Translations under genes and position numbers: made by a program
Notes under the pieces: model-generated
The model's database searches: none
What the model was told of the DNA's origin: nothing
What the model saw: the letters and a program-made list of their open reading frames with translations, nothing else
Assembly: GCF_964204645.1 (NCBI RefSeq)
Contig: NC_134029.1
Coordinates: 22,252,950 to 22,316,949 of the forward strand
From: Tubulanus polymorphus
Lineage: Eukaryota; Animalia; Nemertea
Reading direction: 5' to 3'
DNA length: 64,000 bases
Shown: piece after piece, positions 1 to 64,000 of the stretch
How positions within the stretch are numbered: the stretch's first letter is position 1
Layout of the letters: each line of letters opens with the position of its first letter

Positions 1-200
1 GGACCGGCCCGGAATATCCAATTATATACTTCGATTTATACAAAATATATATCTACCTCGATTTCAAAATCAAACCCCCTGTTTCGCTACCGGTATGTGT
101 GGAAGGTTTGTAAAGGAAACTTTATCAAAACAAATCAAACGAAATCTACCAATCAAATAAATAACAGGGTCAATCCCTATTTCAAGATTTAAAAATACAA
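1..200 (+). repeat. Dispersed repeat family, copy A
   Basis: Core cgatttcaaaatcaaacccc.tg.ttc.gct.ccgg...accaatcaaat...agggtca.tccc.attt.aagat is shared with 5715-5930 (-) and 54138-54280 (+). Confidence 0.75.
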
Positions 201-3200
201 CAATGTAAAAAAATTTTTTTCAAAAGGCAATTCTTGAAAAATTGGATTTTAAATGTGAAGATATTTTGCAATATTTTGAAGAAAAACCTTAATATCAGCG
301 GTTTATTTCATTCATACAGGGCGAAACCTGAAAAGTAGTTCTCTTTCGAAGTGTATTCTGATTTCTACGGTTGTTTCGGATATTTTCGTGTCGTATTTCC
401 CTGTCGACCCAGCGGCGATTGCCATATATTTAGTGGCGAGCGCGACTGGAATTGTGAGTCATGGCGTGCTATCTGTGAATTGGCTTCATCAGCTAAAACC
501 AGATACGCGGTCATATTTTCTAAGAATTGTATTACCGGCAGGTGTTTTTCAGATCATCCCTATACACGACAGTTCGGACAGTTGAGACGAGCAGCTCCGG
601 GCGAAAACGTTAAAAATCCGTACAACAAACAACAAATATCTTTAAAATCGCTTTGAACGCACACAGCCCAGCCATCAGTTGAGTGGCTTTGCGCTATTAC
701 ATACGAAATTTCTGAGTGCTTTTCTGATATATTTCTGCATTTGATAACTGATATTTTGAGAGCCTTTTATCGAAACTTCGTTACGTATGTTACCTATACG
801 CAATGCGGAAACACCGCCCTGTAAATCCCGTCGATATTTCTCGGACCTCGCAAAAAAACCGCCTGATTGAAGATACAATAAAAATGTATCTGGAGTAATT
901 TGCAGTTTACGGTCTAGTGAATCGGCAGCGATCAAATTGGTTTACTGTAAAAGTGCTTTCCGTTACATTACATCCATGCGTCGGGAACCGCATATACAAA
1001 TTTAATTTCATACGTATCGATATGCGGTGTAAATGGTACATGAAAGTGGATTTTCGGCAAATCAAGCGTCGTTATTTGCGAGTCGATGATACACAGCGCT
1101 AATTTCCGTACCCATCGGCAAAAAATCCATGTAACATAACGTGTCCCGTTTTTATTAAATTTACGTAGAATCTACTTAGCGTAAAATCACCATGTTGCAT
1201 ATATATACAGCACATTCTAGTTATTATATATATTGGGGTTTTTTTCATCTGTAAATTACTTTTCTGATTTTTTTGTCATTAATGTTTTATTCAGAATATC
1301 ACAGATCAACGTTCGTTGAAGGCAATATCGGTGACATAATTTTGTTACCCGATATGTTTTTCATATCGGTGTCTCTCAGCAGTAGAAATAGTTGGACGAT
1401 ATAGAAAACTAAATTGTGCAACGAGAAAAAAACCAAAAAGTTCAATGTGCTGACCAGACCGCGGCTAGGAAAATATATAACCCAAGTTGACTCAAGTCTA
1501 GACAAGTATTGCGTGCTCAGAGGTCGAAAGATTGCTTGGATCCATTTAGAGCAATACTTCACTCGAAGATTCTGGCAACAAATCATGTAATACCAACACG
1601 ATAACCATATACGTAATTCTGTTAGCCGGAACACTGTTGTAGCTGATCGTGCTGGCAACTTATTTGTCTAAAAGCAAAGTATTTTCGGCTTTCGCTTCGA
1701 GTATGGATACAGAGTCCTTTTGAAGTTAAGGCGTATCGTCAGGAGTTTGTATATCGTTAACAGGGATTAATATTGCAATCAGTACTGACAGCCTTTAGGT
1801 ATTGTTCTAATGGCTTTTGACAGGTGTTCCTGACTTGTATCTTCTTGGTGTCATCTACCTATTATCCTAATACGTCTTCCTGTGGCCCAACCCTACAGCT
1901 TTGTAAACAAGCTTGTTGTTTTTCTAGTTAAGTCGTGACACCCGACGCCCTGATGCGGCGTGAAATAGAATAAATTATATTCTCAGATTCCAGCGTACAT
2001 TAGATTAGAATAGTCCCGAATCACAGAGGCGCGTCTGCGGCATAATTGTGCGATGTATATGTTCATACCTACTTTCATTTCCTTCAACACGCCACCGATA
2101 TCATCATCGCCACGAACCAGATGAGAACTGCTCCACGAACGATTCTTGCTTCAGGCGACGGTTCTGCGATCTTATGATATTTTTCGTTACATTTGCTTCG
2201 CTTCCGATGATCAATTGATAATGGGAATAGCCGGCAATTTCATCGTTTCGAAATGACATATTACACGATATCAAAAACCACATCAAACCTCGAATTACAA
2301 ATAAATCACGCTTGAGATATTGGATCATTTCTGACGTCACGTCATCTGATTGGGTACCGTTCGTTAATACTTTTTCCAGACAACCCAATACATCGAAGCT
2401 GTCAACGATTCCTGCGCCAGAATTACTCGTCGCAGATTGTGCCGACTCCCATAAACTAACACAAACGTCGTCGTACGACTGACGTTCTCAATTTTTCCGA
2501 ATTGACACTTGTAGGTTTTGAGGTAGGAAGTTGGCCAATAACGCCGTCTGATGGAATTCCCTCACGAGCCTAATTTGGAGTTGCAGGAACACGGTTCCTT
2601 CCAAAATAAATCGGATGTTGGTACTTATTGATAGACACATTAACACGCATCCGCGCTGAATGCGGTGACATACAGTAAGCAGGTGTGACGTCATATCCTT
2701 CCGATTCGTTACTTCCGCTTTGCCCGACTGGGAATTGGGATTAAGGGTGTCTGCACTCCCCTTCACTATAACCTCATATTGTCAGACGGCTGTTGAAGAA
2801 TCATTGCTTATCTTTATTTGCTTATGATACCTGTTTTGGTTCCTACTGAATGGTTTCGCACTGTCATGCCATATGTCACTCGATATATCATCGATTACGA
2901 AAAACAACTTACATTGTTCAGAAATAATGGTGAGTACGAATATGTGAAGCTTAAGCGTCGTAGTTCTGCAGATGGTATATGCAGAGATCCTTTTTAAAAA
3001 GTGCGAATGAATGAAAACTACTGACGTCATGCATTTCCTGTCGCCGTGATGTGTTTGCTTTTCTGGCAGGTTGTCACTCGGCCAGATCAAACATTGGACG
3101 GCAAAAATTGCGACGCAGAACGACTAAATCACGCTTTTATAGCGAATATAAACTTATAAGAAACAGTCGTACACGATGGTGCTCCAGCGCTGGAATTGTT

Positions 3201-5714
3201 TATGAACAGCCGTAAATATACAGTAATACACCCGTGGGTGCACTTTTACATTACTATGAGGTGCGACTAGCTACCATTTTGACGGTTGAGTTTGAATCGT
3301 TTAGTATTGGGCTGCTGTGACGTTTATTTAATGTAAATCGGATCTGCGACGTAGATTTAAAAGGAAATCTCCAAAAGCGAATGGGTAAAGCGATTCAATT
3401 CCCTCGTTGAATGCTAGTGCAGCTCTTTGAAGTTTTTATGTGTTGCGAAACAACGTTCTAAGAATTGCTTTTATTTATCGTAATGCAGCTGTTCTCTGCG
3501 ATTCGAAAATAAACCATAAATAACCTAAACGTATATTGTTATCCGAGATTTCCAATGGAAGGAAGTGAAATAATTTTCCAAAAACGCTATTTGAGAACAA
3601 CATCGGGTCTCCGATGAAGTGTTGGGGAATATTCCCTTCACCACTACTGAGATCATAGAGAAAGTGCACGATATTCCCGGGTAATGTCACGGATTCTGAT
3701 CAATTAGGAATCACAAGCAAGTTAGACTCGGATTCTGATTTACGTCATTGTCTGTTAATCGTGAGTGCCTCGGACATATTCAATTACTTACGACAATACA
3801 AGGCCAATACTGGAATTCAATTTTACAGTACTGGCCATAATTGACGCGTATAATGTCAAATTGTCAAACTATTCAATGATCTTACTCCCATAAGCCATAG
3901 TATATTGTCAAAGCGATATTCAGCATACTTTAGAAATTTTGAGGACCATATTTCTGACGGCACTTTTCACCACCTGTTAGTCTTAAAAAGCCTCTAAATG
4001 CCATGAAATAATCCTAGAATTTCAAGATTTTCCTAACCACCCCGCATTGCGCATTGGCACCAGATCTTGGCATTCCATATATGAGAAGCACTTATTTCAC
4101 TTATTGCCCAAAATTTTCGTCCGATACTGTGTAGCTTAAACCTTGGATCCGTGTCTGAACACTGCCTTCGTTTATGTGGGGTGTATATTTAAACTAAACA
4201 CAAGAATTCGTAAACTGGTGCCAAAACTCAACAACGGAATAATTATTCTTGCCGATTTTAATCACACCGGAAAGAGAAACGCGAAGGAACGTAATCCGTT
4301 TATTTTACATTCATAGAAACAGCATCTCGGCGATTAGATGACGGAGCAGTTCGGATGAATCTCGTATTTCATCGATCTGTCGCAAAAGGTGCATTAAAAC
4401 GCAGTATATGTATTGACGGTGCACTCGTGTAAATAAACACAGGTAAATTGGATAACTGAACATGTACGAACAGCTTTATCGATCCGCTGTTCACTGAATC
4501 GAAAATAAAAAAGATAAGCGAAAGCAAGGTTCGAGTATTTATTTGATATGTAACTAATGGTCGGTGAATGGAAGCGACTACTGAGCACAGCTTTGCTTTA
4601 TGTGTATCGAGAAATGTTTGCCCGCCAGTTCAGACAAATGCCTGTAATTTGTTAATGATGGACAAATCAAATTTTCGAGCCAGTCAAAGCACGTAATCGG
4701 TAGAACAGACGCGAACCCCGCGGGCGTGCTCCGGCTCTTTACCACTTGTCAAACGATTCGATACAAAGCATTCGAGGAGGAATGACGGTGAAATTTCATT
4801 TTGAATATCTCACAGCTATAAAACAGTTAGCTCTTTTCACGCGCGTTTGGTTTCGTGAGAAAATTAGGTTTCGTCGAATGGCGTTGTGGTTAGTTGAGAC
4901 GAGGCAGCCAGAGAGTGAGGGTTTTAGATGCGCACCCTGTTTAATACTTCGATGTCGTTAGTTCATTGTCTTATCTTTAGACATCGATATGATTTTCAGC
5001 TCGTTAAGCATAAGACATATCAATAGAAACCGCATGTTTCAATTATATTGGAACTGACGTCCACCGGAGCGAATCATCGATACATTTTCCAACGTACGTC
5101 GACAGAAATATGAACCTATCCGTACAACCTCATGAGATCTCAGAAATTTCGTTTGCTCAAAATCAAATCTCGTGAAGCGCAATTCCCCGAAGAACGACGC
5201 ATCCCGAACGAAGTGAGTGGAGGTTATTTTTGTCAGTTCTACACACGAAACGAACGAACGAGCCTAAACGTTAGAAAAAAATCGTTGAAAAATATCTCCC
5301 AAAGCTCATTAAGCAAAAGACGAAAATGCATTCGAGTTTTACCGCGTGGGAAATCTGCTCGACTCGACAAGACAATGATTGAACCATGTCGATCATTATA
5401 GATCACAGAAACAACGAACATCTATTTCGTTCGAAGGCAAATTCGTGACTTTCATTCGATGTAAAAATTCCAATAGAAGTTTATAGCCATTAGCGAATTA
5501 AAGTGCACGACCTGCACTGACTATTCAATTTTCAATTCAATTCAATTTATTTCAATTTCTTCATCGTGCCGTCTTATGCAATATGATATGGACAGCAATA
5601 ACGAGAACAAAATAAAATGCGACCAGTAAAATAAAAATAGTCAGTACATACAGATACAAATACACACAAAATAAACATCACCAACACAGAGAAAAAACAA
5701 AAGATTTTTATTTT

Positions 5715-5930
5715 TTTCATCTTAAAATATGGAATTTCCCTGTTATTTATTTGGCTGGTAAATTTCGTTTGATTTTTCGATTGAGTGTCCCATACAGACC
5801 CACGACACCTGCCGGGAGCGAAACAGGGGGTTTGATTTTGAAATCGGAAATCGAAGTACAAATATAGTTGGGTGATCGGCGGTCGAGTTAACAGAATTTT
5901 TTTTTTTTTTTTTTTAAATCGAAGTACAAG
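5715..5930 (-). repeat. Dispersed repeat family, copy B
   Basis: Reverse complement of the core at 1-200: ccgggagcgaaacagggggtttgattttgaaatcg...aaatcgaagtaca. Confidence 0.75.
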
Positions 5931-8900
5931 ATTTTAACAGAGAAGAATTATGAAAAACATGAACGACAGAAATCGAACGTTTGTACGTTGAAAATAGATA
6001 CCCCCTGAAGTGAAACTTTGCTCTATCGATTCGTCTCGAATCGTCGGGATTTTGATAATCAGGGTAACAGTGATTATAAATCCCTTAGCGTTTGATCGAC
6101 TAGTACATATTGCATCACCCGGGGGTTTATGGAGGTATAAATTGCGCTGATGATTGTAACAGTAATGGAAATCTATGAAATATTTATGTTAAATATCCGG
6201 AGCCTTGATCTACCAAGACGCTACACAACAATATCGATGGTTTACTCTATATCCGTAGTCGTATAAGCAATTTCTTTGTGTTAATTATCCGAAGACCACT
6301 GTATACGCGACATCTGGATTTCTCAATGATTATCTCATGATATAATCACAATATCGGTCGAAGAATATGATATCTATGTGAGAAAGAAAAAACAGTCGCA
6401 GTGCGCGCGCTACAGCGCCGTCAGTTACGCGGCAAATAGAATAAAATCACAGATGCGTGTTTGAATTCGTGCTAATTATGTGTTACTTTCACAGGTTCTT
6501 TACCAATCAATCGATCGAGCTTCGTTGAAATCGAACGCTAATATAATTTAATCCTCTTTGCTTTAATCAGCCGCGAAAGTAGTCGTTAAGGCAAACATTT
6601 GTATAAGGTACCACTTGTAAAGCGTCGAGGATATTAATGCTTTTGATATTGATAAATGTACCAGAGTAAATATTTCAATGGAGAATGACGATGTCTATCG
6701 GCTTCCTGTGTCAACAAACACCTTTTTCAACTAAATTATTAATCGGTTGATTCAGTATCGGATGGTTTTAAAACAGACTAGAAATACGAGCGGCTCTCCG
6801 CAAACTGCGAAGCGCTGAAAATGCATCCGCCCTTGCTAGCCGTTGAATACTCTTTCGACGTCGACGAATGAATTATATTTGCAAGCTTTGAAATACGGTC
6901 GGGTATTCTGCGCGGGATTTTGACAATTCGTCCGGAAAAAAATTAGCAACATAACCGATTACAGCGATGAATAGACGTATGAAATGGCCTTGATCGGTGA
7001 TGGTTCAATTTATCCTGAAACATTTACTACAAACTATACATCGCTCCGAACGCAAATATATTCAGTCGATATGTACTCATTAGACGAAGCAATGCGTTCA
7101 GTAGTTTTTTGCCTACGCCGTACGCAATCTCATCAATCAACTATTGTGTCAATGTTAGCTAGATCGCGTGTCCACCCGCCTATACGGCTGGTGTCTGGTC
7201 GTTTTAGCTAAATTACCACTAGCTCAGTCTTATCACTGTCTTATCATCGCACACGTGAAAAGAACCGCCGTCCTTTGTGAACAGGTCTTCGACCGCGTCG
7301 GAGGGAGAGACGACGAAATATCGACTTTCGGCCGATTTTAAAAATTAATGGGAGAAGCTGGTTTTGCGTCGCATCACGGGTTTCGAGTGGTCATCGTTGC
7401 TTTGTGCAAATTACTCTTACACGAGCATATTCGTGGCTCCTCTTATTGGCTTCCGATACGGGTAACTCTCACGGCAAATAGTGTTTGTTGTCTATTATCG
7501 AAAAAAGATATTGGCAAATTGACTAACAATGCCAATTCCGTTCCGGAGCGCATTGAAAAGAAGTGAAACAAACGCAGCGACCCCAAAGGATTCTCACCGA
7601 TGACGATGTTAGACATGCGAAACTTGTTCTTTTAATCTAAAAGCTGAAAATGCTATTCCATAGATTTTTGTTCTCTTTTTTAACACATCTCTCCAATGTG
7701 GTATGACAAAATAAGCGTCGAAATAATCCCATCGAGAAATGATCTGATTATCAGACATAACTAAACAGACAGCGATAGAGAGGGAGGGATGGCCTATTTC
7801 ATAATTCCCGTCAGAGAAATGTTATTTATCAAATCATCAACTCCAGGTAGAATAAGAGCTCAATCTATATGTCTGTATACGATGAATTTAACGATGTCAA
7901 GTATATTACATTATACAAGTCAGCGAAGAACGTCTATAATGTCGATGGACAATGGTTGCATGTCAGTTTAACTAGAAGCGATGTCGGCCTGAGTAACGTC
8001 GGTCAATAACTACGCCTTCATCAATATACGAACGTTATTAATATGCGGGATACAAGTTTAACAGAATTTGATTTCTGAACGACGAACTGGCAATTCCGGC
8101 CGCTTGTTTAGAAATGTAACGATTATCATTTTGGATTCTTGGCCTGAGTTCAGATGTGTGGTTTCCCCGTTGAGTATGCAGATATGTAATAAGATATGTA
8201 ACTAATTCGTTGCAGTACCGAAACACGAGCACAATAGAACTTTTAGAACTTCTAGAAGAACTTTATGTACTGCACCGTTAGTGGTCAGATTGACACTCGA
8301 GTCATTACTGATGGCTACCGCACTCACCACCAAATCTCTTAAACTCACATTCATCGAATTCCTCTCGGCCTTTCTCGATAAAACTCACTAGACAGCGATC
8401 GCAGCGGAAACGAGTGCTCGGACGGGTATGACATGGTCCATTAGTCCGACCGATTTATTTTCCTCGATATAACGCTAACCACGTGAGTGATGATAATGGC
8501 GCAGGAAGCTTTGTCACTTAACGCTTGTTCAGGAGCATTCGACGACCGCGTCAGAATCTTAAGATCTTCGTATGGCGTCTGCAAACAAACTCTTAACGAA
8601 CACGATATTGCGAATAACTTCCTTGTTTTTAACGAGACAAAAAAACTTATAACCGCACTTTTTTATACACTGTCTGATATATCATTTCCCGATGAACTTA
8701 ATTAATTTATCAGTAATCGCACCTCGATATTTTGAACTAGTGATTTAGTCGGAGAGATTTGGCGGTATCAATTTGAAGGATCATCTTCGGCAATTAATAT
8801 AACCGTGGCTTGGATAGACATTTCTAGAATATGCAACCTGACCCGACAGACGTTCATTCATTGCGATCGCGTATCATTTTCTCATTAAAACCTGGCTTAT

Positions 8901-9088
8901 TTTCGAAGGTACGTCTATTTCATTAGATACAATTTAGCTACTATGAACTATCAAGCCGCAATATTGAATTCATTGAATACATGTAATGTACAAATATATA
9001 TAAACGTATGTGTAAAATTGATTCAGCGTCTAAACCTGGACATGTTTGATCTTTGATCTTACTGATTACAACATCATAGAAATTACAA

Positions 9089-9461
<373 letters not shown>

Positions 9462-11797
9462 TTCACATAATGTTATCATTTGCAGCGATCTACTAAATTC
9501 GTAACAGCTTTTCCGCGAGATATATTCTCAATCTGGAAAACTTCTATTGCGTTGACTTCACGAACAGATTTTTTGAATGATTAAAATAAATGATAGAAAT
9601 ATATCCCCCATCATATAGAGTAGTATTGTTAAGCTGGTTGAGTCGTGTATAGTGCATCGATTTCTATCATAGGATTTTACAGTGTACATAAAAATAAATT
9701 AGAAATTGACGACAGAAATATTGTTTATCGATGTGTATGTCGTTTCTGATCGACTTTAAAGCTTCGTTTTTCAAACGTCGATGGTTATGTGGGTGTAATA
9801 CAGAAAACACTGTTTGAAATGCGCCCAATTGCCATTGGGAATTTACCAATTACGTGTTGTTTTTTAACCACGTACCTGGTACGCTCGGATTTCTGTCCAT
9901 TTTCGTCGCCGTTATGATTAATCAGGGCGATGGCATCTAGGGTTCCGGAAAATAAATTCCCGCTATTTTTATATCAACTTGCATAACCATATCTCCATGG
10001 TTCCCGTGGCCTTCACCTCGGTAATAAAACAACAAAAACCGCGCTTTACCTTTGATAGCAAAATACATTATTGTGGTTTTCAATAAAGATGTTGAAGTAA
10101 TGTAAAAATGTCGTGGAAACATTGATTTTTTCGTTAGGCTCAAATTAGCCTTTCAGGCAAAAACATTTATGGTGCTGTAAGATACATCGTCTTCGATTTC
10201 GATTATAGATGTAAAATGTGTACAAGCAGCGACGTAGATACGGTTTCGGATATCATCACGAATAACGAGCATAAAATGTTGTTCTATCATTATCGTTTTT
10301 AAATCATCTGCGAAACCAATTTGGAATTTTCTTGATTAAATCTTATCTATATAAACGAACGACATAGAGATGTCTGGCGCTCGCTGGTATGTGTGTTCGT
10401 TAGGCCGTAAACAAAGTGATTTCATTTTGACAGCTTCGTGACAGAACCTAGGCCATAAATCAAAAATACACCCATTTGACAAGTTCGTATGTCTGTACAT
10501 TAATTATATCTATGCAGATCATTTTGATAACAGGATAATAATGAGAATCCTTTTTGCATTCAATATGATTTAGAAAGAATTATCAAATAACGGCCACGAT
10601 TGTATTTAGTCGTTCGTATATCGTATTGAAAATAGAAATAGGCATATCTGATTCATGTTCGCGATTTGCTCGTAGCGGCGCCTTTTCTCGACATTTTTTT
10701 CTTCCTATAAAGACATTCATTTAGGCGCAACTTTCAACTGGTGAGCATCGTTTGAAATGCTGATCGAACGAGTGCTTATATGAAACATTATATCCAGCAC
10801 GGCTCGAGGCAGTACTAATTCATTTCAAAGTAAACTCACGCACTTACCGTTGTGTACAAATATAGACTCATATGATAGAGACATAGGCTGTTTATTAAAA
10901 ATTTATTGATAAATCGATGCTTTAATGTTATATGTAATAATAACAGTTGTTTTATGTGTTTTCCCCCTATATTTCTATAATACGTATCTATCATTGTCTG
11001 AATGGTTATTGCACAGTAGGGCGTGCATTAATATTAGCTTTTCGAGCAAGCTTTAGAACGGTGATTATTATCCGAAGTCGATAATTCATAGAAGACATTT
11101 TTACATTGTGTGGACGCAAAGGGCTGGTGGCTTATTCGAAGGGCCATAACATAAAGTTCATGATATGCAAAGAAGGCGTTACAATGCCAAAGCGCCAAAA
11201 CAAGGAGTCTTTTCTAAAAAAATCTGCTATGGCGTGATGAAACAAAGAATTTCTTGTTTTGGTGTCCACGCCGTACAAAATTTCTTTTGGATATTAGGAC
11301 TTTTATGTTTATGGTCCGAATGAGCCACAATACAAAGTGAAAATACATTAAATTATAGACATTAATAACATCTGGCGAAAGCTTTCCCGTTTACCAGGAT
11401 AGTCGATATATGTTTAGTATATATTTCTGATCAGCAAATCGTTGCCGCTGAATGGTTGCGTAATAACGAAGATGGAGAATATTCGGAAAAGGAATGGGAA
11501 AACCTGTCCATAGTTGCGCCATTTTCAGCAGGTAGCCGCGAAAATGTCGCCCTCACGTCGAAGATCGATCGCTCCGCGAGACGGTACGCGGCGGCGGCGG
11601 CGGCCAAACGATTCCTCTCCGCAGACGTCAATATCGCCGGCGCTAGCGCGAGCTGTTTTAGTCGATCGCCGTTCGCGATGGCGACGTTGTTGCTATTGCT
11701 TGATACTGTTACTGAAAGTTTTTGCTCGTTCATCACCAACCGCTGAAGCAAATTACATGGGATATTTACGTTGCACAAAGGCCGGATGGAGTGAAGT

Positions 11798-14700
11798 ATG
11801 GGGACCTGTACTTCTAATTTACTAATGGTGTGGACGAGTTTCATACTTATCGTGTCCGATAAAGTTTGCGTTTCGTTTATTGCATCTAATTCATCATCGT
11901 TTCGACGGCTACGCCTAACAGCGGCCGAAAGTGCTAGGAATGAAAGTGCTAGGAATTTAAACGAAACTAATTTCAACGGATCTTGGTTCGGCGGCCAATT
12001 CAAAGAGTTTCCCGATAACGAAAGAACTTCGTCGAATATTACCGATTCAAACGGGGATAGTTCAGGTAGAATTTCGAATAACGGTAGTTTCATCAGGGGC
12101 GCCGATCAAAAATTGGAAAAGTCATCCATTTATAGGAATAGCGGTACGGAAATTCGCGGTAAGAAAACAGTTGATATGGAAAACCAATCGCGTGTGGATA
12201 CGCCTCTAAATAATATGGATTTAACTCGTAGCATAGAAAATCGAAATGTTCCAAACACAACAAATCATCGTGAAATCGTTCGTCTTGGTAACGCAAGTGA
12301 GTTTTTCAATAGTGAATTTCCCGATCAAACTATGAATTATTCAAATTTATCTACGCCAAATTTTAAGGCGAACGACGAAAAACTAGAAAATCGAACTTTA
12401 CCGAATGAAAAATATAGGACGTTAAATATTACCACAGAAAGTATTAGTTCAGTGGATCAAATGAATCGATCTAGACGAAAAGATTTGGGTAAAAGTGAAT
12501 TTATAGAACATCTTAGTTATGATAGTGGTAATAATGTATCAGATTATAAACCGATGGTAGATTCGGAGACGAACAATTCTGAATCGACAAACAGCGTAAG
12601 AACTTCGAAAGAGAGCGATGAATTACCGTCGATCGATTCGACGACAGAAAATTCCACGTTTTTCGGCGCGAAAGACATCGAGCACGATGGAAATGGACGC
12701 CGGAGCGAACAACAATCTTTAATGAGTGATACAAACAAAACGGAAAGAACGAAGGAGAATTATGATATATTCAATGTAACATCAAATATGCACGTAATGC
12801 CTATAGAAAAGCCGCCACGTGAGGAGGAGCTTTTAGACAAAAAACGTCATTTATCGTCATTTTTACGCTTCGGATTGTTCGGGAAAAACGATACCCGGAA
12901 ACAAATGAAACATCGGATCAGTTATAATATAACGAATAACATTCCGTCATACCACACTCACGATAAAGAAATCTCGTCGTTAGCAGAAGGAAAGACCATT
13001 ATTTATATCGGGGGATTGTTTGAATTATCAGAAACATCATTTGCCGCAAATGGCCACTCGGAATTAGCCGCAGCGCAGATGGCCATTGATCACGTCAACT
13101 TAGCTGACTTCCTGCCTGGATATTATCTAAAAATGCTTTTTAATGACACTCAGGTAAGATTTGTTCGTGGTCTATCAACGTATAAGTCAAATCGAAGCAA
13201 ACAACAGGGTGTTAACAGGGGCGACCTCTAGTTAGACCATTTTGAGGTAAGGTCATCGGATCAAGATAGGGCCCAAGGTGTTGGATAGTATATACAGTAT
13301 GCCTAAATTTGTTAGACCAATCTCTGACTAATATTACCGAGCTTACATCCCAACTTGTGGTATAATCGTGTTATGATGTTGATATAACGGAGGACACCAA
13401 GGGTAATACATGTGTTGACGGTTGAATGACGGAAAATGAAAGATGAGCATTTAGCTGTTTATAGCTTTTATAGTTTTTGAGACAACGTAACGGCACTGTA
13501 GCATTAAGATGGGTAAAACTTGGGCAACACTGCCACTTGGTGGGTTGACTGACTGTGAAAAAGATCAATTGCTGAATCGACATCTAGAGTTCTTGAATAA
13601 TCATTGCCATTCTAACGACTTATATAGAAATAGAATGACATGAATCTTGTATTTGAAGCAAATCGACTTGTCGGAAGACATGTCTTTTAGAAGACACGCT
13701 TGTTTCATAATAGTCTAGTGGAATATGTTTCCCTTTGCATGACAATTTTCACTGAATCGATTACATCTGTGACTGTGTATAAAAAATGCGATTCAAAGTT
13801 TCTGAATGAACACGGTTTCGAGTTACAAATTATGTTTTAACTAATTATCCAAATCTAAATATCGTTCAAAATATAGAATTGTTACACGTGGCGCATAGTC
13901 GAATTTCCAATACACCAATATCTTTATCGGTTCACAATTTCATCGTTAATTTACCAGAATTCAGTGAGTTATGCATTGTTTGGTCAACTACAATGGGAAC
14001 CATACCGGTTGCATGCTTGTTTATCGAAACTTTCAGTTCAAAATCGAATATTTCATTGAATAAATCAGCAACACGACAACAGGCCGTTTATTAATTACTA
14101 AAGAATTTGCGTCGCGTTAACGGCTCGTGAAAAGAATTCGCCGTTAGCCGGGGAAACAATTAATAACCGTCGTATTAATTGAATATGAAGCCAGGTTTAC
14201 TGATTATTAAGTTAATCATTATTGACTGCGGCAGCGTGGGTGAAATGATTGCGAATGTCTCACGTACATAAGGCACAGGACCAAACGCAATCAAATATAC
14301 ATTAGATTATGTACAAAGCTCGGCGTGATTGGTTCTGCAAGACGCTTATTGTTCTATGATATAAAGCATCGATAGTGGTCGCATATATACTATCCCGACT
14401 AGACACTATCACGGCAAAGCGATACGAAATGAGCTGGATAGGTTGATTCCTGTCAACATCAAACGCCGCGTTCGCTTCATCCGCAAATCTCGCCGTAAAC
14501 ATCAGGGAATATTATCGAAGGTCATCGCTTATATTTCAAGTCACGTGATAACAGAGATGCGTCTGATTGGCTAGAAGTTGACGGCGACAACGCTGACAGA
14601 AGAAAGGACACAATTTTCTCTGGAGAGATGTTCACCTGCAAAAATGTTTGGTAGACCATGTTTGATGAGCTATCATTCGCAGTGCAATAGTTTTAGCAGC

Positions 14701-17700
14701 ATGTCATTCGAATCCCTGCCTGTACTTTTACCGACATATCCTTGCACTTTATGAATCACCTATGTTCGCACAGTAATACCTACAAGAATATTGCAGTGAT
14801 GGAATTAGTGAATGGTAACTTCTTAGTTCAACACGAATGATGTATTATCGGAAGACCCATCTTGGATGGGTTTGAAAGGGAGTCTTTGATCTTGGAGCCA
14901 AGCTGACCTCAATGCAGGAAAATCTCAATGCAAGTGCAGGTTAAAGGGAAAAGCAGGTCCAAGGTACCCCTAAACTTTGACCGGTTCAGCCAGGAAAAAA
15001 ATCCTGATTGGCTTAATCCGATGAAAATACATACTCCTCCTATTAAAACTCATACTTCTGAGTATACCCAGAAGCCCGGAAAATCCAATCTTTGATCATT
15101 GCTATTAATTGAAGATCTATAGCGCGAAACAACATTGTTGCAATAAAAAGTTGTTTAGAAAACTGTTGCTAGGCCTGGTACGATAACCACACTCAAACGT
15201 GGTGAACAGATGATAAGATAAAAACCCACTATTTACAAATTAAAAGAAATCTAAAATCGAGAATTCATTTACTGAAACAATCTAAAATATGAGAACACGA
15301 CGTTTCGATCTCACACTAGAGATCTGACGATGACGATGATCTCTAGTGTGAGATCGAAACGTCGTGTTCTTATATTTTAGATTGTTTCAATTGATAAATT
15401 CTCGATTTTAGATTTCTTTTAATTTGTAAATAGTGGATTTTTATCTTATCTGCTGCTAGGCCTATTTGATACTCAAACGTGTGTGTGCGTAGGCTTCTGA
15501 TGATCTTCAGCTTTGACACGGTAACCATCAGTGGTTGGATCCATCGTTTAAATAGCACCTACCGTCTTCACGAAAAATACCCCCATCCTTAATCTGATGG
15601 TAATTTGATAAGACGTCGATCGGCAATTAGTGTTATGATGGATTGATGAAGACTCGTAATGAGCAGTTTACCGCGTTAGTGTGTATAAATACAGATTAAT
15701 AGAGAAGCTAACATAGTACCTCGATATTGTATACAAAACTCTCAAACATGCCGACCAATTACCCTCTTTCATTCATTCGCCGTAGATTTCTTGGGTTTCT
15801 ATCGCGAATGTCCTAGAGATGTATGCTGAAGTTCATATCGAACACGTATTTTATTACAAATACAGCTCACGTTAAAGACAACATTAGTTTTAGCGTCTCT
15901 TAATCTTAATTCATAATCTCCTGACTTATTGGTAAAGGGAGGTTATTTCCGATGGTATATCGAGAATTTGATTTTGATCACAATAATCACAATATTACCT
16001 TATACAAACAGGTGCGCCGTACACGTACACGTATCTGAAATTCTAAATATTCTTTTAATATTCCTATTGATTCTACATTCATATCATATTTTATGTTCAA
16101 AGTCATTTTTACGATGGAATATTTTGTTACAACGAACAGGGAATGTAATAATAATCATAATAATTGTAATGATGAAAATTCTAAATTTTGCAGCAAACGT
16201 CGGCTACAATCACCTGCAGCAAACTGGTGGCAGAACCATCACTCATATTTAGAGAAACAAATCAATTATCCTAGGTACATTTAGGGTAAAACGCTTTTAG
16301 GTCCCCCGATCTGAACTTGAAGTGAACTTATTGAGATTTTGAAGAGGTTCCAGTTACATGACGGCTCTTCTTCTTCTAACTTTCCACCAAAAGAACCAAC
16401 AATAAAACTTTCGCTGATTTCTGTTGTGTGTGCAAGCTGATGATTGTCGCGTACCGAGAATTTCTGTAACGAAATTGAACTGCGTCATAATTCCAACAAC
16501 AGGATAGCTGTCAAATTACATTTGGCGAACATCATTAGTTGCATTCGGTATTGATGAAATAACTTAATTTGTTTTCATGTGATTTGATTTCGGTGTACGC
16601 GCATCGAATTGTGTTGTATCCCGATTATTGAAGTATTTCAACTGGAAAATGTTATTTCGTTCCTAGCACAGTATTAAACTATATACCTGTATTTGCTCAG
16701 TGATGTAAACGGCTGTATCATAGAACGTGTTATATTTCGAGTTTTGCAGTTAGATATAGTCAGCGACAAAGCTCTTGTCCATGTGCACCTTGTTATATGA
16801 TTGATTATGTTAGGCAAAGATGATTTTTTTTCGAAATTGAAAAATGTCTAAAGGGAGATTCCCATCCTTAGATTCCACTGATGCTTATCATTTAAGCGGA
16901 AGCTAGAAACGGAAATTGCAAAATGATCCGTGTGTTGCTGGACCCAGAGGCAGAATAATTCGAGTTACTCAGTGCAACATAACCGCAATAATGATCCGTT
17001 ACTAGTGTGCCTCGGCTAGCATTCAGTCGGTCGTTAACCTTATCGAGCTGAGTTGCAAATGCACGCGCGTATCGTACTTGAGTTTCGTCAGATAAGAAGA
17101 AAAAACATTCAACCAAACGTATTATCGATTAACGTTATTCGTGAAATACCTTGGGCTGATAACGGAGCTTCTCAAAATAATTTAATATTTCCAACAAAAA
17201 AACATGAACAGCGACTTGTATTATTATTCTATCGGAACAGATAAAAACAACATTATTCAAAAAGAAATCCACGATTGTTCATCTATTAATGAATATAGAA
17301 ATAGGGTTCTATCTCATTCCGTAACTATCGCTGTCAGCGTAAAATTAATGCTCTGATTTATCTCATTTGAAAGTTATTGTTTCGGTAAAAGTTTTTCGCC
17401 GCCGTCTCTGGAGAGATTTTGCCGTCAGATACACGAGAAACTCCTCACACTATGACGTTAAGCTGTTTATCCCGCGGCAGATTACATGACTTCACGTAAA
17501 GTGCTGTTAAGATCAACTAACGTGAATCTTTTGTTAAATCCACAGCTTAGTTGCCGATGTTTGTTTAGAAATTCGAAATAACTAAAATGCCTGCGTGACT
17601 CGTTCGTTTATTGATAAACATCTCTTGGCGATAAAGTTCTCGTCAGCGATATCTTTTTTTAAAATCCAATTCAATTCGAATTATCTACTTCGCAGGAAAA

Positions 17701-20700
17701 ATGTACACGAAATGAATACGGATATCATTTGCAACTGGTGGAGGGGGAGTTAAGACTCATAAAACCAATTCTACTTCGAATATTCATTAAAGAAAGAAAG
17801 AATGAATGAATGAATGAATGAATGAATAAATGAATGAAAGAATGAATGAATGAATGAATGAATGAATGAATGAATGAATGATGACGCACAATTTTGAGAT
17901 GGGTTGAAAGATTCCTGCACTACTTTCTATGCAGCTTGTTTGTTTAACCAGTCTTGGGTTTGGCCATAGCTTTAATTAATAAGTCTCTCGATTGACGGGT
18001 ATTCTGAGATTGCAAAAAATCAATTTTTCATTAGCTACGTCTGTTTCATTTAGACACATATAAGATAAATACGTCACACGGCTCCGCCGAGGTTATATAT
18101 GTCTATATTTCTGGATAATCCTCTGTCCGTTCTAACGAGGCTTTAGTTATTATTTCTGATAATGATACTAGTTATGATAATGATAGCAATAATTTTCTAT
18201 CATACCAGAATATTTCAGAAATGACTTATACAATAGAATTGAAGGTGCACTAAATGTTGATATAACATCCCTTTCAAGTACCGAGGTAGTAAGTCTTATT
18301 CTAGCAAATCTTGATATGTTTGTGAAAGGACAAATATAATATGCCATGAATATGAAAGTTTGTGTCTTGTAAGCGTTTTTATATGCTGGCTTTACTTGCA
18401 AAGATGACACTTTGAAACTATGGCACAGGGCCGTTAACATACTCTGACACCAGTAGAAATGCTAAATAGAAAGAAAAGTCTTTGAAAATTTTCATTAAAG
18501 TTTCGACATGGCGAAGTTTAGCCCGATAGAAAATGGCGTGGAATGATTGTGATATTGTATATGGGCAAAATACTAATACTTTATACACTAGTTCGGTCAT
18601 TCGATCTGTCATTTAATACTGGAGTCAAATATCAGCTGAATTTCAAGCACACTCGCACGTGTACTCGATGAACGCTCAGACCAAATCAATATATTCACAT
18701 TTTGCCTGAAAATATATGTCGATGAATCATCCGAAGCTATGTTTGTTGTATTGAGGATAAAGCTCTATATCATTCTAATAGATTTGGGAGGGAGAAACTA
18801 GGCCGACCTCTATATAGATGATAAAAGCGGTATAAAAACCGAATTAATGTAAATTCGATAGCGTGAGAATTTTCTGATATTTTCTAATTGGAGGTAATAT
18901 AGCGATGGTAGAAGAGAACGCACGATTTATCGAATTCTTATACGATCTATGAATAACCTATACCTTTATGTTCAGGTGTGGTCAAGATATCTTATAAACT
19001 CAGATAAGAGACATTAATTTCAATCATCATCGTATAAACCTATCTACGCAGCATCGAGGGTTCCTGGTTCCAGTATGCCGAAGGGAATAACTTCGATGTT
19101 TCTTTACATATAACCGTTGTATTTCGATTAGCGCGACGTGTGGAGATTCGATCATTACTCGCGTACGGAACATTTTAATAGCTCCTTGATTATACGTTCG
19201 GGTCGATCAGGTAGATATTCCGCACCGGTTTCGGGTTGAGCGTGAATCTTTATCTTAACTCGACGAAAAAAACGCACTTTGTTCTATACAACCAAGATGT
19301 CAGTAATAGAAAAAAACATGCATGGTATATTAGTATATGTAACGTACGTAATGTTCTGGATTTGCTATCTCCGCAACTCAAGCTACAACACGACAAACTA
19401 CTATTTCAAACGGATTATATTTTTATTGAAACGTGTGGCTCTAACTGTGTGATCTTTCATTTCATTACATCATCAATTACAACCAATAGGGCGCACTGCC
19501 GTGGTTAATAATACTGTATTAAGTTTTAAAAGCTGTTATTACCGTTTATTTAATTAATTGTAAATACTGTTTTTTTCCTCCGTATTATATATACCAAGGA
19601 AATGGCTGGAGTGTAATAGATATTCGTATTCGTATTCGTATTCGTATTCGTATTCGTATTCGTATTCGTATTCGTATTCGTATTCGTATTCGTATTCGTA
19701 TTCGTATTCGTATTCTGTATTAACCCATTGATCTCAAATACACCACACTGGAAGTAAGATGTTCATAGACCACGACGATCAGGTCTGGTTGGTGAGAGCG
19801 TGGATGATCTCTTGATAACCTTTATTTTGACTGTAATTACGTACAGTCCTGTAATACGCGTGCGGTCCTCGGGAGAGTCTTTATTGCTTTCCGAGTTCGA
19901 ATTAATATCACAACTAACGGTTACAAACGCTACTACAAATCGCTATGCACCTTGTCTCAGTGACATGTCGATGATAAAACGCTTTTGAATGGGTTTCTGA
20001 GTCGTCGTATGTTAAAGATAGTGTTTAATTTAGGTAGAAGCGGCCATTTGCGATACGAATCACGTACACTTAGACCATCCTTATCGGCGCGTTCATGCTG
20101 CGAGTCGTCAACAGATTCTTTTTTCATTTGATTATATAATCGATTGCGAACGAAACACGAATGAAAATAAGGACATTTTGAAAATGCTTGTAAAAATATG
20201 GGTTTTTGTCGAGACGCATATTCAACAATTTGTCGCGCTGCCATTTCAAGGATTAATCAAAAGAGATAGATATTAATTGACTGTATAGACTGTTCGGTCT
20301 AAGCACTGGAGAAAGATTTAAAAAGCTGTGCTGTCTTTTGATTCATCGACTGTGATTTGGCCTTTGTTGTACTATCTACTAAATTTGATTACGGTGGCTA
20401 TTGGGTATCGTTTGAATATTCAATCATCTCCAGTATAGCGTGAAAGTGGGTTAGTTCGCCCAGATTCCGACTACCAGACGCACAGCAATAGCGTCAGTAT
20501 TTCAAAGTTTCGAGGATTAACCGAACTGGTATGTCGTTGTTGAATTTCATCAAATTCAATCAATGGGTTTCTGTCTCGTGTATAGTAAAATCATCTCTCG
20601 CAAAGACTTCTGATTGACAGTTTTCGTTCGGACGCGAATTAAAAGACTAATTCAAATCGTAAAAGTAATTTAGAATCCGCCATAGGAATTTTCCAATTAT

Positions 20701-23700
20701 TGGAGATAGAAGCGGGCAATACGCTTGATTAAAGCTACTTTTTTATTTGAATAAACTTGCAGACTATAATATCTCAATTCCAAGCACCACAGTATCGTAT
20801 CGAAGGCAAATATTTAGCTAGCGCCAAACGAGACTTGGACGACAATGAAAAGAAAATACGAATCGTTATCGTAAGCGTCAGGAGAATTACATAAACAAGG
20901 CCATGTTCTCCTATACTGAGTGATCGATCATCGTAAATGTTTTGACGCAGTAACTGGACATATTAGTTGGCTATGATCAAGTATAGTAACGGCGCTTATT
21001 TTCCCTTGTCAATAAGTCACACGCGTCTGTCAACATGTTATTAATGGGCTGCGTTTATGAGTATCACTGTTAGAAGTCAGTCGATGAGATCGACTAGTCC
21101 GGACTGGTCATAGCGCGCATAAACGCTGATGATTTCGATAGGAAAGAAAGTGGAATTTACCGAAGATGACGAATTGTCATATAATAATATATACTACTTG
21201 AATCTTCGGAAGATGATCGAGTGGATTATGGAAATCATATATAACAAAATCCCTCGGGATCAAATCTGTGTGGGGATAGGTTAATTTCATCCTTGAACTT
21301 CTTTTTGCGAATAAGTGTCAATTACTAGGCGAGTACCGATTCGTGTATCACTACAATATGTATTAACACTAACGTCTTCAAGTCTATATACGATATACTT
21401 GACTTGGATTCAGCTATTCATGCCTTCATCGAGTCCCTCCACGCCTGGCGCCGGGTCTTCGCAGTATAAAAAGAAGTATGAACAACTTAAGAAAATATGA
21501 TATATTATTTGAAATAAGAGTTCGGAAAGATTTAATTTCACGCGTGCTTTTGCGTCGTAAGAATATACGAGCAACTGTTATCAATAACTCCTATTCATGC
21601 TCCACGCGGATATATCGGAAGTTTCAGGTTAGCGTCAATAGTTGGCCCGTATCCTGTGTTGGTCATTGAACTGACCAATTTCAAATAAGAAATTAAAAAT
21701 GAACTCTGAACATTTACTCCTATAATCCTATATGTTTTCATTATGTTCAACCATATCTCCTGAAGATGACTTGTGTGACACAATCGAAACATGTCGTGGA
21801 AATAATCTTTCTTGATGTCTACTTGTTGAGACTATCAGAAATAAGAAATCTCGAACGGACCGTAGTCCACTAATGGTCAAATTGTTTACCATGCCAGAAG
21901 TCACGTCGTCTCGACGAAAATGAGTTTCCTCCTGACAAAATCGAGTTACTGCTCTGAAAACGGCGACCTCGAATCAGCGCGACAGTGGGAACGAATCCCT
22001 CGGTGGAATTAGACCAGGTATCGGTCGATTGCCAATATGAAATCATATCAAATTTCACGACGCATTTAGGCACCGGTAAACAGTGACTTGTGGTAACCCG
22101 ATGGGAAATACTGCTCCATACCTTTATCATAGCGAGCTAAGACCGGTGGCGTCTCGTCGGCAGATACCCGTGCTGCATCAGGATCCCGTGTTTCGAGAGG
22201 GAAGTCAGCCCGCGTGGAACCAATACATTACGCATCATCCCGGTACACACCCCGGAGACCTCGGCTCTTGCTGAGCCATTTAATTTCTGAAAATCGACGT
22301 GTAACAGAATCCGATGTTACGGTTACTAATTTCCATCGCATATCTCAGATTATTTACTTACAGGATGTGGTATTCGTGTAACGTTGATCTGTTATGATCT
22401 CCATATTGATTACGCGTATACTTTCGACTCAAACCACGAGTACACGGCGATCATTTCTTCTTATCTGTCTAGCTACAGTCTTTAAGCTTTAAAAATCAAT
22501 TATTTTCTTAACTGGAATAATTTCAGCTTTTATATCAACAACTTGTTCTGATCTGTACAAATTCGATTCGTGTGTCATCTACACTGCTAGAGAATATGAA
22601 GACAGCGCTTTCGTATTAAGACGGTTGTTGTTTAATTTAAACCGTATTGATTCTACTGGGAGAAGTCGAGACTTTTAGCGATCAGTTTGAGAAACTGTGA
22701 ACCGTGTCTGATGAATGACGTCCTTGATTGTTTTACCCCGGTTAAATGCGCAGATAGAAAATACGGAAATTGCCGCGATAGACGGACGAATTGTGTCTGA
22801 ATGAGGAGACTGGATGTTTATAGCAGTGATGTGAATTGAGAATCTGAGACGTGTGGACGCTTTAGTGCCTTTTTATTTCTCTGTTAGTTTTCTTCATCTT
22901 GTGATTAATATTTCGCTATTACTGGTAGGGAAAATACAGAACCTACGTCAGTAACCTCTCATCTGTGATTTCTATAAAATCGTTTTCTCTTACGAAAGAC
23001 AAATAGTCTCATACCGATAATGTTCCTCGGATCTGTATCTTGTTTACTCGGGATCATCGAGTAATTCTTTAAAAAATGTATTCATCCTAGTCGAACTAGT
23101 AAGCATGCTAAAATACACACCACGTTTATTTTTTCGGCTTTCAAATCACTGAATTACATGCCCAATGATAATAACACCATAATTAACTCATAGTACTAAT
23201 TGTGCCAGAATTCTAGTTATTAGAATTTTTATTTTGATTCTGTTAGATTATTATTATGTAAGGTTTTTTCAACCACAACCAATTCGACTGCCGGGTATGA
23301 AAATTGTTGGCGACAGTTACTTTTTGTCTCATCGCCCTACAATTATATAACGGATAATCACAAGATTACTGCTGAGTTTTTTTAACACAGCTGGTATTAT
23401 TCTTTCAAAATGGCGTCTGCAATATTCCAGCGAGAAAAACTGTTTTGCTATGGCATCAATTACGATACAGTTATCAAAGTGGACGTTTTAGGGTCCATGG
23501 TAAAATTTTACTGAGAACTGAAATTAGAACCAACTTGTTTTGTTACCAGTATCGCGCGGAAAATATTTATGGTGAAGTCTTTTATGAAGCACGGAAAAAA
23601 AGAATTATTACGGGTATAACAGCGGTGAACTTTGCTACAGAATTTTCAATAAAATGTTCTCGTTTTATCAGTGCTGCTTATATACAAAACTTTTGTAATT

Positions 23701-26700
23701 AACATCAGTGCCCTTTTAGGAGGGAGCTCTTTCAGGGAGAAGAACAGAAATCGATTTCTATTCCTCATATCATAATTACTATGTATAATATATCAACAGT
23801 TTTTATTACATGCGACGACGGAAAGCTTCATTAATCCTGCCAAATGAGGAAAAATAATTAACGCAATACATGTCTACTGTAGTCGCCCAAGCATCCGATA
23901 TTCGTAATCCGGAACACTTAACTACGAATGATGTACTTCGTCTTTACATATGTCTTTGCCATAAACTCAATGAGGCCGCTTTCGTGTAGACTTTTTCTTC
24001 GTCACTCTTTCGCTCAGTAAGGCGAGGTATCAGCTGTAAATGTATGCTGTTTTTCAAATAACCCACTGAATTATGAAATCTTAATCATCTCCGTCGTCTT
24101 TTAGACGTTCGTAGATTGTCTAAACCGCGTATATTATGTGTTATATACCTTTTCGTCGTCCCATCCAGCGCTGGCATGTATCGTCTTTCAAGACGCCAAT
24201 TTATAACGGCTGAAAGAATCTGTCAATCAGCGCAGAATAACTCTTCTAATTTTCCACTTGATGTCTCTGATTTGTAGATTTATATACGTATAACCCTCGT
24301 CGTTCGAACTGAATATGTGAAAGGAAATAGATTTCCTAAACCTCTTGATAGACTGACTAAGTGTCCATAATCTTCCGCTTCGTATGTTTGATGATAAAAT
24401 GGCGACAATGGTTCAAAGTACGCCTAAAGGTGATGGTTTTATTCCGGACTAATCCTCGGACGGCGGAGTTTACGATTTACCGACTTGCCAATACATAATT
24501 AACAACTCAATACAGCCACGCGCAAATCAATTAATCAATACGCGGAGGAAAATCAGAAAATAAGAAATCAATAATAAATGAAATATTCAAATTCAAAATG
24601 TGACAAAACAAAAATCAATAAGCGAGTTATTCGCTAAGTTTTTTTTTAATTACGATATTCAACTTTTTCGCTAATCTTCTAGATCTCTAGATTACTTCAT
24701 ATATGTACCTGTTCTGGTTATTCTTCATCCCCAATCTCATTCGATTCGAAGATAGAAATGAAAATGTTTAAGCAGCGCTGATTTTGTGGCGTACCAAACC
24801 GGCAGATTGCTCGTATCTTCTTTTTCATCGATCACCCAGAATAAAGACAAGGTGAAGTTGTTAAATGCATCACGCATTCAATGATTTGCTACGTCGAATA
24901 TACATAGAAAAGATGAGTACCCGTTACTGCCACTTAAACTCCGGAAACATTAGCTTCCAACTGTTTGCTTGATTACGATTTAACTTCGCATATCCGTAAT
25001 TGAAATCGTCTCTCAGATGAGGGTAACGCAGTAGGCAGTCAATGCTTTAACACCGCAGGTGAAGTTAACATTTCTGAGAGCAGATTCAACAGTCACGGTA
25101 GAAGGTGATACGTTTTCACGAGCGTAATTTAATTGAGTCTTAATATAAACCGAATTGTGTAACAGCAAAACGATTATCAATATTACTATTGTTATTATCA
25201 TTTTCTCCTGTTAGATGTATATCATCATATAGATTTTATATGAATACATGAATAAGAAAATGATAGATTATATATGATGTTACAATGGAAAAAACCGGGG
25301 TGATATTATATGGAAAGCGTAGCTTGAGGAATATCTCACCCATAGCAAAAAAGAGACGATGCAACAGGACATTGACTTGAGACCAAACGAGCATAGTTCA
25401 AATTCGAACAGAAGATCGGTCAATTTAGCCAACAGGAAACGGGTTTCTAAAGCCACGATTAGCCATTCTAACAAGTCCTTCTAACGAGCTTTGATGAGTG
25501 TACATTTAATGAAATGATAGATATATGTGTTAATTACACTAGTCCCACTGTGTATATACGTCACGACCACATTCGTCGCAGCATTCCAGACAGAAATTGA
25601 ATTTATGGCCAAGGGTTTGATTGATTATCACTGAAAGCTTTGACTGTTCACAGACGCTTCGGTCTGCATTAGATTGCGTCCTCGGGATGGACTACAGATT
25701 TAAAACTGTACCATCGGCTGAGAGACTTCCACGCAGCAAATGATAGCTATACGAATGGATATAAACCCATCGTTAAACGATTGAGTAAAAACAAGCAAAC
25801 ATATTATTTACGGCGACGATGCTGATGGTCGCAACCGCATAATTGATAAATTATGGCGGTGATAACGTAGTCTAAAAAGAGCTCTACGCAAATTCATCGA
25901 ACGAAATTGATTTATCGATCGACGTGATGTTTAACGTCGTTTCGCTTATAAAAAGCCGATCGAATTTTCGTAATATCTTCATGTAAACCGACACTACGGG
26001 CCTTTTCAAACACGCAAGGCACAAGGCAAGACAAATAATAGCGACGAACAGTTATAGATCCCCATCAGCGTTAATAAGAGGTTCGGATAATTTTTCTTTT
26101 TTTTTACCTATCGTTTGTGTACATTACTAATAACAAGCCCGCGCGGATAATAACGATTTACACATAATCTACGTACATCAGTACAATCACCGTAATATTC
26201 ATACTTTAATAAAGTTTTGCGTGAAAAATAATCTGAAAGAAGAGATTTCCGTCGTCCGAAGAGTTGGTTTTACACCGCGCTATGGCTACATCGAGTGCAA
26301 ATCTCTAACCGGTAATTACAAAAACATTTATCAGTCTGGTAATGATTTATATAATGATAATTATCGACTACGCTCGGTCCGCGCGGAATTATGCATAGTT
26401 ACTGATCTGCTACGATTGATTCGGCCATATACGGATAATTTCCGGATGTATAGGGCTAGTGTTTCGTTCGGCATCTGTCTCCCGGGTGCGATTTTGCCTC
26501 CTCGGCGCAGAGCTTATACACAATATCTGATAGTTATATCATAACTCGTCGTCTTCTCGTATTCGACTATTGTCGATATAAAAATGTAGTGTATCACTAC
26601 ATCAGAAACCATATTAGATGCATTTACCACAGCGGTCAAACAGTCGGAGCAATTCGCAAACGTGTCCTTGTATATACAGTCTGTCATTTGTACAAATTAC

Positions 26701-29700
26701 TTGGCAATTCTTTAGTCGGAGCCGTACCATCAATTCTGCAGTCATTTACAATCAAACCCTATACGTAATGCGCGTTTTGGACCAGATTTTACATTGATAT
26801 TAGCTTTCAAAGGAAAGAACATGTTAACGTGAACAAACTATACTAGTCATTAGTGAAATGGAATTAATGAGATGTGTTCATGTGAATAGAAAAACCCCAA
26901 CTTGACGTGTTTTTTTTTTTGGCTCGCGTGCTAACCGGAAATTAAGAAAGAAGCACCCGCATCTGGAATCCATAGATCAAAGGAGACCGACCGGGTTGTC
27001 GCTTAATAGAAAGTCGGGGTTAGCTTTATGCTTTGATGTATTTGTATTCGTAACTGGTTTTTTTTTTTCGAAAGTCAGGTGCTAATGCTTCTTTGATCGG
27101 CGAATTACCCGATACATAAGCTAGCAATTTTGGAGGGGTTTGAAAATTTGCGAATCTCCGCGATATATTCTCCGTAAGAGATATCTAAAAAAAAATCTAT
27201 TTTCATCTATTTATTCTTTTCATCTCGGAAAATTCTTGCGAAATCGTTTAGAATATTTCATTAGAACGTTTCATTGTTAGATATCCGCGTACAGAACAGT
27301 TCGTATACCTTCACGATCTAACAATAGGCGACATTTCTGTCGTACGTGCCAAATCTTCTTTGGAGAAGAATGGTCCAAATCGAACCTACATGGAAAATCT
27401 AAAGATTGCGCATGGGTGTGACAGGATGGATTATTTGGTGTCGCCGTGAGCGCGATCGACCGGAGGCTAAGGTCACTTAAAATCATGATTGTAGAGGTGG
27501 CACGACCAAATTTTTGTATGATCTTTATTTTCCTCTTTTGTATATATTTGTAAAAAAGATAATTTTTCCCTCCACATTCGATGGAAATATTAGGAAAAAA
27601 TGGAATCATCTTATCTCATCTTACAATCAATTTTGGATATATTTTCCCAATTACGATAGAAAATGATTATTCCGAATTACAGCGTTTTCTGCAATCCCGT
27701 ACAGATAGATTTTCTAGTAGGCACAGATAATTAATCTTTCGACAAAACCGAATTTGGCTTTGTTTTCGTGCTCAACGTGGAGGATTTAACGACGGCAAAG
27801 TCTCATGCGCGCATTCCTAATCATCACACGATCACGTGATGCCATCTTACATTATCAACTGTATGTGAGATGATCTAGCGATAAACTCTGGGACGCCGAG
27901 TGAAGACACCAGATTGAATGGTAAAATCGACGTCGTCTTATATTTTGTGAGTGAAGGGAATTGATATAGATACATCCGATGATAGCGTCTTAAACATAGC
28001 TCGACATAGCTGCGCGTGTGCAGATAAACACTGACCAACCGGGACGGAAAATAAGGGACGAGTTCTTGTCTCGTATTCTTGACAGCGAGCTAAAGCTTTC
28101 ATCTGGACACGTCCTCTGAGAATGCAGCCATCAATTTGTAGAAAGTTCCCCCGCGTCTGGTAACTGTGGTAAAGTATATCTCGATCCGCGAGGATTGGTA
28201 CGACTTAGTGGTCATATCCGTAATATCTCCAGATCTGCGAACAGTCGCAGAACAGTCGTCGCATGCATTCACCTTTGTGTCCGCATGTATACACGACGCA
28301 TCGTACTGTCATTGTATAAAACCGAACGAAAATGAAAACGTTCGTGTTGTTTTCCTCAACTAAACAACGATATATTGGATGTGCGACTTCTATATTGCCT
28401 GTAAATCACCGGAAGTGTTGGGTTAGTTATCTGCGCTTGCGGTCTATTATTCACGTGATTTATGTAATTGATGAGACCTTTGTCCAGTCGTGCTGTGATT
28501 GTGTAATGGCGCCTAGATTACCCGGCGGGCTCGCCATTGGCTGTTTCGAGCGCGTTTCTATCAGTATCGCTTGCCCGCATTTCTGGAAATATGACCTTCA
28601 TAAGCCGGGGTCTACGCTGATATTTACGCGGTATTATCCGATATGGCGCGTACAATCGTTATCATTACGGCGTTCGATTGGCTGAGACCGGATGCAGACT
28701 TGAAAGCCACGGCGAAACTGGCCGAAAATGATACACCACCAGAAATAAACTAGGAATTCTAGATATAGTTTTCCGACTGCCTTGAATATTCGTCTCAGGA
28801 ACCCATCGCAGAAACTCATCGCAGACACCCGCCGCGCGGATAGTTTCCTAGATTCCCGTACCGAAGAAAAAAAAACAAAAAGATGCAAATGAAATCAAAA
28901 ATGGATGAACGGAATTCCACAGCCTCCGAGCACAAGATACCTCAATCGAAGATCATCTTTCTGATTAGCGATAATCAAGTCATTTAAATGCATTCGAAAT
29001 TAACATTATAAATCGAAATTTCAAAAATCATTCAAGTGAGACTCACGTTTGCCGACAAGGCGTTCATCGATTGATGATTTTTTCCGACACTCGAAACCGC
29101 GCCGGGCGCTCGCTAATCACTTGAGATATCGATTGAAATCATATTGCTATTCATTGCGGGGTTAATTCCGTTAAATTACGTTGACTCGCGATCAATTCGA
29201 CAGAGAAATTATTGCGATTAAAGTCAGTCGTTAACTCGGCTTTTAATTAGCGAGCCGTTGATTGTCTGCGCCCGGAGAAAGAGTAAAGAAGAATAGAAGT
29301 CTCCGCGATTCTTGGAACGAGAAGAAGAAGAACGACCAATTTAACTCGGCCATAAATTTGGACTGTTTTTGTGTAAGATTGAAATTTCTAGCCAGGAATT
29401 TCTGACACAACCACTCGCGCTTTTTTAGTAAATTGACGATCAAGTACATCGGTACTACAGCGGCAAGCTTTTGTTTTACAGCCAACAGCATGTACGGAAC
29501 TACACCGCGATGATGAATCGAAGTGCAAGGTGACACTTACACGTTACGTTACCCCACGCCCGATTTCATATTACACGTATTGATCCAGGGTTAGCTTCGT
29601 TCAAATCGTATACTATCTACAGATGAAATATCTAAATCGTGACATCAAACGTATTGGATTGGACTTTAGCGCGCTGTGAATTCCTTGACTTAACGTCGAT

Positions 29701-32700
29701 ATCACGTGTGTCTGACCACTGAGAGTTAATGATTGGCCGCGCCGACCACTGTTGCGTATAAACTACTCGGTACTTCATCTACTGTAGCCTACTACGCGCA
29801 CCAATCAACGGTCGCTTTTTTCATTTTCCCAAATAATGTCGCGTAGAATATCACGAGCAATAAGACGTATGTTTATTGTTATCGCGACAATCATGTGTGA
29901 AAAGATTAAAATATACGAATATTAGTCTGGTGATATGCAAATGAATTAAACATTCTGACAACTCGATTCATCGTCGATTTGTCACTTTTCATAAATGAAA
30001 GCGCACGCATGAAGCATCCTTGTGGAAAATCTCTTTCCTTAATACGATTACGAAAGGATGGAAGCGTTCAGCGTATTTGCATATTCAAATTAATGGCCGA
30101 TTGCGTGTTATGTCACACATTTCTCAAGGTGGTGCTGAGCAGGTTTTTGTTTTACGTAAAAAGCGGCCTAACTGTAGAAGAATCGAACCGTCGAAGACCG
30201 AACTGATTTTTATGAAAGAATTAAGACTATTTGTCACGTCACTTTTTTAATTCGTCCTCAATTTCGCTGCAGGGTTGCTTTAAGATATTAATCTCGTAGT
30301 GACGACAAATGAAAGAAAGAAATGTCAGATTTATTAAGATCTGTCGAGTACATCTGTTATGAATAAAGTACGATAGTGCATTGTACATGTCCTTTTTGTA
30401 TAACCATTGACATGTCGAAGCGGACTCACAAACTGTCAAGTTGGCAGGGCTGTTTGAATGATTATAATGAATGGACCTCATAAATCAAATATTCATTACA
30501 GCACTGGGTATTTTCGCTAATCGGTAATCAGATCACGATGTCCGTTCTTTATGTCTTATTCTTGAAGATTTTTAATTACGTTTCCGACGCTGTCAAATCT
30601 TTCATCGTTATTACCTGATTATAGCCAAATTCATCGCCTTATTCAAATATTTCGGTTAAGACGCCTTTATGGACTATATCCTCGAGAACATACCGCGCTT
30701 AGTAAGGTGAATTTGAGTATCTCTAAATAATAGTCAATGAAATCAATAAATTGTGATCGTGATACTTCATTCTAAGTGTTTACTACTCACATTTCATAGC
30801 ATATCAATAGATCGCGCCTGAACTTTCCACCAACAGACATTACTTGCGATTAATAAGAATGAGATGCTAAGTTCATTCACTTGCATTCCACTATTAGGGG
30901 ATATAACGGCTCCAGCAGTATATTTAGATTGAAGTCTAGATTTATTCCAACTACCAAGATTTTTAGTCGCCAATCGGAAAAGATTATCTAAGCCTTTTTC
31001 GCTGGAGCATTTCGAGATGGGAAAGACTCCCGGTCTTGGCCAACACTACCACCTGGCCGATTGACCGACTGGAAAAAGGAATCAATTGCTGAATGATCAA
31101 TGATATTTTTGATTTCTCGATTACAAAACAACTTCAAAAATGAAATTATCGAATCTAAATCTTGTACCTGCCTTGCAAATTATTCGAAAGCAAAACTCCC
31201 CGTCGCAGGAAATCTGTCTTTAGAAATTACCCTTGTTACGTCTTTTACGAGCTGTATGTACATTCGGTAGTGTACAGTCACAATACCGAGGCTACTGTAC
31301 ACTCATGATATACCTCCTCTATTATTCCCGCTGATATCTCAATCATCTGGTTAGCATCTTATTCCCCGTCTGACGCTATTTCGTCAGGAGATCCCATTTA
31401 AAAGTAGGCATTCCGCGTATGGAAATAACTATTCCGACAAAATCAGATTTCGTAGGAAAAAGCAGTCTTTCCCTTAGTTATTCATTGCTGCTGAAACACT
31501 CCTGAATGATATAATCAGCAATCGCCAAGAGCAAAGTTTCGTATGTGAAGAATACGGCCAGAATTGATGGCTTGTTAACCAAAATGTCGAACCTTCACTG
31601 ATCAGTTTAACCGCATAACGTCTACCAAGGGAAATGTTGGACAGCTGTCGCGGTCAAACCACCCGCGGCAAGTGAATATTACTTATTGATACGATACGAA
31701 AACAAATATATCTACCTGGAGACGGTTGACATTAAGTACCCAGGGAATACCTAATAAGGACGAGACCCTGACTTTATACAGCTGGAAATTAGAGAAGTAC
31801 AGTTGAACTATCTTGTAAGGCTTTTACCATGATGAGCCGTTATACGGCGATATCGGTTCTCGACAAGCCATCCACAATAATAAACTTTACCTCGACAACT
31901 CATGAAAATGTAACGAGCAGCATTTTTTTCAATGCCGAATCGGAAATATTCACCGAAGCCAATTAAGATCTAAGATGTGCGTCGAAGGAATTACGGCTTG
32001 AAATGCCATTCGGAGTGGACGACAACCCGGTACGTAAACTGGAGCAACACCGATCCAGGACTGATTAACTAGATCTGAGACAAATAGAAAAAGAAATGGT
32101 GACAATATTTTCGAAGGATTACTTTAAAACCTAGTCCTCGTTTTTGTGGTTAAAATCTAACCACCTTGAAAATAACCAAATAGCCTTCATTAACAGTAAT
32201 TGTATCTACTTGAAATTCTCTATAATTTAATCAACGGACTTTCACGAACGTTTCGAATCATTTCATCTGCCGTTTTTGCCATTGTCGAGAAAGCAATAAT
32301 TTGAAACGAACGTCGTCGATCAGGGCGACTTAAATTCGAGTCACGTCCACGATTGATAGACGAATGTTGACCACCTTGACTAAACATCCGATAGAAAATT
32401 GGTATTTACATTTAACGGAATCAACGGAAGTCGACATAAATCTATTAAAGAGGCAATGTTTACGATGCGTAGGCGTGTGTCCGCGAATTAGTCGATACAA
32501 TTAGCTAACGTTGTGCTTTTAAAAAATATTCCAGAACTTGAGAACATAAATTTTACTTCTAGACGCCGTTTAGATCGAATTCACTTTGAACGTTATAGCT
32601 GTGGTTGATGTACTACGGGAAGGTCAAGGCCGACGCCATTCGGAATCTCAACTTCAACGAGTTGGGAATTTTTTCACATGTGCGAAATAATTCATGAATA

Positions 32701-35700
32701 AATTATTAGAAAGTTTAACCGTAGACGTGTCTATTAACTTAAGAGATTGGGCATTCAATATTGGTACATATACGTTCGTCGTTTCAGGTTCAGTGAGAAA
32801 AATACGCGTAGACAGAAATTAATATACTGGCAATGTCGGTTAGGTTGCGTCCAAACTTCACAGACCCCTATGTCCCACAGATGTTCACAGATACCATTCA
32901 CTAAAACCATTGTGGTTACATTGAAAAACAATTTGCAGGAATCTATCCGCGAACATTTAACCTTTTTGTATTCCTAGTTTAACTCGTATCATGTTATTCA
33001 GTGTGATAATGGAGTCGGCATGGACGCATTTTATGACATCATCTACCGCCGCAAGAAACAAATAGTAATGCTGGTCGGTACGTCCTGTTCGTCTGTGACG
33101 AAATATCTAGGAGAAATCGTCCCTCATTGGAATTTAGTTCAGGTAAGAGACAACGACCTTAGATAAACCAGGTGGAATTCTGACTATTATACCACTTTCT
33201 AAGGCTGCCCAAAATGAACAAGTCACTGTGGCTGACAGTGATAGCTATCAGTAGCGACGTTAACAGCATGTCTCATTTTTACGTTTCTATTCAGATATCA
33301 TACGCAGCCACGAATCCTGCCCTGAGTAGCCGAGATAAATATCCGACGTTTTTCCGCTTGGCTACGGCTGATTCGTCTCACAATCTAGCCCGGATGCTGT
33401 TTATTCAGAGATTCGGCTGGGATACGGTGGCTACTCTGACAGAGGACGCGGAGACGTTCACATTGGTAAGCTCCTAACGTAATGCGGCTATTACGCTTAC
33501 CTACTTTAAAGTGATTAAGTATGAATTCTGAGTACAATCCATGAATCCGAGAATATTCTAAACCGTATCTGTATAGTAATAGATAGTATCTTCCGGAGAT
33601 TCGAGATGGTTTAACTCTGTCAATGGAATTCTCCAGTGCCTTAAACGAACTAAGTGAAATATGCAACACGGCAATTGAAGATGATATCGACCCTTTTACG
33701 ACTTGTAGAAATTCTACAGTTTTCAAATGAATATTTGATAGACATCGACGGGTTATGCATATTTTAATCTACGATCTTTTATCCCTCGACTCGCGCAGAA
33801 TGAACACGTTCTAACGAGTTTCCCGTCGCGCTAATCCCGACGATAAACTATTCAATCGCTACGATTATTGCCATTTTCTTTAACAATTTTGTCTCTGAAT
33901 TATTCATTGATGAAAACTCAACTGGTTTCTATCGGCTGGGTGTCGGGCAGAGCAGCAACGATGCAGACGATCCTTCGGGGATTTAAACTAAAGTGCCGCA
34001 AATCTCGTCGGATTTCTATCGAGGCACATCTCCGCGCAATAACCCGTTTTATGAGCGCGGGTTCACTCGATACGATGCGATTCGAGCTAACAAAAGACAC
34101 CCGCAATAAAATCATGAAATATGCTGCGATCAGTTGCCCGTACACACGATCCTCGCTAAAACGGACGACGGTTTGATTACCGTATTCTTGAAATCGGAAC
34201 TCCTAATTCAGAAAATAATTGACCGACGTCCCTAAGATTTACGTGACTAGGCAAATATACATAAGTCGACGAGTACAAAGCATTTTTTTCGTCGGTAGCG
34301 TCTCAACATTTATTCCTATAGAAAGCGCTCAGCGCGGACACATCTGATTGCTCGTCCCTAAAGAAGGGTACGAACGTAATCACTTTACTGTCTAGCAAAC
34401 AACATAATGAGTTTCTTGCCCCCGTCGATGCGGCGGTGGTTGGCAAAAACATCTAGAAAATTGAGAGGTTCTGTGCCGGGGAAGCTTCGTCATTTCACAC
34501 GAGTGAATATTATATTACAGGCAATCAGCGATATGAGCAAAGATTTCAGCAAAGCAAATATCTCGGTGAAAGCTTCACCAACATTCCGTCCCCGAGAACG
34601 CCGAGACCTGAAACTCAAAATGGAGGATCTCAAGGTATGTGTCAGAGAAATTATGCCGCGGTAATAAATCTAAGAAATATTCCCCACGTTTAGTCTCATA
34701 GTTACTGAATAAAAGTAGGGGAACCGCATTAATCTGTTGTTGAATCAGTGAAACGTAGAGTAAGATAGCACTTTTTAGGTTAACTAGTTTTATTCATGAT
34801 AAGAGCTTTCGCTACTAATGTACTATACATTTATAATGAAAGCTCTTATCTTAAAAATAACTTGTTAACATATAAAGTACTATCTGTCTCTAGGTTTTAC
34901 TTACTGAATAATTTGCAACTGATTGAATTATATCATTGCGCGCGATACCCTTACATTTTTAACGTGAATGAAAAAATTCCTTCATGAAAATAGAAATAAC
35001 AGAATTAGTAAAATGTAAAATGTGTCTTTGCTTTCAATAAATATCGCAGGTACCCTAGATATGAAAGCATGTTTTTCTGAAAGCAATTTTAGTCCGTTGT
35101 ATCGTATTTTCCGCCTGACGTATATACCTGACGTGAATCTTACTTAAAAAAAGGTCGCAGCTTTCAAAATCGACGTCTCAACGCACCAATATCGGTTATT
35201 AAGATTTTATAGGCGCAGGAATTGATACTTGTTGCGCGCGAGTACATTTTTGTATCTGAAGCCATCAATAATCGGAAAGAAGATTAAACCATACGTGGTA
35301 AGAATCCGAAAACCTTTCGACGGTTATCGGCGAAGCGATCACTTCTGAAATGAAACCTTTGAACGAGTAAATCATCCGGCGCCCGATGCTAGCGTTATAT
35401 TACACAGCGCCGATAAATTATACGATTAAAATCCACCATTATATCGCTATTTGCAATTTTTCATTGCTCGAAATAGTCATCGATGGTTATGATTTTGTAC
35501 CCGCGGCGTCGCTATATTTCTCCGAGGCGCTGACAGGAACACGACCCGCGATGAATGAATCGACAGTAACCGGTGTTTGGCGGTGAATTCTGATCAGTAA
35601 TGTACAGATAGCTTTTGTCGCTGTTTCCGCTCCCAGGTCATTAGAGCACCGTCAGTAAATGAATCACACTAATCAGCGCGCTCATAAAATGTCGACTTTA

Positions 35701-38618
35701 AAATTGGGAACAATCGAATGATTTCCGCAGCTCGACGCGCCGCCGAACTGCGGATTATCGGTGGCGGGTCGAGCAGGCGGCTTTTTGCTTAGGACTGTCG
35801 CTTTTTTTGCTCGTCGAGTCGATGGGAATAATTCCTTCTGTCGGGTGCAAAATTGTTCGTTGTCAGAGGTGACCGAATCACTTACATATCACGATACGAA
35901 TTAACCGGTGCATATGAACTAAACTACGTGATGAAATAAAGATATCAGGTTTTAGCCTATAAATGCTTATTATACAGAGTTAGAGCAATGAAGATAGTTT
36001 TTTTTCTCTCTTAAAGGAAGCTGACGCGAGAATAATTATTGGTAGTTTCGGCGAGGATGCTGCTAGGCAAGTGTTTTGTGAGGTTTGTTTATTTCCCAAA
36101 TTTTCCGCGCGATTAAATGTTATGTTGTTTTTGTGTAAGATGAACGCGTCGCCTTAAATAACGTCGTCGATGTAACGACGAATTAAATTCGCGACGAAAG
36201 TGGGAGGAACAAAGAGCTTCGAACGAAGAACGATTTTGTTTGATCTGTTTGTAAAGAAATTATCGTAAAAATCCGAAGTAATTCGTCGAGCGAGATTTGA
36301 ATTCATAGAATGACGTCTGAAGTGGGTATCATACGACGAATAACCGGCGTGTTTTATAATTAGGTATTAGCCCGACAGTTTCTTCAATCCGACGTATGAA
36401 TATACACTACGGGTATAATTCGATGATCTTAGGCGATGAATCGAGCCGTCATTCGATTATTGTTTCGTAATTGAAGTCGGAAGACTTATTAATCGCATAC
36501 ACAGTCAGTCAATTATACCCGAGAGTTTATACAATTCTGCCAGATTCATTCTGACTGGCGCGATGCATCGGTTACTGATGATCAGCGCAGAAGCTTTTCA
36601 CGAACACACGAATCAAAGCCCAAGAACTCAACCACCGAATTATCAAACTATTCATGCGTATATGACGGTGAATTCTGAAATTGATATTTCCACTTGACAG
36701 TCGGGCATCTTCCGACCATTTCTCTTGTGTTACACTCTTTTGATGTTGTTCTTCGTGTGCCATTTTGAGGATGAACGAATTTAACATCGTTTGTATTCTA
36801 GGCGTACCAGCAGAAGTTATACGGACCGAGGTACGTGTGGTTATTGCTGGGTTGGTACACGGACAGTTGGTGGAGAATCGGCAATGAGACAAACTGTACC
36901 CACGAGCAGCTGACTGAAGCCGTTGAAGGACATTTCACTGTAAACAGTCTGAACACACTACTCGGCAATAAACGCGGTATATCTGGAATCGTAAGTTCTT
37001 TTTCGAAAAACCTGAAAATGTTATAATATCCCAGAACATGGCGGGGCTACTTATTATATCTTTTCGCCCACAAACAGCCCCTCTGCGGTCCCCACCAAGA
37101 TTCAGTTTAAACAGAATATTCCCGTGCACACTAACTGCCATAACCCCACAACCAGCAATTTCGAAATGAATCTACGAACTATTCAATTTTTTTCGCAGAG
37201 AACTCAAGATTTCTACGACGAATACGAGAAAAACAATTTACCCCGTCCACTGAGCCCTTACGGACCACAGGCATACGATACAATATGGACTATAGCTCTG
37301 ACGATCAAAGAAGCCATGACATATACACCTATAAAAATCGAGGATTTTTCGTACGAAGATATCGCAATAACGGAAAAATTCATGAATATCTTATCTCGTA
37401 TCGACTTCGATGGAATATCCGTGAGTTAAATAAGATTCATCTGTTAAACATACATTCCAAAAATCGGTGTTTTCTGAACAATTGATTCCGCTTTTAATTC
37501 GAATATACGTCAATTAGAATCCCAGTGTTAATATCAACACAAAACGGTGTCGAAACACGCCGAGTATTTGACGATTATCGACAAACGAGTTAAGAAGCCA
37601 CTCACAACGGATTCGATTAATATTTCATTATTCAGCAGACGACTTATCCGTTAGTAGCTCATTCTGAAAAACTGCAGGCTAATAGAGCAGTGAAATGGCC
37701 ACCACATCTGATTTCTAGTATGTTTGACCATGAATAATGGATACGAAAAATCCGACTTGTCGGATCGGGTTATCGCTGATTCGAGAACGTGATGAAGAAA
37801 ATACTTTCGTTTCGAAAATAACTGGAGCTTTCATTTATCTTCGCGAAGAGAATTTGTAGAAACCTAATCTTCTATTGTAGGGTCCTGTGTCATTCAACGG
37901 ACCGGATAGACGTGGTATTACTGTTCTGAAGCAAAATCAAGGTAAGGAAAAATATCGTCGCGATCTCAAAAGCATTTTCCAGATACCAAGATGACGAACT
38001 TATAAATCACATTTGCTACCGATGCACTTTACGTCTGCCCCCATAGGCTATAGGAGCTTAGATCATGATGCCCTGATAATCGTTTATCAAGCAGGCCACC
38101 TGCCAATGATTATAAGTGAAATTACCTTCAACCACGACACGAGTTTACGCGGACGTGCCATTTTGCATTAGTAAACATATCAGGATATATAATCAATATG
38201 CATTACAAAATTCTTCCCAGTCACTTGCGATCCCGGTATAAATTGCGAATAAGTTACTTGATTACAACTGACATAGCCGACTGCAAACACGGTGACAAGA
38301 CACTTCTTCTGAAGTTTCCACAAAGGACATCTACAACATTAATTACCAAATCGACTGTATGTAACCGTCGTGTTACAAGTACAGTATCCTCTTCGCCGAA
38401 CCACGTAGGCGTATACTTGTCTTTTCACCGTTGGGAAAAACATCACCGGCACCAAATGGAACCGTCTTCTGTCGCGTGATGAATGTATGGATTTCTCCTA
38501 AAAGATCTCGCCGGAAAAAAAAAACCATCGACCATATGCGCTATACCCGACAGATCGCCGGTGACTTTTCATTTGCATTCGAGAGAATCCCCGCTACAAG
38601 TCGTGGCTATTGCTCGGT

Positions 38619-38654
<36 letters not shown>

Positions 38655-41600
38655 GAACATGAATTTTAATAATTTTCATTATGTGCTGTGCAATATTACG
38701 AAATATCTGAATGTGTTAGCGTTGACTGATGGTGATCTATATACTTGGCGACTTTCCATGTGAAAAATTTACTTTTCGATCAAAGAATCCATCAAACATC
38801 GTGGATGGCGAACGTCTGCCGCTTCGTTGATCGTCGAGGTTCCATTGCCGATAGATTTACTGTGTGGCTGACATTACCTACAATCAAAGCTACGCTACAT
38901 CTTTGATGTCAAATATTAAAACCATCACTGACGATACCAGCATCAGACTATCGGATCCAGGCAACAACTGCGATGCGGTGCTACTCGCTTCCATTACCGT
39001 CGCCTTTAACCTCGCTCGCCAGAGCCTACGAGCGCATACCCCGAAATCTAAGCGGTATTATTGTGCTCGTTTATTGCGTCTTCAGTCGACAAGGACCCTT
39101 CATATGTGTACCGTAATTCCATTATCACATCCTCACTTACTAAATTTGTCTACGTTCTTGCAGCCTCGCTATTTGCTAAAGTGTCGGATATTGCAATTCA
39201 TCCCTTTTAAGGCCGGAGCAGAGGTTGGCCCTTTCACGTCATATTGCTTGACAGGAAGACGTGTGGGAATTGATCAGTATAGCGTCTCGATTTGAGACTT
39301 GTTATCCGTTGGAGAATTACGGATTGACGGCGTAAATATTTCCCGCCAGATAATCCGTTTTGCCCGTTCGCTTTGCACCATACTGACACATAGTCGTGGT
39401 GAATTTAATATAATCTGTGCGGTATGCTATCAGAGATTTGCCTCTGGCTTACCGATCACTATCTAATGCCCGATTCCAATCTACCCGTATTTTTATCGAG
39501 CATAAATGCTACATATTACCAATCAAGACATGGGCGGAAATTACCAGCAGATCGGCGCAAAGATGGCCGACAAAAGACAATTTGATCAAATCTCCAGAAA
39601 TCGCCACGACAAGAACGGCTAATCACCCGCGATGACAGATTACGATAATGACGATAATGTCCAGTGTGTTTGTCTGAAATATTGATAGGTTGCAAATACA
39701 CGACAGTCCGTAATAATACATCGGAATAACTATAACTAGAAATGGAGAATAATCCACGTGACGCTAAAGTACTTTTCATGACTCAGACACAAACACGCAA
39801 ACGATGACAGTCTTGATTTGGCGTCCATCTTGATTTTGCAGCGTGGTTATTTCCATCGCGAAAAGAAGACGGAGATCGTGTTGCCGGTGGATTTTTATGA
39901 TCGTGTTTATAGCACGCTTTAACGTTCAATTTCTGTTATTTGATCTCGGATTTATATCGCTGTCTCGAGCACTAAAAGGCAGTTCTCTCGAACAGACAGA
40001 AAACCTGCGATAATCCGTAGATTGTAACTTCTATAATTCCACTGTCGCCACTGTTACTTTCGTCTCTGTTCTTAGCGCACTCGATCGTTTTTGTCCGGCC
40101 AGATGATGGCGAAGTCAGACATGATTCACGGCTAAGGCAAGCCGCTCAAAACAAGCCTTATACCCTCTGACCCTATATAAGGCGAGCCTTTCTCTAGGTA
40201 TAAATTATAACATCCTCTGAGTAAAGGCGAGCCTTTTTATAAATGTAACTCCTAAGGCAAGATAATAACAATGATACTCGTCACCAGACTTGAATTTACA
40301 ATATTGTTCGTAATTCATTCTTCTAGGCGGTCAAATGGTTCGCATTGCTATGTGTTATCCGGATAACGACACGCTGGACTTTAACTGTTCGGGATGTCAA
40401 GTCATCCAATGGGGAAGAGGTATGATGCATAATTGATTCACTTCCTCGCCCGATAAATTTCAAAAGAAATCTTAGAATTGTGAAAATTTAGCTTCTCGCG
40501 TATCAGCTTTCCCGAACGAATCCTTTCAATGACGGTGATAAATCCATTACCAGTAAGATGAAAATATTGTAAAATGTAATTGGATTAGGCGCTATTGAAA
40601 TAAACCAATTTGTCACCCCATTATGTGTGCACCTTTGAATATTTTGTAGAGGGTAAAATTCCTGTCGATGAGATCATCGTTCAGTTACATATGAAAACAA
40701 TCAATGACCGCGCGTTTCACATCATTGTCGGGGTATCAACGGCAGGTATTGCGATGGCGATCTCATTCTTATCCTTCAACATATTCTTTAGAAAACTTAA
40801 GTAAGTATCAATCAATCAATCTAAGAGATCCCATGTATGGCCCCCTCCTAATTAGCCGGTCATAGATTTAAGAACTGTTGAAATGAGTTAAACTGTTAGC
40901 CCTGGCACTACCTTAAAAACCCAAGATTCCATGTATGACCCTGGTCGGTTAGAAGAAAATCATGAAGTAGCTCTCCTCGAAATTAGAATTTACTTCTTTG
41001 ACCCTAGGGGTCATATGACCCATGGCCAGAACGTAGCTCGTACGTTTTCTATCAACACATTGGGGTCATATTTGGAACACTGGGCTTCAAGGTTGGACTT
41101 TTTCAGATTATGAAGTTTCTCTGTAAATATTTAGGTAATCTAAACTTATAATGAAGCAGCCTGGGAGTCAATTTGGACCCATCCCCAAGAACTATGTCGA
41201 TGTGAAAATATTTCCAAAACTGATATTGATTTGTCATATGGGACACAAAATATTAACTAAAAAAAAAATATGTGCAGTTTCTCCTACTGCCAGATATATG
41301 CTTCGGTTCCCAACGAATCAATGAAACAAAATAAACGGCAATTTACATTTGTATCGTTTTGTATCGTTGATTTTTTAGATATATAAAACTATCCAGTCCC
41401 AAGCTGAATAATGTAGCCGTAATTGGTTGTATACTGGTTTATAAAGCCGTCATATTACTCGGGTTTGACGATAGGAATTTATACGCTTCTACATTTCCCG
41501 TATTCTGCACGGTTCGTATTTTCATTATGAACACGCGACGAAATCACTTGACGACATCATAATTTCATGTGCGGCTCTCAAACATTTCAGGCGCGAGCGT

Positions 41601-44600
41601 TTCTATTCGCAGCAGGGTTCTCACTATCGTTTGGTGCAATGTTTACTAAAACTTATCGTGTCCATCAAATATGCTCAAGGGCCCATAGTGGTCTCGTCAA
41701 AAGTAAGGTAAGTTAATTTCGTTTTCATCTAAGCCTAGAAATATTAGTTTTGTACCCTCAATTGTATAGAGTTTAACAATCGATACAATAACGTATAGTA
41801 GGCTTATTCGTGGCACTTGTGTAACGGGGAGACGACATCGACCAGAAGTTTATTGGATGGTGGAAGAAGTTGATATCACCACGCAGTAAACCCTTTGACT
41901 GGCAATAAACATCAGAAACTCATTAATTTCTCATTAACTCTTAACGTAATTCGTTCTGCAACACGCAGTTACGCGAAAGCTTCTTAAGACCTTAAAAATG
42001 AAACATAGTGAGACTCTTACAATTGCGGACTAAATGCAGGAGATGTTTGTTTACGAATCAATAGACTTCTGCACAGTTTTCCTCATCATTTCGATTACCT
42101 TGGTTGGAAATGAGTCAATTAGTTTTCTTTTTCATACACACTAATTGACTTTCTTCTATACTGGCAGTATTAACATAACATTATTTCAATCGGTTATCAG
42201 TTATTCGTTGTACAAAGAACAAACATCGCTTTTTCTTAATCGAATCATTTGTGAATACACCGGCTAAATATCCCCGGGGATCCGATCGTAATGCAAGCGG
42301 TAGGAGAATAATTCAATCCATATCCGCGTGTCCTTGGTCGCGGAATCTGCGGCTCTGACGACAAACGGGTCCCTAGAGTTGTATGAAATATCCAAACAAA
42401 TATTAAGTAGCGTTGTTAGAACCAATTCAAAGCCAACCCTCTCAGAGTATCGCAATAATTGCCACCGCAATCTACGCGTAAAGCTCGTTGATATTGAGTT
42501 GGATCTATGTATGGCTTATTTCTATCGTGGTTTCAGTTACTTAAAGACAAGCAACTTCTCATCATTATTGGTGCCTTACTCCTTGTCGATACTCTGGTTA
42601 TTTGTGTTTGGTGTCTTGTTGATCCTATGCATAGACAAATACTCAACTTCACCAGGGAGGTAAGTAGCTGTTTAAGAAGGTTTGTCCCGAATCTAGTCTA
42701 AATGCAATATTTCAAAAAACCAAGATCATTTCGATATCATTACAAACCAAATCTATTCCTAATTTGATTTCTATATCTGCAATTTGAAACTTGATTTTAG
42801 GATTCTCCAGATGATCCTGACGTAAAATTTGTTCCCCAAATGGCGCGTTGCCATTCGGTTCACATAGACAAATGGACGGGCGGATTTTACGCCTATAAAG
42901 GATTATTGCTCATTTTTGGTGTTTACATGGCCTGGGAAACGAGACACGTAAAAATACCGGCACTGAACGATTCGCAGTACATCGGAATGAACGTCTATAA
43001 CGTAGTTGTGACCAGCGTTATAGTAGTCGCTTTATCAAACATTCTATCGACGGAACCGACGGTGGCGTACAATTGCGTTTCAGCATTTATCATCTTGTCA
43101 ACAAGTGCTACATTAGCTTTACTTTTTATACCGAAGGTAAGTCTCCGTTTTACCGGTTTTCCAGTTCATTCAAAACCAATTTGCGACATCTCCGCGTACA
43201 CACTGCGACGGGAAGAGAAACTGCTTGCGTAAACCTAAACGATTATGTACGAATAACGTGAACGACGTCAATTTGACTCTGTTTTCAATGATTTTTTTTC
43301 TGCACATTTTTTATGCTTTCAGATTTATACTATTATAAAGTCGGATGGCAATCCGGTGATAACCACTTCCGGTTTGATGGTCGAGGCAAACACCAGACGA
43401 TTCGCCGTCGACGAAAAACGAGAACTATACTACAGAGCGGAAGTACAAAATAGAGTCTATAAGAGAGAACTGATGGAGGTAGATTGAAACTATTCGATAT
43501 CGCATAAATTCGACTTAGATTATTTCGGACGCACGGACGGATGAATGAATGAATTTTTTATTTTGCAAAATAAATTGTTACATAATTACAGGATCATAGG
43601 ATGAAATTACAATATGCACATACCATACACACACATTAATACACATATCATCTTGGAGTAATCATTCGAAATCATTTCAAATGATTACTCCAGGATATCA
43701 TACAACATATAATAGATGTAACGCTATAAATTGCGTTGAGAAGCTAAAAGCTTATACGGGTCCTTATCCCTCTAGATACGAACACGCGCACACACACCAC
43801 ATACGCACAAACATATACCATGCAGACGTTACTAAGCAAGAAAATGGGAACGGAATGATCAAAACTGTACATTTTATGGAACGAGATTTTTGGAAAAGTC
43901 CTCCAGTCGTATTCTACAATATCAACTACCATCGACTGAGAGTGTAACATTACATTGCGTGGTAGTAGATAATGAAGTTTGGCTAATAAAATGCTTAAAG
44001 CGAGATATTGTAGTTTAGCTCTGCCAGTACTATCATTTGTAAGGATTACCACAGGCGCTGAAATTCTCATTAGTTGACTGTAGATTCTTCAGTCACCGCG
44101 CGTCAAACATTCATTGCGTTCGCGTCTGAGTAAACCCCGTTCTCGTCACAATGTAGCATCATTTATTTTTTTCGATGGTAATAGGATATCTTCAGACTGA
44201 ATAGTTGCTGATAACAATTCAATATATGGTCGAATATCTTAGAAAAGTCTATTCGTTTTTTTTTCCAGTTGGACCAAGAGCTTACGCGTCTGCAGAAGTT
44301 ATTGAAACGACCTTCATCTCCTTACACTAGCAACATGCTGTTTTCACCGGATATCAAGAAGAATGGTCGATCCCCTCTTACAGGAAGACACATGAAAGGC
44401 GACGAAAAACGACCGTACGTATAACGGCATTACCATAACTACGTTCAACGAAATTAGCCGTAAAATAAACCGTATCCAAATTTGAAATAAAGCGGAAACT
44501 GGCAAATCGTGTTATCACACATGTAGCTCAGTTTCTAACGAAATTACAGCAACAAACACAATTTTCCAATGCACGAGATATCTCATTTTCCTGCTAAGGA

Positions 44601-45341
44601 TTGTATGGATATTGACGGGGGGATTTTTCTCATTGCAGTAGTTTCGAAGCTTCTGACGAAGACGACATTCCTACTGAGCTTCCTGAAGTCACATCCGGGT
44701 ATTTCTCTGGCCGGAAACGCAAACTAGAGAAGGAGGATTCCGGTATATATAGCGTGTCGTTTAAGAGCAACCGTAGCAACGTCATATCGACAATGGAGTC
44801 GAGCTTCTCGATCGACGAGGAGACCGAGGTTACTGAAATTGAAGGATTAAGCGAAGAGTACGAACGACGTTATCTACATTGTAGTACAGAGGCGCATAGT
44901 CGAGACAATCATTCTGTATACCGTCCTAGAAGGCAGTCGCGACACGACGGAACACATCCCGAACGACAATCGCTTCTCAGAAACTGTGACTTATCACCGA
45001 ACGACGACGAATATTCGTCGATATTCGTGCATAAAGAGCGCAGTAACAGCGATCTGAACGAGATTGAAATGCAGGAGTTTAATACCAATACCAAAACGTT
45101 CATACCCGGTACATCTATGCAAAAATCTTACTCGGACAATCAGGGTGCGAGACGGATAGGTGGCTGGGGTGTGACACCGATTGTGAAGGTCACCCCGCCG
45201 CAAGAGGAAATCGATCGCAGACGCACTATACGTAAAAGTCATAGCAATTACGAACAAAGACGAATACAACAGGAATTCCTGAAAATAAAACGACAACTCA
45301 AGTCGCTCAGCGACATCAAATGCGAAGTGGCGGAAGTATGA
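11798..45341 (+). CDS. GABA-B-R3: GABA-B receptor subunit, invertebrate R3 type (class C GPCR), 17 coding exons, ~1425 aa
   Basis: Hand-spliced exons, all GT-AG and phase-consistent: 11798-13153, 33002-33142, 33295-33465, 34521-34634, 36017-36082, 36802-36990, 37199-37420, 37881-37941, 40327-40419, 40650-40800, 41379-41511, 41591-41707, 42537-42659, 42801-43136, 43323-43478, 44269-44414, 44639-45341 (4278 nt). Venus-flytrap motifs: IYIGGLFE, LPGYYLKMLFNDTQCDNGVG, SYAATNPALSSRDKYPTFFR, DARIIIGSF, AYDTIW. 7TM motifs: [64 protein letters not shown]. The post-TM7 NTRRFAVDEKRELYYRAEVQNRVYKREL coiled coil resembles Drosophila GABA-B-R3 as I recall it. Confidence 0.93.
15212..15450. repeat. Long inverted repeat (113-bp arms, 13-nt loop) with hammerhead-like core; possible Penelope-like pLTR remnant
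   Basis: Arms 15212-15324 and 15338-15450 are near-perfect reverse complements. The centre reads ctgacgatgacgat-gatctc-tagtgt-gagatc-gaaacgtcg. Confidence 0.8.
17790..17880. repeat. (GAAA)/(GAAT)n tetranucleotide microsatellite
   Basis: About 20 GAAT units with GAAA/TAAA variants. Confidence 0.95.
19621..19715. repeat. (TATTCG)15 hexanucleotide microsatellite
   Basis: 15 perfect units plus a partial unit. Confidence 0.97.
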
Positions 45342-47082
45342 CGTCAGGATGATTACGTCCCGCTATTTCGCGTCGTGCTGTAGACGAATTTCTTCGATAA
45401 AATTTATAATTTGATTATAAGATTCACGCGTTATTTTTCTACAAAAAATAGATAAATAGAATTGAATCTAAAACGGAAAAGACGTACTGAACTGCAGACG
45501 CAATCGAATCGTTTTATATCGCTTTGCTATGGATGATTTTGTTGTGTCATGACTAAAAACGTGTATTTCAATGTTTGTAATGTAAACCACAGTGCTGGCG
45601 TTGTCTACGTCTCCTAAATGATGTTGAACGATGTTTTGAATTTTTATCACATATTGAATAGAATTATTTTCTAAGTCGTTGTTGAATAACATTAAGATAT
45701 AACAAGCTTCCCTTGTAATGGTTGTAAAATGATATATCGATATGAAATCAGTTCCCACTATTTTCCTCTCTGTCGTTAGTACAGGAATCATAATTCGTGC
45801 AGTTCAAGTTCGACCAGTTCTATTTTTGTTCGTTCACTCGACATTTTTATTTCATGTATATATAAATATATACCATAGGAATATCATGATATTGATGAAT
45901 GTGTATCATCTCGTATATGTTCGGAGCCCTTCTGTGGTAGCTAAAGCTTTTGCAAAAATGTGATAAAACAGAATATTCTTCTAAATCTATCCGAAAGGTT
46001 TTCAATAGCTCGGAGGTATATTGACTCACAGTACCGGCGTATTGGCACCATTTCCACGATCGCAGAGAGACAACGCCCACAGTTATCAGAAATATTCTTA
46101 AAAATAGGCACAATAGGCATAAATACATGTATCTATAATTCACTCGTAATAAAAACCACAAGTCGGTCTTCCTTAATTGAAAAGAAAACACGATATATTG
46201 AAGTCATTTGACATTTTTGATAGGATTGTCCCATGACAGTTAAATATAGTTTCAATGTGTACGAAATATGGTCATTTCTATCGAACATTTCTACGCTACG
46301 GAAAAGAATATCATAAAATTGTTTATGCGTTCAATTCATAAACGTGAAAAGTGTGCCAAAAATGATTTTCGTGTATGAGGAAATATTGTCTCTTATCGAT
46401 TAAGAGATTTGAGCTTAGATAAAATTTTGATGTGAATCCAACCGAAAATTGTGTCTTTTTATATTTACTGAATAATTTGAATAAAAACGTATTTTGTATG
46501 TTGTGATGGTATTATATATGAAAGACTAATAAATAATTTGTTACTTGAAAACAAAATCTAGTTATTTCTTGTATTTCGATTACTCTTCTTAATACCACGG
46601 TATTCCGACGATGACCGCAAGAAATATAACAAACATTTTACTGTTCTATTTACGAAGTGTATTTCTAGATATATCCACTATTCTATATTAATATAATCAG
46701 TGTACTTCGGCACTGCTTGTTAGATAGGGCTGCCGAGTTGTTTCGCCAAAACTAGTCTTTAATTGATTAGAATCGATTATACTAAATCAGAAACGCTTGC
46801 ATTCGCAATATTTAAGTGACCCAAATGTTATCATCTCTAGGCAAGTCGATCGGTTTATCAGGTCATAGACTTTAACCAAAAATCCACACTCATACAGAGA
46901 TCCATAGATATCATATATAAATATATATACATATATTTGGTATTGGAAGTTATTATACAAGTTATGAACGTTCATCTTCAAATCCTCGGTGACATGACTG
47001 GTGATTCTAGTGATATTTCCACGGTAGATCACCCGTATAGGTGACATCACAGGTGGCTGAAGCGGGGACACCATTTGAAAAA

Positions 47083-50000
47083 ATGGTTTCCAAATACCCT
47101 CGTGAACCAGAGGTGGTTGAACTTGGGGAGGATGATGATGAAATGATAGTAAGTAAGATAAACAAAATTTTATGCTATTCTGATAACCAGTTCGATATTT
47201 CCTTCAGTCTCGTCTGTAGATCTTACCCATCTATTCTGCTGTATATAAAGTACTCAATATAAAGACGAAACGCTGTGAGCAATGTTTATTTCAATATCAT
47301 TCCATTTAGACCATTTATGGTTATCTACCGATGAGATGTTATCATTTTCTGTACTGGCTCTCGGCTATCCTAACTATTGGTCTTCTGCAAGCTGCTTTTG
47401 TTTGGAGACCGCAACTGCAAATATACCTCTTATATCGTGCGTGTCCACTATCGGAGGCCACACGAATTCTGGTCAAGGTAATGAAAAATAACACAAATCC
47501 TACCCTGAATCTCACACCTGAAGATGATCTCTAGGGTGAGATTGAAACGTCGTGTATTCTAGAATCAATTCTCGATCTTATAACACCTTTAATTTGTACA
47601 TAGTGGGTTTTTATCGTACAAACCTTACGTATATTGTTTTTTGTTATCGGATCAAATGAATGAATTTTAGAAAGTTGACTATTCGTTCCTAGGATTATTT
47701 TGGCCAAATCTGCGTAGAATCTGTGGAAACAGTTACTATTCCGAGCTACCGCGAAAATAAACCGTCGACCGTATTGCGTAGGTTTTACAACAGGAATGTG
47801 TACTACATATTCGACGACGACAAACAGCGTTACGAAAGACTGAGGTAGAACTGAAATTGTTCTAATCCTTTTTCTAATCATTCTGTAAATATTCAATCGA
47901 CACCACTTTCATCAATTGCATTTTTGGTATACAGGGCGTTTACATTGGATACGACATGCGGCTATTTTCATAACCAATGCAAAGGTTGGACTCCGAGAGA
48001 ACGAGAAATTAAGAAAATCCTGTATAAACCGAATATCATTGAAATCGAAGAGAGGCCGATTCATCATTTAGTTGTATATGAGGTACGCGGGAGGTTTTCG
48101 TGAGAGGTTTAGGAGAACCATAAAATAAAATAGCTTCTCTTGAATCGGCTACAAAATTGATATCTTGTTTCTCCTGAGCTGAGCTTAGAAATTGACCCGG
48201 CCGGCTGCCCATCTGCCCTTTGCATTACTCCTTTAAAAGTCGTTATCAAGCTAACCATAACAGACTTGGTAACTATGGAAAAGAACTGATTACATATTTT
48301 ATTGCGGTAATGACCTGGTCGATTAGGAGAAACGAGGGATCATTTTTAGCCAAAGATTATATATAAGAGTTGAGGTAAACAAACCATTTATGGATTTGTT
48401 TCAGGCATTGAATCCTATATACGCGTTTTGTACTTACGCCCTGATCGTCTGGTGTGCTCAAAATTATGTTTTGTATTCGGGATGTATTTTCTGTATGGCT
48501 GTTATTTCTGTGAGTCTATCGGTTTGGGAGACGAGGAAACAAACGAAAACGCTTCGGAGAAAGGTCGTGTCACAACGTCCGGTTACAGTAGTAAACAGAA
48601 ACGGAGGTTAGTATGGACGGGTTTTACGCACTGCGCAATATTTAGTAGAACGTTTCTTCTTAGAACCGAGAACTTGGGAGAAAATACCACAATCCTACCT
48701 ACAATATAACTTTTCAGCCGAAGAAGAAGTTTCCTCAGCGGACTTGGTACCCGGGGATATCATAATCATACCACAAACGGGAGCGGTGATGGAATGCGAT
48801 GCTGTACTTCTAAACGGCTCGTGCGTTGTCAATGAAAGCATGCTCACAGGTAGAAACGAAGACCAATCATACTGGCGTCCGAAATTGATAGCGCAGTCAA
48901 CAAAAATCCTGTCGTCTTTCCAAGAAAGCCGACGACTGTCTCGAAAGTTTCCCGCCGACATCTATTAAGACCCTTTACTAGAGGTTATTGCTTCTCGTCT
49001 AATATGTAAAAGGCAGTCTTTGATTTCCTGTGGGTGTTGGTGGTACAAGCAACGCTTTGACACCATGTGGCACTTCGCCCATGTTTCCCGTTTGCGATTA
49101 ACATTGCGTCGTTGTCTGTTCTCCCTGTGGTCACCAGCGACACGATCAGTCGCTGGGTGTTTAACTCGACGTTCCTACAGATACACGTTTAATATATTTA
49201 GGCTCTAACTTCTTTATTGATGAATAATTGCCACCTTCTTGAGTGGGAGAGACTTCTCTAGATCTGTTTCATGTTGCAAATGCCCATGCAATGATTTTCA
49301 AACAGGCTTACCTCCCCGACGGCCACCAACTGATGGTAAACAAAAATAAAATGAAATTGAAATTCTTAATTCTTACAGGAGAAAGCGTCCCTATTAGGAA
49401 AACGCCTGTAGCCAATGACCTTACGGTCTACTCATCTGTTAAACACAAATGCAACACATTATTTTGTGGAACTCAGATTTTGCAAGCCAATGGCAAAGGA
49501 GTTGTAAAAGCTTTAGTCCTGCGTACAGGTTAGTGATAGCTATTCATATCTGAAACTGATGTAATTATGATTTTTTTTCGAATGTTACATTAGTAACGTA
49601 GAAAGTTCTGGCCACAAATGAATTTCGAAGACACCTTCAAAATGTATTCTAACTACATGACATTCGTTCTAGGATTTGCAACAGCCAAAGGGGAATTAGT
49701 TCGTAGCATTCTGTTCCCGAAACCAGTCGACATTAAATTCTATGAGGATACAATAAAAGTGCTAGGCATTTCACTAGTTATCGGAGCTATTGGATCCATA
49801 TATACAGCGATCGTGTTGCACTTCAAAGGGGTTTGTATCCTTTCTTAGAAACTGATCGTTCTCAGAAGTATTGAATATTTGCAGATAGGTCTATACGGAT
49901 AAATGAATTAGGATGTGTGCTAAATCAACTGACTTCGAAACTAAATTACGTAACGATTTTTACCAACGTCGGCTACCTTTAATCGTTCCATCTGTGGTTC

Positions 50001-53000
50001 TACGTTTGCTTTCGGAAAAAGAAACTAAAACCCGCTTTATCACTTAAGAAAATCAACACGATTATTTTCCAAGCCTATTATTTCATAAGAAGATCAACAT
50101 TGTTAGGTATTTCTCCGTTATAGGCATCGTCAGAAAATATTATGTGGAATGCTTTGGACATCTTCACGTTCACGATACCCGTAGCTTTACCTACCGCGAT
50201 GACTATAGGCAATGCGTACGCTCAAGGTCGATTGAAGGAAGAGGAGATTTATTGTTTGAGCCTAAAATATATTAACTTTTGCGGTTCACTCGACGTTGTT
50301 TGTTTTGACAAGGTATGTGTACTGTACATAACTGTACAATCACAATTAACCCTCAAATCATTCATATTCAATAGATTTTAACATTTTTCTCTGTATCACG
50401 AATTCTATGTATATAATCTACTTTTTTTTTCATTTTGCAGACCGGGACATTAACGAACGAAGGATTAACACTTTGGGGCGTCAGTAGCGTCGAATACCAG
50501 AGGTAGAGCTTCCAGGCATTCTCATATTTTCCATAGAAATTTCAAATTTGCTCCAGCTCTTCTCAGAATTAATTCCACGTGTCTGAAACTCGTGCCTTTG
50601 TAGGTTTCATCTGAATCAAGACCCTAGTTCGCTACCGGTGTCGCCTTTTACGATCGGAATGGCGACGTGTCATTCGTTAGCGAAGATAGATGGCGAGGTA
50701 GTCGGTTATCCACTTGATCTAGTGATTTTCCAGTCAACGAAATGGGTAAGGGCTAAACCTTCTAATCAATTTCCATTAGAAACTTTTAGAATTTAACAAA
50801 GCCCGAAGGCGAAATGGGAAGAGTGGTAAATTGTTATTTCATTTTTGTTTAATGTCCTGTTTTTTAAGGAATTTTTTGACCACGACATGGAAGGCGGATT
50901 ATCCGTTGTCTCGCCCAGAGATGACACAATGAAACACGTAAGTCGAAGTGCAATTGACTAGAAAACCTAAACATAAGAATATCGAATAGAATGTAACTGC
51001 TATCCTTAAATAATTCCAGCGATATGCTATTGTAAAGCAATACACATTTTCATCTGCACTGCAATGTATGACAGTCGTTGTTGAAAACTTAGCGGAATCG
51101 GGCGCTTATTTTACTTTCACAAAAGGTTCACCAGAGAAATTAAAATCCATATGTTTACCAGAAACAGGTTGGAAAATTGAATCTGCAACAAAACTCAATA
51201 CAACTTATCAAACACCAAATTTACTTCAACATACATATTTTCCAGTGCCGACAAACTTCGATGCTGTTCTGCAGGCATACACGCGACAAGGCTTCCGTGT
51301 AATAGCCCTCGCATTCCGTCCACTCTTACAAACAGAAGTTTATTCACTCCAAGCTGAAAATCGGTAACAATCTTAAGAATTTAGATTCTGTACTCTCCAG
51401 TAATATGTCCTTAAGACCATGGTCGCCACCAGAGGGGGCTAAGGGGTCGGAGATGCGGACGACCCCCATTTCTAAATCCAAGTTCCGCATTTTCATGAGT
51501 TCCAAATTTCATTTTTTCATATTCCGGAAATTTCATGAATATTTTGAAGGTCCAGAAACCGCCCTTCACAAGCTTTCAAAAATTAAAACTATTTAAGAAC
51601 ATTCAAGCAATTTCAAGGATTCAGAAATGCTCGTTTGCCATCGGCGCTCTGCGGAGACGGTGCAAAGTATTGCATGTAGTTCTGCTTCTGTATTAATTCT
51701 AACTGGAATGGATAAAACCAATGAATGGATAAAACCAGTATCAATGACCAACCCCAGTATCCCAGTATAATGAAAAGAAAAACTTTTTCGTATTTTAGGT
51801 GTAGCTTAGAATCAAACCTTACGTTTCTGGGAATTATAATTTTGAAGAACACATTGAAACCAGAAACAATTCCAGCTCTTGAAAAATTAACAAATGCTGA
51901 TATCAGAACGGTGATGGTTACAGGTAATCTGATTCTACGCGTGAGGCATAATTTCTCTTTTGCCATTTCTTATTATTTTTTTTTGTGGATTATATATATA
52001 TTTCCAGGGGATAATTTGTTGACCGCTCTAAAAGTTGGGCACGACTGTAACATTCTGAAACCTGACCGCGATACGTACGTCGTCAATACAACTAAACATA
52101 AAGATAAACTGATCTTATCTTATCAACAACTGGAAGGCGATAACAGCTCGACCCAGGTTCAAATATTTTCAAACGTATATCAAATCATTAAGCTTCAAAA
52201 CAATGGATAAATATTGAATACAGATAGAAAAATTGTAGCATTTGGTTAAATTCTCACGAGTGCGAATTGCAAAATAATCTCCACGCGACGAGCTGTTTAA
52301 AGATTCTACGGAATGTGTTATACATGCGTCTTCGTGCATCTGTTTTCAGGGCGCTGAAAATTTTCCTATACCGGATACAACTCGCGATTTTCAGTTGGCG
52401 ATTGATGGCAAAAACTTCGCTCTTATCCACGCATACGATTCGGAATTACTTCAGAAGGTAGTGTCGTAATTATAAAGAATCTTGTATTGTATTTCCCCGG
52501 CTAGTTATGGAATTGAATGAATTTTCTTTCAGATTGTACTGAAAGGTGCAATTTTCGCGCGGATGTTGCCTGAACAGAAGGTACAACTAGTTGAGGCCCT
52601 ACAGGGCATTGGGTCAGTACTCACTACGGTTCATTTTCAACTATAAATACGTTACTGAAATTGTATTTAAGTTTGCACGCTCCTGCAGGTGCATACAATA
52701 TAGTCAGAATTACCTAATTCATTTGCTTGCAAAATTTCTATTTGTTTATCTTTCGGATTCAGTACATATGCAACAAAAGCTACAAATCGATTTCTATGAA
52801 ATGACTAACTCGATTTGAATGTCGAATTTTAGATACTCGGTAGGTATGTGCGGCGATGGAGCCAACGATTGCGGAGCTCTGAAAACGGCTAATGCTGGCA
52901 TATCCCTGAGCGTCGCCGAGGCTTCCGTGGCATCTCCATTTACATCGAAGAAAACCAACATATCTTGCGTTCCGAAATTGATCAGGTTTGAACGATAGTT

Positions 53001-56000
53001 CGATATAATTAGTATCTATTCGCTATATCTCTCATATCGGGACACAGTTAACGTTATATCTTTTTCAGAGAAGGCCGTTGCGCTCTTGTGACAGCGTTTG
53101 GTGTTTTCAAACATCTGCTAGCAACACACTGGCTCTATTTCACCCTGGCGCTGTTACTGTTTTGGGTAGTTTGAATCGAAATTGTAATTCTTCAACGTTT
53201 TCTTCCGACCAATATGTCAGATTAGCTCAAGTAAATGACCATACTTTTCAGAATGTTCTGGATTTCTACGATAGTCAGTACGTGTTCATGGATCTGGCGT
53301 GTTTGATCTTCCCGACAATATTTTGTTAGTATTTTCAACAGTATTCGAAGATGAATCATGAACTGTGAAAATCTTCTGATGAAGTTGGTTTCAAGTTCTG
53401 ATAATGCCCATTTAGTTTTTTCTTCATATTGTGGGTTTTTACTTCAAATCTTCTGATAAAATCAAATTGTTCATATATTACAGTTGGAAATGTAGCGGCC
53501 TACGCGAAACTAGTGCCCCGCCAACCACCTACATCACTGTTCAGTTTCCACTCTCTTTTCTCCGTTCTCTCTTTTCTCATACTCAACACGGCATTTGCAG
53601 TCGGACTTTTGAAACTCATCGAAATTCAGCCTTGGTAAGATTTATCAACTGTCACGCCGTAATCACTGCATTCAGGCCGTAGAAGATATACGTTTTTGTT
53701 ATTTGTTCGTCTTTCGTAGGTATATGCCTTTTGAATACAAAAGGGAGGACGAGTTGAACTTCGAAAGTTATGACAACACGGCGGTATATTTGTATGGTTG
53801 TTTTTCATTCGCTTGTTCCGTCATTTCGTTTTCCTGGGGAGCGCCATACCGTCAACCACTTTACAAATACAGTACGTTACTTTCAACAAGTCTTCCTTGT
53901 AATATGATAAATCCTACAAGGCGAATTCACGAGTAGTTAGTTATACGTTTAAGATCTGTCCGTTCTAAAATTTCGTATTAAATGATGATTTAAATCAAAC
54001 AGCCATCAAAACTAACCCAATCAGTTGCTTGCCAGTTCGGGCTGGTTAGAAGATTGTTTGATGAACCGAATTATCTCAACTTCGTTTTAAACAGAAAATT
54101 CTGTAAATTTTACCGCCGATCACACAACGCTATATCTGTACTTCGATTATCGATTTCAAAATCAAACCCCTGGTTCCGCTTCCGGCAGGTGAGGTAGGTT
54201 TGGAAAGGACAACAAATCAAATCAAATCGGAGCAAATATACCAATCAAATCAAGGGTCATTCCCGATTTTAAGATACAAAGGAAAATCTGCACGGTATAC
54301 AGTAAACAGCCTTCTCGATATCGAGTTCCAAAAGATTTTAGACTACTCTGTATTTGTTTTAGATTGTGTACCCTAATCCCCTTACAACAATTCCACCTTT
54401 ATACCGTATACATACTAAAAAATGCATATATTCTAATAATGCATACATTCAATAACTGAATTTATCAATTCATTGTGAAGTATTTCGTATTTTAGAGGTA
54501 TTTCTCGTTGGTATGACGGTCTTGTTTTTCGTCGTGATCGGGCAATTCATCTATCCACCTAATTTCGCTGTATATCTATTCGGGGTATGTAAATCTGACT
54601 TGAAATTAAAAAAAAAAAAAATCACTCAGTCATCTCAACAAAACAAAAAGAAATTCCTGGTACCTGATAGTACCAGGTAGCTCACGAATGAATTCATGAC
54701 TCATAGTGCATTTCACTTTCTTTTTCGTAATGTGCATTCAACGCAATCATAAAAATGAATTGAACAATGTTGACATCGTAAACAGTAATAATAAAGGCAA
54801 CTTTTTTACTTTATTAACAATCTTTCTCACTGATAATGTTTTTTTTTAGATGAAAATGGCCCCATCGCTTATATTCCGATGTATTATGCTACTTTATTGT
54901 TTAGCTGCAAATTTAACCATCATTATTTGGGAGGTAGATTGCATTTCGGCAATATTTTGATAATGAAATTTCATGATACGTTCTGGATTTCTAATAATCG
55001 TACGCTATCTTTGTAGACGTACGTTGTACAAGAGTTTCTATGGAACTTCGTTGTACCGAAGATCATCGCTCGAATTGTCGGACCGGGTACGAAATATGAG
55101 CAGTTACAGCAGCAAATCGACGACGACTCTCAGCAGGAATACCTGTGGTCATCAGCTGATCGTCTGTCGTACAGGTCGAGTCAGCACGCCGAATCAGAGT
55201 TGGTTATTCCGGCCATTAACACCAGTACCGATGAAATCAACCTCCTAATGCCCAGGCATTCTCAACCGAGACTAAGCCTACCGTCCATTATCACGATGCG
55301 GAAACAGCGTCGCAAATCGTTCAATATCTATCGGACTCCGAATATGTTTGTTCCGCCTACGCGTAAAGTCAGATCCGCCGTCGAAGTAAACAATATCGAT
55401 ACGGCGTTCTTTCAGGTTTTTAATTCAGATTCTAGCTTGGATCTGATCTATACCGCGGAAGAAGAGAAATTTATTGATGGTGGTTTGCAGGGTGTATTTA
55501 ATGAATATACGTCGCACATCGACCTGACATTAAGCAACATGAACGGCGGAAGCAAATACGAGTTACCAACTCGTAATAATGAACTCGCTAAGAAATACGG
55601 CCTGGAAATATTCATCGATGATACAGATTCCGCTAAGCGAATGAAAAACTTTCACCAGAATCATAAACAACATGATGAAAAGTCTCAAAATCAGCACGTT
55701 AAGTCATTTCAAAGACAAGATTCTGAGCATTGTCCAAATAGCAATGGCCAGATGGAGATATCTAAACACTCAAACTGCCTACAGTCTGAAGAATATACTC
55801 CCGAATTTTCAGACAATATCGAGTATCTAGAAATGGATGATACTGATTTTTGGGATTCTCGAGTACCGGAAGACCGGCCAGATTCCGGACTGACGAATCG
55901 AACTGAGCGTCGACTGCCTTTACAAATATTACACAAACAAGCGCAGTCAGAAAAACATATCAGACGATCTAGTTTACCCGTATTGATAACTGAAGAGCGT

Positions 56001-56306
56001 TATTCAGAAAACACATCGAAAATTGATTCAATCAATGAAAAAACTGTTTCTCTAAATGAACGTTCTTCGTCTGTGCCGATGATTGCGTCAAATGTGGGAG
56101 GGCTCCAGCAATCATCGTTTTCACCTGCACCGAAACAACATCAATCATTCGCATCATCGTCGTTATCGTCATTATCATCACCTAGTCGAAGTCAGTCGCA
56201 TCGTCATCACAAACGTCATAAGAAATTCAACGCGCAGGCAGTTACAGGAAAAATGAGATCATTGGACAGTCTATACAATAAACACATCCCTGAAATAGAC
56301 GGTTAG
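47083..56306 (+). CDS. P5B-type P-type ATPase (ATP13A2/ATP13A3-like), 26 exons, ~1484 aa
   Basis: Hand-spliced exons: 47083-47148, 47310-47477, 47693-47844, 47935-48082, 48405-48606, 48718-48849, 49379-49528, 49673-49830, 50124-50312, 50441-50502, 50604-50745, 50869-50937, 51020-51167, 51246-51363, 51799-51923, 52008-52156, 52350-52457, 52533-52612, 52833-52985, 53069-53165, 53252-53324, 53484-53634, 53720-53871, 54496-54584, 54850-54933, 55017-56306 (4455 nt, open throughout). Motifs: [101 protein letters not shown]. Confidence 0.93.
54138..54280 (+). repeat. Dispersed repeat family, copy C (ATPase intron 23)
   Basis: gtacttcgattatcgatttcaaaatcaaacccctggttccgcttccggc...accaatcaaatcaagggtcattcccgattttaagat. 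Confidence 0.75.
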
Positions 56307-56971
56307 ACACATCGACCAATCATTGATCAAATTCGGACATTTGAAACAGAATGTTCATGTTCTCTTCGCGTCATCTGGGATATAGAAATTGACCTAAAAT
56401 ACTGAGATCATTCGGAGTTCACGTGCTATCAGTGATTTAGAGACTTTCTTTCAAATCCATGTGATTCATGTAAATAAATACTCTTATTCAAAATATTGCC
56501 TAAAATGCTTTTTTTTCATTTATTTCGTCGACGCGACTATTGTCTAGTTAAATACAGCTGCACTTGAATGTTTATCTTCTGATAATCATCGAGAACGTAT
56601 TTTCATAATTCTTTCTCCATTCAAAACCACAAACATTGCATACATTCAATAAAGGACACAAAATATATGAATAGGAATTGTATAATTCCTGGAAAATGAT
56701 CGAAAGTGTTATTGTTAAGGGATAAACATCTTCAGAATTCAGAAAGTTATCGCAGGTTTATATCCAGTAAATTTTTATGTTTGTTATACTGTCAAACGAT
56801 CCACGGGAGGGGCAAAGAAAGCCACGCCAAACTAGGAAGTTTTATTCAGTTATATCAAAAGGAACGTTTTTTTTTTTAGTAATCTGACATGATTTATTGT
56901 CCTTGCAAATATGTAGTTTAATTGATGAATCTCTTAAGATTTTATGCGTTTTTTGCTGAATGGTGAATATT

Positions 56972-57033
56972 TTGCTCAATGGGGTTTTTTCGATCTGGAA
57001 AACCCACATTCTATTGAGAAAAACTGTATAAAA
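56972..57033 (+). promoter_or_regulatory. Proximal promoter of peptide copy 1: C/EBP-like site, two kB-like sites, TATA box
   Basis: TTGCTCAAT 56972-56980; GGGGTTTTTT 56981-56990; GGAAAACCCA 56997-57006 (reverse TGGGTTTTCC); TATAAAA 57027-57033, ~30 bp upstream of the probable non-coding exon. The block is conserved upstream of copy 2. Confidence 0.55.
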
Positions 57034-57206
57034 CTAGCGAAAATTTGAACATTTTCATAAACAACTGAGATTCCTGAAGCACAGGTCGCAAGAAAATTCA
57101 ACACTTCAACAAATGTAAGTAACAAACTCTCAATGAGACTTTCTTCTAGATTGCAATTTCTTATATATGGATTTATTTTGTTTTCTATTTTTTTTTCTAT
57201 CCGAAG

Positions 57207-58001
57207 ATGCGCTCTTTAGTTTTATTGGCTCTGGTTTGTTTGGTGGTGGCACTGTACTCTGTTCAGCCGGGAGAAGCAGCGACATACCACTGTCGTCGTT
57301 ATTGTTTTATTCGCTGCCATTATTTCCCTGGATATGGCTGGAGATGTTTCATCTACTGCAGGTATGGATGCATCAGACATTACCACAAACGAGACGTTGC
57401 TGAAGTAGCCAATGTAAGTTTTTTTTTCTATTTTATGTTATCAGTTTATCGTAATCATTTTTTATTTCGAAACGAATGTAACAAGACACTGACTGTATTT
57501 CATATTGGTATAATCGACTTTTCATAGGAAGCGAATAGAACAGATACCGAACACAAAGTACACAAAGTATCAATTCCGAACAACTTCGATTTCTTCGATA
57601 TAGACGAAGATGAAAAGATATCAGTGGATGAATTTGCCGCTGGAATGAATTTGGATGACGATGATGCTAAATTCTTCATACACCAGGCCGACAATAATGG
57701 TAAGTTACGAGTAATAATGTTGGTTAATCTACTCTTGCAATGTGTGTGATAATGTTCTAAACACAGAACTAAATACAGATTAGATATACCGTGTATCTCC
57801 TACATTGCAGAGGACTCATTTGTTGACAGGGAAGAATTCAAAAACGCTCCCTGGCCATTCCAGGAAAAGAATGATGGTAAGTGAAAACTACTGTAAATTG
57901 TCGGTTATCCTCCAACTTACATCAAATCTGTATCTTCGTATCTTTATTCAAAATCTCTTTTCATATTTTCAGTTGAATCGTGTGACTGCAAGAAACCATA
58001 A
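57207..58001 (+). CDS. Secreted precursor, copy 1 (157 aa): signal peptide + 6-Cys cationic hairpin-like peptide + KR + two-EF-hand acidic pro-domain
   Basis: Coding exons 57207-57413, 57528-57699, 57811-57876, 57973-58001 (474 nt, GT-AG, phases 0/1/1). Protein: MRSLVLLALVCLVVALYSVQPGEA / ATYHCRRYCFIRCHYFPGYGWRCFIYCRYGCIRHYH / KR / DVAEVANEANRTDTEHKVHKVSIPNNFDFFDIDEDEKISVDEFAAGMNLDDDDAKFFIHQADNNEDSFVDREEFKNAPWPFQEKNDVESCDCKKP. The paralog at 59308-61232 has the same exon structure. Probable non-coding first exon ~57057-57114 (donor GTAAGT at 57115). Confidence 0.85.
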
Positions 58002-59081
58002 CCGAGTGAAGCAATGACAAATCGCTCTCACTAGACTAGCACATACCTACATAGATTACTGCAACCGTCCAATTTATTTATATATGACAATTTTACTAAT
58101 TTACTAATTCTATCGTGTTCCATGTATTTCTGTTATTCTTTCTTTGATTCTTTATTGATGATTGAGTGAAATATTAATTATTGTTATCATAATTACACTT
58201 TTTGTAACAAATAATAGATCTGATGATATTTATTCGCTTCTACGTAGAATTATATTTTCATAACAGATAAGTATGTAAAATACCGCATAATAAACTATGA
58301 GATATAGATAGATGAAAAAATGTCTTTGTATTCTTTGATTAAGTGATTCTGACTTTTATTACGCGTTCTCGTAGTGGTTCTGATGAGATATTTCAACGTA
58401 TGATGGAACTCGGGAGCGAGGAAAAGACAAAGTCCCTCTTTGTGCCAACCTTATGAAACATGCAGAATTCCTTGACGGAGGAGTTACGACTTACGACTTA
58501 CGAATTTCTAAATGATCGAGATACAACGTTGTTAATGGTGGTGCCCGGTGGTATTTGATGGAACAGTCAGCGGTTACGTCGTTTATCGCAGAGGACTTCA
58601 ATTTATTATGGTGGCTGATTCGATTCATACTAAACACTTTTTCTGTACGGCGAGAGACACGATAAAAAATTTTCATACTGGCCCGTTTTTTTCTTTTCTC
58701 GCGCGAGATAATAGATCTGGTGGTATTTATTCGTTTTTAACGTAAAAGTATATTTTCATAGAAAAAGATCAGTGTGTAAAATACCGCATAATCAGCCATA
58801 AAATTTAGATAGTTGAAAATTATATCTTCCAGTTTTTCATTGAAATTTATTATGATTCTTTTTACACGGTCCAATAGTGGTTTTGATTTATATTTCAACC
58901 AGCCTTTCTTGAAGTGAAAGTATGCCATGTCGGACAAAGAAGTATATAATATCAACTTATTCTCATTTCAAAAGGAAAGGCTTTTGAATCTGACACGATT
59001 TATTGTCCTTGCGAATATTTAGTTCAATTGATGACTCTCTTTATTAAGATTTTATGCATTTTTGGCTGAATTGTGAATATT

Positions 59082-59145
59082 TTGCTCAATGGGGTTTTTT
59101 CTATCTGGAAAACCCCTTATAAATTTGAGCAAATACTGCATAAAA
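59082..59145 (+). promoter_or_regulatory. Homologous promoter of peptide copy 2
   Basis: TTGCTCAAT 59082-59090; GGGGTTTTTT 59091-59100; GGAAAACCCC 59107-59116 (reverse GGGGTTTTCC matches GGGRNWYYCC); TTGAGCAA 59125-59132; the TATA-equivalent reads CATAAAA 59139-59145. Confidence 0.5.
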
Positions 59146-59307
59146 GTAGCGAAAAACCGAATATTTTTATAAACAACTCAGATTACTGAAGAAAAGTTTA
59201 CAAGATTATTCAACACTTCAACAAATGCAAGTAACAATCTCTCAATGTCCATTCTCTTTTCGTTTAATGAATTCGTTTTATGAACTTATTTTTTTTTCCA
59301 GCTGAAG

Positions 59308-61232
59308 ATGCGTTATTAAGTGTTATCGGTTCTGGTTTGTTTGGTGTTGGCGCTCTACTGCATTCAGCCGGGAGAAGCAAGAACATTCCATTGTAATCGT
59401 TATTGTAGAGTTCGCTGCGTTTATAGCAGATGCGGCCGGTGGACTTGTGGTATCCGCTGCTATATCGCTTGCCACGGACGAAGGCACAAACCGGAGACGT
59501 TTCTGATGTAGCCGCTGTGAGTTTTTTTCTGATTCTTTTATATCATCATCAGTGTTATCTGAATCGTTTTCAATTTTGAAACGGAAGTGATAAGAGACTG
59601 ACTGTATTTCACGTTGGTGTAATTGACGTTTTATAGGAAGCAAATAGAACACGGCACCAAGAACACGATGTAGCGATCCCGAATGATTTCGACAGCTTCG
59701 ATATAGACGAAGATGAAAAGATATCTATGGAAGAATTTGCCGCTGGAATGAGTTTGGATGACGATGATGCAAGATATTTCATACACCAGGCCGACAATGA
59801 TGGTAAGTTGCGCATAGTAATGTTGGCTAATCTACTCGTACAATGTTTGTAATAATGTTCTAAACACAAAACTAAATACAGATTAGATTTACTGCAGATC
59901 TAGATTTTTTTTAGATTTAATCTATTGCTCCAGATATTATGCAATTTTTTCGAGCACAGGATACAAAACAATAAACAATTTACAGTAACACAGTAACACA
60001 GTTACAATTACTCCAGTTACATTTAAAATATACAGTTATTGTAACAGTTTCTTCTTCTATACATATTTCATTATACACGTGATGTGCACAGCGATGGCTA
60101 GGCGATTCTATGTGGGTTTTTTAATAAATACTGCTAGCTTACTCAATATGTTTGGGTCTTGTGAAGTAAAAAGATTCATAAAATTTCTTAAGTTAGGGAT
60201 ATTTAGTGGTTGTTGCGGTATGTAGCGACTTCTTAAACTTTCAAAAAAGTACACTCATTATGAAATGGTATTCGTCGACAATTTTTCCTAGGTTACATTT
60301 GGTACAAAGTCGTTCATTGCGGGGAATATGTTCGTATCTTCCCGTTTCAATCGGTAGGTGATGGTTAGAACAACGGAACCGTATTAAAATTGTCCTTAGG
60401 TCAAATGGTAACGCTAGTGAACATATTTCCCGCCCCCAATTCAGCTTAATAATTCCGTAAGCATCTAGTTTTGTTGAGGCTTCAATTGTCTGGTGCCATT
60501 TCTGTTTAAATTGGTCTTGTAAACGTAGTTTAACAATTTCTGACAAATAACGGCAGTTCGGGAAAGATTGTTCGTACCAAATATAACTTATGGACCACAG
60601 TTTTCTAAGATCGACTGGATTCACGTTATCCATTTACTGGTCTTACCATTTACATGATTTTTTGATAGGATGCGATATATTTTACCGGAATGAGTGTTGC
60701 TCTCTGTAATCAGGTGTCCCCAAAACTTTACCATTCTGACTTTTATTTGTATTTCAAAGGAAAATCGTCCTAATTCTCTGTAAACCATAGCGTTTGGTGT
60801 TGCACGTTTCAATTTCAATAGGTATTTGCAGAACATAAGGTGTATTTTCTCGATTGCATCTAAGTTCGAGAAACCCCGTATTTCACTACCAAAAGTAAGG
60901 ATTGATCCAACCATTGCATCAAAAATTCTAAATGCAATGTCTATAGTTAAAGAGTATTGCTGTACTTTTTAAGTACAAAAAATAGTGCTTTTTTCGCTTG
61001 GTCGCAGACATCGCCTACATTGTATATCTCCTACATTGCAGAGGACTCATTTATCGACAGGGAAGAATTCAAACACGCTCCCTGGCCATTCCAGGAAAAG
61101 AATGATGGTAAGTGAAAACTACTGCGAATTGTCGGTTATGTTCAAACTCCGAGCAGATCTTTATCCTCGTAATTTCATGTAAAATCTCTTTTCGTATTTT
61201 CAGTTGAATCGTGTGACTGCAAGAAACCATAA
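59308..61232 (+). pseudogene. Disabled paralog (copy 2) of the Cys-hairpin/EF-hand precursor
   Basis: Exons 59308-59516, 59637-59802, 61042-61107, 61204-61232 align with copy 1. Codon 4 is TAA (59317-59319; TTA in copy 1). There is a +2-nt frameshift at the KR site (aaaccggagac vs aaacgagac, ~59491), and a LINE fragment sits in the intron between the two EF-hand exons. Confidence 0.85.
59895..61022 (-). mobile_element. 5'-truncated, frameshifted non-LTR retrotransposon (LINE ORF2 C-terminal part; RTE-X-like, tentative)
   Basis: Minus-strand fragments LDAIEKIHLMFCKYLLKLKRATPNAMVYRELGR and RFRCSNHHLPIETGRYEHIPRNERLCTKCNLGKIVDEYHFI (C-terminal Cys/His knuckle of LINE ORF2), continuing in another frame as RYIP...LSKLAVFIKK. 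The sequence is absent from the homologous intron of copy 1. T8 run near 59905 marks the 3' end. Boundaries are approximate. Confidence 0.85.
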
Positions 61233-61890
61233 CCGACTGGAACATTAACAAATCGCTCTCACTAGACTAGCACATACCTACGTAGATTACTGCAACCGTC
61301 CAATTTATTTATATATGACAATTTTATATTTCATTCGCTTTTAACGTGAAAATATATTTTAATAGAAAAAGATAATATGTAAAATACCGCATAATAAACT
61401 ATGAAATATAGATGGATGTCAAAATATCTTATTGAGTTTATATGTATCCTATTACACGTTCCAATAGTGGTTTGTTTAGGTTCATAATTCATCGTACGAC
61501 TAAAAAGAACGAGGAAAATGCACAATCCCTACTTATACCAACTTCGTAAAACACGCAGAACTCATTGACTGAACAGTTCCGATCTATTTATGTCTAAATG
61601 ACGGAGATACACCCTTGCTAATGGTAGTGCCCGGTGGTAATGGATGAAACACACGGCGGTGACGTCGCTTAACGCAGAAGACGTCACTGCAAGTAAAAAT
61701 GAATTAACTTTATAATCAAAGTGCTCAGTTTTTATGATAAGTTAATCAAATTGGAATAAAAGAAATTAAGGAAGACAGACAGTTAAGGTTTTCCACATCA
61801 TGTAGATGTTTTGACGGAGGCTACGAACAAAAAATACTTAAGTTATCAATATACTTTATTGATGTCGGTGTTTTTATCGATTGGTCCAGC

Positions 61891-62310
61891 AAAATGGTGG
61901 ATTTCCCCATCTTATATATTCCAATGTTTCATTCTTCTCAATTGTTTAGCTGCAAATTCAAATAGAATTCATAATTAACTGGGTTGTAAATTACATATAT
62001 TATTTTTTTTAAACACGCATCAAATATTGTTTCAAATAATGGAAAAACTGTTTCTCTAAATGATCGTACTTCGTCTGTGCCGATGATTGCGTCGAATGTG
62101 GGAGGGCCCCAGCGACAATCACTTCACCGGCACCGAAACAACATCAATCATTCGCATCATCGTCGTTATCGTCATTATCATCACCAAGTCGAGGTCAGTC
62201 GCATCGTCATCACAAACGTCATAAGAAATCCAACGCGCAGGCAGTTACAGGAAAAATGAGATCATTGGACAGTCAATAAAATAAACACATCCCCGAAATA
62301 GACGGTTAGA
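61891..62310 (+). pseudogene. Duplicated, decayed 3' fragments of the P5B ATPase gene
   Basis: 61891-61985 resembles exon 25 (shared ttgtttagctgcaaatt, cccatc..tatattcc.atg). About 62010-62310 closely copies 56010-56308 (end of the last exon through the stop) with indels that break the frame. Confidence 0.8.
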
Positions 62311-62483
62311 TATGGTGGCTGATTAGGGCCAAAAATTCCGTGCAATATACCATGCAAAAAATATATATTGCTTCGTTTCTGCGTCCGTTTCAGCGTGGCG
62401 CAAAAACGAAATTTACCGCGCTAAAACGCACCAAAACGGGCGCTGAAACGAATGTTCGTTTCTGCGTTCGTTTTGGCGCGTTT

Positions 62484-64000
62484 CGACCAATAATTGATCA
62501 AATTCTGACATTTGAAATAGAATTTTCATGTTCTCTACGCGTCATCTGGGATAACGAAATCGATCCAAAATACTGAGGCCATTCAGAGTTCACGTGTTAC
62601 TAGTGATTTAGAGACTTTCTTTCAAATTCATGTGACTCGTGTAAATAAATACTCTTATTCAAAATATCGCCTAAAAATGCTTTCTTTCTCATATTTTCGT
62701 GGACACGACTTTTGTCTAGTTAAGTACAAACTAGACGGTTAGACACATCGACCAATCATTGATCAAATTCGGACATTTTACTATTTCCAGGCTAACTGTG
62801 ACCGGACGACACAGTCTCCAGAACGCTTTGTTTTTGCGCGGTGTGGCGCCACGTCACAGGTGTTTGACCTACTTATCCCCTTACTGTCTAAATGGCAATG
62901 TATAAAGCTTATACGGCTTGTATGTATGCTTAGTCCTGGCAACCCCAGGGACTTGTTTTTGTTCGAGCTCGCTGGCGGGTGTATGAATAAAATCTATGTA
63001 GGTCACGAAAGTCATTATCGGTGAATTGAGGTCAAGTTGTGTAAACAAAGTAGGGCAAAATTGAAAGCTTTATAAATAGACACAGCGGCTGGTATACGGT
63101 GTCTATACATGACGCAGTGGATATAATGAAGATATATAGAGAGAATATGAAGCTGCAGTTAGGGGTAGGGGTACCCGAATGACCCGAAAGTAGGTCAATT
63201 TTTTGTTGTTGACATTTTGGGGGCCCCTAACGACCCCAGAATAGCTAGATCATCAGAAACAAGCTGAATCATCATATTTTAGTGTAGGGAAGCGTATTAG
63301 ACCGTCTAGAAGTTTGAGAACTAGAATTTTTTTTCGAAATAAAGTTAGCAAAATCTCAGGATCTGGTTTTTAGGGAAGTCGCATGGAAAGAGTTTTAAGT
63401 AGAATGTTCATGTTCTCTACGCGTCATCTGGGATAACGAAATCGATCTAAAATACTGAGACCATTCAGAGTTCACGTGTTATCACTGATTTAGAGACTTT
63501 CTTTCAAATTCACGTGACTCTAGTAAATGAATAATCACTCATAAAAATATCGCCTATAAGAATGCTTTTTTCTTCCTATGTTTTTCATCAACACGGTTAT
63601 TGTCTAGTTTAGTACAGCTGCAATACACCCCCAGCCCTGATTATCTTTAAGGACGTATTTTGATAATTCTCTCTCCATTCTAAAAGTTAAAACCTTTTTA
63701 CATATCTATTAGATCTGCGTTCCAGACTTTTGCAAAAAATATTGGTATGTCCCGAATCAGCAACCATACTAGACACCTAATGAAGGGTGCAAAAATGGGA
63801 TTAGCATTAAAGAATCCCTGGAAAATGATCGATCGAACGTTTCATTGCTGACAGATAAAAATCTTTAGAAAATGTCAAAAGTTTCCCGCAGATTTATATC
63901 CACCAAGTATTTATGGTTATGTAACTGCCAAACCACCCTTTGTTGAGGTTTCGGACTAAGAAGTAAATAATATCAACATATTCTTATTTCAAAAAGAAAT
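62484..64000 (+). repeat. Further segmental copies of the ATPase 3'UTR / peptide-gene upstream flank
   Basis: 62484-62720 resembles 56312-56550. 62731-62778 plus 63401-63935 resemble 56296-56800, split by an insertion. 63971-64000 (tatcaacatattcttatttcaaaaagaaat) resembles 58950-58979 upstream of copy 2. Confidence 0.8.
62779..63400. mobile_element. ~620-bp non-coding insertion (probable non-autonomous element)
   Basis: Interrupts the duplicated flank between ggacattt and agaatgttcatg, which are 5 bp apart at 56334-56360. No ORF. The family was not identified. Confidence 0.5.

Follow-up and report, generated by a model that had tools for sequence, protein, structure and literature searches.

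The window analysed here is a stretch of 64,000 nucleotides of contig NC_134029.1 from the palaeonemertean ribbon worm Tubulanus polymorphus, and it contains a gene for a small, putatively secreted peptide precursor (copy 1) together with a broken tandem copy of it (copy 2). Splicing of the four coding exons of copy 1, whose three introns all have GT-AG borders, yields a frame of 474 nt that encodes 157 aa and has one stop, at its end. The spliced protein is identical, letter for letter, to P0001, a database entry named 'uncharacterized protein LOC141906539 [Tubulanus polymorphus]' whose NCBI model is itself a prediction; the frame is further supported by the splice sites and by purifying selection on the EF-hand domain between the two copies. 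An earlier sequence-only reading of the locus had proposed a spliced product consisting of a signal peptide, a 36-aa peptide, a KR site and an acidic tail, and both the spliced frame and the identity with P0001 bear out this layout. That reading had also remarked that the track of open reading frames hides the architecture, and the plain ORF at 57207-57527 indeed extends into intron 1.

The signal peptide cleavage site, after G-E-A, was placed by eye and by conservation among paralogues. The 36-aa peptide that follows contains six Arg, four His, no Lys and neither Asp nor Glu, giving a net charge of +6, and 11 aromatic residues (three Phe, seven Tyr and one Trp). Its Cys residues lie at positions 5, 9, 13, 23, 27 and 31, corresponding to C-x3-C-x3-C-x9-C-x3-C-x3-C; our recount of this composition and of the mirror-symmetric spacing agreed with what had been claimed at the outset. 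The tail after the KR site comprises 95 aa with a net charge of -17 and includes two 12-residue EF-hand loops. A six-frame scan of the window located the symmetric six-Cys array twice, both times in the copy 1/copy 2 gene pair, and zero times in 100 simulated windows.

Table 1. Positions of the features of copy 1, copy 2 and their flanks in the window.
Feature	Position	Strand	Remark
TATAAA box upstream of copy 1	57027..57032	+	putative promoter element; flank also kept upstream of copy 2
Likely 5'-UTR intron	57115..57206	+	GTAAGT donor; pyrimidine tract and AG abutting the ATG; proposed from these signals
Coding exon 1	57207-57413	+	signal peptide, six-Cys peptide, KR, then start of acidic spacer
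Signal peptide, 24 aa, within exon 1	57207..57278	+	probable cleavage site
Cationic peptide of 36 aa with six Cys; beta-hairpin with three rungs predicted	57279..57386	+	
KR dibasic site	57387..57392	+	proprotein convertase cut likely
Start of acidic spacer, end of coding exon 1	57393..57413	+	
Coding exon 2	57528..57699	+	spacer with N-x-T sequon, EF-hand 1, start of EF-hand 2
Coding exon 3	57811..57876	+	remainder of EF-hand 2 and conserved APWPF motif
Coding exon 4	57973..58001	+	C-D-C tail, stop
Candidate polyadenylation signal	58289..58294	+	first AATAAA 3' of the stop
Tandem copy 2, broken	59308..61232	+	codon 4 is a premature stop; reading frame broken near the codons of the cleavage site
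Copy 2 Cys array	59380-59487	+	seven Cys
Copy 2 later exons	59637-59802, 61042-61107, 61204-61232	+	
Duplicated upstream flank	62012..64000	+	likely leads into another copy

Copy 2 retains every splice site. The seventh Cys of its peptide sits in the middle of the 9-residue loop. The NCBI model of copy 2, P0006, lacks the peptide because it starts at a later ATG (59430) in a different frame. Intron 2 of copy 2 has received an insertion of about 1.1 kb (59890-61030), unrelated in sequence and unique within the window; two minus-strand ORFs, at 60241-60633 and 60621-60914, resemble by eye a LINE reverse transcriptase at its 3' end, and neither matched Pfam. Since the flank of copy 1 is duplicated again at the far end of the window, a further copy is likely to lie just beyond it, and P0008 and P0002, which have close locus numbers on a record of equal length, fit such a copy. 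Within this flank, 62012-62310 repeats, at 92%, the stretch 56008-56307, in which the long ORF that lies upstream of copy 1 ends; the tandem duplication brought it along.

The DNA upstream of copy 1 holds fragments of two other kinds of gene. Exon fragments of a class C GPCR, GABA-B-receptor-like by eye, are spread over 11795-45341, with Pfam 7tm_3 matched at 42801-43229 (E 3.8e-20). Exon fragments of a P-type ATPase, P5/ATP13A-like by eye, occupy 48612-56306 (E1-E2_ATPase, E 9.3e-11), and a 352-aa ORF at 55248-56306 may be its last exon. A long (AT)n microsatellite at about 9060-9500 gives rise to spurious Tyr-Ile ORFs. A search with a simple pattern found no NF-kB-like motif near copy 1.

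The paralogue family and its relatives

The gene belongs to a real, annotated yet uncharacterised family. T. polymorphus has seven full-length models (P0001, P0002, P0003, P0004, P0005, P0008 and P0009) and the truncated P0006, eight in total, located on records of three different lengths. Among the seven, the peptide is 29-42 aa long with a net charge of +5 to +10, and the tail carries -9 to -18. Six Cys are present in five of them and four in the other two, P0002 and P0008, from which Cys1 and Cys6 are jointly missing. The intervals within the arms are x3 throughout, and only the inner loop differs (9, 10, 10, 10, 9, 8 and 4 residues). The basic site is KR in six of the seven and R-D-A-R in the other, and all seven have an N-x-T sequon in the spacer. 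A C-D-C motif near the C-terminus (57973-57998 in copy 1) is likewise kept in 7/7; it might form a bond inside the tail or link two precursors. The peptides of P0004, P0009 and P0013, the last a relative from outside T. polymorphus, end in G-KR, which is an amidation signal, and no Gly precedes the KR of copy 1.

Both EF-hand loops, with D at position 1, D or N at positions 3 and 5 and E at position 12, were present in all nine proteins examined; position 6 of the loop is not Gly in copy 1. Pfam EF-hand_1 was matched in all 11 members of the alignment, P0001 falling below the curated cut-off. Across six paralogues, the mean pairwise identity is 0.74 for the signal peptide, 0.83 for the EF domain and 0.45 for the peptide (0.37 without Cys): the signal peptide and the EF-hand tail are conserved around a hypervariable peptide.

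We compared copy 1 with copy 2 in the same respect, the partner in all of these figures being a broken gene. The peptide-coding DNA is identical at 60 of 108 positions (56%) and the introns at 245 of 295 (83%; Fisher p 4e-8, or 1e-5 with gaps counted). The EF domain is under purifying selection between the two window copies (pN 0.062, pS 0.227; pN > pS in 13 of 2000 bootstraps). For the peptide, pN was 0.46 vs a pS of 0.39, and dN exceeded dS in 1477 of 2000 bootstraps; this is not significant, so that positive selection is suggested by these values and was rejected as a proven result. Synonymous sites in the peptide have diverged more than the introns (0.39 vs 0.17), and a contribution from gene conversion in the flanks or from local hypermutation is therefore conceivable. 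The rapid divergence of the peptide fits a role in defence; a hypervariable peptide between conserved flanks is equally typical of venom peptides.

Relatives outside T. polymorphus were sought in several collections. A full HMMER scan with exon 1 matched P0001 and an unrelated repetitive protein, P0007, only. The profile search gave 22 matches, namely seven from T. polymorphus, four precursors with a similar tail (P0011, P0012, P0013 and P0019) and 11 others, among which the three inspected (P0010, P0014 and P0015) are generic EF-hand proteins. P0013 and P0027 have the same architecture as P0001, with 27% identity to it over 145 columns, and comprise a 27-aa peptide with six Cys and a loop of 5, a G-KR site and an EF-hand pair; of the 130 positions compared between the two, 4 differ, and each of these lies within the peptide. 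P0011, P0012 and P0019, together with P0025 and P0026, consist of a signal peptide, a poly-Gly or Gly/Arg-rich cargo (Gly-rich and of low complexity in the first three), a basic site and a similar EF-hand tail, and possibly constitute a second cargo class.

In the ESM Atlas, the best feature match (0.85) was a 144-aa, mostly molluscan EF-hand cluster, which serves as a lead only, and precursor residues 1-69 had no usable feature match. The metagenome scan returned at least three loci, and the two inspected are generic EF-hand proteins. Among prokaryote genomes, P0013 hit 18 loci, 16 of which match from residue 59 onward only and two of which match over a longer stretch that lacks the Cys array. 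The viral contigs gave no match.

Predicted fold and candidate functions

The sequence-only reading had envisaged a beta-hairpin laddered by three disulfides, and structure prediction together with the paired loss of Cys1 and Cys6 supports this model. AlphaFold2 returned a beta-hairpin both from the precursor alignment (strands 24-40 and 44-60) and from the peptide alone (strands 2-16 and 20-34; mean pLDDT of the five models 84 to 66, pTM 0.38), in the latter case with the three Cys pairs in register. The symmetric strand ends set the register as C5:C31, C9:C27 and C13:C23, that is, a predicted C1-C6, C2-C5, C3-C4 ladder. The joint absence of Cys1 and Cys6 supports an outer C1-C6 rung; it is equally compatible with a helical ladder and is likely a single event, because P0002 and P0008 fall in one 90% cluster. 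In the predicted register, the face opposite the Cys ladder has 16 residues, 7 of them Arg, Lys or His, and the Cys face, which also holds Tyr, Ile and Trp, has 2 such residues out of 14.

The composition of the peptides points the same way. Among the 30 non-Cys residues of the copy 1 peptide, 15 are V, I, Y, F, W or T and one is A, E, L, M or Q; these helix formers number 0 to 3 of 21-36 non-Cys residues in all nine peptides. In 11 of 12 arms, among them one near tie, the hydrophobic moment was larger at beta than at helical periodicity, a weak indicator given arms of 9 residues and related sequences. A review of antimicrobial peptides with a beta-hairpin fold (beta-AMPs) cautions that structure models of short peptides are unreliable (PMC13001179). 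Fold searches, run with the precursor and with the peptide, found nothing at or below E 0.001, with alvinellacin at rank 28 for the peptide (E 5.7) and a best VIA-align Z of 3.3; neither relatedness nor a novel fold follows from them.

We favour, with a probability of roughly 0.6, the view that these genes encode a diversifying family of antimicrobial host-defence peptides. The cationic charge, the enrichment in Arg and the Cys pairs at least three residues apart match the beta-AMP class (PMC13001179), and the family likely acts like a beta-hairpin host-defence peptide while standing outside each named family considered. The precursor would be secreted. Cleavage at the signal site and, by a convertase, at KR would probably free the segment of 36 residues, rich in Arg and aromatics, for which a long beta-hairpin held by a ladder of three disulfides is predicted. 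By analogy with the beta-AMP class, the hairpin would likely bind and disrupt anionic microbial membranes, and copies ending in G-KR may be amidated, as is common among hairpin antimicrobial peptides (PMC13001179). The acidic, likely glycosylated and putatively Ca2+-binding tail may neutralise or package the cationic hairpin in secretory cells, in the manner described for BRICHOS and the annelid hairpins (PMC13001179). Tandem duplication, turnover of the peptide and loss of copies would together generate a changing arsenal.

The main rival reading, appreciably less probable, is that the same precursor delivers a peptide toxin in mucus or from the proboscis, cytolytic or acting on ion channels, against predators or prey. 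Duplicated genes and hypervariable peptides are typical features of venoms. Cys-rich peptide toxins are among the secretions of nemerteans, mucus included, and B-IV, a helical hairpin laddered by disulfides, is one of them (PMC6410017); the mucus of Cephalothrix cf. simula contains six-Cys cationic peptides (PMC12846013). Against this, a PDB sequence search with the peptide gave nigellin-1.1 as its sole match, which at E 1.2 is not significant, Pfam found no toxin family in the precursor, and the tail motifs APWPFQ and IPNNFD had no match in the accessible part of the nemertean toxin supplement of PMC9415933. Moreover, the only characterised precursors found with such a layout are the antifungal mytimycins (PMC8004829), and the composition of the peptide is that of membrane-active antimicrobial peptides. 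In a mucus secretion, the antimicrobial and toxin readings could both hold.

A structural or adhesive secretion, destined for tube or mucus, is improbable. The worm builds tubes, and such a material could be cross-linked or bind metal through Tyr, His and Arg and set Ca2+-dependently through its EF-hands; the seven Tyr and four His per 36 residues would suit it, a beta-rich peptide could aggregate, and P0011, P0012 and P0019 carry their Gly-rich, low-complexity cargo on a similar tail. However, the peptides of P0004, P0005 and P0009 are devoid of His, the peptide is the least conserved part of the precursor, whereas in a structural unit one would look for a conserved or repeated sequence, and the dibasic site and amidation signals indicate small released peptides. 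Slightly less probable again is a helix-loop-helix alpha-hairpinin that has converged on the nigellin-type 6C array and acts as a protease inhibitor or a non-lytic antifungal: the exact fit to the 6C motif with its commonest loops, 9 and 10 (PMC11591084), the nigellin-1.1 match and the loosely helical turgencins of identical pairing (PMC7024374) speak for it, but the beta strands in both AlphaFold2 predictions, the scarcity of helix formers, the beta-periodic arms and the insignificance of that match speak against it.

Should the antimicrobial reading be true, the family would add the phylum Nemertea and a longer, three-rung scaffold to the 25 beta-hairpin antimicrobial peptide families reviewed in PMC13001179. 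Structure-activity studies could draw on its natural range of loop lengths (4-10) and of rung numbers (2 or 3), and with a mytimycin-type tail on unrelated cargo, the role of the EF-hand extension becomes testable. The tail also provides a search handle, just as mining for BRICHOS led to the hairpins of annelids (PMC13001179). More speculatively, though with some plausibility, the acidic EF-hand pair might be a modular pro-domain for carrying cargo that is widespread among marine invertebrates, a Ca-controlled counterpart of BRICHOS. Cationic cargo of unrelated kinds would have been loaded onto it independently (mytimycins with 12 Cys, beta-ladders with three rungs and loops of 4-10 residues, and linear peptides rich in Gly/Arg) and would be kept inert until secretion. 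If so, mining for EF-hand tails would reveal a hidden superfamily of defence peptides, and among natural antimicrobials that are single beta-hairpins, the nemertean ladders would be the longest.

Comparison with known peptide families

The published families were compared using the parts of the cited papers accessible to us. The Cys array had been taken at first to belong to no named family; this proved wrong, as it is the 6C motif of plant alpha-hairpinins, CX3CX3CX4-20CX3CX3C, in which loops of 9 and 10 are commonest (PMC11591084), and the copy 1 peptide conforms to it exactly. Alpha-hairpinins such as nigellin-1.1 (PDB 2NB2) are helix-loop-helix peptides from plant precursors, whereas the nemertean peptide is predicted to be beta and has few helix formers. 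On the question of a close match to a characterised family, the Cys spacing and the precursor layout have precedents, but the peptide fell outside every named family considered.

The suggested likeness to mytimycins holds. These antifungal peptides of Mytilus derive from precursors of about 152 aa with a signal peptide, a Cys-rich peptide, a dibasic site followed by D-V and an anionic extension with an EF-hand pair, encoded by genes whose first exon is non-coding (PMC8004829). The mytimycin peptide differs in having about 54 aa and 12 Cys without mirror symmetry, compared with 36 aa and six Cys here. The EF-hand extension is stated to have no known function in that paper; homology between the mytimycin and nemertean tails was compared by eye, without a score. 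A further legend on the mytimycin layout is given in PMC7653742, and the accessible part of PMC5549309 held nothing relevant to this comparison.

The beta-AMP review of 2026 covers 25 natural families of 11-25 aa from five phyla, in which His is rare, and mentions neither nemerteans nor EF-hands in its accessible text (PMC13001179). With a charge of +6 and six Arg, the copy 1 peptide lies within the range of the class (+1 to +8, Arg-rich); its Cys are at least three residues apart, their nested pairing being predicted, and its length of 36 aa and its four His are atypical. It resembles tachyplesin/polyphemusin, capitellacin, alvinellacin and arenicin-3 in being cationic and Arg-rich with aromatic and beta-branched strands, in its predicted nested disulfides, in its probable release from a proprotein and, in some paralogues, in an amidation signal. 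Those peptides have 17-22 aa and two disulfides, however, as opposed to 29-42 aa and three rungs here (two in two paralogues), and the copy 1 peptide lies outside tachyplesin/polyphemusin as defined by 17-18 aa, two disulfides and a C-terminal amide. Annelid hairpins have an N-terminal BRICHOS pro-domain, in contrast to the C-terminal EF-hand pro-domain of the nemertean precursors. The theta-defensins, the three-disulfide family of the review, are likewise single beta-hairpins with three disulfides but are backbone-cyclised primate peptides of 18 aa (PMC13001179). The ascidian turgencins A and B are marine peptides with antibacterial activity, about 36 aa long, whose six Cys pair as C1-C6/C2-C5/C3-C4; they form a loose helix-loop-helix by NMR, and their precursors and genes are not known in PMC7024374.

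Among nemertean peptides, B-IV and the beta-nemertides are also disulfide-cross-linked hairpins, yet they have 55 aa, eight Cys and a helical hairpin (PMC6410017), and the copy 1 peptide lies outside their definition. Membership of myticin (Pfam PF10690) was rejected, as P0001 scored 21.1 bits (E 3.7e-4), under the curated cut-off of 28.5; 5 of the 11 alignment members match this family at E up to 0.1. A defensin/myticin-like mucus family is reported to be absent from palaeonemerteans except Cephalothrix (PMC10674772). Two six-Cys cationic mucus peptides of the palaeonemertean Cephalothrix cf. simula (PMC12846013), compared by description only, could bear on the novelty of the family described here. 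In their accessible parts, PMC9415933, PMC7460313 and PMC11768458 contained nothing that matches the nemertean ladder family, and the term 'EF-hand' does not occur in PMC9415933, PMC12846013, PMC11768458 and one further paper on nemertean toxins and appears once in PMC7460313. Within the open-access literature, we found no paper on a nemertean family of EF-hand-tailed hairpin peptides. The predicted beta form of the 6C or ladder array looks new, the turgencins and alpha-hairpinins being helical or loosely helical. Each element of the nemertean precursor has its precedent, and what appears to be new is their combination, a long, predicted three-rung beta-ladder on a mytimycin-type EF-hand pro-domain in Nemertea.
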